Part shown: positions 1-64,000 of the stretch, one piece after another
Layout: every line of letters begins with the position of its first letter
How positions within the stretch are numbered: position 1 is the first letter of the stretch
Notes under the pieces: model-generated
What the model was told of the DNA's origin: nothing
Databases searched by the model: none
Seen by the model: only the letters and a program-made list of their open reading frames with translations
Assembly: GCA_045047305.1 (NCBI GenBank)
Contig: JASFYO010000082.1
Coordinates: 15,581-79,580, forward strand
Direction of reading: 5' to 3'
Length of the DNA: 64,000 nucleotides
Source of the DNA: Planctomycetota bacterium
Lineage (GTDB): Bacteria > Planctomycetota > UBA1135
Translations under genes and position numbers: made by a program

Positions 1-2033
1 ACTTGCGCTACGACTTCATCGATGTGTAGTTGTTGCGCAATCGCTTCGGCAGTGCGTTGATGATCTCCGGTAATCATGACCACCTTCAAGCCAAGGCGAT
101 GCAAGGCCTCGATGGCAGCAGGTGTCGTTGCTTTAATCGGATCGGAAACAGCAATGATGGCTGCAAGTGTTCCATCGATCGCAGCATAGAGTGGAGTTTT
201 TCCTTCAGATCCGAGCCGTGCTTCTTCTGCACTAAAAGCGCCAAGATCTAATCCCAGTTGGCGCATAAAGCGATCTGCGCCGATTTCGATCAGCTTTCCT
301 TGAACCGTTGCGCGAACACCCATGCCGGTGACGGACTCAAAGTCTTGAGTCTCATGCACTGCGCTCGCTTCCTCCTTAGCGGCATTCACCAAGGCCTTAG
401 CAATCGGGTGTTCCGACTTGCCTTCCACAGAAGCAACCGCGGAAAGAATTTCCGCACGTTGAAAGCCCGGGGCTAAAACTAAATCAGTGAGCGCTGGTTT
501 GCCTTCGGTCAGGGTTCCGGTTTTATCGAGCGCAACAATTTTGGTTTCCTGCAATGATTGCAAGGCCTCCCCTTTGCGAAACAGAACGCCCATTTCTGCC
601 CCGCGTCCAGTTCCAACCATGATGGAGGTGGGAGTCGCAAGTCCCATCGCGCAGGGGCAAGCCACAATTAAAACGGCAACGGCATTGACTAAACCGAAAG
701 TGAGCGCTGGCTCAGGACCGAATAGTATCCACAGCAGGAAGGTGAGTGCGGCAAGTCCAGTGACTGCAGGGACGAAGCGCATGGTCACTCGATCGACCAG
801 GGCCTGAATTGGGAGCTTGGCGCCTTGAGCGTGCTCCACCATGCGAATGATTTGGGCTAAGACGGTTTCGCCACCGACCGCGGTAGCACGCATGGTGAGG
901 GCCCCGTTTTGGTTGATAGTTCCTCCGACCAATGCTGCATTCACCGATTTCTTTACCGGAATTGGTTCGCCGGTCACCATGGATTCATCTACGAAACTGG
1001 TACCTTCGATGACATCGCCATCGACTGGGATACTTTCGCCGGGCCGGACCTGAAGCTCGTCGCCCGCTTGAACCTCACGGATAGGAGTGTCTACGAACTG
1101 ACCATTGTGCAAAACCCGCGCTGTTTTTGGCTGCATTTTGACGAGGCGCTGAATAGCTTGGGAGGTACGCCCCTTTGCTTTGCTTTCAAAGAAACGACCC
1201 AGCAGGATTAAAGTCACAATGACTGCGGCCGCTTCAAAATATACGTTCACGGTTCCTTCGGGTAGTATTCCAGGGGCGAGAGTCGCTACGACTGAAAATC
1301 CGTATGCCGCGCTAGTGCCGAGAACCACCAATGAATTCATGTCGGGGGTTAGGCGTAGGAGCGAAGGAACCCCTTTGATGAAAAAGCGTCGTCCTGGCCC
1401 GAAGAGAACAGCAGAAGTCAATAATAATTGAATCCACCAGTTATTTTGGGTGCCTAGATTCTCTTCGAGGTAGTGGTGGAATGCAGGGAAGATATGCGCT
1501 CCCATTTCCAGGATGAATACCGGCAAGGTTCCAATCGCAGCCAGCAGAAGGTCTCTTCTTAGGGAAGCCTGTTCTGTGTTTCGGTGCTCCTCTTTTGCTT
1601 CGCTTGCGCCGTCAAGATTGATTTGCAATTCCGAGTCATAGCCAGCTTCTAGAATTGCATTTTGGATGGCTTCGCTTGAGACTTGAGCACTAGCTACAAC
1701 CTGTGCACTTTCTGTGGCCAAATTCACAGCTGCGGATTCCACCCCTGGCACTTGCAGCAAGGAAGCTTCCACTCTACCCACACAGGATGCGCAGGTCATG
1801 CCTTGAATCTGAAACACCCGCGTCACGGGAGTGATGGAGTACCCCGCTTTCTCAACCGCATGATGCAGGGCTTGGATTGGAGTTTCTTGGGTGGTTACAA
1901 CTTCGGCGCTTTCTGTGGCGAGATTCACTCGCGCTTCCAATACTCCAGAAACAGCCTTTAGCTCCTTTTCAATGTGTGCCACACAGGATGCACAAGTCAT
2001 GCCTTGAATGGAAAGTTGGTGGGTTTTGTTCAT
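1..2033 (-). CDS. copA: Heavy-metal (Cu+) translocating P1B-type ATPase, 3' end runs off the window
   Basis: Read manually on the minus strand (absent from the ORF track because the stop lies outside the window). ATG at 2033 gives [24 protein letters not shown]; a second GMTCASC HMA motif lies near 1800, [12 protein letters not shown] at about 635-670 and DKTGTLT at about 507-530. Confidence 0.93.
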
Positions 2034-2048
2034 GGGAATGAGATTTGC

Positions 2049-2600
2049 TTAATGACTATGCATGTGCCCGCCGGAGGGATCTGCGGGTGCACTTTCTTCT
2101 GTTCCATGCTCATGCGAAGCACCTTCTACGGATGCCGGGGATTCCTGCACTCCAAATCCATAGCGGTAGACCAAGGCTGCGCCGCGGTCGCTTCCAAAAA
2201 TTAGAATGGCGGTGAGAGCCACATGTCCAACGGCGAGGATCCAGCGGTTCACTAAGGTCTTCTTATTGGCGAAAGCTAGGACCAAAATGGATAGAGTCAA
2301 TGCCAATCCTCCGACCCAAAGCATGATGTTCCGGTGCTCATGAACTAAATCATGGCCTGGTTTATCGTGCCCGAGTCCATCGGCAGCAAGGTAGCCAGCG
2401 AGAATCGCAACCGCAGCAGACGCAGTGCCAGCCCAAAGCGCCCACCGTGCGGCCGGGGCAACCCATCCGTCTGGATGTTTCCAAGCTAAAAAGTGTAAGC
2501 AACAGGCCAGTGGTAATAAAACTACCGGAAAGTGCACCACCAAAGGGTGGATATTAAGTGCACCATCAAGGCCGGGAAGTAAATTTGCGATCCAATTCAT
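2049..2600 (-). CDS. DUF2231-like membrane protein with His-rich C-terminus
   Basis: HPLVVHFP motif, about 4 TM segments, GAALVYRYGFGV and a His-rich tail; lies within the copper cluster. Confidence 0.75.
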   Translation of the reverse strand: MNWIANLLPGLDGALNIHPLVVHFPVVLLPLACCLHFLAWKHPDGWVAPAARWALWAGTASAAVAILAGYLAADGLGHDKPGHDLVHEHRNIMLWVGGLALTLSILVLAFANKKTLVNRWILAVGHVALTAILIFGSDRGAALVYRYGFGVQESPASVEGASHEHGTEESAPADPSGGHMHSH

Positions 2601-2682
2601 GAATTAAAAACAGGGCTGGGATTTAGCAGGGCGATTGGGTGACCATGAATAAAACACAGCCACCCGTTTCGGCAAAGATTAC

Positions 2683-3552
2683 TTAGTGATCGTGGTCGCC
2701 ATGGCCATCATCGTGGCCGCCAGCGTGATCATCCTTATGAGTATCCATCTTCATTTCGATTCCTTGAGCTTTGTACCAATTAGGCAAGTACTTGTCTGGA
2801 TTCAAAACGAACATCATGGCAGCTTTGTTGCTGCACAAGTAGTAACGCTTGGCGCCAAGAGTTACTGGGAACTCCTTGCTTCCGTTCATGCTGGGCATGA
2901 CAGGGCACTTCATGCTCGCTGGCTCAAGTACCACCTTGTCCTTTTCGAGCTTTGCGAAGTAGCCAGCTGGATCAGCTTTCCATTTCTTTTCACAACCGGA
3001 GCAGCATTGGCCGACGGAAAAACCTTCAATGACAAAACTCGCTTCTGGATCAATGTCTCCACCTTTCACCGCGCACTTTTCTTGTGCGGTGCGGCCTTCC
3101 ATGATATCCAAGTATTTGGCAGGGTCGGCCTTCACCTTTTTAGCGCATTTCTTGCAGCAGGTGTATATGGTCTTGTTGTAGACCTTGACGAAGGTGTCGT
3201 GATCCTCAAGCACTTCACCGGAAACCGGGCAAGTGGTTTGGATGTTTTCTAAAGCTACACCTTGGCTATAGAGTTCGAAGACAGCTTTCTCAGGGTTCGC
3301 TAAAGCTTTCTTTTTGCATTTCTTGCAGCACAAGTAAATGCGATGGCTTTCGTAGTCGACATAGTTATCTTTGTCTTCAAGCTCTTCGCCAGAAATTGGG
3401 CAAGTAGTTTGTGGGCTAAGAGTCGTCGGTACGGTGATTTGTTGCTTGGCCTTGGCGGCCATGTCTGCGGCATGTTCTTCATGTTCGCCGTGTTGAGCGA
3501 AAGCTGGAGTAGCCAGCAGAATCGCAGAGAGAATGATTGAGAAAGGTTTCAT
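2683..3552 (-). CDS. Secreted metal-binding protein with four TRASH/YHS-like repeats and His-rich termini
   Basis: Signal peptide; repeats CPISGE..YLCCKKC, CPVSGE..YTCCKKC, CAVKGG..QCCSGC and CPVMP..YLCS; HGEHEEH at the N-terminus and HDDGHGDHDH at the C-terminus. Confidence 0.8.
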   Translation of the reverse strand: MKPFSIILSAILLATPAFAQHGEHEEHAADMAAKAKQQITVPTTLSPQTTCPISGEELEDKDNYVDYESHRIYLCCKKCKKKALANPEKAVFELYSQGVALENIQTTCPVSGEVLEDHDTFVKVYNKTIYTCCKKCAKKVKADPAKYLDIMEGRTAQEKCAVKGGDIDPEASFVIEGFSVGQCCSGCEKKWKADPAGYFAKLEKDKVVLEPASMKCPVMPSMNGSKEFPVTLGAKRYYLCSNKAAMMFVLNPDKYLPNWYKAQGIEMKMDTHKDDHAGGHDDGHGDHDH

Positions 3553-3554
3553 GT

Positions 3555-6500
3555 TTACTTGTTCTTAGGAATGCGCCGTTCTTCGTTAGCGCTGTAGAGG
3601 ACCGGAACGACGAACATGGTGAGCAAAACAATGCACATGCCGCCGAAACTAGGAATGGCCATCGGCACCATGACATCGGCGCCGCGACCGGTAGAGGTAA
3701 GGACTGGCAGTAACGCCAAAATGGTGGTTGCTGTCGTCATGAGAGCGGGGCCCACTCGGCGTTTGCCTGCGACCACAACCGCTTCACGTACCTCTTGACG
3801 CGTATGCGGTTTCAAGCTCTTAAAGCTTTGCTTGAGGTAGGTGCCCATAATCACGCCATCGTCTGTGGCAATGCCGAACAGAGCTAGGAATCCAACCCAG
3901 ACTGCTACGGAAAGGTTGATGGGGTGCACTTGGAAGAGTTCACGCATGGAGTTTCCGAACAGGTCGAAATCCAAGAACCAATTTTGTCCGTACAGCCACA
4001 GCATGAGGAAGCCACCGGACCAAGCAACAAACACACCGCTAAACACCATGAGGGTGGTCAGGAAAGAGCGGAAGTTCAATTGAAGCACCATGAGGATGAG
4101 AAGCAGGGCGATAGGCAGAACGATGAGCAGGGTTTTTGAGGCCCGTATCTGGCTTTCGTAAGTACCAGCAAACCTATAAGTCACGCCCACTGGCAGTACA
4201 AGGCTGCCATCCTCAATGTGCTTCGTGAGAATCCTCTGCGCTTCTTCGACTACATCCACCTCAGCAAGGTCTGGTTGTTTGTCGAAAGTGACGTAGGCGG
4301 TGAGGAACGTGTCTTCCGTTTTGATGACTTGTGGCCCACGTCGGAAACCGATGTCTGCCACTTGCCCCAAAGGAATGTGCCCGCCTTGAGGGAGGGGTAG
4401 CCAAAGTGCACGCAGATCATCTACATCACCGCGGAGTTCATGTGGGTAACGCACGCGAAGATTAAATCGTTCACGTCCTTCCACCGATTGGGAAACTACC
4501 GTTCCGCCAAAAGCCGTCATCAGGTGAGCCTGTACCGCGGCAACCGTAAGCCCGTAACGTGCCGCATCTTCGCGGCGGATTTCCACTTCAAGATAAGGTT
4601 TACCAATCACTCGGTCAGCAAAAACGGCAGCCGGAACCACGCCTGGCATTTGCTTCAATTCTTTTTCAAGCAGTAGTGCAGCCGATTCTAGTGAAACGAG
4701 ATCGGGAGCGGCGACTTTAATCCCCATGGGAGCACGCATACCACTTTGAAGCATGACCAGTCGCGTTTCGATGGGTTGTAACTTGGGAGCAGAAGTCATT
4801 CCAAGTAATTTTGCGTGGGAAGTAATTTCTTTCCAGATGTCGTCTGGACTTTTGATTTCATCACGCCAATTTCGCACGCGCTCTCCGTCTTCATTGAAGG
4901 AGAATTCTGGCTTGTAGAGAATGACGTTTTCCACCATGGAAATCGGTGCCGGGTCGAGCGCCGTATCGGCACGCCCAATCTTGCCGACCGATGACTCCAC
5001 CTCTGGGATGGATGCAATCGCTTGGTCCAAGAGGCTAATCATTTCGACCGCTTGCTGCATGGATGCGTGAGGCGGCATGGTTGGCATGTAGAGGAAGCTC
5101 CCCTCATCTAGAGAAGGCATAAATTCTTTACCAAATCCAGGAAGAGTTTTAGTGCCTTCGGTCCAGAAGGAAGTGCGATAAACGGAATCGCGCTCCACTC
5201 CGACTTTCTCCAATGTCGTCGGCACAAAGTTAAAGACTTTATCGAATCCAAGCCAGGCACTAGTTCCAAAAAAGACAATGGAAATGGGTATGGAAAGGAA
5301 AAGGAGTTTATGGTTCAAGCACCAGCGCAGAATGCGTCCATACGCCAGGTGAAACAGCCAGAAGAATCCAATCAGGCTGCCCATCGTTAAGGTTACGAAC
5401 AAGTAGTTAGTGGTATCCCGTCCGAGGCCAAGGGGCTGCCAGTAAGAACTTAGGACTCCAATCAGCAACAGTGCAACAATCAAAATCCCTAAGTGGTGAG
5501 GGAGTTTGGTGAAGCGGCCTAAGCGTGGCATCACTATGCCCTTTACCTTGGCCCAGAGCGGCGGGGTAGGCTCGTTGTTATTGCGGAAAAGGAAAACCGC
5601 AAGGGTTGGGATGAGCAACAGAGCTACTACGACGGATGCTCCAAGAGTAAAGGTTTTTGTAAAAGCCAGAGGCTTAAACATTTTGCCTTCAGCTCCGGTC
5701 ATCGCAAATACCGGCAGGAACCCAAGGATGGTCGTGGTGACCGCAGTCATGACGGCACCGCCGACTTCATTTGCAGCGTAGTGAACCGATTGCACTCGAG
5801 TTTCACCTTTCGGTGCCGAGGACAGTCGCTGCACAATGTTTTCTGCCAAAACAATCCCCATGTCGGCAATGGTGCCGATGGCGATGGCGATTCCAGACAA
5901 TGCAACAATGTTTGCATCGATACCAAAAATCTTCATCATTACGAAGGCGCCAAGTACCGTTACCGGAAGGGATAAACCCACCAGCAGCGCGGCACGCAAA
6001 CGTAATAAGAGAAGCAGGATGACGATCATGGTCACCAAAACTTCAAGAGTGAGTGCTTCCTCTAGAGTGAAAAGCGTTTCATGAATCAAACCGGTGCGGT
6101 CGTAAAACGGCACGATGGTGATTTGGCTCACGGTGCCATCGGGCAAGGTGACTTTCGGTAAGCTTGGAGCGATCCGAGCGATTTCGGCCTTCACTTTGTC
6201 CAGGACAGCCAAAGAATTAGTTCCGTAACGAACCGTGACTACTCCACCGACAACCTCGTGCCCGTTTTTGTCCAAAGCACCACGTCGAGGCGCTGGGCCT
6301 AAGGTGACGTGTGCGACATCGGCAACCCGGAGCGGGGTGCCATCGCGTGCACGGATAGGGGAGCTTGCAATGTCTTCTGGACTATCAATCCAACCTTTGC
6401 CGCGGAGGATGTACTCCACACGGTTGAATTCCAGCACGCCAGCGCCAGTTTCTTGGTTCGCGCCACGCACTGCGGTTTGGACTTCCTTCAGGTCTACGTC

Positions 6501-7154
6501 GAAAGCGTGTAGAGCATCAGGATCAACTTCGACCACGTATTCGCGTTCGAAGCCTCCGATGCCAGCGACCTCACTTACCCCGGAGACAGCAGTTAGGGCG
6601 TAGCGCACCGTCCAATCTTGCACCGCACGCAGCTCATCGAGATCGAATCCACCGGTATGGTTGCCGTCGGCATCGCGGCCTTCCAGGGTGTACCAGAAGA
6701 CTTGGCCGAGGCCGGTAGCATCTGGTCCAAGGCCGGGCTGGACTTCACCGGGAAGCGTTCCAGATGGAAGACTATTTAACTTCTCTAGAATTCGCGAGCG
6801 CGACCAATAGAAATCGATATCTTCCTCAAAAATGATGTAGATGGAGCTGAAACCAAAAATGCTATTCGAGCGAATGGTTTTTACTCCGGGAACACCTAAA
6901 AGCGCAACCGTAAGCGGGTAGGTGATTTGATCTTCAACATCGCGCGGCGAGTTACCAGGCCATGGAGTGAAGACGATTTGTTGATTTTCGCCAAGGTCTG
7001 GAATGGCGTCGGCAGCAACCGGAAAGTGCGGCAAAAAGCCTTCTTCTTCCGCGCTGGAGAAGGGTGAGACGATAAGTCCACCGACTGCAATGCCAATTAA
7101 GAGCAGGCATACGAGCATGCGCTCGCGTAAAACGAAGTTTAGGAAACGATCCAT
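3555..7154 (-). CDS. cusA: CusA/CzcA-family heavy-metal RND efflux permease
   Basis: DAIPDLGENQQIVFT, LGPDATGLGQVFWY, GKEFMPSLDEGSFLYMP and GFLALFGIATDDGVIM motifs; 1199 aa. Confidence 0.95.
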   Translation of the reverse strand: MDRFLNFVLRERMLVCLLLIGIAVGGLIVSPFSSAEEEGFLPHFPVAADAIPDLGENQQIVFTPWPGNSPRDVEDQITYPLTVALLGVPGVKTIRSNSIFGFSSIYIIFEEDIDFYWSRSRILEKLNSLPSGTLPGEVQPGLGPDATGLGQVFWYTLEGRDADGNHTGGFDLDELRAVQDWTVRYALTAVSGVSEVAGIGGFEREYVVEVDPDALHAFDVDLKEVQTAVRGANQETGAGVLEFNRVEYILRGKGWIDSPEDIASSPIRARDGTPLRVADVAHVTLGPAPRRGALDKNGHEVVGGVVTVRYGTNSLAVLDKVKAEIARIAPSLPKVTLPDGTVSQITIVPFYDRTGLIHETLFTLEEALTLEVLVTMIVILLLLLRLRAALLVGLSLPVTVLGAFVMMKIFGIDANIVALSGIAIAIGTIADMGIVLAENIVQRLSSAPKGETRVQSVHYAANEVGGAVMTAVTTTILGFLPVFAMTGAEGKMFKPLAFTKTFTLGASVVVALLLIPTLAVFLFRNNNEPTPPLWAKVKGIVMPRLGRFTKLPHHLGILIVALLLIGVLSSYWQPLGLGRDTTNYLFVTLTMGSLIGFFWLFHLAYGRILRWCLNHKLLFLSIPISIVFFGTSAWLGFDKVFNFVPTTLEKVGVERDSVYRTSFWTEGTKTLPGFGKEFMPSLDEGSFLYMPTMPPHASMQQAVEMISLLDQAIASIPEVESSVGKIGRADTALDPAPISMVENVILYKPEFSFNEDGERVRNWRDEIKSPDDIWKEITSHAKLLGMTSAPKLQPIETRLVMLQSGMRAPMGIKVAAPDLVSLESAALLLEKELKQMPGVVPAAVFADRVIGKPYLEVEIRREDAARYGLTVAAVQAHLMTAFGGTVVSQSVEGRERFNLRVRYPHELRGDVDDLRALWLPLPQGGHIPLGQVADIGFRRGPQVIKTEDTFLTAYVTFDKQPDLAEVDVVEEAQRILTKHIEDGSLVLPVGVTYRFAGTYESQIRASKTLLIVLPIALLLILMVLQLNFRSFLTTLMVFSGVFVAWSGGFLMLWLYGQNWFLDFDLFGNSMRELFQVHPINLSVAVWVGFLALFGIATDDGVIMGTYLKQSFKSLKPHTRQEVREAVVVAGKRRVGPALMTTATTILALLPVLTSTGRGADVMVPMAIPSFGGMCIVLLTMFVVPVLYSANEERRIPKNK

Positions 7155-7163
7155 GCTTTTGGC

Positions 7164-9215
7164 CTACTGCTTGTCGAAGCCGGAAATGGCATTAGTTTCG
7201 TCGCCGCACTTCAACATGCTGGCTCCGTAGTATGGATTCCGAGTGGGATCTCCTTTGAAGTCAATCCAGTCAGCGCCATCGCCCATTGCCATCGGGCAAT
7301 GAAAAACCGACAGCTCTCGTTTCAGACCGGAGTATCCGAAACGGGTGCTCAGCTCCACCGAAGGCGCTAGCAGTTTGCTGAAGGCGGCCCGTAGTGGTTC
7401 GATTTCCGTGGTGGCCGCAGCCTCTGTCGTTGCTTGTTGGAGCGCCTGCAGCGGCTTGGATGCAGACTTTGGTGCACCGGTCTGGTTCATTGCGTTGAGC
7501 GTAGTTTGCAAAGCCAGCGTGGCATCTTTTGCAGCTTTCAAATCGTCGCTGGCAAGAGCATCACCAAAATCAGCAAGGTTCATCAATAAGCTGCCATTGA
7601 GCGTTTTGAATTCGACACTTGCTTGTTCCTCCTCCATATCCATTTGCGAATGGTCGCTGGCTGGCATGTCGTTCATTCCAGAATTTCCAGCGGCAGGGGG
7701 ACCACCCATGCCTGGCATGCCAGCGTGCCCACCGCCTGCGCCACCTCCGTTGGGTGCCATCATGGAAGGCTTGCCGCGCAGTTGGAGTTCGCTGTCGATA
7801 GTGAAGGCCCCGCGCGAAACGATGAGCTCACCTTCTTCGAGCCCTTCTTTCACAACAAAGAATTCTCCTGCACGCGGGCCGAGCACAATGTCACGGGTTT
7901 CAAAAATGGTTGCCTCGTGCAGTGAGGATCCGGGAATCTCTACGAAGACAATTGCGCGGTCTCCGGTTAACAGCGGAGCTGAGACAGGAATCAGTAAAGG
8001 AAGCTCAGAACTCTCTTTTTCACCGGCAAAGCCTAGACTTTCGGTGGTTTCTAAATCCATGTCGCATATAGGGCATTGGCCGGGAGCGTCAACAATGATT
8101 TCTGGATGCATGGGGCACATCCACATTCCGCTGAGATCCACCGGTGAAGGTTGTCCGGTTCCAACTACCATGGTTTGTACTTTGACTCGTGCAAACATTT
8201 CAGGGCGCAGCTTGCCATCGGCGTTGTCAACATCGACGCGCAAGTGAACGGTTCGGGTTATTGGATCTAAGACAGGGTCGATAAAGGTGATGACGCCGCG
8301 GAAGGTGTCTCCCGGCCATGCGTCGACCTCAAAAATGACATCCTGTCCGTAGCGCATCCAAGGCATGTCGGATTCATAGGCATCAATCTCGAGCCAAAGA
8401 TGATTGAGATCGGCGATGGTGTAAAGGGGATCGCCCTCCTTTACATACTGGCCTTCGACCGCATTGCGATGAATCACCGTTCCCCCCATGGGTGCCGATA
8501 GGGTGATTTGCTCAGACGGTTCTCCTAGGTCGACAATCTCCTGCATTTGTTCCTCAGTGATTCCGTATAAAGCAAGCTTCTTGCGCGCGGCAACCACGGT
8601 GGAATGAGATATTTTCTGCAGCGACTCATCGCTTTGCATGCCGAAGCGTTTTGCCGATTCCACTGCAACAATGAGCTCTTCTTGCGCATGAAACAACTGT
8701 GGCGAATAGATTTCAGCCATGTGATCGCCAGCACGCACCTTCAGTCCAGTGTAGTCCACGTATAGACGGTCGAGGCGCCCTCCAACCCAAGCCGAGAGGA
8801 CGGCCAGGGCAGTTTCGTCAATAGCGAGCTTGCCCACAAGCCGTACCGTATGCGCGATTTCGCGCCTTTGGACCGGGGTGGTTCGAATGCCTGCTATCGC
8901 TTTCTGACCTTCCTCTAAGCGGAGAGTGCGCGGTCCATCGTGGCTACTTGCAGCGCCGCTTTCTAGAGGAATCAAAGTCATTCCACAGATGGGACAGTTA
9001 CCCGGTTTATGGGCCTTAATCGATGGATGCATGGAGCAAGTCCAAAGTTCCGGGGCTTGGGCTGGGGAGGAATCGGAAGCGGCTGCGGTGTGATCATGAG
9101 AATCACTGGCGGGCATGCTGTCCATGGGAGTAAAGCACTTCCCAATGAGCAATCCAAGGAATAACACCACCACAAGGGTGCTTAGGCGGGGTAAAAACTT
9201 GAGCAAATGATTCAT
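7164..9215 (-). CDS. cusB: CusB-family membrane fusion protein with two heavy-metal-binding domains and a C-terminal DUF3347-like domain
   Basis: WTCSMHP..CPICGM and WMCPMHP..CPICDM motifs, MFP core, Met-rich linker, CPMA..NPYYG..MLKCG at the C-terminus. Confidence 0.92.
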   Translation of the reverse strand: MNHLLKFLPRLSTLVVVLFLGLLIGKCFTPMDSMPASDSHDHTAAASDSSPAQAPELWTCSMHPSIKAHKPGNCPICGMTLIPLESGAASSHDGPRTLRLEEGQKAIAGIRTTPVQRREIAHTVRLVGKLAIDETALAVLSAWVGGRLDRLYVDYTGLKVRAGDHMAEIYSPQLFHAQEELIVAVESAKRFGMQSDESLQKISHSTVVAARKKLALYGITEEQMQEIVDLGEPSEQITLSAPMGGTVIHRNAVEGQYVKEGDPLYTIADLNHLWLEIDAYESDMPWMRYGQDVIFEVDAWPGDTFRGVITFIDPVLDPITRTVHLRVDVDNADGKLRPEMFARVKVQTMVVGTGQPSPVDLSGMWMCPMHPEIIVDAPGQCPICDMDLETTESLGFAGEKESSELPLLIPVSAPLLTGDRAIVFVEIPGSSLHEATIFETRDIVLGPRAGEFFVVKEGLEEGELIVSRGAFTIDSELQLRGKPSMMAPNGGGAGGGHAGMPGMGGPPAAGNSGMNDMPASDHSQMDMEEEQASVEFKTLNGSLLMNLADFGDALASDDLKAAKDATLALQTTLNAMNQTGAPKSASKPLQALQQATTEAAATTEIEPLRAAFSKLLAPSVELSTRFGYSGLKRELSVFHCPMAMGDGADWIDFKGDPTRNPYYGASMLKCGDETNAISGFDKQ

Positions 9216-10597
9216 CGTTCTAGGTTTTCTTGGAGCAAGAGGTCGGCGGACAACAGACCGTTCAGGTCAGCAAAGGCAAGAGCAGCATCGGCAGTGGCGC
9301 GTGCGGCAGAAAGGCGAAAGTCGAGCATGATGCGGGCGGCATCAAGCATGTCTTGAAAAGCAGCCTGCCCAGATTGGTAGGCAACTAGAGTGGTTTCATA
9401 AGTTTGTTCCGCTAGTGGAAGTAACTTTTCTTCAAATAGTCGCACCCGGCGTAAAGCATCTTCGTGAGCAGAGAGGGCTTGCTGTAACGTGGCCAGCAAC
9501 TCCCATTGGCGCGACTCGATTTGGGCAATGACACTGCGTTGCAATGCTAGAGCTTGGCGTCTTCCGCCTTGAATCCGGCCTTGGCCCAAGGGCAGTTCAA
9601 TTGCCAGGGTCAGGGCGATGGCGTCATCACCAGAGTCGATTTGGGTCGGATTTCCATCCCCAATCCAGGTCCATGCAGCCCCAACGGAAAGATCCGGACG
9701 CTGCTCCAAATCGGCCATGCGTTGCGATTCTTGAGCCGCTAAGAGTTGCGCACGTAGTTGTTGCAAATCTGGTGATTCGGTTAACAGGCGGGTCGTCAAG
9801 GTGCTTTCTGAAGCCAGTTCTGGAAGCGGAGCGAATTCAAGTGCACCCCAATCGGTGGGCCCAGTGGCAGGAGCACCAATGGCTGCTTCGAGCGCGGCAA
9901 GCAGTGGATCCTCGCGCTCTAATAGGGTGTCGAGACGGTCGTTCATTTCTAAACGCTCGACCTGAGTGCGGAGGACATCGGCCTGGGAAACTTGTGAAGC
10001 TTCATATAGGCGCAAACTTACATCCTCAATGTGGTGCAATAGAGAGACTTGACCCGCGGTGATCTCCTCAGCTTTTTGGAGGTAGATCCGCTCCGCCCAG
10101 CTGCGCAAAAATGCGCGACGTACGGCTAGTCGAGAGATTTCAATTTGGTTGCGTGCAACTTCTGCAAGTGCAGAGGCTTGATCTCCGGCGGCATCTAGCT
10201 TTCCAGGCCATGGAATTTTTTGGGTGAAACCAATATTTGCATCCATCGGGCCAGTGCGGGTTTCAACCGATTGCACATAGCCGGTCAAGCTTAGCCAGGG
10301 GTCGGGGAGCGCAGTAACTTGAGGCACGCGCTCTAAGGCTGCTTGCCATTTCTGGTAAGCAAAACGCACTTTAGGACTCGCGGTAATGGCGCGCACAAGG
10401 AGGTCATCCGTGCTTTCCTGGGGAGACCAAGGTGCGTTTGCGCTTGGATTACCGGGCTCTTTGTCCTCCGTTTGTGCAACGCGAGGCATGACCTGGGAAC
10501 GTTCCGCATAGTCTTCAGCGGAAGAGGAGGGATTACTTTGGCAGCCAATGAGTAGGCTGCAGAGCAAAGCAGTGCTTACGAATTTTGGGGAGTGCAT
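9212..10597 (-). CDS. TolC/CusC-family outer-membrane efflux lipoprotein
   Basis: Lipobox LIGC, ALPDP and QKIPWPGKL motifs, helical repeats; ATGA overlap with cusB. Confidence 0.9.
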   Translation of the reverse strand: MHSPKFVSTALLCSLLIGCQSNPSSSAEDYAERSQVMPRVAQTEDKEPGNPSANAPWSPQESTDDLLVRAITASPKVRFAYQKWQAALERVPQVTALPDPWLSLTGYVQSVETRTGPMDANIGFTQKIPWPGKLDAAGDQASALAEVARNQIEISRLAVRRAFLRSWAERIYLQKAEEITAGQVSLLHHIEDVSLRLYEASQVSQADVLRTQVERLEMNDRLDTLLEREDPLLAALEAAIGAPATGPTDWGALEFAPLPELASESTLTTRLLTESPDLQQLRAQLLAAQESQRMADLEQRPDLSVGAAWTWIGDGNPTQIDSGDDAIALTLAIELPLGQGRIQGGRRQALALQRSVIAQIESRQWELLATLQQALSAHEDALRRVRLFEEKLLPLAEQTYETTLVAYQSGQAAFQDMLDAARIMLDFRLSAARATADAALAFADLNGLLSADLLLQENLER

Positions 10598-10660
10598 GTT
10601 TTCATCAATTGAGTTGGTTACAAGATTCCGGCCATGCCGGATAAAGAAAATCTTGTGAAC

Positions 10661-11089
10661 TCAAATGAGAAAACGTTGGAAGCTTAAATACAGTGGTCGC
10701 GGTGGACCACGCGGAGGCCCAACAGAAACTGCTTCGCTTGCACGGCCGCAAGGAGGGTAATAGAGCGAAATTTGCTCAAACATGCAGGTCTGTAGAGCCG
10801 AGGAGGTTTTGTCCTCAGATGGAATGCGGGCACCCTCTTTGCTTGACGGCGGGGCCAATGGCAAGTTGAACTCACAACAGCATCCGGCGGAAAGAGAAGT
10901 GCCGTTTTCTTCTGTGGGCGCCTGGTGATCCGTGCAACAGCAAGACATAGAAGCCATGGCTTCCATTTCTGCGCATGAGACCCCAGCTGCCAAAACCGCA
11001 CCCAAACTGCTTGGAAGCAGTAGCAGCACAGTGGCAACGAAGGTGAGAAAGGCTTGCATGGGCATAAAGTAGAACATGTTTTGGGGCAA
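10661..11089 (-). CDS. Small Cys-rich exported leader protein with C-terminal RGPP motif (start may be an internal Met, e.g. MQAFL)
   Basis: Signal/TM segment, two CCC clusters, ends VGPPRGPPRPLYLSFQRFLI; first gene of the cus-like operon. Confidence 0.7.
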   Translation of the reverse strand: MPQNMFYFMPMQAFLTFVATVLLLLPSSLGAVLAAGVSCAEMEAMASMSCCCTDHQAPTEENGTSLSAGCCCEFNLPLAPPSSKEGARIPSEDKTSSALQTCMFEQISLYYPPCGRASEAVSVGPPRGPPRPLYLSFQRFLI

Positions 11090-11319
11090 TTATTCCTCGT
11101 TTTTGAGACAAAAATCCAAAAGAGTTGGCTTGCGTCAAAAAAGACCGCCTTGGACCTTTCCACGCTCCTATTGGAGCTGGATTCCTGGCTCCTTTTCATG
11201 AGTAAGAATAAAGTCGAAACTGAGAGAATAGAGAGCCGCATCCATGGAGCACCCCGAAGCATGCGGCTCTTCAGCTGCAGGAATTCTGCCATAATGAGGC
11301 CGTTCGGATTTGGACATTC

Positions 11320-12258
11320 ATGAAGCTTTCCTCAAAACACACTTTGCCCGTACTTGCCGCGATTGCCGCACTCTCTGCTCCAGCCTTCTCCCAATGAGGC
11401 GGCTGAAAAAATCCTAATCTACCGGTCGGTGGATTAAATGCATTTCAAAACGGCGACGATGTCATCGATTTTTCCTCTAAGCCTTGGACCGAGCGTATGC
11501 GGTACAGCATTGGCTTTAGTACTGCGACCAGCAACAAAATTTACAGTGGGTCCAGCGAAGTGCCCAATCCCACAGGGGAAGAAACGGAATTCCAGCAGTG
11601 GGCTTTGAACCTTCACTACCAGCAAAGCGCCCAGCATCGGTGGAGCTTAACCATGCCAACTATTTCGATTGAAGCACGAAATAATACGGGAGTGTTAGAA
11701 AAGGTTTCAGGTTTAGGAGACTTTGCCTTGGTCCATGGTTGGCGCCCGCAAGTCAGTGGCCCATGGGAGCTTTTGGTAGGCTTAGAATTGCCGACTGGGG
11801 AAGAGTTGGCCACGCCAGCTCCTGGGGTGATTCCTCCTTCCTTATTGCAGCCTGGAAGTGGAACTTGGGATCCAATGCTTGGCGTTTCGTGGACCAAAGT
11901 GACGGGCGAATTCAGCCACACCTTGAATGGCATAGGTTTGTTTCCCCTTGGTTCTTCTGATGCAGGCCTCAATCCCGGTAATCTGATGCAGGCCATGTAC
12001 CGCTTGGGTTGGAAGGTGAATGCCTCCGCCGAGGCCTCCTTCGGAGTTGAAGGGATTTTTCGTTCCAAGGACAAACTACTTGGCACTACTTTGGCAAACA
12101 CAAGCTCTAGCGTTTACGCCATTCGGCCTGGACTCCGCTGGGCATTTGAGGATGTCACTCTATTCGTTGGTGCGCGTTTTCCTTTCGCCTACGATGTTAA
12201 CGACACCCAAATCGCACCGGGTAATTTGCTTGAGTTTTGGTTCGGGTATGGGGGCTAA
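11320..12258 (+). CDS. Probable double-selenocysteine (UxxU) outer-membrane transporter-like protein (PF13557-like beta-barrel), 312 aa
   Basis: ATG at 11320 gives signal peptide MKLSSKHTLPVLAAIAALSAPAFS, then Q-TGA(11395)-G-G-TGA(11404)-KNPNLPVGG, continuous in frame with ORF 11497..12258 (GLGD, GLELPTG, LQPGSGTWDP, aromatic C-terminal strand). SECIS-like hairpin at 11415-11436. Confidence 0.8.
11415..11436 (+). promoter_or_regulatory. Bacterial SECIS-like hairpin
   Basis: TAATCTACC-GGTC-GGTGGATTA: 9-bp stem with one G-U pair and a GGUC loop, 17 nt after the second UGA and 26 nt after the first. The loop resembles the GGUC apical loop of the E. coli fdhF SECIS. Confidence 0.7.
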
Positions 12259-14184
12259 CTAGCGCAAGCGCAAGATGCGGTAGCCGTGAGCCTCCAAGCT
12301 TTCGCTGCCAACAAGCGAAATCGTTCCGCCTTGTACGATGTAGCTGCGGTTACTCATTTGATCCTCCAAGACGTCGCCATCAGCGAAATAGCGGTCGACG
12401 GGAATGACCAGGCTTTGGGTAGATTGATTGCTCCCAGCGACCATCAGTAAGGTGTCGTTCGCGTCCTCGCGCGCAAAAACCAGGATGCGCCCGGCGTTGT
12501 GCACCCAATATGGATCAAAGCTGCCTTCGCGCAAGGCAGAGAACTGATGTCGGAGTTGAGATAAGCGGCGCACGAGTTTGACCATGTCGCGGTCCCAGTT
12601 GGCCGTATTCCAATCAAAGGTACGGCGGTTATCTGGGTCGTTCCCTCCTGGAGTGCCGATTTCGTCGCCGTAATAGATCACTGGGCTGCCAGGCAGAGTG
12701 AACTGGAGGAAGGTGGCTTCGCGTACGCGGGAAGAGTCTAGTCCTGCACGGGAGAAGGCGCGGGACAGATCATGATTACCAAGTTGATGCCAAGAACTAT
12801 GGTTGGCGGTCGCAGGATAGGCGCGAGCCCCGCGCAGGATGCGATCTCTGAAATCGGCAACACTATCGTTCCGCGTGAGGCAGTAATCTTGAACGGGGAA
12901 AAGGAAACCGTTGAAATCCATAACCCCGTCAAACTGTTTGCCATCGAGCCAAGCGAGCGCGTCGCCCCATTCTTCAAGAATGAGTAGTGCATCTGGGTCA
13001 TCGCCCTTCAGCAGCGTACGCATTTCTTCCCACACTGTGTGATCGCCACCCTCGCAGCCTGGGCCGACGTCTTTCGCAGCATCTAAGCGCCAGCCGCTAA
13101 TGCCCGTTTGCAGCCATCCACGCAACACGCTGTCGGACGCGCGCACCATGCGGTCACGAACCTCTGGATTGGCATAATTCAATTTGGGTAAAGAGTTAAT
13201 CGCAAACCAACTGCAATAGTTCTCTGGGAAATTGACCGGGTCAAAGCCTGGAAGGAAGGTAAACCAATCTCCGTAGGCACTGCTTGTCGGGTCTTCATGC
13301 GCCCCTGTCCATGGGTAAACGTGATAGCGGTCGAACCACTCACTCCATGAGCTACAGTGATTTAAGACTCCATCCAAAATCACGCGCGTGCCCAGCTGCC
13401 GCAAACCCAGGACTAAGGCGTCAAACTCGGCATTGCTGCCAAGATGGGGATCAATGCGGTCGTAGCTGGTTGCGTCGTAACGATGATTGCTGCGGCTTTC
13501 AAAAACAGGATTCAACCACAGGAAGTCAATGCCAAGCCATTGCAAGTAATCCCGACGTTGCCAAATGCCTAAAAGATCTCCACCAAAAAAGTCCGATCCG
13601 CCAAGTGGTAATTCATTCCAAGAGGCATGTGCTGTAATGCCAACCCCGGGGGCGATTTCCCATTGCCCCGTTTGCGGGTCATTATTGGAGTCACCGTTGC
13701 GGAAGCGGTCGGGGAAAATCTGATATCCGACGGCACCCCGTGCCCATGCCGGACCTTTGAATCCAGGACGGATTTGGAAGTCACGAATCCTGAGGTCCCA
13801 GTTGTCGGTAGTGCCCGTGACTTGATACCAATCGACGCAACCCTGGTCTTCCAAGCGGAAGCGATACCACAATGTGTCGGTTCCAAGCACGACGTCTGCG
13901 CGCCACAGGTCAAAGTTCTGGTTCGGCCCGACTTGGGTTTCAATCCACATGGGGACCAGAACCTCTCCACCGGATCCACCGTTGAGTCCGGTATCCCAAA
14001 TGCGAACCGTTGCGGTTTGCAGGTCACCAGCAGCAGAGCGCATGCGTAAGCTCACGGTGTCGCCCGGCATCGGCTCCAAAGGAGAGCAATAAAGTGGCGA
14101 TTGATCGTGGAAAATCGCGTCGCCGTCAATGTTGCTGCACTGCGCCGATGCAGCTAGAGCGAGTAGGGGAATGAGGGGCAACAT
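12259..14184 (-). CDS. GH13 alpha-glycosidase (neopullulanase/maltodextrin glucosidase-like) with probable signal peptide
   Basis: YQIFPDRF, FFGGDLLG, SNHRYD, GWRLDAA, ILEEW, GNHD, IYYGDEIG and DPDNRR motifs; start placed at MLPLIPLLALAASA. Confidence 0.9.
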   Translation of the reverse strand: MLPLIPLLALAASAQCSNIDGDAIFHDQSPLYCSPLEPMPGDTVSLRMRSAAGDLQTATVRIWDTGLNGGSGGEVLVPMWIETQVGPNQNFDLWRADVVLGTDTLWYRFRLEDQGCVDWYQVTGTTDNWDLRIRDFQIRPGFKGPAWARGAVGYQIFPDRFRNGDSNNDPQTGQWEIAPGVGITAHASWNELPLGGSDFFGGDLLGIWQRRDYLQWLGIDFLWLNPVFESRSNHRYDATSYDRIDPHLGSNAEFDALVLGLRQLGTRVILDGVLNHCSSWSEWFDRYHVYPWTGAHEDPTSSAYGDWFTFLPGFDPVNFPENYCSWFAINSLPKLNYANPEVRDRMVRASDSVLRGWLQTGISGWRLDAAKDVGPGCEGGDHTVWEEMRTLLKGDDPDALLILEEWGDALAWLDGKQFDGVMDFNGFLFPVQDYCLTRNDSVADFRDRILRGARAYPATANHSSWHQLGNHDLSRAFSRAGLDSSRVREATFLQFTLPGSPVIYYGDEIGTPGGNDPDNRRTFDWNTANWDRDMVKLVRRLSQLRHQFSALREGSFDPYWVHNAGRILVFAREDANDTLLMVAGSNQSTQSLVIPVDRYFADGDVLEDQMSNRSYIVQGGTISLVGSESLEAHGYRILRLR

Positions 14185-14348
14185 ACAGCTTAAGGATATC
14201 CCAGGAATGGGAAGCGGGGGTACTCTCGACGGTAACTTATTTGCATCCAAACGGAAGTGCGGTTGGCTAAACCAAGCTGCGATGCCGTTGGGAAGCGTGG
14301 TTTATTATTTACCGCAGTAGGACCCTGGCGCTTGGCAAGGGCGTGGAA

Positions 14349-16970
14349 TTAGCCTTCACTCTCATTTTCCTCCATTGCTTTTGCGATAGATGATTGCTCC
14401 AAGGTAAAAGAGAAAACTTGCAGGCTGGGCAGGTTTTTTACTTCCATGGAGGTTTGCTCCGCCTGGATTCCCTTGCGGTCATAATGGATTCCGCTTGACG
14501 AAGCTTGTTTCTGAATCGAAAAGTTGACGCGGTAGGTTCCATATGCCTGCAATGTTTTTGGCGAGGCCTCGGCGCCAAAGTGACTGATTTGATTGGTGTA
14601 GCGCCGATCCGTCTCTCCACGATCATTGAGATCGATGGGGCTGATCCACGCATAGAGATTCCATCCGTCAGGAATCACATTTGGGTTATTTAAATCAAGG
14701 CGAATCGGAAATCCAAGACCAAGGATGACTTCATGTTCACCAACGACCTGGTTTAACTTCACGCTTTGATAGCCGGCCGCGCCAATCATGAGATCTATCG
14801 CTGGTTCACGTGTGATGATGTCAATGGGAGAGGTGCTAGCGATGCGCTTCCAGTTACTACCAGCAGGCCAAACCTTGACTTGATTAAGCACTTCGCCTTG
14901 GATGTTTTTTACCCAAAGACGAATCACCTGAAGGGTGCTGCGTAAATCGATTACATCTAGCGTTTGAGTTAACTGGCTGTTGGATAGCAAGATATGGTCT
15001 TGTCTAAAAAGTTCCTGTGTTTGGAATTCGGAAGTAAGTGATAAATCGGCATACCCGGCAGGGAGATTGTCAATACGGTAGCTACCATCCTCAGCAAGCT
15101 CGGAGCCGAGCGAAGTGGTTCCGCCCGCGAGATTGGGGCTCGGAAAACTAAGGCTGGCGGTTAGTTTCGTGGCATCGATCTTCGCGTCGAGTAAGAAGGA
15201 GCCCCTCACTTGGACCGATCTATCTAAACGTAACTCTAATCCCTCTTTGCCAAGCACAAAACCAAGGCTCCCCGCACGATAAGAATCTTTGGAGGCTTTA
15301 ATGCGGTAAGCTCCAGACTCGACATAGCCTCGGATGCTGAAAGCTCCATCCTGATCTGATTCTGTTCGGAATTCCCAAAGCCCATTCCACCAAAAATCAT
15401 TTTCGCCTTCACCATACTGATGTTTCACTTCGAGGTTTACTTTGGCCTTGCGTATGGGGATGCCGGAATTGTCTAAGATTTTCCCTGAGACAAGCAGGGG
15501 AGGAACCTGAAGGACTAAGTCTCCTAAATCATTTTCTCCAGGACTTAGATGGAAGCTCAAGTCTGATTTTACTGTGCGCCTGGGCTTACGTTTGGTTGGC
15601 TTCATGGTAATGCTAAGAGTGCGCAAAGATTCTTCCTCATAAAAGTCCTCTACCAGTAGACGAAAGCGGCCATTCTCATCGGTGCGAAACGAAGCCGAGC
15701 GGTTTGATCTGTCTCCTCCAGGGGAATCAACATTTATCCGGTAATCCAAGTTCAAGTTGGGGCCGATGACGCCTTCGGTGTTGAGAATGCGTCCAACTAA
15801 AATCGGATGGGATATTATTGGAGTTAAGGTAAATACAGTAGGTTTACCATGGACGACAGGACCTTCTCCAAAAGCCTCTGCACGGCGTTCTCCATCATTG
15901 GAAGTCACGCTGATGTGAAGGCGCTGGCCGTAGGCGATCAAAGGGAACTCTGCGATACCTTGCGTCGTACGCTTGGTGAGATGTTCGCGCGGGTTATTCC
16001 ATGACTCAAATTCATCCGAACTTTGGTAAACATCCTCCGGGCGTAAAAGTTCTACATTGACGAGAAAGGTACCGGTTGATGGGTTTCCATCTGCTTCCAA
16101 AACATGTACCTGCACTTGCCCCATCTCGTTAAAAACGAGAACCGGGGGGGTCTCGGGGAGATCTTTGACATCAATTGCCGCTTCCACCGGTTGTGGCGTC
16201 AGAGCCAATAGTGCAACGAAGGTCGGGTCATCGGCTAGCTCTATCTGCAGGAGCTGAAATAGTTTTAGGCTAGCGAAACCATCTTGATCGGTATACGCAG
16301 TCATTAAATCTTGCACATGATCTCCATTGCGCACTCGCAGAGAAACAGGAGCGCCTTGCACTGGCCCTTCACTTTGATTTACTACCTGCACGGTCAAAAT
16401 ATCGACGGGATTAAGGTAAAGAGTGAACTCCTCCAAGTCTTCATCGACGTTGAAAGAAAAGTTGAAGTGCGTAGCGGTGCGGCCGGCAATGATATTGGCA
16501 CCGATTGCGAAGGGCACCCGCACTTTGGCATCGCTTCCCGTTTTATAAACTACCCCAAGCTTTTCAAAAACGGAATCGAAGTCGGGTCGGTTCGCTAACT
16601 CTGCCTCCAACATGCGCATATCGGCAATCCCAGTATCGATAACCATCACCTCCGCAAAGGGCAATGGTTTTTTGGTGTTGCCATCCACCACAACGACCAG
16701 CAGACCTTCGCCTGCCTCCTCCCCATAGTCGATAGCATTTTTACCGTTTGAGGTCGAAATCGTAGTACGTTGCGGTGCGATTTCGACGCCTGACGGTTTC
16801 TTTACGGTTGGCGCTGCCGTGATGACACCCACTGCTCCTTGCACCTCTTCGGCCAAATTTGGGTCATGGTCTCCATCTGAAGGTGGAGCAACATCGCTCG
16901 AAAGTATGAATATTGCGATGCCTGCAAGCAGCAGGAGAAGAAATGCAAGTGGGAGCCGTGTGCGCACCAT
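14349..16970 (-). CDS. Large N-terminally anchored protein with carboxypeptidase-regulatory-like (transthyretin-like) repeats
   Basis: N-terminal TM; repeated G.ILD..G.PI / TD..G.F beta-sandwich motifs; paralogue of the adjacent gene. Confidence 0.75.
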   Translation of the reverse strand: MVRTRLPLAFLLLLLAGIAIFILSSDVAPPSDGDHDPNLAEEVQGAVGVITAAPTVKKPSGVEIAPQRTTISTSNGKNAIDYGEEAGEGLLVVVVDGNTKKPLPFAEVMVIDTGIADMRMLEAELANRPDFDSVFEKLGVVYKTGSDAKVRVPFAIGANIIAGRTATHFNFSFNVDEDLEEFTLYLNPVDILTVQVVNQSEGPVQGAPVSLRVRNGDHVQDLMTAYTDQDGFASLKLFQLLQIELADDPTFVALLALTPQPVEAAIDVKDLPETPPVLVFNEMGQVQVHVLEADGNPSTGTFLVNVELLRPEDVYQSSDEFESWNNPREHLTKRTTQGIAEFPLIAYGQRLHISVTSNDGERRAEAFGEGPVVHGKPTVFTLTPIISHPILVGRILNTEGVIGPNLNLDYRINVDSPGGDRSNRSASFRTDENGRFRLLVEDFYEEESLRTLSITMKPTKRKPRRTVKSDLSFHLSPGENDLGDLVLQVPPLLVSGKILDNSGIPIRKAKVNLEVKHQYGEGENDFWWNGLWEFRTESDQDGAFSIRGYVESGAYRIKASKDSYRAGSLGFVLGKEGLELRLDRSVQVRGSFLLDAKIDATKLTASLSFPSPNLAGGTTSLGSELAEDGSYRIDNLPAGYADLSLTSEFQTQELFRQDHILLSNSQLTQTLDVIDLRSTLQVIRLWVKNIQGEVLNQVKVWPAGSNWKRIASTSPIDIITREPAIDLMIGAAGYQSVKLNQVVGEHEVILGLGFPIRLDLNNPNVIPDGWNLYAWISPIDLNDRGETDRRYTNQISHFGAEASPKTLQAYGTYRVNFSIQKQASSSGIHYDRKGIQAEQTSMEVKNLPSLQVFSFTLEQSSIAKAMEENESEG

Positions 16971-16992
16971 GGCTCCAGTCTAGCGGAGATAT

Positions 16993-19572
16993 TTAGTCTT
17001 CTCGGGTTGCTAGCCTTTCTGCGAAGCTGATGATGCGGGGCGCGAGAGTGAGATCGAATTCCTGCTCCTTCTCGCCAGCGTCAATGTTGAAGTATTGAGC
17101 TTCCCCAACAGAGTAAACGTTGTTTCCGCCCTGCCTTTTTCCGGTGCGCTGAAGGCTTTTCTGAAGTAGGTAGCGCCCTTCAAGTCCCGCGTTTCCGACC
17201 CAATCCCCTTGCTCATCCTTCTTCAGTGAAATGAACGAGGTGCGGCTGTCGTTTGGATCATCGCTTTTAAGAACAAGGTTGAGATTCAAGCCTACCTTTG
17301 GATCCACTTGATCTATGTTCACAATGTGGAAGCGAATCGGGGTGCCTGCGACTAGAACCAAGTCATAGTCTTGATTCAGGTGGGGGAGCTGGATGCTGCG
17401 GTAGCCCTCGGCGCTAATTTGTACATCGATTACGCCGTTGCTTGCTAATAGCTTGATCGGTTGCGTGGAGTGCCGTCGCGCATGCTTGGATTTTTTGGCT
17501 TTTGCATAGAGCATAGAAATAGCCTGGCCCTGAGAATCCACTGCCGTGATTGTGCTGTAGTGGAGGCGGCCGCGAAGATCAATGTTTGCAATCCGCGTGG
17601 CGGTTCCGGGATCGAGGAAGTTTAGATTGTCGAAGAACTCAAAGACCTCACCGGTGGAGGTGGAAGAAATGGTGAGGGTTCCGTTTTCGCTTTCCATGCC
17701 GCGAATGGAAAAGCTCCCATCCGCCTTGATCCGATGGCCAAAGGAGGTCGTGCCGTTGGCTTCATCCAAATAGAGCGAAATATCATCGAGGTCGATGTCG
17801 TTGTCTACAAGGATTCTGCCCGCCAAGGCGACTTGGTCGTGAAGCTGAACCACAATTTTGGAATCTCCAGGGTCGAGTTTCACGGTGGAAGTCGAGTAAT
17901 GGGGATGGCTGACTTCTAATCGATAGTTTCCGGCATCAGTAAAGCCACGAATCTCAAACTTACCGTTACCTTTGGTCCTTGCACCCAATGTCCAGTTGAT
18001 CTTCCAGTTGGGAATTCCACTAATTGGAGAAAGGGCGGAGGCTATTTGTGTTTGCACTGCAGCTTGCCTAATAGGTTTGCCGTTCTTATCTAGCACGATG
18101 CCTTTGGCAAATAAGGGAAGGGTGTCTAGGACTACATCTCCTAAGTCGTATTCGCCGACAGGTATTTGGAAACTCAAATCAAACAAGGCGCCACGCTTTG
18201 GTTTGCGTTTCGTTTTATTCAAAATAAACTGGCCGGTGCGCTTGGCGCCTTTCTCAAACCCCGTCCGCATCAACACGCGGAAGCGCCCTTCCTTGTCGGA
18301 GGCAACTGCACGACCTTCTTGATCGTCTCCTGGTTGGCTTGAAGAATCAAAAAATGCCCGGAGGTTCAGGTTCTTGCCAACCACGCCATCGGCATTAAGA
18401 AAGCGGCCAGTGAGTAAGACCCCTCGAATCTTTGGCTGCAATACGAAGGAAACTTTTTCGCCTTGCACCTTGGGGCCAAGACCAACAGCTGTTTCGTACA
18501 AATCTCCATTCGAAGTTGAGACGCGGATGCCCAGGTTTAACCCAGTCTCAACATGGGTGTACATGACCATGCCGCGATCGGACCCGTAATTGAGGGAGCT
18601 TCGCTCATACTTCGGGGGTTGGTCGGGGTTCGGATAGGAGGTGATGCCATGGTCGAGAATAGAAAGACGCATGAAATACATCTCGTTTACCGGTTTCCCA
18701 TTCTCGTCAATCACTTTGATTTCAACCGACCCAGTAGGCGGAACTACAAGCACTGGTGGAGCAACGGATAGCTCCTTCAAATCAATCGGCGTTTTCACTT
18801 CCTCGCGGGAAAGGATGCGAAGACTTGCGAAAACAGGGGCATCTACCTTTTCGCGCATGACACGGAAAAAGGGAAAAGTCACGAGTCCATTCGTTCCGCT
18901 CTGCCCAAACAGAAGTGGGTTTGCGTAGTTATGTTCTTGTACGGAAAGGAGTGCTGGAACCCCGCTTACTGGCTTGCCTAAGTTATCCACCACTTGGACT
19001 ACGCATTGGTCCATAGGCGCGATACTGAGGGTGTACTCACCACTGGAGACATCGACTCCAGAAACGAAGTCAAAGTGGGTGTAGGTTTCTCCAGCGAGAA
19101 CCAAAAAACCCTCTGGTTGAGGAATACGCACTTGGGCTTGCTCATTGGTTTTATAAGCTTGGCCAAAGCGGCGGAACAGCCGTGGAGTGTGGTTCTCCCA
19201 TTCTTGTTGCTCGATAAAGGCGTTTAGGTCCGCGACAGCTCCATCCACCACAATGACATGCGCAAGTGGTATCGGCTCCTTGGTGACGCTATCGATGACG
19301 GTGATGAGTACCCCGCCCTTTTCAACTGCTGTGGCATAAGGGCGCGGGTCATTGCTTTTTTTAGGCGCTTCCTCCTTAACTCTTTCGACTGCGCCGGTGG
19401 AAACTGTTTCGAGTTTCACGGTAGGAGCTGACTCGATCAACTGAGCGGGAGCAAGCTCGAGCTTCTGCTTGGGGGTGGAAGATAGTGATTCCGGTTCCGC
19501 TTGATTGAGGAAAAGGAATACACCCAACACAGCAATCACGGTAATAGTTAGGGGGAGCCAAACGCGAGACAT
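16993..19572 (-). CDS. Paralogous large membrane-anchored beta-sandwich repeat protein
   Basis: Same architecture; shares AGETYTHF/AGRTATHF, TKRKP and DLSF..GE.DLGD.VL blocks with 14349..16970. Confidence 0.75.
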   Translation of the reverse strand: MSRVWLPLTITVIAVLGVFLFLNQAEPESLSSTPKQKLELAPAQLIESAPTVKLETVSTGAVERVKEEAPKKSNDPRPYATAVEKGGVLITVIDSVTKEPIPLAHVIVVDGAVADLNAFIEQQEWENHTPRLFRRFGQAYKTNEQAQVRIPQPEGFLVLAGETYTHFDFVSGVDVSSGEYTLSIAPMDQCVVQVVDNLGKPVSGVPALLSVQEHNYANPLLFGQSGTNGLVTFPFFRVMREKVDAPVFASLRILSREEVKTPIDLKELSVAPPVLVVPPTGSVEIKVIDENGKPVNEMYFMRLSILDHGITSYPNPDQPPKYERSSLNYGSDRGMVMYTHVETGLNLGIRVSTSNGDLYETAVGLGPKVQGEKVSFVLQPKIRGVLLTGRFLNADGVVGKNLNLRAFFDSSSQPGDDQEGRAVASDKEGRFRVLMRTGFEKGAKRTGQFILNKTKRKPKRGALFDLSFQIPVGEYDLGDVVLDTLPLFAKGIVLDKNGKPIRQAAVQTQIASALSPISGIPNWKINWTLGARTKGNGKFEIRGFTDAGNYRLEVSHPHYSTSTVKLDPGDSKIVVQLHDQVALAGRILVDNDIDLDDISLYLDEANGTTSFGHRIKADGSFSIRGMESENGTLTISSTSTGEVFEFFDNLNFLDPGTATRIANIDLRGRLHYSTITAVDSQGQAISMLYAKAKKSKHARRHSTQPIKLLASNGVIDVQISAEGYRSIQLPHLNQDYDLVLVAGTPIRFHIVNIDQVDPKVGLNLNLVLKSDDPNDSRTSFISLKKDEQGDWVGNAGLEGRYLLQKSLQRTGKRQGGNNVYSVGEAQYFNIDAGEKEQEFDLTLAPRIISFAERLATRED

Positions 19573-19580
19573 GCCTTAGC

Positions 19581-19790
19581 TTAGCTTGGATTGCGTTGCT
19601 CTACTCTATGGTTATCCAAGCAAGAAATACTTTTGGGGGATTTATAAGCCGAGAAGGTCGAGCATAAACTAGTCGGCGAGGCCGGTGCCACAAGTTGTTT
19701 TGCTTTAGCGGCAGCCGCATGAATCAACTGCTGATTGAAGGAAGCACGTCGTGCACTGCCTGCGAACATGAGAAGTTTGGGTGTGTTCAT
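19581..19790 (-). pseudogene. Truncated NADPH-dependent FMN reductase remnant
   Basis: ATGA overlap with doxX; MNTPKLLMFAGSARRASFNQQL matches the GSxRxxSxN N-terminal motif, then similarity is lost after about 33 aa. Confidence 0.65.
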
Positions 19791-20203
19791 CGACGTGGAA
19801 GTAGTGCTTTGATGGAGAGTGAACCGCCACCGGTGAGGATGAGTGCGGTCAAGAATACTGCGATGAGTAAGGCGTGTTCGCGCTCCCCATATCCGGTGTG
19901 CGCCATGAACGCTCCAACGAAAAGGGTGAAAGCCGCGGGGATTGCTGCAAGGCGAATGCCAACTCCAAGGAGCATGAAGACGCCGCCGAAGAACTCGGAG
20001 GCCGCTGCGAGGAAGGCACTGACTGAAGGCATGGGGACATCCATGCTGCCGAGCCAACCACCAAACCCTTCCAGGCCGGGGCCGTCGAAGGCGCCGAACA
20101 ATTTTTGGCTGCCGTGGTAAAGGAGCGCGGTGGCAAGCATCAAGCGCATGAGCAGCAACCCATAATCCATTTGGGTGTGGCGTGGTGTGTTTTCCATAGG
20201 CAT
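19787..20203 (-). CDS. DoxX family membrane protein
   Basis: LLLMRL..HGSQKLFGAFDGPGL, EFFGG and G.G.LS motifs. Confidence 0.9.
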   Translation of the reverse strand: MPMENTPRHTQMDYGLLLMRLMLATALLYHGSQKLFGAFDGPGLEGFGGWLGSMDVPMPSVSAFLAAASEFFGGVFMLLGVGIRLAAIPAAFTLFVGAFMAHTGYGEREHALLIAVFLTALILTGGGSLSIKALLPRR

Positions 20204-20274
20204 AGCTTAGGACAGTGCGAATGAGAGACAATCCGTGTAAAGTGGGTCAGTTTGTCACGAATTCGATACAAGAA

Positions 20275-21177
20275 ATGGACCTCGAAGCACTCAGTTACTT
20301 TGCGCAGATACTGGAATCCGGCAGCTTTAGTGCTGCGGCTAGGGCGCTAGGCATTCCTCGGCAACGGGTACATCGTCGCGTAACGGCTTTGGAGCGGGAT
20401 CTTGGTGTGCGATTGTTGGATCGCAGCACCCGTAGTTTGCGGCTCACTGCCGCTGGACGACGGATGGAATCGCATGCGATTCGAGTTCTAGAAGAGGGCC
20501 GTGCAGCCCGCGCTTCTCTGCGTGGAGTCAAAGAACATCCGTCGGGAACGCTGCGAGTGACCACCACGCCATTGTTCGGCGAACTTGTTTTGAGTCACGT
20601 CATGGAAGAGTTTCTGGGCGCATGGCCAGAGGTACGCATGGAAGCCATCTTTAGTATGGAAGCAGAGCCGCTCCTGGAGCGCGACCTTGACCTTGCGATT
20701 CGCTTCGGTCCTTTGGAGGATTCCAGCTTGATGGCGAAGCCACTCGGCAATGCGCAACTAATTTGGGTCGCGAGCCCTGAGTACTTAAAGCAGAGGTCCA
20801 TTCCAATAGAGTTGGATGAGTTGGAAGCTCACGATTTGTTGGCCTTTAACTCAAGTCCAGGTCGCGAAGAGGAGTGGTCATGGTTGCGGACGTCCTCCGG
20901 GAAACGTTTGCAGCCACGCCTTTCTTGCAGCCTAGAAACTGTAACGCTTCAGGCATGTTTGCAAAGCATAGGCATCGCAAAATTGCCTTACGTTCTTTGT
21001 AGTGAACCGATTGCAGCAGGAAGGCTAGTGGAAGTTTTGCAAGAGCATCGCTCTCCCTTGCTTCCCTTCCATGCTGTTTACGCCGGACGCCTCCGTCATA
21101 ACCCAACCCTTGATGCATTCCTAGAAACGGTAGAGGCGCATCTATGGAAAACGCAGTGGTTTTTTCCCGAAGACTAG
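20275..21177 (+). CDS. LysR-family transcriptional regulator (CrgA-like), divergent from doxX
   Basis: MDLEALSYF..GSFSAAARALG..LERDLGVRLLDRSTRSLRLT; start at ATG 20275. Confidence 0.92.
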   Translation: MDLEALSYFAQILESGSFSAAARALGIPRQRVHRRVTALERDLGVRLLDRSTRSLRLTAAGRRMESHAIRVLEEGRAARASLRGVKEHPSGTLRVTTTPLFGELVLSHVMEEFLGAWPEVRMEAIFSMEAEPLLERDLDLAIRFGPLEDSSLMAKPLGNAQLIWVASPEYLKQRSIPIELDELEAHDLLAFNSSPGREEEWSWLRTSSGKRLQPRLSCSLETVTLQACLQSIGIAKLPYVLCSEPIAAGRLVEVLQEHRSPLLPFHAVYAGRLRHNPTLDAFLETVEAHLWKTQWFFPED

Positions 21178-21193
21178 CGAAATCAGAGTTTCC

Positions 21194-22114
21194 CTAATGC
21201 TGATTCGCATGCATAAGCGCGACGGCTTCTGCGAGGAGTTTTGAGTCGATGGAAAGGGTAATCGTCTGAGGCGCATTCGTATCGACCACTTGGAATGGGA
21301 CCATGTCGGATTCGTCGCCAATAGGAATCGTTGCCATATTTCCGCCGGCACTTGCGCCAGTTACCGCCAAGTTGTTCAGTGAGATCGCTGCTTCGAAGTT
21401 GCCAGGGAATGGGACCACACCTTCACCGAACCAAGGAGGGCCCAAGAAGATGAGATCAGCAAACCAGAGTTGTTTGCTTTCCCTGCTTACGACGTTGACA
21501 GAGATGGTCCAGCCGGGAGCGAGTTCCGGAGGGTCCGAGATTTCGATATTGATTGGATAGCCCGCTTGCAGGATTACTTTCATTCCATCGTGCGGATTCC
21601 GTACTTTTTGAACCTGAGTGTCCTGGGCAGAAATGTAAATCTCATCAAGCGGTGTTGAAGTAAGGATTAAGAGGACGCCGTCTTCTTCTTCGTCTCCAAT
21701 TGCACGGCTGTCCTTGTTGCGCGCTTGGATCCAGTAGGGCTTGGATCCGTCCGCCCGCTCAACCAAGATGCGCATGGGTTGGTACAAACCTTGGAGGTCA
21801 ATCGTCCCGAGATCGTAGTTTCCGCCCTCAGGGCCAAGCTCAATTGTTTTCCTGAACAGCGGTAGATTTCGGATTCTTAACTCCCATTTTCCAGGCGCCA
21901 GTGAACCCATAGATCGAAAGGAACCATCTTTGCTCATCCTGGACCAGACCCAACGGTTCTTCATGGAAAGATCGTTGCATTCAAATTCAACGCTCAAGGA
22001 ATCATCTTGCATATGTTCATTTGGGATGAGGTTCCCAGTAATGTACCAAGCAGGTAAAAGTTGAAGAGTGGCGAAATTCTCTGGCACCTGGATTTCCATT
22101 TCCGCTGGAAGCAA
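21194..22114 (-). pseudogene. Probable 5'-truncated remnant of a third beta-sandwich repeat protein
   Basis: Resembles the C-terminal third of 14349/16993 (DG.F, IDL.G, GYPI.I). No signal peptide; the frame stays open with no ATG up to the rmlC-like stop at 22229. Confidence 0.5.
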
Positions 22115-22171
22115 CCCGTCTTTTTCGGCTGTAATTTTAATGCGCTCACCAACAGGGAAGCCATAAACGAA

Positions 22172-22206
22172 ACATCCTCCCAGTCTAAGTAAGACGGGGA
22201 GGATGT
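22172..22206. terminator. Strong hairpin downstream of the rmlC-like gene
   Basis: ACATCCTCCC..GTCT-AAGTA-AGAC..GGGAGGATGT inverted repeat; followed by TTCGTTT on the minus strand. Confidence 0.55.
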
Positions 22207-22228
22207 GCTTGGTCTCGCCAGAGTGAGA

Positions 22229-22714
22229 TTACATGTGCTTCAGATCCCAGTCGTAATCGATTTCGTCTGAGAACGGATCAATCCGGTCCATTTCGGGTTC
22301 GCCGTGTGGCAGGTCGGAACAGTTGGCAGTCAACGCTGGGGTGGTGCCATAAGTCTTGTAACCATTTGCCACTCCCACAGGGATGCGAATCAAGCAATAG
22401 TTATTTTCTCCAAGGAAGTGCTCTTCAATCACACCTTTGCTTGGGGAACCCTCGCGCATGTCGCAAAGTACCAACTTGATCATGCCTTGAAGCACCGCGT
22501 AATGTTGAGTTTGCAAGCGATGAATGTGCCACCCTTTGATGGCTCCAGGCATCGACTGCGAAAAGTAAACCTCGCCGAATTTGGTGAAGATTGGGCTGTC
22601 GTTGCGGAACATGTGCATGATCATGCCGCGCTCATCGCAGATTTTGCGCAGAGGCTGCACGTAGACACCTTCGATTTTCGACCCTTGGGTTAATTTGGAA
22701 ACGTCTTCGCTCAT
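22229..22714 (-). CDS. dTDP-4-dehydrorhamnose 3,5-epimerase family (RmlC-like cupin)
   Basis: DERG, YFS..PGAIKGWHIH, D.REGSP and IP.GVANG motifs. Confidence 0.88.
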   Translation of the reverse strand: MSEDVSKLTQGSKIEGVYVQPLRKICDERGMIMHMFRNDSPIFTKFGEVYFSQSMPGAIKGWHIHRLQTQHYAVLQGMIKLVLCDMREGSPSKGVIEEHFLGENNYCLIRIPVGVANGYKTYGTTPALTANCSDLPHGEPEMDRIDPFSDEIDYDWDLKHM

Positions 22715-22718
22715 CAGA

Positions 22719-23753
22719 TCAGTCCTTTTTAGAAAGTTCGGTGAAGTAATCCGGAAGACCGCCGTCGGCCATCTTGCCCTGAAGAGTTATCAGACGCGTA
22801 TAGCGCCCATTCTCAAATTCCGATGAGAAGTTTTCGCGCTCTTTGTACTCGGTGTACATCACAGGTACTGCCGAACGTACCGACCACTCCAGCTTAAACT
22901 CAGGAAGCGTTTTGGTGAGTAGGTCGAAGCAGACGCGGTAGTTACGTGGATCAGGCACCGCCGTTTCTGCAATGGTGATTTCAGAACCTTCTACATTGCT
23001 GTGAACGATTTCTGCAACTTCGCAAATCTGATAGTTGTCATCGTTGCCGCCGACGTTCACGGCCAAACCGCCAACGTCTTCCATTGGTGCTTCGCTCAAG
23101 GCACAGAATGCACGCGCGATATCACGGCAATGCACCAACGGACGCCAAGAGGTGCCATCGGACATGAGCTTTACCTCGTTGATGCTAACTGCAAATGCGA
23201 GCAGGTTATTCACGGCAAGGTCGGTGCGCAAACGCGGGCTCTGACCATAAGCGGTGGAGTTACGAAGGTAGGTGACCGCAAAGTCATCACTCTCTAACTC
23301 CGTCAGTTGCGCCTCGGCGTTGACCTTCGATTCTGCATAAGCAGAGACTGGTGTGAACGCGGCGGTCTCATCGAGAATTGTGTCGCCGGCTGCACCATAA
23401 ATGGAGCAGGAACTTGCGAACAAGAAACGCGATACACCAGCTTCCTTGGCCGCGCGGGCGACATGCAGGGTGCCGCCAGTGTTGATGTGGTGGGTGATGC
23501 GTGGATCCAAGTCGCCCATAGGGTCATTGGAGATCGCAGCGAGATGCACGACCGCATCGACACCTTTCAGCATTTCGGGAGTGATGTCAAAGACATCCAT
23601 GGTGAGGTCTTCGTCGGCGACGGCGGGGGTGCCGAATTCAACACCATCGTAAAGGCCGATATCGACCCCCATGACTTGGTGTCCGCGGGATTGGAAGACG
23701 TCGATGGCGTGAGCGCCAATGTAGCCACGATGGCCGGTGATGAGGACTTTCAT
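22719..23753 (-). CDS. NAD-dependent epimerase/dehydratase (extended SDR)
   Basis: TGHRGYIG, HLAAISNDP, ASSCSIYG and YAESK motifs. Confidence 0.9.
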   Translation of the reverse strand: MKVLITGHRGYIGAHAIDVFQSRGHQVMGVDIGLYDGVEFGTPAVADEDLTMDVFDITPEMLKGVDAVVHLAAISNDPMGDLDPRITHHINTGGTLHVARAAKEAGVSRFLFASSCSIYGAAGDTILDETAAFTPVSAYAESKVNAEAQLTELESDDFAVTYLRNSTAYGQSPRLRTDLAVNNLLAFAVSINEVKLMSDGTSWRPLVHCRDIARAFCALSEAPMEDVGGLAVNVGGNDDNYQICEVAEIVHSNVEGSEITIAETAVPDPRNYRVCFDLLTKTLPEFKLEWSVRSAVPVMYTEYKERENFSSEFENGRYTRLITLQGKMADGGLPDYFTELSKKD

Positions 23754-23846
23754 GATGCAGTGGGGAGGTGCCCAGGAGGGAAGTGCAGATTCTAACGGCT
23801 CTTAGCGGGTTCAGCCGCGCCCAAGATGACGGATTCCACAGTGTGA

Positions 23847-26306
23847 TTAGCGTGCGCAGAGCTCCTCAACCTTCCACCGATTGAGGGTTTCAAGCAGTAC
23901 TTTAGAGCTGACCGGCTTACACATGTAGTCATCCATGCCGCTTCTCAGCACGAGTTCGCGCGTTTCCATATTTGCGTTTGGAGTCATCGCCACAATGATT
24001 GTGTGTTGGTCTGCTTCTTCCTCGCGGAAGCGAATGATGCGGGTGGCCTCATAGCCATCCATAATCGGCATCTGACAATCCATGAACACGATGTCGTAGC
24101 TCCTCTCCGCCATGCGCTTTACAGCATCTTCGCCGTTTTGGGCTTGGTCGACGCGGCAGCCAAGGCGTCCGAGCAATTTGCTGATCATTTCGCTGTTGAC
24201 GGGATCGTCTTCTGCAACCAAAACGCGCAAGCCAAGGTACTGCGCGATGGCCGTTTTGAAATCTCCAGCATCTTCCGTGTGCGGCGGATCGATTGCGATG
24301 CCATAAGCCTTCAGCATGATGTTGTGGAGGACGTTGTGCCGCACTGGGCCACGCAGACGGAAATCCCATGGACGATCACTAAATTCTTTCGAGCGTGAAT
24401 GTCCATCTGGCTTAGTGCGTAAGACCAACTTGATTTGCCCACTATTCTTAGTCGCCCGAATCTGACGACAAAGCATCATTCCTGATTGCCCGGGCAAATC
24501 TTCACTCAAAACAGCCATGTCGAAAGGGGTCTTCAGTAACACCGAGGCGCGGATTTCCCGAATCGCATCCCATCCATCCGCCGCCGTGGTGACGTGGAAT
24601 CCCCAAGCGGAAAACTGTTGGGTAAGTTGTTCGGCACGCAAAGGGTTACCTTCCGCCAATAGAATTCGACGCCCCTGCCATTCCTCCACTACATTGTGGA
24701 AATGATTCTGTGGAAGGTCCGACCCAACCGTAACCGTAAAGCAGAAGGAGGTGCCCTCGCCGAGCTTGCTTTCCACCCAAATGGATCCACCCATTAAGCG
24801 CACAATTTGTCGCGTAACCGCCAATCCAAGGCCATTACCACCAAATTCGTGGCCGTCTTCCTGGCCCGGTTGAGAGAAGGAGCGAAGAATGCGCACGCGC
24901 TTGTCTTCCGGCATACCTGCGCCGGTATCGCGCACATGGAAGCGCAAAACAGCAGCCTTGCCATCTTCCTCGACTAACTCAATCAGTAGGTTTACGTCGC
25001 CGTCGCGAGTATGACGTAATGCATTTGCCGCCAACTTAATTAAGATCTGCCGCAAACGGACTTCATCACCCAAAATTCGATTCGGTACTTCTGGAGTGAC
25101 AAACCCGGATAGATCAACATTGTGTTGATTAGCTTGAATGGTCAGGAGCTCCAAGACCCCGTCCATCAAGCGACGTGGGTCCAAGCTCTTTTTCTCTAAG
25201 TTCACGCTTCCCGATTCCAAGCGTGAGAAATCTTGCACATCTTCGACCAGCGCTAACACCGCATTGGCTGAACCTGTAATCACATCGGTGGCATCCTGCT
25301 GTTGCTCATCCAAATCCGATGCCTTGAGTAACTTTGCCATGCCAATGACTCCCGTCATTGGGGTGCGTATTTCTTGCGTAATAGATGCAAGGAATTCACT
25401 TTTAGAGCGGGTAGCAATCTCAGCTTCCCTACGTGCAGACTCAAACTTGCGCCGCATTTTGCGTTCGCTTTGAAACATCATGTGCAGTTCCGCAAGCAAG
25501 CCGCCGGCAGGAACTAAGTATCCCATGGCTTTCATCGCGTGCGCGATGTTGAAGGCCGAGTCATAAAGCTCCGTTGATCCCAATGCCATGTACAGCTGGG
25601 TTGCACATTGCGGAATGGTGGACAATATGAGTGCCAGCGCGAATGGAGAAGGATGGTTGCGGTAATAAGCCGGAAACACCAGGAAGCCGCATGTTAAATA
25701 GATAGCGAGCGGGTAAAGGTCGAGCGGGCGCTTGATGAAGTTTTCCGCATAGAGGGTTCGTGGCAGACCAGGCGAGCTAGCACTGTAATGCATTAAGAAC
25801 CAAGCGGATCCCATGATGCTAAGGCCAATGATGCCAAAGGTGAAATTACGAATACGCCGGTTGGGCCCACGCCAAAGTACAAACATGCCTACGCCAACGA
25901 GTGAAATCAGTCCGGCAAACAAACGGCTTCCAATCCATGTGTATGGAATAAAGTTTTCCATATCGACTACGTCGGCGACTAGTCCGTCCGCAGCAAGGGT
26001 ATGGAAAATGTCCATGCCTGCAGCGCCGAGCATGGCCAACCCAATGATGGGTAGCGAAGGTTCCTCGTTTAATCGATAGTGCAGGAATGCCAAAATACCG
26101 ACCATGAGAGCAGCGCAAACTCCGGTCCACTCGAGCAAGCTATGGGTCATGCTTTGGCCGTGACCAGTCGGCGGGCTTGAGAAATCAAAGCCGAGCAGCA
26201 TCAGCAATGCTGGCAACACGCACGCCCCGATGGCTACGAGGCCATAGGTTCTACATCCAGACCAAGGCTTGGATGAGAGGTGGATTGCTGTTGAGGGGAT
26301 CATCAA
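23847..26306 (-). CDS. Membrane-sensor (MASE3-like) hybrid histidine kinase homologue lacking the phosphoacceptor His (pseudokinase)
   Basis: Multi-TM sensor; H-box reads FLASITQEIRTPM; HATPase G-boxes present; degenerate REC1 (AVLSEDLP) and intact REC2 (FMDCQMP). Confidence 0.85.
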   Translation of the reverse strand: MMIPSTAIHLSSKPWSGCRTYGLVAIGACVLPALLMLLGFDFSSPPTGHGQSMTHSLLEWTGVCAALMVGILAFLHYRLNEEPSLPIIGLAMLGAAGMDIFHTLAADGLVADVVDMENFIPYTWIGSRLFAGLISLVGVGMFVLWRGPNRRIRNFTFGIIGLSIMGSAWFLMHYSASSPGLPRTLYAENFIKRPLDLYPLAIYLTCGFLVFPAYYRNHPSPFALALILSTIPQCATQLYMALGSTELYDSAFNIAHAMKAMGYLVPAGGLLAELHMMFQSERKMRRKFESARREAEIATRSKSEFLASITQEIRTPMTGVIGMAKLLKASDLDEQQQDATDVITGSANAVLALVEDVQDFSRLESGSVNLEKKSLDPRRLMDGVLELLTIQANQHNVDLSGFVTPEVPNRILGDEVRLRQILIKLAANALRHTRDGDVNLLIELVEEDGKAAVLRFHVRDTGAGMPEDKRVRILRSFSQPGQEDGHEFGGNGLGLAVTRQIVRLMGGSIWVESKLGEGTSFCFTVTVGSDLPQNHFHNVVEEWQGRRILLAEGNPLRAEQLTQQFSAWGFHVTTAADGWDAIREIRASVLLKTPFDMAVLSEDLPGQSGMMLCRQIRATKNSGQIKLVLRTKPDGHSRSKEFSDRPWDFRLRGPVRHNVLHNIMLKAYGIAIDPPHTEDAGDFKTAIAQYLGLRVLVAEDDPVNSEMISKLLGRLGCRVDQAQNGEDAVKRMAERSYDIVFMDCQMPIMDGYEATRIIRFREEEADQHTIIVAMTPNANMETRELVLRSGMDDYMCKPVSSKVLLETLNRWKVEELCAR

Positions 26307-26325
26307 TACCTAAGCAGAGGGTCGC

Positions 26326-28884
26326 TCAGGAAGGGACGGGTTGAGGAAGCCAGGAGTGGAAGACGTTGGTGATGTCTTCCATGGTGAAGGGCTTTGCGAT
26401 GTAATCGTCCATGCCGGCTTCCAGGCAGAGTTCTCGGTCTCCGGCCATGGCATTGGCCGTCATCGCAATAATGGGAAGGTGAGTGCCTTTGGTTTCGGCT
26501 GCGCGAATGATTTCGGTGGCTCTATAGCCATCAATTTCGGGCATCTGGCAGTCCATGAAGATCAAATCGTAATTACCGTTTTGGTTCATTTGGACCGCTT
26601 CTGCGCCATTGTTTGCGATTTCAACGGTGCACCCCAATTTTTCGAGATGCTTCGCAGCGACCTTTTGGTTCACTAGATTGTCTTCAGCGAGCAAAATGTG
26701 CGGATGTTCCATATAGTCACCTGTGGAATTTTCATTCACCGCTGGTGCCACTTCAGGATCTGCTCCATCAGGGATGTAGGGTCCACTTGGAAGCGTATCT
26801 ACCGTGCCGAGTGCGTTGAAAATAGCGCTCCGCAGCAGCGCTTTCTTGATTGGTTTGCGGAGGATGGAATGGAAGCTTCCGTCACGCAGTACATCGCCAA
26901 ATGCAGAAGCATCGACCGGTGCCAAAGCAATGAGCTTGGTAGTGGAAGCCGCTGAATCCTGCGCTAATTTTGCGTATAGCTCAGAGGCATCTTTGCCTGG
27001 AAGGTCCAAATCGACCAAAGCAATTTGGATGGGAGTTCCGTCGGCATCGGCATCGCGCAAGCCATCGATAAGGTCCAAGGCTTCTGCAGCTTCGCAAACG
27101 CGGCATCCCCAAGATTTAAGATGGGAGATGAGCCCCTGACGGTTTGCTAAGGCGCCATCGGCAACGATAACGCGAGTTGCAGCGAGTGGATCGGCACTTG
27201 GAACTAGGACTCCACCGTAGCCAGCTTGTTTGGTTAAACGTACTGTAAACCAGAAGGTTGAACCTTCGCCTTCGACGCTGCTTACGCCAACATCGCCGTC
27301 CATCAGCGCCGCAAGTTCTTTAGCGATGGCCAACCCTAGGCCGGAGCCTCCGTATTTCCGGCTTGCTGAGCCATCCACTTGCGAGAAGCTGTGGAATAAG
27401 CGCGACATGGCGTGCGCTGGAATACCAACTCCAGTATCTCTAATTTCGAACTGTAACTTTACAGCCTGACCATCGTCATAGAGCATGCTTCCGTGGATGG
27501 AGATCTCACCTTTTTCAGTGAATTTCACTGCGTTACTGGCCAGGATGAGAAGTAGTTGGCGTAATCGATTCGAATCGCCAATCAGTTGTGGGGGGATCTC
27601 GGGGCGTAGATAGCCTGAGAGTTGCAATCCCTTTTGCGAGGCGGAAAAGTTGAGCGATTCAATCAGATCTTCGAACATGCTTTGCAAATCAAAGGAGGTG
27701 GACTCAAGTTCTACTTTGCCAGCTTCCACTTTGGAAAAATCCAAAATGTCGTTGAGCAGTTTCATGAGACTGTCCGTTGATGCGCGAACTTCTTGGGTGA
27801 ACTCTTTCTGCTCCTCGGTGAGATCGGTGTCAAGCAGCAAGGCGCTCATGCCCAGTACCCCGTTCATGGGAGTGCGGATTTCATGACTCATCGCAGCCAG
27901 GAATTCACCTTTTGCGCTGGAGGCTTTCTCAACCTCTCTTCGCGCTGAAACCAATTCCACCTCTGCCGCTCTTTGGCGGTGATGCCCTTTGCTCAGGACT
28001 AGCAGCAGGCCAATCGCAGGAATTAAATACTCCAAAGGCTTCAGCAGGTGCGCCGCGTTGAAGGCACCATCGAATATTTGCTGGGAGCCTAACGCCATGT
28101 AGAGCTGAACCGCGATTTGCGGAATCAACATCAACATGAGGGCTAGTGAAAATGGTGATGGGTTACGTCGGTAATACAGCGGGAGTAAGCCAATGCCGGA
28201 AAGCAGGAACAGCGCCAGCGGGGCGAGATCAAAGGGGCGCTTGATAAGGGCGTCGGGATAAATCGTCTGCGGCAAATTCACCGCCTGTGAGACTGCTTGC
28301 GTTGCCAGCCATGCAATCGCTAAGAGAGCGACTCCGGTGGCGAGTACGGCAGGTAGCGGGATTTTTTTACGGCCCGGCAACCAAATAGCGAAAAGGCCGA
28401 TGCCGACTACCTGAATGGTGGCGTTAAAGAATCGTCCGAGCGCCCAGGTGTAGGGCAAAAGGTCGGGCGCCCCTGAAGCCGCAGAGAGCAAGCGGTTGGC
28501 TGCCAAGGTGTGAAAGGCATCCATGCCGGCCGCGAAAATCAAGGCAAGGCCAATGACAGGAAGAGCTACTTCCTTGGTCAAGCGATATTGGGCGATGGCC
28601 AGTAGTCCTACAAAAAGGCCGACACATGCGGCAGTCCACTCCATAAGCGTATGCGTGAAGCTTGCTTGCAACCAGTGGTGGGCGAGCTCGGCTGCGGGAA
28701 TTGCTCCACTGAGTGGGTCTGGCGCCAGCATGTCCATGGTGGATAGGGAGACGCCAAAAAGCATCAGAATCCCTGGTAGAGCACATATTGCTGCAAGCAA
28801 TCCACCCCATTTCAGGAGTGATTGGCGGGCCTCCCCAGGTAAAGACCGGTGTTGGGAGGGCGAGCGAGTAGGCAGATGGGCCAT
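26326..28884 (-). CDS. Membrane-sensor (MASE3-like) hybrid histidine kinase with two receiver domains
   Basis: [35 protein letters not shown]1 ALVDLDLP and REC2 FMDCQMP; start placed at ATG 28884 to avoid overlap with lhgO. Confidence 0.92.
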
Positions 28885-28991
28885 GAGGAGGTCGGGGCGA
28901 CCCGGAATTAGGCTTCCATCTATCGGCCAGCAAAGAGATTTCCTCCAGCACGCCTTGAATACGGCCGAAAAAGGCCGCTTGGTTGGTAATC

Positions 28992-30200
28992 CTAGTCCTC
29001 GATGCGGCTGGAGACCCGCTCCACGATGGCCTTGCCAATCGACAAGCTGCTGGTGGCGGCTGGGGAGGGGGCGTTGCATACATTCACCACCTGGCCATGC
29101 TCTTTGTAGAGAAAGTCGTCGATCATCGAACCATCTGGCATCAAGGCTTGTGCGCGCACGCCGGCAGGGGCCTTTTGCAGATGAGTCTCGCGGATTTCAG
29201 GCATCAAGCGTGCGAGGGCTTTGGTGAAAGCCTTGCGCGAAAGGGAACGGTGCATTTCGCCTAGGCCACTCTTCCAGTGCTTCGCCATCATTTTCCAAAA
29301 TCCGCCATAGCTGAAAGTGCCAGCAAGATCGCGGAGATTGATATCGGTCCAGGTATAGCCCTCACGCGCCAGCGCCAAGACGGCATTCGGGCCACATTCC
29401 ACCGAACCATCGATCATGCGGGTGAAGTGCACGCCAAGGAAGGGGAAGTTGGGGTCGGGCACTGGATAAATTAGATGCTTGCACAGATGTTTGGCATCTT
29501 CTTTTAGCTCATAGTATTCACCGCGGAACGGAACAATGCGAGCTGGCGGATGTGCACCACTCATTTTGGTGACCCTATCGTTCTGCAAGCCGGCGCAGTT
29601 CACCACAACCTTAGCGATAACGTCGCCCAGGCTAGTTTTTACCACCGTGCCTTCTGCCCTTTCCTCCATGCCAGTCACCCTGGCGTTGTATTGGATGGAG
29701 CCGCCCATTTCCTCAATTCGTTCGCTAAAGCGCTTACACACCTGGGGGTAGGAAACAATTCCGGCTTCCGGCACCCGAATCGCCTGGATTCCTGCAGCGT
29801 GCGGCTCGATTTCGCGGAGCTGATCCCCACTTATTTTCTCGCAGTCGACTCCATTCTCCAATCCACGCTTGAAAATGGTTTCCATCGCGGGGAGCTCGGA
29901 TTCATCGAGTGCAACAATGACCTTGCCACAAATCTCGTATGCAATGCCTTCTTTCTCGCAGAAGGCTTCCATCAAAGCCTTGCCCTCGCGGCAGTTTTTT
30001 GCCTTATAGGAGCCTGGCTTGTAATAAATTCCCGAATGCAATACGCCAGAGTTGTGCCCAGTTTGATGTAGGGCAGGGCCGGCTTCCTTTTCTAGGATGC
30101 GCAAACCCTTACCTGGGTAGCGTTGTAGCAGCTGATATGCCGTGGCTAGGCCAACGATTCCTGCACCGATGATGACGACGTCTGCTTGGGGGGATTCCAT
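28992..30200 (-). CDS. lhgO: L-2-hydroxyglutarate oxidase
   Basis: [41 protein letters not shown] and [11 protein letters not shown] motifs. Confidence 0.92.
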
Positions 30201-30227
30201 GCTGACGGATTCTATCCCAACTTTTCC

Positions 30228-30599
30228 TTAGTCGAGTAACAACTCGCGCAGTGGTTGGGTGAACCAAACGGCCAAGCTCACTACCCCGACGGCCAGCCAC
30301 GTGGAATGCTCGGCTAATCCAGCAAGCATCGTGGATGGGAAGGAGCGGAGACTGTCCACTGGTAGACCGAGGTTGTCCCAAAGCAAACTTCCGAGCATGA
30401 GGGTTGCTGCCATGAGGCTGCCCCAAAACAAAACCGATGCAAGTTTGGAACGAGAGGCCGCGGTCTTGGCAGCTTGGGCTTGAAGGTTGTTTGCAGCCCA
30501 TTGCTGCAGAACGTTCTCACTCCAGGCCTGGACCTGATCATGCGCAAGCTCAGCGTGGTGAGCGCGCGGATCACGAAGGATGTCGTCGAGGTTTTTCAT
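30228..30599 (-). CDS. Putative membrane anti-sigma factor (2 TM)
   Basis: ATGA overlap with the ECF sigma gene; two hydrophobic segments. Confidence 0.6.
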   Translation of the reverse strand: MKNLDDILRDPRAHHAELAHDQVQAWSENVLQQWAANNLQAQAAKTAASRSKLASVLFWGSLMAATLMLGSLLWDNLGLPVDSLRSFPSTMLAGLAEHSTWLAVGVVSLAVWFTQPLRELLLD

Positions 30600-31147
30600 G
30601 CTGGAGAGGGGCCTAAAAGTTCACGCAATCTTTCTCGACCACGCTTGAGCCAGGACTTTACGGTGTTGGAAGTGGAGCCCATTAAGGTGGCAATCTCCGC
30701 AACACCAAGTTCGTCCAAGTAATGATAACCCATGGCTAGCCTTTGGTTATCGGGAAGTTGTTGCATAAACCTGCGCACCCGCAGGACTTCATCTTCTTGT
30801 CCGGTGATCTCACTAGATTCTCGTGAGCTTGCTTCTGGCTCCGACACAAAATCCAAATGTTGCACTTTGCCTTGGTGCCGCTGGAGCCGCTCTTTGGCGC
30901 GTAAACACTCGCGATAGGCAATGCGATAAACCCACGTACTAAGCTTGGAATCGCCACGAAACGCCTCTAATCCGCGTAGTGCACGAATTAGCGTTTCCTG
31001 CACTACATCTTGTATGAGGTCTTGGGGCAGTTGAAAACGCATGGCCTGCGCAGCAATGGATGAAGAAAAAGCCTCCACAAAACGTCTTGAGTTCGTAGGT
31101 GTGAGCGGGAGGAAATCCGCAACTCGTGTTTGGGGCTGGTCTTCCAC
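30596..31147 (-). CDS. ECF RNA polymerase sigma factor
   Basis: DVVQETLIRA..FRGDSKLSTWVYRIA (region 2) and EIA..STSNTVKSWLKRGR (region 4); start placed at GTG 31147, just downstream of the predicted ECF promoter. Confidence 0.9.
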   Translation of the reverse strand: MEDQPQTRVADFLPLTPTNSRRFVEAFSSSIAAQAMRFQLPQDLIQDVVQETLIRALRGLEAFRGDSKLSTWVYRIAYRECLRAKERLQRHQGKVQHLDFVSEPEASSRESSEITGQEDEVLRVRRFMQQLPDNQRLAMGYHYLDELGVAEIATLMGSTSNTVKSWLKRGRERLRELLGPSPA

Positions 31148-31158
31148 CGTCGTTTTAC

Positions 31159-31186
31159 CGACCCGCATCCTAGTCTTGCGGTTGCA
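31159..31186 (-). promoter_or_regulatory. ECF-type promoter TGCAACC-N16-GGTCG upstream of the sigma gene
   Basis: Same -35/-10 elements and spacing as the copy at 31528-31555. Confidence 0.65.
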
Positions 31187-31266
31187 CAAAAATTTCTCCT
31201 ACATCTTGCCCACATGCCCGTAAGTCTCTGTGGCAAGCAACAAGCAACAAGCAATAAAACGAAATC

Positions 31267-31434
31267 ATGTCTCTCCTCCACACAGCAGTCTCTCTGGCTT
31301 TTCCTTTCCTCAAGGATGCAGACCCCATGGTCATGGCGCCAGTTCTTGCACTGGTTTTCTCCTTTTCTCTAGTCGGCCTGTTTGGCCTGTTCATGGCTGC
31401 TCAGGACTTTTTAAGCACCAAAAAGACGTATTAG
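31267..31434 (+). CDS. Small (55 aa) hydrophobic protein not in the ORF track
   Basis: MSLLHTAVSLAFPFLKDADPMVMAPVLALVFSFSLVGLFGLFMAAQDFLSTKKTY*; A-rich leader, one TM segment, followed by hairpins and a U-tract. Confidence 0.55.
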   Translation: MSLLHTAVSLAFPFLKDADPMVMAPVLALVFSFSLVGLFGLFMAAQDFLSTKKTY

Positions 31435-31445
31435 AAAGGGGACAA

Positions 31446-31516
31446 TCCCGATGGCTTCGGCCGTCTGGGAGGTGAGCGACGATCGTGGGTTAGGGTTCCG
31501 GTCGTCGCTTTTTTTT
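31446..31516 (+). terminator. Double hairpin ending in an intrinsic terminator
   Basis: TCCCGATGGC-TTCG-GCCGTCTGGGA, then AGCGACGATCG...CGGTCGTCGCT followed by a T-run. Confidence 0.7.
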
Positions 31517-31527
31517 ATGCCGAATCC

Positions 31528-31555
31528 TGCAACCAGGCCACTCTAAGGCCGGTCG
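31528..31555 (+). promoter_or_regulatory. ECF-type promoter TGCAACC-N16-GGTCG
   Basis: TGCAACC-AGGCCACTCTAAGGCC-GGTCG, 10 nt before ATG 31566. Confidence 0.65.
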
Positions 31556-31565
31556 AACGAGCATC

Positions 31566-31946
31566 ATGGATCAAGGAATCATCATCTCACTGGTTGCCAT
31601 CCTCGGCGGTCTGTCCATTCCTGCGCTCTGGCTCTTCTTTGATCATAAGTCGAAGGAACGCAATGCCAGGGTCATGGAAAAAGCCATTGAAGCCGGGCAC
31701 TCACCGGAAGAGGTCATGCGAGTGTGGGATAAAAGCGAAGTTTCCACTTCCCCTCGTGCACAGAAAGTACGCTTCCGTAAAGGCTTAGTGCTCCTCGCAA
31801 TTGGCGGCGCCTTTCTGGTGACGCATAATCTTGGCTATGGCAACGGGGACGACGGCATGGTTATTGTCGGAACGATTCTGCTTTTCCTCGGCATCGCCTT
31901 TTTCTTGAGTGACCTTTTCAACGGCGGGCAGCGAAAGGACAATTAG
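31566..31946 (+). CDS. DUF6249-like small membrane protein associated with the ECF sigma
   Basis: N-terminal TM, ER..MEKAIEAG, FRKGLVLLAIG and two more TMs; divergent from the ECF sigma. Confidence 0.65.
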   Translation: MDQGIIISLVAILGGLSIPALWLFFDHKSKERNARVMEKAIEAGHSPEEVMRVWDKSEVSTSPRAQKVRFRKGLVLLAIGGAFLVTHNLGYGNGDDGMVIVGTILLFLGIAFFLSDLFNGGQRKDN

Positions 31947-32209
31947 ATTTCTTAACGGGTTTTTCTCATTTTCTCGCTAACCCATAGCTTCTACGTTGCG
32001 TATAAAACGCATCGAGCTTGAGGCTTTCCAGCTTCGGGCCTGCTCTTTCAACATCGCCTGATTGCTCAGGGAATTAGTAAGCGATGGAATCCCTCCGTTA
32101 AGGGTGAGTTACAGAGTTCGTTGGTTAGGGTCTTCGAACTTTAGTAGGAACATTCCCCTGGCTTGGGTAGTGGCGATTGCGTTTAGGGGCGCGATCGTCA
32201 CTTTTTCAT

Positions 32210-34393
32210 TTAGAACAATTTCTTATTCTCTTGCGCCATCGAACGGAGCCAGGCACAAGGTGCGAATTTAGCTCCACCACCGGGGCGACCCATGATGTCG
32301 GGGCAAGCCGCAATAGCTTCAAGGCGTTGCACGATGGAACTCCAGCCTTCCGCTTCGGCGTAATGCAGAAGCCCACCCCTGAATGGCGCGAAGCCCATGC
32401 CGAATACCGTAGCCAGGTCGAGGTCCTTTGCGGTCGCAGTAACTTCTTCCTCCATGCAGCGCGCAGCTTCATTGACCATGCTCAGAATGAGACGGTCGAC
32501 GATGGATTCGTCGCTCAGGGACCGTGCAGAATCTTCCTGTTGGTAGGAAGCGAGGTCGGAGGAGAGTTCGGGCTTATTTTTACGGCCCTTCGGATGACGA
32601 TAAAAGCCCCACCCAGTTTTGGCACCGAGGCGCTTGTCGGTCATGAGAGCTTGAATGCCGGCACTTGGCAGCATGCGTTCTCCATAGGCTTCGCTGAGAG
32701 ATTGCGCCGCGTGGGTGGCGATATCGAGCCCCACCTCATCGAGTAAGCGGAGCGGGCCCATCGGCATGCCAAAGTCGAGCATGAGTCGGTCGAGTCGGTC
32801 GGCATCGGCTCCAGCAAGGAACAGACGGATGGCTTCATCAAGGTAGGGGCCAAGCAGGCGATTGACCAAGAAACCGGCGACATCTTTCACTACGACTGGA
32901 GTCTTGCCCATGCGTGTAGCAAGCGCAGCGATTTCTATCGCAGTCTCTTCACTCGTGAGTTCGCCCTTGACCACCTCGACTAAAGGCATCTTGCGCACCG
33001 GATTAAAGAAGTGCATGCCGACGACCCGTTCTGGGTTCGGAATGTCCTTCGCCATTTCGGTGACGGAGAGGGAGCTGGTGTTAGTCGCGAGTAAGCAGTT
33101 CGATGGCACGATTTTGGCAAGCTCTGCGAAGACGGCTTTTTTTACCGCCATTTTTTCTGCTACCGCTTCCAGCACGATGTCCGCTTGCCCCAGACCATCC
33201 ATTTGCTCGGATGCCGTCAGTCGATCAATCGCAGCATCGGCCAGATGCGGCTTCATCCGCCGGCGCTGTTTCTTTTTGCCGATGTAGGCCGCATGATCGA
33301 GTAGCGCGACATCGAGCGCATCTCGCGAGAGATCGATGAGGCGCATATCCAGGCCTTTCTCCGCCATCGATCCCGCAATCGCACCACCCATGGTGCCACC
33401 GCCAATCACGCCACCGCGCTTCATCTTGCGGGGACGAAATTCCTTGGTGCCGCGCGCATATTTTTTCGCCGCCTCCGATGCAAAGAAGATGCCGACAAGG
33501 CTTTTGCATACGGGGCCAACGGAAAGATCGGCGACTGCTTTGGCCTCGCGCTCTACCATTTGTTCTTGGTTGGCGCTAAAGGATTCCAGGACCAGGTTCA
33601 TCGCAACCAATGGTGCCGGGTAGAAGCCATGAGTTTTAGACTCCACCTGCTTGCGTACCTTGCTGCCGATGATTCCGGTTGCGATTGGATTTCTGTCGAC
33701 CATCCACCGCGCCATGCCCCGCTTGCGTGTTTTCACCGGCAAACGACCCATCGCGATTTCGATGGCTTTTTCGCGCAACTGCCCAGGATAGGTTAGGCGG
33801 TCAACCATGCCGCGCTTCCATGCGGTGCGGGCTGGGAAAAGCCGTCCACTAAGGATTGCATCAAGAGCGCCGGGGGTGCCGATGCGTCTGGGCAAGCGGT
33901 GCGAACCACCCCAGCCAGGAATGATGCCCAACTGCGTTTCGGGGAGGCCTATTCGCGTTTTGGGGTCGTCGGCTGCGATGATGTAATCACAGGACAGAGA
34001 AAGTTCATACGCGCCGCCAGGGCATGCCCCGCCAACCGCAGCAACCGTGGTTGCTTTTAAGCCTTCAATGCGATGAAAGATGCTGTGTACAAAGCGCACA
34101 ATGTTTAAGGCATCTTCACGCTCAGTGATTTTAGAGATCCCGGTGACGTCGGCCCCTGCTGCGAACTGCAGAGGCTCGCGACCGGCGAACACAATGCCGC
34201 GCAAATCACGCTCTTGCTGTAGCTCCTGCACCACGTTGTCTAGGTCGGTGAGTAGGGGAGCATCGAGCACGGCAAGGCTGCGGTGCGGTGGATCGAGAAT
34301 CACCACGGCAAGGCCGGGCTCCGGACGTTCGACGCGAATGCATGCGCCGGGTTCTGGACAGTTCTCGGGAATGGGGAAGCCTTTCATTTCCAT
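32210..34393 (-). CDS. fadJ: Fatty-acid oxidation complex alpha subunit (enoyl-CoA hydratase / 3-hydroxyacyl-CoA dehydrogenase, FadJ/FadB-like)
   Basis: FAAGADV, GLPETQLGIIPGWGG, GGGTMGG, ATNTSSL and GMHFFNPV motifs. Confidence 0.9.
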   Translation of the reverse strand: MEMKGFPIPENCPEPGACIRVERPEPGLAVVILDPPHRSLAVLDAPLLTDLDNVVQELQQERDLRGIVFAGREPLQFAAGADVTGISKITEREDALNIVRFVHSIFHRIEGLKATTVAAVGGACPGGAYELSLSCDYIIAADDPKTRIGLPETQLGIIPGWGGSHRLPRRIGTPGALDAILSGRLFPARTAWKRGMVDRLTYPGQLREKAIEIAMGRLPVKTRKRGMARWMVDRNPIATGIIGSKVRKQVESKTHGFYPAPLVAMNLVLESFSANQEQMVEREAKAVADLSVGPVCKSLVGIFFASEAAKKYARGTKEFRPRKMKRGGVIGGGTMGGAIAGSMAEKGLDMRLIDLSRDALDVALLDHAAYIGKKKQRRRMKPHLADAAIDRLTASEQMDGLGQADIVLEAVAEKMAVKKAVFAELAKIVPSNCLLATNTSSLSVTEMAKDIPNPERVVGMHFFNPVRKMPLVEVVKGELTSEETAIEIAALATRMGKTPVVVKDVAGFLVNRLLGPYLDEAIRLFLAGADADRLDRLMLDFGMPMGPLRLLDEVGLDIATHAAQSLSEAYGERMLPSAGIQALMTDKRLGAKTGWGFYRHPKGRKNKPELSSDLASYQQEDSARSLSDESIVDRLILSMVNEAARCMEEEVTATAKDLDLATVFGMGFAPFRGGLLHYAEAEGWSSIVQRLEAIAACPDIMGRPGGGAKFAPCAWLRSMAQENKKLF

Positions 34394-34400
34394 GGTTCGA

Positions 34401-35723
34401 TTAGGCGAGGCGTTCGAGGATTACAGCACCACCTTGTCCACCACCAATGCATAGCGTGGCGAGACCAAGTTCCTTATCGGAGGCTTGAAGTTCGTGGGCG
34501 AGGGTCAGCAGCAAGCGCGTACCAGTCATGCCAACCGGGTGACCAAGGGCGATAGCACCGCCGTTGATGTTGAGGATTGCGGGGTCGACTTCGCCGAGCG
34601 CCTTATCGCGGTTAAGGTGCTCTTTTGCATAAGCATCGGAGGCGAAAGCTTTGTTGCAACCGAGCACTTGTGCGGCGAAGGCCTCATTGATTTCGAGGAC
34701 TCCCATATCGGAAAGGTTGGCGCCGGCGGCGTCGAGGGCGAGAGCGGTGGAGAACACCGGGCCCATGCCCATACGTTTTGGATCGAGACCAGCCCAGGCG
34801 AAACTCCGAATTGCAGCCATCGGTTTGAGGCCGAGTTCGGCAGCACGTTTTTCGGTAGTGAGGATAAGGCCGGCGGCGGCGTCGGTGATGCCACAAGCGT
34901 TGCCGACGGTCACGATGCCATCGGGCTTCTCAAAGTAAGGTTTGAGTTTGGCGAGGCCTTTCATATCGAGGTCGTCGCGAATGCCATCGTCGGTGCGGAC
35001 CGAGGAAGAGCCTTTGCGTGCACCGAGTGGCATCACTGGAAGGATTTCACGATCAAAGCGTCCGCGTTCGCGGGCATCGCGGGCACGCCGGTGGGATTGC
35101 AGGGCGTAGGTATCGCATTGTTCACGGCTGAGGCCGAAATCACGCGCGATGAGCTCTGCGGTTTTGCCCATGATCATGCCGGTGGTGGGGTCAGTGAGGC
35201 CTTCCATGAGCGCAATCCGCGGCTTTAGGAAGGAAGGGCGGAAACGGGCCATGGTCTTGATGCGTTTGCCGGCAGAACGCGCTTTCATCAAGTCGGCAAA
35301 AAGGTTTGTCATCTTTTCGCCGAAGATTAGGGGATAGGAACTCATTACCTCAACCCCGAGGCAGAGATAAGTATCTCCCACTCCAGCCAGAATGTTGGTG
35401 GCCGCCGAGGTCACCGCCTCGATTCCGCTGGCGCAGTTGCGGGCAACCGTGTGCGCCGGGACCTGTTGTGGTACGCCGGCGCGAAGAGCAATCACGCGGG
35501 AAACGTTGGCCTGGTCAAAGGGCGGACCGATGCAGCCAGTAATTACCTCATCGAGCTCAGCAGGGTCCAGGTTGGCTCGAATCAGCATTTCGCGCGCGAT
35601 GAGAGCACCCAGGTGCCCAGCATCTTCACGCTGGAAAGTACCCCCGGCTTTAGCCATGGGTGTGCGCAAGCCCGCGGCCAGAACCAGGCGCGGTTTTCCA
35701 TCGGAGGCAGAGTAGGAAAGCAT
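34401..35723 (-). CDS. fadI: 3-ketoacyl-CoA thiolase (FadI/FadA-like)
   Basis: RNCASG, EINEAFAAQ, NGGAIALGHPVGMTG and LCIGGGQG motifs; start at ATG 35723. Confidence 0.9.
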   Translation of the reverse strand: MLSYSASDGKPRLVLAAGLRTPMAKAGGTFQREDAGHLGALIAREMLIRANLDPAELDEVITGCIGPPFDQANVSRVIALRAGVPQQVPAHTVARNCASGIEAVTSAATNILAGVGDTYLCLGVEVMSSYPLIFGEKMTNLFADLMKARSAGKRIKTMARFRPSFLKPRIALMEGLTDPTTGMIMGKTAELIARDFGLSREQCDTYALQSHRRARDARERGRFDREILPVMPLGARKGSSSVRTDDGIRDDLDMKGLAKLKPYFEKPDGIVTVGNACGITDAAAGLILTTEKRAAELGLKPMAAIRSFAWAGLDPKRMGMGPVFSTALALDAAGANLSDMGVLEINEAFAAQVLGCNKAFASDAYAKEHLNRDKALGEVDPAILNINGGAIALGHPVGMTGTRLLLTLAHELQASDKELGLATLCIGGGQGGAVILERLA

Positions 35724-35738
35724 CTTCTTGTATTTTCG

Positions 35739-35766
35739 GTTAACGATGTTAACTTTACACTGTAAA
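35739..35766. promoter_or_regulatory. Tandem palindromic TetR-type operators in the divergent fad promoter
   Basis: GTTAAC-GAT-GTTAAC (35739-35753) and TTTACA-C-TGTAAA (35754-35766). Confidence 0.7.
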
Positions 35767-35792
35767 CCTTGGAGAATCCACAACGAAATCCA

Positions 35793-36380
35793 ATGGCTCG
35801 AAACGGCGACCTCCGACAACAAATCCTAGAACAAGCCCGCAGTTTGCTGCTTGCTGAGGGTTATGCGCAGGTTTCGATGCGCAAGATTGCAAATGCTGTA
35901 GGTTGTACGCCTACAAGCATTTACCTCTATTTCGATAGCAAGGATTCACTTTTTCACTCGTTGATTGAAGAGGGCATGACCCGGCTGCACGAGCAGCTTG
36001 AGACGGTGGTTTCGCTGTTCTCCGACCCCGAAGACCAATTTCGTCGTCTATGCCGCGGATATTTGGAGTTTGGGCTCGAAAACCCCGAGTTTTACGAGAT
36101 TATGTTCTTGCTCCACCCCGAACAGATGATGCGTTATCCCACCGAGAAGTACCGTAAGGCGCGCCGCAATCTGCAGATTTTTGCCGACGCGATTGCTGGC
36201 ACGCGCCGTGACGACCCTGAGTTCGATCCCATTCTTAGTGCCACGGTAGTTTGGAGTTTGCTCCACGGCGCCATTTCCTTGCATCTTGCAAAACGAGTCG
36301 ACATCAGTCTTTCGACTCCAGCATTCATCGAGCAGGTCGTGAACCACTCGGTGCAAATGCTTCAGCCTTACCGATCATGA
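35793..36380 (+). CDS. TetR/AcrR family regulator
   Basis: ILEQARSLL..GYAQVSMRKIANAVGCTPTSIYLYFDSKDSL HTH. Confidence 0.92.
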   Translation: MARNGDLRQQILEQARSLLLAEGYAQVSMRKIANAVGCTPTSIYLYFDSKDSLFHSLIEEGMTRLHEQLETVVSLFSDPEDQFRRLCRGYLEFGLENPEFYEIMFLLHPEQMMRYPTEKYRKARRNLQIFADAIAGTRRDDPEFDPILSATVVWSLLHGAISLHLAKRVDISLSTPAFIEQVVNHSVQMLQPYRS

Positions 36381-38794
36381 TTTCTCTTCTACTCCTGTTT
36401 GTTGGCTTTATTGCACTTGGTTTCTTTGCCGTGCCGCTGCTCGGTTGGACGCTTTGGTGTGCCATATTCTTGTTTTGGTGGGGAGCGCCCACCTGGCTGC
36501 TTATCACGCTTGCCGTGCCTGCCGTCATTTTCAACGTGCATGCCTTGCGTGTGCGCTTGGTGAGTACTCCCGTCATGCGCTGGCTGAAGAAAGCCGGCAT
36601 GCTTCCGGTGATTTCCAAAACCGAACGCGAAGCATTGGATGCCGGAACCGTTTGGTTTGAAGGTGAACTGTTTAGCGGCAAGCCTGATTTCGCTCGTTTG
36701 CTCAATGAAAGCTATCCTGAACTCAGCGATGAAGAGCAAGCCTTCTTAGATGGTCCGTGCGAAGAAGTTTGTCGCCTTACCGATGACTGGTTAGTTTTCC
36801 AGAAGCGCGATTTGCCTCCGCAGGCTTGGAGTTACCTGCGTGAGAATGGTTTCTTTGGCATGATTATTCCAAAGAAGTATGGTGGCCTGGAGTTTTCCGC
36901 CACCGCAGTGAGTGCGGTGATTAAGAAGCTGAGTTCACGTTCGATTCCGCTTGGCATTACTGCCATGTTGCCAAACTCCCTGGGGCCGGCGGAGTTGTTG
37001 TTGCACTATGGAACGGAAGAGCAAAAGGATCGCTTGTTACCGCGCCTGGCTGCTGGCAAGGAAGTCCCATGTTTTGCATTGACTGAACCTCACGCAGGTT
37101 CCGATGCCGGTGGTATCCGTGCACGCGGTGAAGTCTTCCAAGATGAACAAGGGGAGATCCAAATTCGTTTGGATTTGGAGAAGCGTTACATCACTTTGGC
37201 CTCACGCTCTACCCTCTTAGGAGTTGCGTTCAAGTTGTTTGACCCAGAGAACCTGCTCAAGCGCGGGGTGGAACTCGGCATCTGCTGTGCTCTGGTGCCA
37301 TCAGATACTCCTGGGTTGGAGCTTGGGCGGCAGCATGACCCGTTGAATGTACCGTTCTTTAACTGCCCGTTCTCCGGCGAGAATGTAGTGATTGGACTCG
37401 ATGCCTTGGTTGGCGGGCCCGACCGCGTCGGACAGGGATGGCGCATGTTGATGGAGCAGCTCGCAGCCGGTCGCGGCATTATGTTGCCGGCACAGGCAAC
37501 CGCCGGTACGCAGTCGGCAGCACGGATTACGGGCGCCTACACGGTGGTGCGCAAGCAGTTCGGCATGTCGATTGGTAAGTTCGAGGGCATCGAGGAACCG
37601 ATGGCCCGTTTGGGCGGCATGGCCTATACCTTGGAGGCTGCACGTCGCTTTACCTGTGGAGGTTTAGATAGTGGAGCAAAGCCTGCTGTCGCATCTGCAA
37701 TCGCCAAGTACCAGTTCACCGAAACCATGCGTAAGTGCATCAACGATGCGATGGATATATGCGGTGGCGCAGGCATCTCGCGAGGACCACGCAACCTGCT
37801 TGCACATGCTTACTTCGCCGCACCGATTTCCATCACTGTGGAGGGTGCCAACATCCTCACCCGTACCTTGATGATTTTCGGCCAAGGCGCGATTCGGTGC
37901 CATCCATTTGCAGAGAATGAAATTTCGGCTTTGGAGAAAGGAGACGTCAAAGGCTTCGACTACGCTTTCTTTGGCCACATCGGACATGTTGCGCGCAACT
38001 TTTCACGCTCCATCGTTTTGTCACTCACCCGTGGCCATGCCGAGGCCGTCCATGTGGAGGGCGTCATGCGGCGTGACTTCCAGAAAGTCTCCTGGGCTTC
38101 CGCACGGTTTGCGATTCTGGCCGACGTAGCGATGGGTAGCCTTGGCGGTGACCTAAAACGCAAGGAAGCCCTCACCGGGCGCTTCAGCGATGTCTTCTCC
38201 TGGATGTACTTAGCCTCTGCCATCATGCGGCGCTATCAAGAAGAAGGCCGTTCGCGCGAAGATCACGTCCTTTACCGTTGGTCGATGGATTACGCTTTTG
38301 GTGAAATCCAGAAAGCCTTTGATGGCCTCTACCGCAACTTCGATGTCCCCAGTCTCGGTTGGGTTTTCCGCGGTCCACTGGCCTTCTGGTCACGCATGAA
38401 TCCCATCGGCACCGGCCCTCGCGATGCCGACGGTCAGCGCATTGCACGCATCATGCAAACTCCTGGAGAGTTGCGCGATCGCCTCACCAGCGGCCTTTAT
38501 CTGCCGAAGGACCCAGAGGAAGCCATGGGACGCCTGGAGCAAGCGTTTTTAGCTTGCGTTGCTGCCGAGGAGGTCTTGGCTAAGATCAAGCAAGCGATTC
38601 GTTCTAAGAAGTTGCCACGCCAAAAGCCGATGACGCTTTTGCAAGAAGCACTTGCTGCAGGGGTCATTAGTAGTGAAGAAATCGAGGTTGTCAACCGCGC
38701 CGAAGAATTACGCGATGACGCCATTCAAGTCGATTCCTTCAGCGACGAAGAGTATCGTGCAACCGCTCTCGATGGGGGTTGGGAAATGGGATGA
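36377..38794 (+). CDS. fadE: Acyl-CoA dehydrogenase FadE
   Basis: ISKTEREALDAGTVWFEGELFSGKPD, PNSLGPAELL, CFALTEPHAGSDA and ITVEGANILTR motifs; ATGA overlap with tetR. Confidence 0.93.
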   Translation: MISLLLLFVGFIALGFFAVPLLGWTLWCAIFLFWWGAPTWLLITLAVPAVIFNVHALRVRLVSTPVMRWLKKAGMLPVISKTEREALDAGTVWFEGELFSGKPDFARLLNESYPELSDEEQAFLDGPCEEVCRLTDDWLVFQKRDLPPQAWSYLRENGFFGMIIPKKYGGLEFSATAVSAVIKKLSSRSIPLGITAMLPNSLGPAELLLHYGTEEQKDRLLPRLAAGKEVPCFALTEPHAGSDAGGIRARGEVFQDEQGEIQIRLDLEKRYITLASRSTLLGVAFKLFDPENLLKRGVELGICCALVPSDTPGLELGRQHDPLNVPFFNCPFSGENVVIGLDALVGGPDRVGQGWRMLMEQLAAGRGIMLPAQATAGTQSAARITGAYTVVRKQFGMSIGKFEGIEEPMARLGGMAYTLEAARRFTCGGLDSGAKPAVASAIAKYQFTETMRKCINDAMDICGGAGISRGPRNLLAHAYFAAPISITVEGANILTRTLMIFGQGAIRCHPFAENEISALEKGDVKGFDYAFFGHIGHVARNFSRSIVLSLTRGHAEAVHVEGVMRRDFQKVSWASARFAILADVAMGSLGGDLKRKEALTGRFSDVFSWMYLASAIMRRYQEEGRSREDHVLYRWSMDYAFGEIQKAFDGLYRNFDVPSLGWVFRGPLAFWSRMNPIGTGPRDADGQRIARIMQTPGELRDRLTSGLYLPKDPEEAMGRLEQAFLACVAAEEVLAKIKQAIRSKKLPRQKPMTLLQEALAAGVISSEEIEVVNRAEELRDDAIQVDSFSDEEYRATALDGGWEMG

Positions 38795-39855
38795 TGCCCG
38801 TTGCCCAGCACATGGAAACCCGCAGTTACGCACCCTTTTACCCGCACCCTTTATTGCGCGATCGTCATGTGATGACGATCGCGGGGTCGAAGCTACCGCG
38901 CCCTTTGGGCCCCTTTCTCGAACTAGGCAAAGATTTCTGGTTGGAAGTGGACGACGAAACTTCGGTGCGCATCGAAACGCATTGGCAACTGGACCGATCT
39001 GCGCCGGTGATGATATTGGTACATGGCTTATCAGGGTCGTCGCGCTCACCTTATATGAGTGGAACCGCACAAAAGGCATTCCTTGCCGGCTGGTCGGTGC
39101 TGCGCTTGAATATCCGCAACTGCGGAGAAACGGCCGACCGCACTCCGACCCTTTACAACGCGGCCCTGACGGAAGATTTGCAAGCAACCGTGGATTGGGT
39201 CATCAAAACCCACCCACTTTGTCCGCTTGCGATTGCAGGTTTTTCCTTAGGCGGATCGATTGCGATACACACCATCGCGAAGTGGGGGGAGCATCCTCCG
39301 GAAAACGTGCTTGGTCTGTGCACGGTTTCCACTCCGCTGAACCTGGTCAGTACTTCGCGGCAACTACATACCGGATTTATGAACCGTTTCTACATGAAGC
39401 TCTTTTTAGATGGATTCGTGAAGTCCATGCGCCGGAAATCGGAGCAATATCCCGAGCTTTATCCGCACGATGCATCGACTGGTTATAAGGATTTCTACAC
39501 CTTTGATGACCAGTGGACCGCGCCAGCATTTGGCTTTGATGGTGCCGACGACTATTACAACAAGGCAAGCGCCTATCGCGTGTTGGATCAAATCCATGTG
39601 CCAGGCCTGATCATTCATTCCGAAGATGACCCGTTGGTTCCTTACAATGATTTATCCTTGCAAGCGGTAGAGCGGAATCCGCGTCTACGCTTATTGATGA
39701 CCAAATATGGTGGCCATAATGGATTCTTTGGCGCCGAAGCGTCGGAGTCAGATGATTGGAAGGACAGCGATCGCTGGTGGTCGGAAAACCGAGTGGTGGA
39801 ATACTTCACCGGCTTATTAGAGGCGCGCGGCGTAGTTTTACCGCGCGCCTCCTAG
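38791..39855 (+). CDS. YheT-like alpha/beta hydrolase
   Basis: HGLSGSS, RNCG, GFSLGG, DDP and GGHNGF motifs. Confidence 0.88.
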   Translation: MMPVAQHMETRSYAPFYPHPLLRDRHVMTIAGSKLPRPLGPFLELGKDFWLEVDDETSVRIETHWQLDRSAPVMILVHGLSGSSRSPYMSGTAQKAFLAGWSVLRLNIRNCGETADRTPTLYNAALTEDLQATVDWVIKTHPLCPLAIAGFSLGGSIAIHTIAKWGEHPPENVLGLCTVSTPLNLVSTSRQLHTGFMNRFYMKLFLDGFVKSMRRKSEQYPELYPHDASTGYKDFYTFDDQWTAPAFGFDGADDYYNKASAYRVLDQIHVPGLIIHSEDDPLVPYNDLSLQAVERNPRLRLLMTKYGGHNGFFGAEASESDDWKDSDRWWSENRVVEYFTGLLEARGVVLPRAS

Positions 39856-39862
39856 CTTTGAA

Positions 39863-41884
39863 TTACCAGATCTCGGCGCGATCCGATGCTGCTCGCACCA
39901 TCGGCGCAGAGGCGTCTAGGTGGAATGCTTCGGCAAAGGCCGGGAAGTTTCCCAGCGGCCCATTTGCGCGGAAGTGACCAGGCGCGTGCGGGTCGGTGTT
40001 GATCTGCAACTTCATTGCCGCAGGTCGCGTGTTCCCACGCCATGAGCGCACATAAGCGGTGAAGAAATCCTGGTCGGAATTCCCTTTCACCGAGTTCAGG
40101 CTTTCACGCGTTTTGAATGCCAAGTAGGCCATTTGCACACCGCCCAGGTCGGCAATGTTTTCTCCCAAGGTGAGCGAGCCATTGACATGTAAATCATCGA
40201 CCGCAACGTAGGCATCGAATTGCTTCACTAGGATTGCAGTGCGGCGGTCGAATTCTTCGCGGTCAGCCGCGGTCCACCAGTTAGAGAGGTTGCCGTCGGC
40301 ATCGAATTGGCTTCCCATGTCATCGAAACCGTGGGTGATTTCATGGCCGATGATGGCACCCATGGAGCCATAGTTCTCAGCTAGGGACTGGTCGAGACTA
40401 AAGAATGGGGGTTGCAGAATGGCTGCAGGGAAAACGATTTCGTTCGCCAGAGGATTGTAGTAAGCATTGACCGTTTGCGGCGACATGCCCCATTCCGCTT
40501 TATCGACAGGCTTGCCAATCTTGGCCAGTTCGAAGCGATTATTGAAATTGCTAGCGGCGAACATGTTTCCGATCCAAGAACCCTGGTTCATCTCTAGAGA
40601 GGTGTAATCACGCCACACATCGGGATAGCCAATTTTCACCGTAAAGGAATCTAGCTTTTCCACAGCACGTGCTTTGGTTTCCTCGGTCATCCACTCCAAG
40701 CTTCCTAAACGGACGCGGAAAGCGGCGAGCAAATCGTTGACCATGGTAAGTGCCGCACTTTTTGCCTCGGGACTAAAGGCAACCTTGACGAAAGCTTGAC
40801 CGAGAGCATCGCCCATGGCTCCGTTCGCGGAACCGAGGACACGCTCCCAACGAGTTTGGTTTTGCTCCGTACCCGACAACTTGCGGCTGTAGAAGTCAAA
40901 ATCTTCTTCAACTAGAGCTTGGTTGAGGAAAGGAGCACTCCGTGTGATGAGGTGCCAGCGCAGGTATTCGCGCCAAGTCGCTAGGTCTACTTCGACTAAA
41001 AGGGAATTGAGGCGGCTGAAAAAGTCTGGGCCAATTAAGTTCACCATAGGTTGTTGCTCCAGCCCCATAGATGCCGAATACGTACTCCAATCAAAGTTTG
41101 GAGTAATCTCGGTACCAAGGGTCATCGAAGAAATCTTGTTGGAGAGTACCTGCGGATCGCGGTAATCCAATGCGGCAAGACTCTTTTCGGCCAGCTTCAA
41201 CTCCAGCGTGAAGACACGCTCCGCGGCAGCTTTTGCATCTTCTTCAGTCGCGCCTGCAAGCTGCAGCATATTCCCGATATGCGCGACGTATTGCATCCGC
41301 AAGGCCACCGAATCATCATCTTCACGGAAGTAATAATCCTTTTCCGGCAGACCAAGCCCTCCCGGAGACAGGAAGGTGATGGTTTGAGAGCTGTTCTCGA
41401 AATCAGCATCCGCGCCGAGGCCAAACAGGACGTCGACATTGATGAGGTGTAACTCAGCCACGACTTGTGCAAGCGTCTGCGCATCTTCAATGGAGTCAAT
41501 GCGATTCAAGTACCAGCGAATGCTATCCAAGCCGGCCTTTTCAATCGCCTCGGTATCCATGCCACTATTCCACAGCTTGCCCAGTTGGGAAGTGATGTGG
41601 TCCGACGAGTTGGAGGCCGCGCCGGCATCGATCATGATTTGATGCAGCAAAGCCTTATTGCTTTCATTGATTTCATGCGCAACACTCCAGGAACTTTTCG
41701 CTGCTGGGATTGGGTTTGCCGTTTTCCAAGCTTGATTGGTGTAAAGGTAGAAATCTTCACCTGGCTGGAGCTCACTATCATTGGGCGCAGGATGGGTATT
41801 GCTTGGTATTGGGTCTGGGGCCGCCGCGCATGCAATAAGGCCAGTAAAAGCTAAAGGAATGCAGAGTTTCGTGAAGCGATTCAT
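39863..41884 (-). CDS. M13 family zinc metallopeptidase (PepO/neprilysin-like), lipoprotein
   Basis: VNAYYNP, GHEITHGFD and GENIADLGG motifs; lipobox LIAC. Confidence 0.95.
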   Translation of the reverse strand: MNRFTKLCIPLAFTGLIACAAAPDPIPSNTHPAPNDSELQPGEDFYLYTNQAWKTANPIPAAKSSWSVAHEINESNKALLHQIMIDAGAASNSSDHITSQLGKLWNSGMDTEAIEKAGLDSIRWYLNRIDSIEDAQTLAQVVAELHLINVDVLFGLGADADFENSSQTITFLSPGGLGLPEKDYYFREDDDSVALRMQYVAHIGNMLQLAGATEEDAKAAAERVFTLELKLAEKSLAALDYRDPQVLSNKISSMTLGTEITPNFDWSTYSASMGLEQQPMVNLIGPDFFSRLNSLLVEVDLATWREYLRWHLITRSAPFLNQALVEEDFDFYSRKLSGTEQNQTRWERVLGSANGAMGDALGQAFVKVAFSPEAKSAALTMVNDLLAAFRVRLGSLEWMTEETKARAVEKLDSFTVKIGYPDVWRDYTSLEMNQGSWIGNMFAASNFNNRFELAKIGKPVDKAEWGMSPQTVNAYYNPLANEIVFPAAILQPPFFSLDQSLAENYGSMGAIIGHEITHGFDDMGSQFDADGNLSNWWTAADREEFDRRTAILVKQFDAYVAVDDLHVNGSLTLGENIADLGGVQMAYLAFKTRESLNSVKGNSDQDFFTAYVRSWRGNTRPAAMKLQINTDPHAPGHFRANGPLGNFPAFAEAFHLDASAPMVRAASDRAEIW

Positions 41885-42305
41885 GGGGGGGAGATTCTAA
41901 CGATTTTCGAATGAAGAGTGTTTCAAGAAAGCGGCTCGCCGCGCGCCAAAATTTCCCCCGCGTTTACCATCGGGGTAAATGAAAGAAGCTTGTGGAGGGC
42001 GAATCAAGGAGCTGTAGGGATTCCCGCAAGATGGAGCAAGGATGCTGGTAACGCCCAGGTCTATGCGGATGAACTCCGGCGACCTCTATCGGAAACCTTC
42101 GATCTAAAGTAAGCCTTGCCCAATGGAAGCCCAGCGGTGCGCACCCGGATTCGCTCTTTCGATACCATGCACAAAGGCATCGAAGTCCTAGTCTTGCCTT
42201 TGAGGGGCCGGTCCAGGGGGGGGAGAGCCCAAAAAGAGCCCGTGGAGCTAAAGCGGCTTGGCGGGTGCACCGATAAGTGAGGGACCCTTCGCCCAAGCCC
42301 CTTCT

Positions 42306-44210
42306 ATGCCCGTCCTCCTTAATGCCCAGGATTACCTGGATTTTCTCCGTTCCACCCTTATTCGGGGAGCGGTTGGTCTTCACGAGTGCCAGAAGCAAGG
42401 CGAGAAATGGGCTCGCGAGGATCAAAGTGCGCAAAAAGTGCAAGAATTGCACGCGCGTGCAGTTTCGACCTTAGTTGAAGAGGCCGACGGCGTCGAGCAG
42501 GCCCATATCGTGGAGCAGCAGGCTGCTATGGTTTTGGCGCAAACCCTTTTAGCCTTTGCCAATCACCTTCAAAAGGGTTGGGAAGCGTTGCTCGGAGAGG
42601 ATGCCCAAGCCCGTTTAGGACTTCTTCTCGATGCTGCCGCGCTTGGAACTTGGAGTTGGAACTTAAAAACGCGGAAGCTGGTCGCAGACTATCGCTTCCA
42701 TGCGATGCATGGCGGACAGTGCCGCGGTGCGGTGATTGATCGTGATGACTATTTGCGTCGCGTGCATCCCTTGGATGTCGAAGCGGTCACCAAGTCCACC
42801 TTCGCCTTACTCATTGACGATGAAGCCATGGACGTGCACTACCGTGTTTTGCTTGATGGTGGCGAAGAGCGGCACATCCGTACTCAAGCCTCTCTCGCTA
42901 GAGATGCACAAGGCATTCCTTTGCGGATGTTTGGCGTGTGTCTTGATATTACCGACACCAGGAAAGCACAACGTGAGCTTGAAGAATTGTCCTGCAGTGA
43001 CCCCCTGACGGGAGTTTTAAATCGCAGGGGGCTGACCAATTCCTTGGAGAAGGAAGTCGATCGTCGGCGTAAGTCGGGCAGTGAGATGCAAGCTCTGTTT
43101 TTAGATCTTGACGACTTCAAAAAGATTAACGATGTTTACGGGCATTCGATTGGGGATGAAGTCCTGCAGTCGGTTTCACGCATCTTACGTGAGACGGTAC
43201 GCGCTTCGGACCATGTTGCACGCATTGGCGGCGACGAGTTCTTAGTCATCCTTCCTAATACCAATCGCGAAGAGGCTCGCCCGGTCGCGGAAAAAATTCA
43301 CCGAGCAATTTCTGAATCGGTGATTACCCTGAAGTTCCAACATTTGCGGATTGGGGCGAGTTTGGGCATGGTTTCTGCAGCCCGCGACGATGAAATGGTG
43401 CAGGACTTATTGGTGCGTACTGAGCGCGCTTTGCATAGTGCCAAGCGTTATGGCAAAGGCCAGGTGTTCCACGAAAACAACCTCTTTCGTGGCGGCGAAG
43501 ACCGCGCCAAAAGCTTTACCGAAATATTGGAAGAGTTGCATAATCCCAAATCGTATTTCGCGGTGAAGCAAAAATTGATTCGGGTCTTCGATGAAAAAGT
43601 AGTGGGCTATGAGTTTTTAACTCGCAGCCACTGTGATGCTTTGCGTAGTCCGGAAGATTTTCTCCGTTTTGCGATGGATGCAGGCATTGCCAACGTAGTG
43701 GACTTGCATGCTTTTGCTACTTGCTGTAAGGCGTCGTCACGAGTGGGTTCCAACTTTCACTGTCACCTGAACCTCTTGCCGTCAACTCTAGAGTCCGTAC
43801 ATCCAGATCAATTATTGATCCAGCTCGGTGCCGAGCGTGACTTTGGGAATTATTGCATTGAGATTAGCGAGAAAGAGGCGGTGAGAGATCCGCGTAGTCT
43901 TCTTCATACGGTCGACGGATTACGTGATGTAGGCGTTCAGGTGGCCCTAGATGACATCGGATTTGGCCACTCCAGTTTGGAAGCGCTCATCATGTTGGAA
44001 CCCGACGTCATTAAGGTAGACCGTGCACTGGTCGGTGGCGTACATGGTGATGCCGCGAAACGCAGAGCTCTGGAAAGCCTGTTGCGGGTGGTTGCAACCT
44101 GGAATGGCATCGTGGTTGCGGAGGGTGTTGAGACGCGTGAAGATTTGCGTGTGCTGCAGGACCTAAACGTTCCCTACGTTCAGGGTTTTCTTTTCGGTCA
44201 GCCCGAGTAG
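42306..44210 (+). CDS. PAS-GGDEF-EAL c-di-GMP turnover protein
   Basis: PAS (GTWSWNL..VHPLD), DPLTGVLNRR, RIGGDEF, YEFLTR, ALDDIGFGHSS, AEGVE and QGF motifs. Confidence 0.92.
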   Translation: MPVLLNAQDYLDFLRSTLIRGAVGLHECQKQGEKWAREDQSAQKVQELHARAVSTLVEEADGVEQAHIVEQQAAMVLAQTLLAFANHLQKGWEALLGEDAQARLGLLLDAAALGTWSWNLKTRKLVADYRFHAMHGGQCRGAVIDRDDYLRRVHPLDVEAVTKSTFALLIDDEAMDVHYRVLLDGGEERHIRTQASLARDAQGIPLRMFGVCLDITDTRKAQRELEELSCSDPLTGVLNRRGLTNSLEKEVDRRRKSGSEMQALFLDLDDFKKINDVYGHSIGDEVLQSVSRILRETVRASDHVARIGGDEFLVILPNTNREEARPVAEKIHRAISESVITLKFQHLRIGASLGMVSAARDDEMVQDLLVRTERALHSAKRYGKGQVFHENNLFRGGEDRAKSFTEILEELHNPKSYFAVKQKLIRVFDEKVVGYEFLTRSHCDALRSPEDFLRFAMDAGIANVVDLHAFATCCKASSRVGSNFHCHLNLLPSTLESVHPDQLLIQLGAERDFGNYCIEISEKEAVRDPRSLLHTVDGLRDVGVQVALDDIGFGHSSLEALIMLEPDVIKVDRALVGGVHGDAAKRRALESLLRVVATWNGIVVAEGVETREDLRVLQDLNVPYVQGFLFGQPE

Positions 44211-44232
44211 CCCGCTGGGTTAGAATCCGGGC

Positions 44233-44820
44233 GTGCTTGCATGGCTCACCCAGCCTATGACCCGCCTTGCAGCGGCGTCCGTCTTAGTCGTCTGCTCTTG
44301 CAGTTTGCTAACTAGAAGCCCTGTTTGCTCCCATCCAAGCTGCTTAGCGCACTTACATCTTGGCGCATCCGAATCAGATGTGATTTCAGGCACTTGGCTT
44401 GATGCAGAATGGAAGCGAACGGAGATGGTGGGGCCTGTCGGGCGTAATCTGTTGGCCTTGAGGTGTTACTCCTCGGTTTCACCGATCGCTTTTGAAAACG
44501 ATGAGTTGATAGGATGGGTGCACCGTTTTCAAGCTGAAAGCTGGGAGCAAAACCCGAGTCTTCGCGTCTTGAAAGGCTTGCAAAGTGGTGACTCTGCAAG
44601 CAAGGTGCTTCAAGTTTTAGGTGCACCAGATCGAAAGGTTAGTTTTCACTCTGCTGCTGGTGACGAACTCGTGATTTGGTCATGGGAAGACCACGCTGTC
44701 GCTCTCGGATTTGCCCGGTTTTTTGAGTTCGATCCACTCGACGGAGTGGAAAAGCTAGACCCTGATTTCACTTTGCGCGGATATGTCGAAGGTTTCGATG
44801 ATTTCCGCGCCGACGCTTAA
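44233..44820 (+). CDS. Hypothetical exported/lipoprotein
   Basis: Signal-like N-terminus; VLGAPD motif typical of SmpA/BLIP-like folds; TAGAAT 6 nt before GTG. Confidence 0.55.
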   Translation: MLAWLTQPMTRLAAASVLVVCSCSLLTRSPVCSHPSCLAHLHLGASESDVISGTWLDAEWKRTEMVGPVGRNLLALRCYSSVSPIAFENDELIGWVHRFQAESWEQNPSLRVLKGLQSGDSASKVLQVLGAPDRKVSFHSAAGDELVIWSWEDHAVALGFARFFEFDPLDGVEKLDPDFTLRGYVEGFDDFRADA

Positions 44821-45605
44821 GGTTTTAGCTCCACCTTGCCCCACAACTCAGCATCATGTATGTCGTGTTGGTAGTGCGGACTCCAAGCCCAGTCTTGGCG
44901 GGAAAAGTTAACCCGCACCGAATCTCCAGCGGTTGGGATTGTGGCTTTGCCTTCGATTTCCAACGACGTCCAAGGAATAGCAATTTCAACCCACCATCCA
45001 CGGTCAGCATCGCCTGGCTTATCCAGGGTTCCAGAAAGTGCTACCTTGCCGAGGCTTGCAGGGCCGGTGAGATATTCGCTTTTACTTTCGCCCTGGACCA
45101 CTTGCGTATCTAGCATCCGGCCTCCGGGTTCTAAGCTAATCATGTGGTAATCGCCAAGTTCCGCGTCGCGGGTGACAAAGGTGAGTAGGCCTTCAAACCC
45201 CAAAGACGAGACTGGAATGCTTTCTAGGTTGGGTTCAATCATCCATACGCCAAGGAATAGGTACTGACGATTCCATAGCATTTTCGCGCGTGATTGATAG
45301 CGCGGACGACCGCTGCTGCTGCCACCAACCTGTACAAAATTTGCAGTCCATGCGACGTTGCGCCAAGCGCGGTCATCGAGGCTGCCATCAATCTTGGGGG
45401 CGCTGTGCGTGAACTCCGCAGCATAGTGACGGGGAATGTCTCCCGCGAGGTCCAGTACCGGATGGTCGGGGGCGCTGGCGCAGGAGGGGAGTAACGAGGC
45501 TGCTAATAGTGCGCTTAGTGCAGCAAAGGTAGAAAGGCTTGGTGTGCGTGGCATGGTGGTCAGGATTAGCTTTAGAATCATCTCGCATACGGGTCTAGTG
45601 CACAA
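44817..45605 (-). CDS. Carbohydrate-binding family 9-like (DOMON-like) lipoprotein; true start probably near 45554 (MPRTP)
   Basis: PKIDGSLDDRAW, AKMLW, GWWVEIAIPW, RVNFSR and WAWSP motifs. Confidence 0.75.
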   Translation of the reverse strand: MCTRPVCEMILKLILTTMPRTPSLSTFAALSALLAASLLPSCASAPDHPVLDLAGDIPRHYAAEFTHSAPKIDGSLDDRAWRNVAWTANFVQVGGSSSGRPRYQSRAKMLWNRQYLFLGVWMIEPNLESIPVSSLGFEGLLTFVTRDAELGDYHMISLEPGGRMLDTQVVQGESKSEYLTGPASLGKVALSGTLDKPGDADRGWWVEIAIPWTSLEIEGKATIPTAGDSVRVNFSRQDWAWSPHYQHDIHDAELWGKVELKP

Positions 45606-46138
45606 GGATTAGAAATACGCAACAGTGGCCGAGCCTGAGCTACTGCCACAGTCGTGTGTGCCTGTGACTCCCAAGGGGTACCTCGCAACGGCTGCGCCTC
45701 CCATTAGGCCTTTTACGATGAACAAGGCAAAGTGTGGATCCTTCTTCGAAATGTCTTCACAGGTTTTGTGCAAGCAGTCGAGCAGCTTCACACCATAATT
45801 GGCTACGCTTTTTGGCGTGCTTGTCGAGTCACAGCTTGCTCCAGGCCTGTACTTGTTTCGGTTCCGGATGCGCGCTGCGCGCGAAATGGAAAAAAGCCCT
45901 CCGGCTGCCCCTCGGATTCCCCCCCCTTAAAGCAGCCAGTGGACTCAGAATACCTTCCAAATTCCCTTTCAGTGGTGTAGACGCCGCTGATACCCCTGCG
46001 ACACATAGAAATCTCGGTTTTCTTTGCTTAGAGCTGGATTCCGAGCCGAAGCAAGGGAATAGATTAGGCCAATCGCTGTCTCATCATGCAGACGAAGGTC
46101 TTTTTGCCCTTCACCTGATAAGCTGGCCATTGGCCCTA

Positions 46139-46714
46139 GTGACCGAAGACCAACAAGCATCCGACGCTCTAAAGCGTTGCCATTCCGGCGACGTTGAGGC
46201 TCTAGCTGTGCTTTTTGGCATCTTTGGCGACCGGGTTTACCGCCTTTGCTTCAACGTGCTCGGATCCCAATCCGATGCCGAAGACGCGGCCCAGGAGGTT
46301 TTTTTGCGCGTTTTCGCTAAGGCTGGGTCATTCGCTGGGCGTAGTCAGGTTTCTACCTGGATCCACCGCCTCACCGTGAACTTCTGCCTCAATCAACTGA
46401 AAAGCCGCAAGCGTAAGGCTACGACCTCGCTGGAAGCGATTCCGCAGGCAGGCCCTATTACTTCTGTAGATGGAAGTGGCCAGATGGAGCAGCAGGAGAC
46501 GGTGGTGATTGTTCGTAGTGTTTTGGCCCGCATGCCCGAAGAAGCTCGAGCCATTTTCCTCCTGCGCGAGGTGGAAGACTGCAGCTACCGAGAGATCAGC
46601 GAAATCCTGGATTTGCCTCAGGGCACTGTCATGTCTCGTCTTTCGCGCGCACGCGACAAGTTTCGCCAACTTGCCGCTGGCTCCGCTACTGATTTAGGAG
46701 TGATCTCAGAATGA
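46139..46714 (+). CDS. ECF RNA polymerase sigma factor
   Basis: DAEDAAQEVFLRVF..FAGRSQVSTWIHRL and SYREISEILDLPQGTVMSRLSRAR; start placed at GTG 46139. Confidence 0.9.
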   Translation: MTEDQQASDALKRCHSGDVEALAVLFGIFGDRVYRLCFNVLGSQSDAEDAAQEVFLRVFAKAGSFAGRSQVSTWIHRLTVNFCLNQLKSRKRKATTSLEAIPQAGPITSVDGSGQMEQQETVVIVRSVLARMPEEARAIFLLREVEDCSYREISEILDLPQGTVMSRLSRARDKFRQLAAGSATDLGVISE

Positions 46715-47139
46715 AACAAGACCCATCCGTTCTCAATACTCAGCAACGCACTCAACTGCAGGCACCTGTTGCTCCTGCGGGAATGTGGGAGCGCATCGAG
46801 CGAGCCGCGCTTCGCCAACAAGCGGCGGGCCCTCTGGGTGCAGAGGAAGCTCATCCGCTTTTAGGTGGGGTTTCTAGATTTCAGCATCGGCTACGTTTTG
46901 TTGCAGCTGGCATGCTTGGCTTTTTGATGTTCTTTGGGCTGGAGCAAGCGGTGACCCAGAGTGCCGGTGGTGGCGCAAAGACGAGTCTGGTTGCAAGCGG
47001 ATTGCACCTAGTCGACTACCTCCGTGAGGAAGTACCGTTGGTTCACGATCCCGCTTCCTATGTCGATGGCATGCAGGGCAGAACTCCTTGGCCGGAGGTG
47101 ACTCTGGCGACCTACATCAGTACCAACGAGGCGAACTAA
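46711..47139 (+). CDS. Putative anti-sigma factor (single TM)
   Basis: ATGA overlap with the sigma gene; AP..MWERIE motif followed by a TM segment. Confidence 0.65.
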   Translation: MKQDPSVLNTQQRTQLQAPVAPAGMWERIERAALRQQAAGPLGAEEAHPLLGGVSRFQHRLRFVAAGMLGFLMFFGLEQAVTQSAGGGAKTSLVASGLHLVDYLREEVPLVHDPASYVDGMQGRTPWPEVTLATYISTNEAN

Positions 47140-47561
47140 TGAGCATGAACTATATGTCGGTTTTTCTTGGAGGTGCTTTGGCGGCAAGCATTGCACTCAA
47201 TTTCACGCAATATCAGAAGCCGGAAGCTGCTGTACATGAGTCGCAATCGCCAGACCACTACGCGGAGCTGGATCTTACTCCAGCCCAAGTTGGCGTCCTC
47301 AATCGCTGCGGCACTGCCTGCTGCGATGCTGCACAGAAGTTACGTGCGGAATCTGAGGCCGTGACCGACGAGCTACGTGTGGCATTGTCCGCCCCAGAAA
47401 TGGATGAGGATTATGTAAAGGAGTTGGCGGCAAAGCTTTGCGAGTTGCGCACTAGGGAAGTGGATAACAACATCGCCACTTTGCTTGAAGTACGCAATGC
47501 GTTGGAGCCGCAGCAAGTACGCGCTTTGTATCGGGTACTTTATCCCGAGCAAGGCCAGTAA
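47139..47561 (+). CDS. Spy/CpxP/ZraP-like periplasmic helical protein with CxxxCC
   Basis: SIALN anchor; LDLTPAQ and LEPQQ (LTxxQ-like) motifs; CGTACC. Confidence 0.75.
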   Translation: MSMNYMSVFLGGALAASIALNFTQYQKPEAAVHESQSPDHYAELDLTPAQVGVLNRCGTACCDAAQKLRAESEAVTDELRVALSAPEMDEDYVKELAAKLCELRTREVDNNIATLLEVRNALEPQQVRALYRVLYPEQGQ

Positions 47562-47621
47562 TCGGCTTGCTCTCGGACAAAAGCTGGTCAAACAGACGTC
47601 TCTGTGTTATCAAGGAGGGGC

Positions 47622-48632
47622 ATGCGTTACCTCTCCGCCATCCTTCTCCTGACACCGCTATTCTCCGCTGGGCTTCGCGCACAATCAGACGAGATTTTTA
47701 GCGAGGCCGATTACGATAAAAACATGCAGCAGGTGATGGAGCCGGATCAATTTCCGGTGCTGCATCACCCACCCATGGCAACGGTGATGGAAGCTGGGCT
47801 TGAAATTGATGCCGATGAACCGGTGATTGGCTTGTTCCTCGGCGGTGAAGCGCGCGCTTATCCGATTTCGGTTATGGGTGGCATTGAGTTGGTGAACGAT
47901 ACATGCGGCGATATTCCTGTCGCAGTCAGTTGGTGACCTCTCTGTCAAACGGCCATCGTGTATGGCCGCACCGTGGATGGAAGAGTGTTGAACTTTGGAC
48001 ATGAAGGCGTGCTTTATCGAAACTCCTTTGTCATGTACGACAAAGAGACCAACTCGAAGTGGCTGCACGTTACCGGGGAGGCCTTGAAGGGCGAGTTGAA
48101 GGGTAAAAAACTGGGCTTCATTCCATCTGAGATCATGCCGTACAAGACGTGGAAGAAACGTCACCCCAAAACCGGTGTGTTGTTGGGGGAAAAGGTCAGC
48201 GGCATGATGGGCTCCTTCGTGTTGAAAGATCGGATCAAAAGTTTCGGTTTGTCGGTAGGCGAAGGGCGCGACGTCACCCTGTTCCGCTTTTCCTTGCTCG
48301 ACCGGATTCCCGTTCTAGATACCACCGTGGCCGACGCTCCTGCAGCCATTTGCTTTGACCGAGAAGCTGTCTACGCAGTGGCCTTCCGCAGTCATCTGAA
48401 AGGTCGCCGCTTGCACTTCTCAGCACTTGCGATCTCTCCAGACGCCGAAGACACTCGCCCTCTGATGCGCGACGCCGAGACTGGCAGTCTGTGGCTGCGC
48501 ATGACGGGTGCATGTCTCGCCGGTGAGCTCAAAGGCTCTCAGCTAGGGCAAATTCCAGCTACCGCATGGCTCGGAAACCGCTGGATGGCCTTCTTTAAGG
48601 GGGCCCGCGACGTGAAGTTGGTGGAGCTGTAA
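47622..48632 (+). CDS. DUF3179 domain-containing selenoprotein (UxxC), 336 aa
   Basis: SD AAGGAGG precedes ATG 47622. ORFs 47604..47936 and 47958..48632 are in one frame joined by W-TGA(47934)-P-L-C, matching the DUF3179 CPLC motif. Also ARAYP, ELVND, GVLYRNSFVMYDKETNSKW, and a hairpin at 47950-47968. Confidence 0.88.
47950..47968 (+). promoter_or_regulatory. SECIS-like hairpin
   Basis: CGGCCAT-CGTGT-ATGGCCG: perfect 7-bp stem, loop 20 nt after the UGA with G at loop position 2. Confidence 0.65.
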
Positions 48633-48775
48633 GCCAACTGGTTTCCATCTGAGCCGCCACCTAGCCGAATTCCGCTGCTACACTGGGCCACCCGCCCTTT
48701 TTACGAGGTGTCATTCGATGGCCCCAAACGGAGAAGGAGCCGGATTCATCATTCTTCCTTCTCTAGGAGTACCCA

Positions 48776-48973
48776 ATGTCTGATCAAGAAGTTCTCGTCG
48801 TCCAGTCCAAGATTAAGGCTTACATTAAAGCCAAGTCCGGAATGTCCACCTCAGGCGCCGTTGCCGGTCGTCTTTCCGATTTGATTCGCGCTATGTGCGA
48901 TAACGCAATTGCCACCGCCGAAGGTGCAAAGCGCAAGACGGTCATGGACCGCGATTTCGGAGGCGACGAGTAA
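48776..48973 (+). CDS. Bacterial histone-fold protein (Bd0055/HBb-like)
   Basis: 65 aa with EVLVVQSKIKAYIK..GMSTS..LS..C..A..AKRKTVMDRDF, including the RKTV..D histone L2 motif; SD AGGAG upstream. Confidence 0.88.
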   Translation: MSDQEVLVVQSKIKAYIKAKSGMSTSGAVAGRLSDLIRAMCDNAIATAEGAKRKTVMDRDFGGDE

Positions 48974-49004
48974 GTCGCTATAAGTCCTTTCGGGCGGCTA
49001 CTTT

Positions 49005-50051
49005 ATGTCGCCCGAATTGCATTGCTGTATTTTGATTTACCGCCTTTTGCAGGTGCTAGGCGTGGCTGGACTCGCTCTGCTCTTCAGCGCTTGCGGAACT
49101 GCTCCTGTGTTGCGTCAACTAGCGCAAGGCCCCTCCTTGCGAGGACTGAGTCGGGTTGATTCCCGCACCGCTTGGGTTTCTGGGAGTGAGTCCTGCGTAG
49201 CCGTTTCGCGTGATGGTGGACGTACTTGGACCTCCCGAGCGCCCGAACTTGCGGCTGGAGATACCCTCGATTTCCGTGACGTCGAAGCCATCACCGCTGA
49301 CCTAGTTGTACTCATGTCGGCCGGTTCCGGGGGGGCGTCCAGGGTTTTTCGGACCGATAACGGAGGAATTTCTTGGGAAATTTGTGCCGTCAATCAGGAG
49401 CCAGAGGGCTTCTGGGATGGAATGGACTTCTGGGATGCCAATCGAGGCCTTTTAGTGGGAGATCCGGTCGACGGCCGCCTCACCGTTCTGCGCACCGAGG
49501 ACGGAGGCCGCTCCTGGAATCCGGTTCCGGCAACAGGTTTGCCGCATGCAATCGATGGTGAGTTTGCCTTTGCGGCAAGCGGGACATCGCTTGCGGTTGC
49601 TGGGGAAAAGCTAGCTTGGATTGCGACTGGAGGTTCGGTTTCCCGGGTATATCGCACGACCGACGGCGGCGAAACGTGGTCGGTTCAGAGCGCGCCTTTA
49701 TCTGCCGGGACTGCCGGCAGCGGAGTCTTTTCGGTGGCCTTCCGCGACACTCAAAATGGAGTGTTGGTGGGGGGCGATTATGAACGCGAGACCCAGGTGC
49801 TTAGCGTGGCAGCATGGACTCACGATGGTGGCATTTCTTGGCATCCTGCCGAAACCATGCCGGGCGGATATCGCTCCGGAGTTTCCTGGCATCCACGGCT
49901 TAAGTTATGGATTGCCGTTGGCCCCACAGGCACAGATGTTTCTGTTGATGGGGTTCACTGGAAATCATCCAAAAACACACTGACTGGTTTCCATTCTGTC
50001 GATGGGAATTGGATGAGCGGTGCTGGTGGGAGCACCGCTCAATTAAGGTAA
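49005..50051 (+). CDS. BNR/Asp-box beta-propeller protein (Ycf48-like); start uncertain
   Basis: Repeated S/TxDGGxxW Asp-boxes; LDFRDVEA and EFAFAASGT motifs. Confidence 0.85.
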   Translation: MSPELHCCILIYRLLQVLGVAGLALLFSACGTAPVLRQLAQGPSLRGLSRVDSRTAWVSGSESCVAVSRDGGRTWTSRAPELAAGDTLDFRDVEAITADLVVLMSAGSGGASRVFRTDNGGISWEICAVNQEPEGFWDGMDFWDANRGLLVGDPVDGRLTVLRTEDGGRSWNPVPATGLPHAIDGEFAFAASGTSLAVAGEKLAWIATGGSVSRVYRTTDGGETWSVQSAPLSAGTAGSGVFSVAFRDTQNGVLVGGDYERETQVLSVAAWTHDGGISWHPAETMPGGYRSGVSWHPRLKLWIAVGPTGTDVSVDGVHWKSSKNTLTGFHSVDGNWMSGAGGSTAQLR

Positions 50052-50088
50052 GGAAACACGGATTTGGTCAGCGCTTCCCTCAGTCGCT

Positions 50089-50652
50089 CTACTTAGGTTT
50101 GGCGATTCCAATCACGCCATAACCAACTCGGGCGCCGGCATTGCCCGTTGGCTGGCTGCGCTGATCATCTTCGCCAGCGTGAATGATCATGCCCCGACCT
50201 AGGATGGAGTACTTGCCGCCTAGTTTGAGCTCCTCATCGAAGCGTGAATACTCAGCAACTCCACTGGCGTCGGCTACGATGTTGCCAAGATCACCTTCGT
50301 GACGCATTTTGGCAGAGGGGCCGCTGTGTTCATGATTTTCTGGGTTGTAATGGCCGCCGGCTGATTTTCCATCGGTGGTCGATAGGTCACCGTATTGATG
50401 AACGTGAAACCCATGCGCGCCTGGTGCGAGTCCAGTCAGATGTGCTTCAATGAAGACCCCGCCTTCACGTTGAGTAAAAGTGACGGTGCCGTGGACATTT
50501 TCATTTCCCTCGGTGCCTTGAATCACGCAAATGGCTTGCTTGACATTGAGGTCGTACTGGCCGTTGTTAGCGAATCCATCATTGCCGATGGCAAGCACGC
50601 AGGATCCGAGGAGAGGTGCCATGCAGGCAGCAAAGAGTGCGATTTTTTTCAT
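50089..50652 (-). CDS. sodC: Cu/Zn superoxide dismutase, exported/lipoprotein
   Basis: HGFHVHQYGD, GGHYNP, RHEGDLGN, IIHAGEDD and GNAGAR motifs. Confidence 0.95.
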   Translation of the reverse strand: MKKIALFAACMAPLLGSCVLAIGNDGFANNGQYDLNVKQAICVIQGTEGNENVHGTVTFTQREGGVFIEAHLTGLAPGAHGFHVHQYGDLSTTDGKSAGGHYNPENHEHSGPSAKMRHEGDLGNIVADASGVAEYSRFDEELKLGGKYSILGRGMIIHAGEDDQRSQPTGNAGARVGYGVIGIAKPK

Positions 50653-50966
50653 TTTAAGGTTTGGTTCGAGGTTTCGAGTTCCACATGCTTGCGTCCAAGG
50701 CGAAGGGCGGACTCAGTCCAGATGGCAGCGAAGGGTACAACTGCGAGTGCAATCCTGCTGCGATCAAGAAGTTGGGAGAAGAAGTCGTACATCCAGGATA
50801 CGGCGCTGTCGCCACCACGATAGACGAAAGTGTCAAGGAAGGCCTTTGATTTGTATTTCCGAGATCGCGGCACCACGGTAAAGAGAACTTCTGGTGCGGG
50901 TTTGGCGAGAGAGGTCCAGAGTGAGAACCTTGGAGAGCGGCGGGAAGTTCGGCTTCGGGGGACCAA
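50649..50966 (-). pseudogene. C-terminal remnant of an NTP/NDP-exchange (AAA/MFS) transporter
   Basis: SLAKPAPEVLFTVVP..KYKSKAFLDTFVYRGGD matches the family's C-terminal motif; the rest of the gene is missing; its stop overlaps the sodC ATG. Confidence 0.7.
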
Positions 50967-51159
50967 GATTTAGGACTCATGCGCAAAATCTTGTGAGGCT
51001 GAAGGCTCTGCGTAGAGCATTCTCTGACACGCCTCTTTCCTGCTGTAACTTCCTTCACCTGGATTCCACACCCTAAGTCCCTCGGTGGCAGTTTGAAGGC
51101 TAAGAAAGAGGCCTGCTCCCCTGGGTAGGTGGCCTAAGCGGGAACGCTAATATGCCGCA

Positions 51160-51792
51160 ATGGAATTGCTCGATGCCCTCCGTCAACGTCGGTCTGTCAA
51201 GGCTTTCGATCCTGAACACCGGCTAAGCGAAGACGAGATTCGCCATTTGATGGCGCATGTTGCTCTGACCCCGACGTCCTTCAATATGCAAAACTGGCAT
51301 TTTGTGGTGGTGACCGATCAAGCGGTGCAAGATGAGTTGTGTGCGGCGTCGTGGAATCAAGCGCAGGTGAAAGATGCTTCGGCGACCATCATTTGTGCTG
51401 GCAACCTTGATGGCCATAACAACATGGAGCGCACCTTGCGTAAGGCTCCCGATGCGGTCAAAGAAATGTTTGGAGGTATGGTGCCGGGCTTTTACTCCAA
51501 CGACGCCATCCAGCGCGATGAATGCGTACGCACGATTGGCCTAGCTGGCATGACCATGATGCTGCTGGCTAAGGATATGGGCTACGATTCTTGTCCAATG
51601 ATTGGCTTTGATCCAGTCAAGGTCTCGGCTGCGGTCGGCTTGCCGGAGGACCATCCGCCTTTGATGATGGTCACTATCGGCAAAGCTCTCAGTCCGGCGC
51701 ATGGGCGCATGGGATTGCTGGATTTGGAAGAGTTCGTGTCGATGAACCGCTTTGGCAACCACACGTTGACCGGCGCAGTCGACGACAGCTAG
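51160..51792 (+). CDS. Nitroreductase family protein
   Basis: RRSVKAFD, PTSFNMQNWHF and GYDSCPMIGFD motifs. Confidence 0.92.
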   Translation: MELLDALRQRRSVKAFDPEHRLSEDEIRHLMAHVALTPTSFNMQNWHFVVVTDQAVQDELCAASWNQAQVKDASATIICAGNLDGHNNMERTLRKAPDAVKEMFGGMVPGFYSNDAIQRDECVRTIGLAGMTMMLLAKDMGYDSCPMIGFDPVKVSAAVGLPEDHPPLMMVTIGKALSPAHGRMGLLDLEEFVSMNRFGNHTLTGAVDDS

Positions 51793-53603
51793 TCGCTAAG
51801 TAAATCCAAGCACCACAACGCCATGCCGGTGCCATAACTGCGCCCGAGCTCGTGAGAGTCGATAAAGGCTCCATCGATCTCGGGCAATGCTAGGACCAGT
51901 TCGCGCTGTTGCTGCATAAATTTGGCGCGTTGCTTGCCTTCAGGTAAAGCAACGATGGTTTGCGTGCGCACCAACATGCTGTACCAGAAAAAGAAACCGC
52001 CGTAGGCATACATGTTGGTGTGGTCGTCGTACTTGCGTGCTAAGAATAATGGCTCTTGATCGCGGAAACTGTTGCTGACGGCATGGATCAGATCCTTTTT
52101 CTTAGCTTCTCCCCAAACGAATCGAGCCAACTCGCCAACTGGCGTACGTCCGACACTCGCTTCGATTCGGGAGCTACGATTGCCGAGGTAATAGCTATAC
52201 GCACCCTTCTTCGAGCGAGATTTTTCAAGTGGAATCAATCCGCGCTCCACAATTTTATCAAGATCGGGGTGCGTTACACCGTGCTCCGACGCCTGGAAAA
52301 GCGCGAGCAGGCACGAGGCCGTTACGAAAGGGTTCTCGTATTCGTGAAACCAGGAACCATTCTTTGACTGCATGCCTACCATCGCATCCACGTTATGGAC
52401 TAGAAGTTCATGAATATTCGCTTCATCCCCATCCTGCAACGGACGGTCAAGCAAAGCGCAATAAAGTTGAATGCGATAAAGGTAGACCCAAATCAGTTCA
52501 TCGCGATCTTCTAGGTTGAGGTTCTTATCCGAGGCAAGGAAGCTGAGGGCTTGATCCATTGCTTCCGTTGCCGCATCCTTGCCTAGAAGCCCCCGCGCAT
52601 TGATGGCGGTAATCGCAGCATATACATTGGGCATGCTGTCGGTTCCACCAAAGTCATAGCGACTATCGCGCCAAGCTCCATCCTCCATTTGAGTACGTTG
52701 TAAAAAGGCAACGGCGCGTTGTTCCAGCTCCTCGCGGTCAAAGGTTCCTGCTGGAGCAAGGGTGCCAGAGAAATTGGCTGAGAGAGCTTCGGCGGGGAGC
52801 TCATCGTAACTTTCAAAGCCACGCCAATAAGGTCCATGCCCCTCTAGCTCGAGCGCTGCTTTGGCGGCCATAGGGTGTTCAGGAAATTGGTCTTGCATCT
52901 GTTGCAAGATTTCTCGAGCAGTCGATTCTTTGTGCAAGTCATGCAGGCCGGCGGCGTATAGCCACAGAGCTTCGACTTGCAGTTGTGGAGAAAGGTTTGC
53001 CAGCGCTTCAGAATAAATTTTATCACCCTTGTCGAGGGCTGGGAAAGTGCGATAAAACTGCTCGCAAAGTTCCGGAGAAAGGAGGCCCGGGAAGTTGGAA
53101 GCTACCTTGATTGAGCGCTTAAACTGCGTTTGAAACCACCCCGGATGCATGGTGCTGATGCGGTCGACCCGGAATTGTTCTTTGCCGCTAGAGCTTAGGA
53201 TGAGGATTCCAGGTTCAATAAACTGAACCACCTTGAGGTTGTATTTTTTGCACAGTTTCTGGTCTGCCGCAAGTCGCAGTGGAATGTAATCCTCCTGCAA
53301 CATCTGAATCATTCTCGGCCAGCTAAAAGGGCCGCCCATCATATAGCGGTCAAGCTCGGACTTGCGATCCATAAAGCTACCATCCAAGGTGTGGACGTAC
53401 CAAAAGATAGGCTTATTCGCTTTCTTCGCATCTTGAACTGCGGTCTTCAAATCCGTGCGCCATTCAATTGCAGTACCGACAGAGTTCGCTTGAACGCTAG
53501 GTGCTTCGCGGATTTTTTCTACAGAGTTTTGCGCGAAGGCCCCAGCGGTGCCCACAGTGAAGCATGCTATGCCGTAAAGGACGAGAGAGTGAAGGGAATT
53601 CAT
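51789..53603 (-). CDS. Secreted protein: N-terminal thioredoxin-like domain lacking CxxC, helical linker and prenyltransferase/squalene-oxidase-like repeats
   Basis: Signal peptide; IEWRTDLKTAVQDAKKANKPIFWY; QW-like repeats FLQRTQMEDGAW and MQSKNGSW. Confidence 0.65.
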   Translation of the reverse strand: MNSLHSLVLYGIACFTVGTAGAFAQNSVEKIREAPSVQANSVGTAIEWRTDLKTAVQDAKKANKPIFWYVHTLDGSFMDRKSELDRYMMGGPFSWPRMIQMLQEDYIPLRLAADQKLCKKYNLKVVQFIEPGILILSSSGKEQFRVDRISTMHPGWFQTQFKRSIKVASNFPGLLSPELCEQFYRTFPALDKGDKIYSEALANLSPQLQVEALWLYAAGLHDLHKESTAREILQQMQDQFPEHPMAAKAALELEGHGPYWRGFESYDELPAEALSANFSGTLAPAGTFDREELEQRAVAFLQRTQMEDGAWRDSRYDFGGTDSMPNVYAAITAINARGLLGKDAATEAMDQALSFLASDKNLNLEDRDELIWVYLYRIQLYCALLDRPLQDGDEANIHELLVHNVDAMVGMQSKNGSWFHEYENPFVTASCLLALFQASEHGVTHPDLDKIVERGLIPLEKSRSKKGAYSYYLGNRSSRIEASVGRTPVGELARFVWGEAKKKDLIHAVSNSFRDQEPLFLARKYDDHTNMYAYGGFFFWYSMLVRTQTIVALPEGKQRAKFMQQQRELVLALPEIDGAFIDSHELGRSYGTGMALWCLDLLSD

Positions 53604-53935
53604 TTGGCAAAGTGTTGCTGAAGGATGGCTTTTGCATCATCTAAACCGTCAGCGAATATAGGGTAGTTTAGCTTTTGGGTCTGTGAACAATGCTGTGCTG
53701 TCTGCGCATTGCCTTCGCTGAGGCCGATAACCGAGAATGGCTCTCCGCGAAACTCTTTCTGCATCTTCACGAGATGCGGCACCTCGGCCACACAAGGGCT
53801 TCAGGTGGGGCTGAAAAAGCCTAGCAAGCGCCAATTCATTTGAGGAATCCCAGAGTTGACCAGGACACTGCCGTCGACCAGCATGGTGCCGTCAGCGACT
53901 GCATGAGTGAACAGTAGGGACAAAGGCTTTCGCAT
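53600..53935 (-). CDS. TlpA/thioredoxin-like probable selenoprotein (UxxC), short, possibly truncated
   Basis: ATG 53935 in frame: ..WRLLGFFSPT-TGA(53801-53803)-SPCVAEVPHLVKMQKEF..FSVIGLS..LNYPIFAD. This matches the TlpA pattern FWAxWCxPCxxExPxL. ATGA overlap with the next gene. Confidence 0.7.
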
Positions 53936-54024
53936 AAGCGCATTATCTACCGCTGGGGAGCAAAATTACGGTTAAAGGGAGAGATTCCCATGTGTCGATA
54001 GGGAATGGACTCCGCTTTACCCTC

Positions 54025-56748
54025 ATGCATCGAAGCCTCCTCTTCAAAACTGCCGTGTGGGCCTGCCTTCTCGTAGCAGGTACCGCTTTCATTTCGTGGT
54101 CGGAATGGAATGCTGTCCAAGACCGCATGGACCCCTTGCATCGGAAAGAAGTTTCCGAGGTTTATGCCGCGCTTTGGTCGCGTCAGGAAAGTGAGTGGGA
54201 GCGCCAGGCCGCAGATTTGGTCGGAGATTTTGGGCGCAACCAAACGGTGCAGGACTTGCTGCGCAATCACGATGACGCAGCTCTGCAGAGTGCCTTGAAT
54301 TCCACTTTCGGTGGCAAGGAGCTTGATGCCTCGATCCAGGAGGTGCGCATTATCGACGCCGATGCCAAGCCGATTGCTGCTCTTGTTGGGGCGCGGCCCA
54401 AACCAGGCCAGCCGTTCTTTTTACGCGACGGCTTTGATTTGAGTCAAATCACTCAATCGCAAATTCAGGCTAGCGCATCCGGTGCGCCGGTTTTGCTGCA
54501 GCCCATTACTGACGATGCCCAAACAACTCTTGGGTGGATTGCGGTTGAGGCCGATGTCAGTGCCTTAATCGAACTTTTTGAAGAGCGTATTGGGAATACG
54601 GTGGTGGTGACCACACCGGATGGCAACGTAATCTCATCGGACCCATTGGAATTAAAGCGTCTCCAAATGATGGATTCGGAGCAAGAAGGCATCCAAGAGG
54701 ATTTTGTGCATGGAGGATTCGCGCAAATCTTCCCCTTTGAGGTCTCGACAGGAATTTTAGTCCAAGTCATTGCCGATCGTACTCAGCATGCCCTAGCGCT
54801 ATCTGCCTCAACACGAAGCTACATTATCACCACCGCAGGACTCGCAGTTCTGGTCCTATTTGTTGGATTGTTGGTCATTGGGAGACGTTTAGCCCACATT
54901 CGACGCCTTGCGGCACAAATGGAGAGCTCGATTGAATCCGGTAATTTTAATGCGGAGTTTCAAGACGATGGTAGTGATGAAGTGGGCCAACTGGCATCTT
55001 CCTTCTCTCGGATGTCGGCCCAAATCCGAAGCCAGATAGGGGAGTTGGAGGGGGCCACGCGCACCGCGACCAAAGCAAACCAGGCTAAGAGCGAGTTTTT
55101 GGCCAATATGAGCCATGAAATTCGCACTCCTATGAACGGGGTCATTGGCATGGCAGATTTATTGTGTCAAACCAAGATGAACGAAGAGCAGTCGGACTTT
55201 GCTGAAACGATTCTGCGTTCTGGTCAGGCACTGTTGGTCATCATCAATGATATTCTGGACTTCTCTAAGATTGAAGCTGGAAAGATTGAGTTAGAGTCGG
55301 TTTCGTTTTCCTTAGCAACCCTATTGGAAGACACGGCGGCCTCGCTAAGTTCTAACGCTGCTGCAAAGCAATTAGAGCTCTTGCTCGACATGGAAGATGG
55401 TTTGCCGCAGAAAGTGAAAGGCGATGCCGTGCGCTTACGCCAGATTTTGTCGAACCTGATTGGCAATTCCATCAAGTTCACAGAAAGTGGAGAGGTCGTC
55501 TTGCGCGTGACACAGGCTGAAGCCGGGCGTATCCGTTTTGAAGTGAGTGATACCGGTATTGGTATCCGAGCAGAAGCGCTTGAAAATTTATTCTGCGCCT
55601 TTACCCAAGCAGACGCCTCGACTACGCGACGCTTCGGAGGAACCGGCCTTGGCCTGACAATCTCTCGTCAGTTAACCGAGCTCATGGGTGGCGAGATGGG
55701 CGTCGACAGTGTTTACGGAGAGGGCTCCACCTTCTGGTTCACAGTTCGTTTGGAGGAAGTTCCAGCGGCTTCGGCAGAAGAGAATCAGGACTCTGAAGCC
55801 GATCTTTCCGGGCTGAATGCACTGATTGTGGACGATAACCGTACCAATCTGAAAGTTCTGCGCAAGCAGCTGGAAGGCGTTCATTGCGCTGTTGCGGAAG
55901 CGGATTCCGCTGCTCACGCATGGGAGCTTTTGGAGCAATCCGATGTGAATGGTTGCCGCTTTGATCGCATGGTGGTGGACTATCAGATGCCAGATGAAGA
56001 TGGCATTAGCTTGGCATCGAGAGTGCGTGCCGATGAGCGTTTTGCATCCATAAAGATTGTCCTTCTTTCTTCGGTTTGTGACCGCAGTTTATTCCCGGAT
56101 AACTACCATGAGGTCATCGATGATTCTATGGTGAAGCCTGCGCGGCGCCAGCGTTTGGTCGAGGCTCTGCTACATGATAAACCTGTAGCCGCGGTGTTGA
56201 CGGATTCGAACAAGGAGGCGGTAACGGCCACCGACTCCGAAGCAGTTGAATCGCTACTAGCCCAAGTAGAGTCAGCACTTGCTGTTGAAGCGGAGATCCG
56301 CAATAGCGATATGCCAAATGCGATTGCGAAAGCAAAACCCAAGGCTAGCGTAAAGCAGCAGGGCTTCAAGCCGCTTGCAGGAGTGAATATCCTTCTCGCC
56401 GAGGACAACTTTGTAAACCAAAAAGTGGCGACCAAAATGCTGGAAGGCTTAGGTTGCACGGTCGATGTCGCAGTCAATGGGGCCGATGCCTGTGAGGCCG
56501 TGGCTAACAAGCACTACGATGCGGTGCTGATGGACTGTCAAATGCCAGTGCTCGATGGCTATGGAGCAACTGCAGTCATCCGTAAACGCGAGGCGGGGAA
56601 ATCCCACATTCCGGTGATCGCGATGACGGCTAATGCGATGCAGGGTGACCGCGAAAAATGCCTTTCCGCTGGAATGGATGATTACATCGCAAAGCCAGTG
56701 CACCGTGGCGTTTTGGAAGACGTGCTGAAGCGCTGGTCACAGACTTAG
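54025..56748 (+). CDS. Hybrid histidine kinase (periplasmic sensor, HAMP, HisKA, HATPase, 2 REC)
   Basis: [43 protein letters not shown] and MDCQMP motifs. Confidence 0.93.
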
Positions 56749-56797
56749 AGCGCAAAGTATTTTCCCAAGTCGCATCTGGGGGTGCTAAATTGCGCGC

Positions 56798-57703
56798 ATG
56801 AACTCTCAGTCTTTACATCCAGTTCTCGGTGCGGTTGTGCTCGCAGGAGTCCTGTCTTTGGCCGCATGTGGTGGTGGCGCCCCAGAGTCCGACAATGCCC
56901 AGAAGACCCTGTTTTTCACAGCGATTCCAGATCACGATTCCACCGAGCTCGAGGCCAAATTTCAGCCTGTGGCAGCCTATCTGAGTGAGCAGCTCGGTGT
57001 GCCAGTGAAGTACATTCCAACTGCGGATTACAGTGCTTCCGTAGAGATGTTCCGCAACGGAGATGTCCAATTGGCGTGGTTTGGTGGCCTGAGTGGGGTG
57101 CAAGCACGCGCTTCTGTGAGCGGTTCTCGGGCGATTGCCCAAGGCAAGTCGGATCCCGAATTCATGTCTTACTTCATCGTCAATGGCGATGTTGAGGTGC
57201 AAAAGTCAGACAGTTTTCCAATGGGCCTTGAAGGAATGAGTTTCACCTTCGGTTCGGCAAAATCTACCTCTGGACGGCTTATGCCGGAGTATTACATCAT
57301 GGAAAACACCGGGCGGTCACCCAAAGAGTTTTTTGGGTCCGAAGCCTCCTTCTCTGGATCGCATGATAAAACGGCCAAGTTGGTAGAAGCCGGAACCTTC
57401 CAAGCCGGCGCGGTGAACTTCAAAACTTATAATCGCATGGTTGCAGAGGGAAAGCTCGATGCCAACAAGTGCCGCGTAGTTTGGGTGACCCCGACTTATC
57501 CTGACTACAACTGGAGTGCGCACCCGTTATTGGATCAAACCTATGGCGAAGATTTCACCAACAAGGTACAAGCTGCTTTGCTGAACATGACCGAGCCCAA
57601 CCTGTTGAAAGCCATCGATCGTGAAGAAGGTCTCATTCCAGCGACCAACGAAGACTTTGAGCCGATTGCCACGCTGGCTTCTAAGCTCGGATTCCTCAAC
57701 TAA
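56798..57703 (+). CDS. PhnD-like ABC substrate-binding lipoprotein, putative selenate-binding subfamily
   Basis: Lipobox LAAC; FTAIPD, QLAWFGGLSGVQAR, STSGRLMPE, FSGSHDKT and TPTYPDYNW, recalled as typical of the TIGR04553-type subfamily. Confidence 0.8.
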   Translation: MNSQSLHPVLGAVVLAGVLSLAACGGGAPESDNAQKTLFFTAIPDHDSTELEAKFQPVAAYLSEQLGVPVKYIPTADYSASVEMFRNGDVQLAWFGGLSGVQARASVSGSRAIAQGKSDPEFMSYFIVNGDVEVQKSDSFPMGLEGMSFTFGSAKSTSGRLMPEYYIMENTGRSPKEFFGSEASFSGSHDKTAKLVEAGTFQAGAVNFKTYNRMVAEGKLDANKCRVVWVTPTYPDYNWSAHPLLDQTYGEDFTNKVQAALLNMTEPNLLKAIDREEGLIPATNEDFEPIATLASKLGFLN

Positions 57704-57721
57704 GCTGCGGTTTCATTGTTC

Positions 57722-58504
57722 ATGGATGATTTACCAGCTGCATTTCGTCTCGAAGGAGTCGATGTTCAGCTTGGTGGCAGACCGGTATTACAAAATCTCA
57801 GCTTGGAGATTCAGGCTGGCGAGCACGTTGCATTAGTTGGTCCGAGTGGTGCCGGAAAAACTAGTCTGTTACGTGCTTTTACTGGCGTGATTGGCCCGCG
57901 TAAGGGAACCGTGGAGGTGGGGGGGGTCCGCCTTGATCAGTTGAAGCCTGAAGGCCTACGTTCTTTACGTGCCAAAATTGGATTTGTGCATCAGGACCAC
58001 TCTCTCGTGCCGAACTTACGCGTGTCGCAAAACGTGGTCGCCGGCCGTCTCGGCCAACGAGGGTTTTGGTCGGCCTTGCGCTCGATGGTTCGCACTCGGT
58101 ACTCGGACCTAGAAGAGGTTCACCGTATTTTGGAACGGGTTGGCATCGGCGATAAGTTGTTTCAACGCACCGACTCGCTCTCTGGTGGTCAACAACAACG
58201 GGTTGCTCTCGCACGAGCTCTTTATCAGCAGCCAAGGTGTTTACTCGCAGATGAACCGGTTGCTTCGGTCGATCCAGCGCGCGCGCGGAGCCTCATTCGC
58301 TTAATGGTGGAGCTGGCGGAGGAGGATGGTTGGACCTTGGTCGTTTCTTTGCACGATCTTGATTTAGCTCGAGAGTTTTTCCCGCGCGTTTTAGGACTAC
58401 GCAATGGAAGAGTGGCTTATGACGGCCCGCCGTCGGAACTTTGTGAAGAGCAAATCAAAGAGCTTTACAATCTAGAGGAAACCGAATCTGTTGCCGATGC
58501 GTGA
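57722..58504 (+). CDS. PhnC-like ABC ATPase
   Basis: GPSGAGKT, LSGGQQQRV, LADEPVASVDP and SLH motifs. Confidence 0.9.
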   Translation: MDDLPAAFRLEGVDVQLGGRPVLQNLSLEIQAGEHVALVGPSGAGKTSLLRAFTGVIGPRKGTVEVGGVRLDQLKPEGLRSLRAKIGFVHQDHSLVPNLRVSQNVVAGRLGQRGFWSALRSMVRTRYSDLEEVHRILERVGIGDKLFQRTDSLSGGQQQRVALARALYQQPRCLLADEPVASVDPARARSLIRLMVELAEEDGWTLVVSLHDLDLAREFFPRVLGLRNGRVAYDGPPSELCEEQIKELYNLEETESVADA

Positions 58505-59345
58505 GCGCACAGCTTTGGGAGGCAGAGTCTTCACCCGGCGTGCACGTATTCTGACTGGAATTGTTGCGGCAGGCTTTTTGGCTTTTTGGGGCTTAGGTTT
58601 AGACCCATCCGGCCTCGTTCCCAAGGGCGATGGAGCGAGTTTGGTGAAAGAGTTTTTTGCCGCCGCAATCCAACCGGCTTGGGATTATGAGCCAGGTGGG
58701 TTTGTCCCAGAGGCCGCACCACCCTTTTTATGGAAGGTAGGTCAAGGCTTGTGGGGGACTTTGGTTTACGCGATTGCTGCGATTTCGGTCTCATTCGTTT
58801 TAGGCCTCGTCCTGGGTGTGTTTGCCTCAGAAAGTTTCTGGGCCACGCGTAATAAAGGTTGGGGTGTATTGCGTTGGAGTCTTCGTTTTTTTCTTACCGC
58901 AATGCGTTCCGTTCATGAATTGCTGTGGGCGCTCTTGCTGCTGGCGGCACTCGGCCTCAGTCCCGCAGCCGCGGTTTTGGCCATATTAATTCCCTACACG
59001 GGAACGCTCGCCAAAGTGTTTTCCGAAATGCTGGACGAGGTCGACGCCACCCCTTCGCACGCACTTAGTCAAATAGGCGTCACCCAAAGCCGCGTCTTTC
59101 TATTTTCACGCCTGCCTCGTGCCCTTCCCGACATCGCGGCTTACACCTTCTACCGCTTTGAATGTGCAGTACGTTCGTCGGCGGTGCTTGGCTTCTTTGG
59201 CTTCACCACCATTGGGCTTTACCTCAAGCAATCTTTCGAGAACCTGCATTACCACGAGGTCTGGACTTATCTTTACGGATTGATCCTCGTGGTTTTAGTC
59301 CTGGAAGCCTGGAGTTCACAGTTACGGCGGAGGTTTGTGGTTTGA
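58497..59345 (+). CDS. PhnE-like ABC permease
   Basis: RSVHELLWALL and YTFYRFECAVRSSAVLG motifs. Confidence 0.88.
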   Translation: MRERTALGGRVFTRRARILTGIVAAGFLAFWGLGLDPSGLVPKGDGASLVKEFFAAAIQPAWDYEPGGFVPEAAPPFLWKVGQGLWGTLVYAIAAISVSFVLGLVLGVFASESFWATRNKGWGVLRWSLRFFLTAMRSVHELLWALLLLAALGLSPAAAVLAILIPYTGTLAKVFSEMLDEVDATPSHALSQIGVTQSRVFLFSRLPRALPDIAAYTFYRFECAVRSSAVLGFFGFTTIGLYLKQSFENLHYHEVWTYLYGLILVVLVLEAWSSQLRRRFVV

Positions 59346-60256
59346 GTGCATCCACCGGCCAAGTACGCAAGCTTTGGGAAGAGCGTCCGAAGAGCAAATT
59401 GCTGTGGGTCTCCAGCTGGGTGGTGTTGGGCATGATTGTTATGGCCTGGGGCTTGTCGGATATCGACTTCGGCGATTTATTCAGTGCTAGGCGTATGGAA
59501 AATCTAGAAAGGTTTTGCATGCGCGCCCTGCCCGACCCCTTACGCGAAGATGGGAGCGGCGAATCGCTAAGTGCATGGGTTGGAAATCAAATGACTCTTT
59601 ATGGCTGGCGCGGCATGGCAACCACCCTTGGAATCTCGGTGATGGCCATCGTGATGGCTGGAACCATTGGCGCGTTCCTGGGTGCATTCGGTGCTCGTAA
59701 TCTCATGAGTGCACACCCGTTTGTACCTCATGCAACCGCTGGACATGGCGCATGTAGTCATGCCCTGGATCGAGTCGGCCAAGCGTTTCGGATTCTTTGC
59801 ATCCTGTTGCGCGCGATTCCGGAATATATTTGGGCCTATCTCCTGCTTGCCATGTTGGGCGCAAGCGCGTGGCCGGCAATCATTGCCTTGGCCATTCATA
59901 ACTCTGGCATCTTAGGTCGCCTTGGTGGGGAGACTATCGAAAACTTACCTGCGGAGCCCTTACGCGCTATGTCGATGGCAGGCGCAACACGAAAAGAAAT
60001 CGCGGTTGCTGGAGTCTTCCCTATGGCGCTCGGGCGCTATCTGCTGTATTTCTTCTATCGCTTTGAAACTTGCGTCCGCGAAGCCACAGTACTAGGTATG
60101 TTGGGCATAGTTTCCCTTGGTTATTTCATTTTTGAAGCCCGCGCGCATGATCAATACGATGAACTGATATTCCTCGTTTTGCTTGGCGGCGTCTTGGTGA
60201 TGCTTGCCGACATCCTTTCCGACCTTGCTCGTCGGTGGTTACGCCGCAGCATGTAG
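59342..60256 (+). CDS. PhnE-like ABC permease (second)
   Basis: RAIPEYIWAY, HNSGILGRL and YRFETCVREATVLG motifs; start placed at TTG 59342, overlapping the previous stop. Confidence 0.85.
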   Translation: MSASTGQVRKLWEERPKSKLLWVSSWVVLGMIVMAWGLSDIDFGDLFSARRMENLERFCMRALPDPLREDGSGESLSAWVGNQMTLYGWRGMATTLGISVMAIVMAGTIGAFLGAFGARNLMSAHPFVPHATAGHGACSHALDRVGQAFRILCILLRAIPEYIWAYLLLAMLGASAWPAIIALAIHNSGILGRLGGETIENLPAEPLRAMSMAGATRKEIAVAGVFPMALGRYLLYFFYRFETCVREATVLGMLGIVSLGYFIFEARAHDQYDELIFLVLLGGVLVMLADILSDLARRWLRRSM

Positions 60257-60265
60257 GATGCGCGC

Positions 60266-60634
60266 ATGAGTTTGAAAGGCATCCGCTTTGTCGCTGTTAC
60301 CCCCGACGCTGATTCCTTGGTGGAATTTTTCGGCCTCGGACTTGGCTTACCCTGCGTTGCGAAACCGCTACAAGCCGATGATCCGGACTCTCCTCAGGGG
60401 GGCCTCTTCCATGCAGGCGATAGCCGAGTCGAAATTTGGCCGGAGGGTGAGGGAATGCCTCCAGGGATCATGCTTCAATTGGAAGTCGAAGATGCCGATG
60501 CGGTTGCCGAGCACGCGCGTACTCAAGGCCTAAATCCGAAGGGTCCAATGGAAGCGCATGGCGAGCGCATTTATTACCTGCTCGCTCCAGGTGGACTGGC
60601 CATGACCTTTCAATCGAAGGTCACGGCCGAGTAA
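60266..60634 (+). CDS. VOC/glyoxalase family protein
   Basis: FFGLGLGL, LEVEDADAV and HGERIYY..APGG motifs. Confidence 0.8.
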   Translation: MSLKGIRFVAVTPDADSLVEFFGLGLGLPCVAKPLQADDPDSPQGGLFHAGDSRVEIWPEGEGMPPGIMLQLEVEDADAVAEHARTQGLNPKGPMEAHGERIYYLLAPGGLAMTFQSKVTAE

Positions 60635-60643
60635 GCAGGCTGT

Positions 60644-62980
60644 TTAAGCGTGCGCTGTAGCCGGTGCACCAGCAGCGGCAAAGCGCTTGTCGCGATTGGC
60701 GACGAAGTGCTTGATGCCTGCCAACAAATGCGTTGGATTGAGATGGGCCTCTTCGAGAATTTCATCGCCCGAACCGCCGCTACGCCAACGGTTGTCCCAA
60801 TCGGAACCCATCGCGTAATCAAAGCTGGTTTGGTGCGCGGTCCACAGCCACATCATTTGGCGTGCGCCATTGGTGATGCAGGTGCTATTGAACCAATCCT
60901 CCTTGCTCGCGACAGATTCGCGGTAAGCCTCGGACTGCAACATGAACAACTCATGACTGACAGCAGCCACAATTTTGATGTTCGGGCCATCGCCATCAAA
61001 GGCGCCATCCTTCAGCAACTTCACCACCGATGCCGAGGAGGAGGTGCCGCGTAGGAAGATACATCCGTCAGCAGGACGCGATGGATCGTAATCGCGAATC
61101 AGGTAAGCGCCTTTCGCCGCATCCATGTGCGATGCCATGCCTAAAGCCTCGCGGTCTGGGACTTCAATGTTCGGACGGGTGAGGTGAATCGCAACAATCG
61201 GCGCATCGGTCGCGAGCGCAGCAAGCAGGCAAGGGCCGACTTCATTGGGCTCATACGGGTGGATGTCCATGACCTGACCCCGTGGGAAGAACTGCGTGAT
61301 ACCCGGCGAGAAAATGCCGAAGTGAGTGCGCGAATCTTCTGCGGTTTCTGGACCGGAGTGACCGACCACCCAAATCACCTTGCCAAGCTTCAACGGGCTA
61401 TCCTGCGCAAGTTGCGAGAACAGGCGCATCGGGCCGTATTTGAGGTAGGAGAAGCTTCCGTAGGTGGAACATGCGCCCCAATACCCAACGAAATTCTTCT
61501 CTGGATCACCGGCCATGTTGGTGGCAGCAAGACCACACATGAGGCCAGCATTGCTGAACTCCGTGATGGTGGTTGGGAGCAGCGCACCTTCCTTATTTCC
61601 CTTGCGGTCATACCAGCCGAATCCTTTCTCGCCATCCGAATCCTTGGCGAAACCCGAGATGTTGGTGCTGTCTGCAAGGTCGGCAGAACAGGCGATGACC
61701 ACTGGACGGCCATATTTCTTTTTCGAAACCGCATTCAAGTGCGCACCAATCATGGCGAATCCTTTGCGGTTCGGCGCCATGGTGCCCGGTTTGATAAACA
61801 CATGGTCTGGCAGTTGCGCTGGATCGGTCAGTTCTGGATCCTTGGTCGGGTCCATGTTGCTGAGGCGGAAGCCGTCGGCCTTTTCTGGAACGCTATCGCC
61901 GAGTGCAACCAAGCGGTCCGCGAGCCATGTGCAGAAGTTGTCATCGTCCAGCAAAGACATGGCAACCTCAAGGTTGTCGGAGGTCTGCTGACGGAAGTCG
62001 TCATTGCTTTCTGGACGAGGCTGATCTTGGCCGGCAAAAGAAACGTCGTACTTGCTGGCGAATTCTTGTTTGGTGTGCCAGAAGATTTCCGAGTTTGGCT
62101 TGTGCGCTGCGCCGTGCGAGGCATAACCGGTTACACCATAACCGCGTCCTTTGGTAGTTTTAAACCAAGTGCAGCGTGGTTGATCACCGGTCGCGTAAAC
62201 ACTGGCGAGCATCGCTTTGGTGACTTGCGCATAATCTGCGCCATCCTCAGCACCATTGGTAATCCACCCGTAAGACTCAAACCACTCTTGCGGCTCGCCA
62301 TAAACCATGTCGGAGTAGGGGCGTGGGTCGATGCCGTTGTCATTCCAATCCAACAAGTAGTTGAGGTTGCCAAGACCAAGGCCCCAAGCAGTTGCTTTGG
62401 TCTCATGATGACAGCCGGCGGTGTGGCCGCCCTCGCCTTCCACCGCAAACACGCGCACTTCTTCGGCGCCAGCATGCTTCAAAGAGAGTGCGATTCCTGC
62501 AGCGACTGGAGCGCCGTGACCGGAAGGCCCAGTGTTGGCGGCGAAGATCATGGTCTTGCCTTCAGCTTCTGCGTGGCCAGAAAGCCCGCCGTTGTGACGT
62601 AAGTTCAACAAGTCTTCCCACACCAAGGTGCGCTCCTCACCACCATAAACCGCGTACTTCTTGTCGCCGGTTTTCGCGTACATTCGCCGCAGAGCTTCGT
62701 TGTAAACCGCAAGCATGGCGTAGACCACAGGAACGCAGTGGCCTGCAATCAGCACAAATTTGTCGCTGAAGGCTTTGTCCGGGCGGCGGACATCCCAACG
62801 CATGGCGCCGGATAGTGTGAGCGCCACCATGGTCTGCACTTTGGAGCGTGAACCACCAGGGTGACCGGACTGACGGAGGTTGAGCATCAGGTCGATGCAC
62901 TGGTCCATCATGTCGCCAACTTTCTCCCACTGTGGGAAGTCGGCGGTAAGGGATTTCATGTCGGGGACGGGTCGGGCCAT
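60644..62980 (-). CDS. tkt: Transketolase family protein
   Basis: SGHPGGS, LIAGH, NTGPSGHG, TTKGRG, SADLADST and GHSGPETAEDSRTH motifs. Confidence 0.85.
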   Translation of the reverse strand: MARPVPDMKSLTADFPQWEKVGDMMDQCIDLMLNLRQSGHPGGSRSKVQTMVALTLSGAMRWDVRRPDKAFSDKFVLIAGHCVPVVYAMLAVYNEALRRMYAKTGDKKYAVYGGEERTLVWEDLLNLRHNGGLSGHAEAEGKTMIFAANTGPSGHGAPVAAGIALSLKHAGAEEVRVFAVEGEGGHTAGCHHETKATAWGLGLGNLNYLLDWNDNGIDPRPYSDMVYGEPQEWFESYGWITNGAEDGADYAQVTKAMLASVYATGDQPRCTWFKTTKGRGYGVTGYASHGAAHKPNSEIFWHTKQEFASKYDVSFAGQDQPRPESNDDFRQQTSDNLEVAMSLLDDDNFCTWLADRLVALGDSVPEKADGFRLSNMDPTKDPELTDPAQLPDHVFIKPGTMAPNRKGFAMIGAHLNAVSKKKYGRPVVIACSADLADSTNISGFAKDSDGEKGFGWYDRKGNKEGALLPTTITEFSNAGLMCGLAATNMAGDPEKNFVGYWGACSTYGSFSYLKYGPMRLFSQLAQDSPLKLGKVIWVVGHSGPETAEDSRTHFGIFSPGITQFFPRGQVMDIHPYEPNEVGPCLLAALATDAPIVAIHLTRPNIEVPDREALGMASHMDAAKGAYLIRDYDPSRPADGCIFLRGTSSSASVVKLLKDGAFDGDGPNIKIVAAVSHELFMLQSEAYRESVASKEDWFNSTCITNGARQMMWLWTAHQTSFDYAMGSDWDNRWRSGGSGDEILEEAHLNPTHLLAGIKHFVANRDKRFAAAGAPATAHA

Positions 62981-62994
62981 GGGGCGCTATTCTA

Positions 62995-63804
62995 TCAAAG
63001 CAACCATAGCTTTAGCTCTTCGGGCGTCATCCAGTGAATCCCAGCAGCCGGAGCGGCTTGCAAAGTGAACCAGTAAAAACCTTCTGGCACCTGGATCTCG
63101 CGGTAGAAATCGAGGTACATCTGGTGTGCTGGGTTGCCTTTCGGCAGGTTGGCACCTTCGACACCGTCACCGTCCCAGGAATGCACTCCAATTTTCGCGC
63201 TTTCATCGTAACTGCGCTTGGTGGCACTCATGAAAAAGTCAACTCCACCTGAGGCGATCATGCCATCGGCGGCGACATGGGCCGCGAGGCCGGATTGGTG
63301 CATGAGTCGGCCTAAGCGGACCAGGGTGTCGTCATCCATGGAGCCGGGCACCTCAACCATGCGAATCCCTTTGAGATGACGGTTTTCATGTAACAGACGT
63401 AGAAACTGGGGCATCGACCAGGGGCCAATCACACCGTTCATTTCCGCCCAGTCATCAGCGCCGACCTGAAAGCTAGTGGGCTCATCTTCTTCCATGACTA
63501 GAAGGGCACGGAGCCAGCGCGCTTCGGTGGTGTAATCGGGTTTGTCGTCGCCAGTTTGGGTGATAAATTCCCGCCATTCCGCAGCACTGACTCCGCTCCC
63601 GGTCGGTTTTTGAAAATGCTCTTCCGCGAGCATCACGGCGTTTTGCGCCTCGAAGGGATCGAGTCTCTGGTCGCCATTGGTGTCAAAGAAAAGCAGAGTA
63701 CCCGCATGAGCTAGGGGTTTCTGCGCGGGTTCTTGCTGGGAGCAAAGCGAAAGCAAGAAAAGGAGGATGGCAGGAAGCCCTGCGCTGATAGAAATTCGCG
63801 CCAT
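62995..63804 (-). CDS. Exported protein with EF-hand-like loop and COG3904-like domain
   Basis: Signal peptide; DTNGDQRLD; VPGSMDD, IASGGVDFF, IGVHSW and FYWFTLQAAP..IHWMT motifs. Confidence 0.65.
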   Translation of the reverse strand: MARISISAGLPAILLFLLSLCSQQEPAQKPLAHAGTLLFFDTNGDQRLDPFEAQNAVMLAEEHFQKPTGSGVSAAEWREFITQTGDDKPDYTTEARWLRALLVMEEDEPTSFQVGADDWAEMNGVIGPWSMPQFLRLLHENRHLKGIRMVEVPGSMDDDTLVRLGRLMHQSGLAAHVAADGMIASGGVDFFMSATKRSYDESAKIGVHSWDGDGVEGANLPKGNPAHQMYLDFYREIQVPEGFYWFTLQAAPAAGIHWMTPEELKLWLL

Positions 63805-63956
63805 GGTCTGATTGTTACGGCTGAATTCGGGCGGTAACAACATATGGCCCCGCGGCTCCGAGTCCTAGGCTAGCATGGATCTAGAAAGCTTATGGAAAAA
63901 TTGTATTTGTGAACCTTACGTGAGAAAATCATGCTGTTATAGGGGTTGGAACACGC

Positions 63957-64000
63957 ATGGGACGCTCCATCCTCCTCATTGAAGACGACCTTGATTTCGC
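63957..64000 (+). CDS. Response regulator receiver domain, 5' end only
   Basis: MGRSILLIEDDLDF..., cut by the window edge. Confidence 0.6.
   Translation, partial: MGRSILLIEDDLDF

Follow-up and report, generated by a model that had tools for sequence, protein, structure and literature searches.

A predicted two-selenocysteine outer-membrane barrel of Planctomycetota and its heavy-metal gene context

The window analysed here (the whole stretch of 64,000 nt from a Planctomycetota bacterium) contains a frame that raises two questions: whether a gene with two in-frame UGA codons encodes an exported selenoprotein, and what such a protein might do next to a copper efflux operon. All that a normal gene caller sees of this gene is a stop-free ORF of 253 aa starting at ATG 11497. 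According to the original prediction, the frame reaches back to ATG 11320, with a signal peptide ending AFS and Q-TGA-G-G-TGA directly behind it. Translation agreed: between ATG 11320 and the TAA at 12256–12258 there are exactly two in-frame TGA codons, at 11395–11397 and 11404–11406 (+ strand; predicted Sec26 and Sec29), and no further break. Below, G-numbers denote genomes, L-numbers loci and P-numbers proteins, G000 being the genome of the window.

With UGA read as Sec, the full coding sequence (11320–12258, + strand) specifies 312 aa comprising a signal peptide, Q-U-G-G-U and a β-barrel, an architecture shared by 19 genomes of the order. The signal peptide (11320–11391, + strand), recognised from the sequence, is a hydrophobic segment of 24 aa ending in A-F-S; the mature chain would start at Gln25 and begin Q-U-G-G-U. 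In the relatives, a hydrophobic leader of 20–26 aa ends in AxA, AHG or ARG and is followed by Q or QT. The remaining part (11497–12255, + strand) was assigned as a PF13557/COG4313-type outer-membrane β-barrel, using the PF13557 profile and a comparison of the structure model with 4RL8. A six-frame count in the genome gave 1644 in-frame U-x-x-U motifs, 19 of which have at least 150 open codons behind them. Among these 19, this gene alone pairs a hydrophobic leader with a SECIS-type hairpin suited to both UGAs; a second candidate passes both hairpin tests, but lacks a hydrophobic leader. A 10-bp inverted repeat (11232–11270) is located 50 nt upstream of the start codon, and none was seen by eye upstream of the close relatives L044, L059 and L061.

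Analysis of the Sec machinery revealed that all four components (selA, selB, selC and selD) are present in G000 (completeness 87.7%), each over its cut-off: selA with 464 bits, selB with 280, selD with 299 and tRNA-Sec with 75.6. The tRNA-Sec gene, selA and selD, which carries an in-frame TGA of its own (U-A-A-K, with a long G-containing hairpin), lie within 7 kb of one another (G000:C29:99551-106253), and selB is on another contig. Among the other carriers tested, selA was found in 16/16 and selB in 14/16. Since both genes are present in 44 of the 49 genomes tested, they do not discriminate carriers.

ARAGORN identified one UCA tRNA (the tRNA-Sec), one Cys (GCA) tRNA and one Trp tRNA in G000, and TGA serves as the terminator of 388 out of 1302 long ORFs. 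Because TGA often serves as a stop and tRNA-Sec is the sole UCA tRNA, UGA is not reassigned, and an alternative genetic code was ruled out. It is also very improbable that one or both UGAs are read as Cys by SelC*/tRNA-ReC, yielding a protein with Cys or a Cys/Sec mix. The enrichment of tRNA-ReC in genomes with UXXU hydrogenases (PMC13582414, in part) and the incompleteness of G000 speak for this explanation, but no SelC*-type tRNA was found in G000 with ARAGORN, and RF01852 gave a single match over cut-off.

The motif U-x-G-U was found in 19 out of 339 genomes of the order, in all 19 behind a signal peptide, with TGA at both positions. In the profile search of the 339 genomes, all 15 matches with E < 1e-89 have two TGA, and the next ones, from E 2.7e-35, are mostly Cys-less paralogues (among the matches listed, to which 29 weaker ones are additional). 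G028 contains an additional partial copy with the motif. A DNA pattern search produced 30 matches, i.e. the 15 known loci, three new barrels (G007, G041 and G108) and 12 chance occurrences. The new barrels (L142, L147 and L148, respectively) form a longer (326–336 aa), more His-rich paralogous branch, also with U-x-G-U. A scan of the genome contigs with the single protein returned one locus. The closest named relative, L043 from a Planctomycetota MAG, shows 84% identity.

That the frame represents a pseudogene, a sequencing error or the effect of a reassigned code is scarcely credible, even though a relative in G005 has a further in-frame TAG and the protein studied ends in Y-G-G instead of the Phe of most relatives. 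Against this explanation, both TGAs are kept in the 19 genomes at 22–86% protein identity, with open frames behind them, and a 99%-identical contig (run X1, which may be related to the source of the window) differs at 16 listed places, none of which falls within 11392–11450; the use of TGA as a terminator argues against the reassigned code. In the G005 copy (L023/L054), both UGAs and the hairpin are kept and the TAG lies 39 codons into the mature protein; this copy may be a recent pseudogene or an assembly error.

According to the original prediction, CxxC, UxxC or CxxU in homologues at residues 26 and 29 would support the Sec reading. The best 80 of 260 metagenome loci comprise 31 UxxU, 21 UxxC, one CxxC and one GGCU locus, 20 motif-less loci from distant clades and 6 loci ended by the contig. 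In the 54 motif-bearing loci, the first position is TGA in 52 and TGC in one; the remaining locus, with the shifted GGCU, is the only one without U or C at this position. The second position is TGA in 32 loci and a Cys codon in 22, and a non-Cys sense codon was found there in none of the 54. UxxU, UxxC and CxxC occupy the same columns, and two loci, L085 (CSGC) and L101 (USGC), even share one 90% cluster. Four full-length CxGC proteins (P0139, P0053, P0159 and P0093) were placed among the Sec forms in a tree of 123 proteins built from the barrel columns: all Sec forms except L124 fall into one clade (support 93), with the CxGC forms interspersed. This tree was calculated with FastTree only and without L142, L147 and L148; its deep branches are weak and no direction of Sec gain or loss was drawn from it.

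Taken together, the Cys homologues, the Sec machinery and the hairpin placement (see below) support the view that the gene encodes an exported U-x-x-U selenoprotein whose two conserved in-frame UGAs are decoded as Sec, a reading that we hold, from the sequences, with high confidence. The original prediction had named three findings that would speak against it, none of which was observed; what was found is Cys or Sec in the motif-bearing homologues, a complete set of sel genes and no non-Cys sense codon at the second position.

The predicted SECIS-type hairpin (11415–11436, + strand) is situated inside the codons for P-N-L-P-V-G-G-L. It consists of 9 bp (11415–11423 paired with 11428–11436) and a GGUC loop (11424–11427), with an energy of −10.7 kcal/mol. 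The loop follows the first UGA at a distance of 26 nt and the second at 17 nt, in agreement with the SECIS-compatible distance originally proposed. The bacterial SECIS model specifies a loop of 3–9 nt with G as the first or second base, a stem of 4–16 bp, a spacing of 16–37 nt and an MFE of at most −7.5 (PMC13188914, in part), and the hairpin conforms to it in loop, stem, spacing (for both UGAs) and energy. When folded as a 39-nt piece, it was better than 200 of 200 shuffles (z −3.3); in four longer folded pieces it was unremarkable (z only −2.2 to +0.1).

When 12 genes were aligned, the hairpin was paired in 84% of cells and showed 15 double changes, and its covariation (0.357, compared to 0.196 for shuffled sequences) was matched by none of 500 shuffles and by no slid register. 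With 49 genes, one fixed register fits only 70% of cells, which by that measure is still above shuffles and slides, but the count of pairs with double changes was not above them. The Val codon within the hairpin is GTC in all 22 L/P-P-V genes. In the GGCU gene and the majority of the UxxU and UxxC genes, 29–30 nt separate the start of the loop from the first base of the motif. This identical position in genes with the first UGA only, the second only, or both supports one SECIS for two UGAs, as had been suggested for this gene and as has likewise been proposed for UXXU hydrogenases (PMC13582414, in part). It is therefore highly probable, judging from the placement of one hairpin that suits both codons, that SelB bound to a single GGUC hairpin inserts Sec at both UGAs. 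The naturally occurring versions (UxxU, UxxC, CxxC and the one with the second UGA alone), whose hairpin is unmoved, constitute a clean test system for asking whether two closely spaced UGAs can share a single bacterial SECIS.

The original prediction did not recognise the gene as a member of a described selenoprotein family, and the databases agree. No PF13557-type entry occurs among the 119 selenoprotein families in Table 1 of a 2026 catalogue (PMC13188914, in part), and NCBIfam 20.0 returned no family at E 0.001 for 12 members (8 Sec-form, 4 Cys-form); at E 0.1, the query gave a chance-level match only. In the portions of PMC12013277, PMC13326102, PMC13745706 and bioRxiv 2022.07.06.499078 that were available, no mention of a PF13557-type selenoprotein barrel was found; the last describes Sec as very uncommon in transporters. 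A literature search, whose coverage excludes Haft and Tolstoy 2025 (PMC12013261) and part of the BSepDB supplement, yielded no description of a U-x-x-U barrel family, and no papers combining PF13557 and copper. Sec-for-Cys exchange, UxxU motifs and outer-membrane selenoproteins are each already known. The present analysis adds a broad predicted selenoprotein family whose database entries are nearly all headless fragments: a search of 1.84 billion representatives gave 47 best matches, of which 43 are devoid of a hydrophobic N-terminus, as expected from truncation at UGA. Several of these headless representatives match UGA-bearing loci of this set, and others could be contig fragments. With the signal peptide missing from 43 of the 47, the export, the motif and the metal link stayed invisible.

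The body of the protein had been proposed to be a PF13557-type barrel, and both the profile and the fold bear this out. PF13557 is the only Pfam match of the gene (E 1.9e-9; 38.4 bits, compared to a cut-off of 22), and several distant Sec-form relatives have no match to this model. In two structure models the barrel was predicted with confidence (mean pLDDT 91.3 and 90.9; barrel pLDDT > 90). The best structural match was 4RL8, the 12-stranded barrel of Pput2725 (Foldseek E 6.6e-13, TM 0.72; VIA Z 26.3, rmsd 2.3 over 253 residues), followed in likeness by FapF (5O65; Z 23.9). A PDB sequence search gave no match for the single protein and, with the profile, only FapF (E 0.009); an ESM Atlas query with P0139 gave only unnamed or PF13557 clusters.

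An N-terminal plug had been anticipated in addition to the barrel. In the two models, the second of which was folded with 97 sequences (at least 45 of them with the motif), pLDDT was below 50 at residues 1–18 and 1–20; the barrel part of the proposal stood, and the position of the plug is by analogy only. The 14 residues at the N-terminus of 4RL8 are folded into the barrel lumen from its periplasmic side (PMC4493636, in part), and U-G-G-U may be at the periplasmic side, in the corresponding place. Both known barrels have an N-terminal segment ahead of strand 1, but differ from the protein studied in sequence (14–18% identity), in the U-x-G-U at the mature tip of the latter, and in length before strand 1 (about 35 residues here, compared to 14 in Pput2725).

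The genes divergent from the barrel were predicted to be cusCBA-copA. The operon is as stated (order cusC-cusB-cusA-YHS/TRASH protein-DUF2231-copA, all on the − strand): a CusC-like outer-membrane efflux protein (9212–10597; PF02321), a CusB-like adaptor with HMBD and DUF3347 domains (7164–9215; PF16576, PF19335, PF11827), a CusA/CzcA-family heavy-metal RND pump (3555–7154; TIGR00914, 761 bits compared to a cut-off of 701) and a CopA-type P1B ATPase with two HMA domains (1–2033; TIGR01511 over cut-off), which extends past the window and has 814 aa in total. However, the two are not direct neighbours, since a Cys-rich, exported-looking ORF of 134 aa (10661–11065, − strand), with a hydrophobic N-terminus and R-G-P-P near the C-terminus, intervenes and heads the divergent operon. 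It has no Pfam or NCBIfam match; we take it to resemble the metal-responsive leader peptides of the DUF2946/CruR type with RAPP-like arrest motifs. Just before the window, past copA (G000:C82:8003-14967), another RND set for heavy metals follows, which comprises an outer-membrane factor, an adaptor and a CzcA-like pump, as judged by N-termini. It has a separate Cys-containing leader and includes another YHS-like protein, and the gene therefore borders a metal island of approximately 19 kb. No MerR-type operator is present upstream of the gene in the window, and neither MerT nor MerA was matched in G000.

Examination of the relatives revealed that synteny with copper genes is local. Metal genes adjoin in only three of the 19 carrier genomes, namely Cus genes in G000 and its congener G004 and a MerR-type regulator in another congener, G007; the other 16 have no metal gene nearby, several of their contigs being short. 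Among metagenome loci, cusB is found at L059 and L061, and a CusA-type gene near L079 and L099. Strict copper synteny was thus ruled out, with Cus genes beside 2/19 carriers.

The metagenome loci contain a different set of partners. The order merR - barrel - CopZ/MerT/HMA fusion was found at L063 and L067, merR - MerT-like - barrel - HMA (merP-like) at L094, L099 and L108, a divergent merR at L082, L086 and L102, cusA - arsP - barrel - HMA at L079, and an HMA-thioredoxin gene at L110. A MerR, HMA, MerT, CopZ-N, Cus or ArsP gene lies within 3.5 kb in 19 out of 49 Sec-bearing 90% clusters and in one out of 16 motif-less distant ones (13/31 and 1/13, respectively, with flanks of at least 3 kb); both the operator pattern and the queries for metal genes had been derived from the same loci, and kin are not independent. 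The metal context recurs in five separate branches of the tree and in G007. Of 20 MerR-linked Sec loci, 17 have a palindromic operator behind a TTGAC box in their upstream DNA, as has L131, and none of 20 motif-less loci has one; in G007, a MerR-type operator lies about 90 nt before the motif, directly ahead of the gene. All 20 regulators in which the relevant part is present have Cys at the position where, by the MerR-family rule, Cys marks divalent and Ser monovalent sensors (PMC11591864, in part). With such regulators, MerT-like and HMA proteins as the partners elsewhere, the ‘soft metal’ part of the original proposal holds better than its ‘Cu/Ag’ part, the copper link being local. For the gene studied, Cu/Ag from the cus-cop island is plausible, and elsewhere the ion would be divalent (Hg, Cd, Zn or Pb).

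The metal link may, on the other hand, be wider than the Sec branch of the PF13557 family. Cys-less PF13557 paralogues occur directly behind MerR-type regulators, together with CopZ/MerT or HMA genes, at L139 (G018), L140 (G010) and L077; the motif is thus not required for this context, and the motif-less control is not clean. These paralogues, and the 16 of 19 carriers with no metal neighbour, fit a reading in which the gene is a true double selenoprotein whose U-x-x-U is a redox switch or a structural diselenide. The motif would then gate or stabilise a channel through which an organic solute passes that is hydrophobic or contains sulfur/selenium, and metal genes would be the context of only some branches. 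A periplasmic U-x-x-U would tend toward oxidation to the diselenide, which counts against a metal site. Thioredoxin-like genes adjoin the barrel at L098, L101 and L110, and AhpD-like and deiodinase-like ones do so at L063; these neighbours point the same way, as do the characterised COG4313 members, which are tied to hydrophobic solutes, Pput2725 passing hydrophilic ones poorly (PMC4493636, in part). Nevertheless, MerR-type operators directly upstream in distant branches, the co-oriented HMA and MerT-like genes and the absence of any catabolic gene recurring as a neighbour across branches make this explanation rather unlikely.

We lean towards a two-Sec outer-membrane channel with a soft-metal site at its periplasmic tip, which would trap metal and release it outward. 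After recoding of both UGAs by SelB at the single hairpin, the N-terminal segment would be periplasmic and, as in 4RL8, able to fold into the lumen as a plug. The selenolate pair would probably form a high-affinity site with two ligands, comparable to the CxxC of MerP/CopZ, and might exchange metal with HMA chaperones; soft heavy-metal ions bound in the periplasm would then be passed through the pore. Trapping and outward release would form part of detoxification, and this direction is favoured because the cassettes are placed behind activators that respond to excess metal or next to efflux pumps, and because mercuric reductase was not found. MerA (TIGR02053) reached the cut-off in none of 50 draft genomes and was absent from the scanned neighbours (genomes incomplete, contigs short), MerT occurred in one of the 16 carriers known at that stage, and in the 50 genomes the MerA, MerT and MerR profiles did not co-occur with the gene.

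The opposite direction, in which the channel would admit Hg(II), organomercurials or neutral metal complexes towards MerP-like and MerT-like proteins, either to acquire metal or to supply the outer-membrane step that a mer-like relay lacks, appears improbable. The merR - merT-like - barrel - merP-like loci and the barrels preceding a CopZ/MerT/HMA fusion would suit such an import, and PcoB alone imports copper, with its direction of transport disputed (PMC9210255, in part). Import without a reductase would be harmful, however, and MerA was not detected above its cut-off in the 50 genomes, MerT is unmatched in G000 and the neighbour here is an efflux island.

A broader proposal is put forward only tentatively: a widespread, unannotated branch of COG4313 may consist of selenium-gated heavy-metal channels. 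In these, a diselenol/diselenide at the tip of the periplasmic plug would take over a soft metal ion from HMA chaperones and thereby open the pore, the MerR cassettes would gain a dedicated outer-membrane step, and a single SECIS would recode two UGAs at a distance of nine bases. Heavy-metal defence would thus be a new role for barrels that have so far been associated with hydrophobic solutes.

The metal-resistance context contrasts with the hydrophobic-solute uptake of Pput2725 and the amyloid export of FapF. Distant relatives resemble the mer operon in their MerR-type regulator with a palindromic operator and their MerT-like and MerP-like neighbours, but apart from one MerT domain these neighbours do not reach the cut-offs of MerR, MerP and MerT, and MerA was not found. 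To our knowledge, the classical mer operon does not include an outer-membrane barrel of its own. The FCYXU TonB-dependent receptor (NF049945) and the GSU2204 MtrB/PioB-type barrel (NF041027) are likewise predicted to be exported to the outer membrane and to carry Sec instead of Cys (PMC13188914, in part), but they belong to other families and have one Sec each. Two Sec three codons apart, in a motif of the metal-ligand type, are also present in the UxxU metal-binding family NF041115, the MerT/CopZ fusion NF045683 and the UXXU Group 4 [NiFeSe] hydrogenases; HMA relatives of NF041115 are neighbours of the barrel at several loci. Those UxxU proteins are HMA domains or enzymes, whereas here the motif is carried by a predicted membrane channel and has natural variants in which one UGA, either the first or the second, stands alone.

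In its likely way of working, the protein resembles PcoB/CopB (7PGE), an outer-membrane barrel of a metal-defence operon with a disordered N-terminal domain of metal ligands (PMC12509749, in part). The structural match is only Z 12.9, among generic barrels, and the ligands of PcoB are His/Met rather than Sec/Cys; the gene studied has PF13557 as its Pfam assignment and an N-terminus without His or Met, and no multicopper oxidase was seen among the neighbours scanned.

Several further features were noted around the relatives. At L063 (7068-7772, + strand), a lipoprotein frame runs through three TGAs, with U-L-G-U in an HMA-like part and U-I-T-C in a thioredoxin-like part; it is located behind the CopZ/MerT/HMA fusion, with AhpD-like and deiodinase-like fragments upstream; together they form an entire cluster of putative selenoproteins linked to MerR. 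At L082, L086, L102 and L131, an ORF of about 30 codons with two Cys runs, metallothionein-like or a leader peptide, lies between the operator and the barrel. Membrane proteins of about 100 aa with R-P-C-C overlap the start of the barrel at L093 (4615-4914), L099 (2172-2474), L100 (1339-1632) and L121, and show weak matches to MerT/MerC (PF02411, best E 1.6e-5). Many other, distant PF13557 branches (for instance P0041, P0107, P0113 and P0125; L091, L111 and L129) have C-D-x-C, C-S-S-C-G-C, S-C-G, C-C or His-rich segments right behind the signal peptide, which suggests that N-termini with metal ligands occur across much of the PF13557 family.
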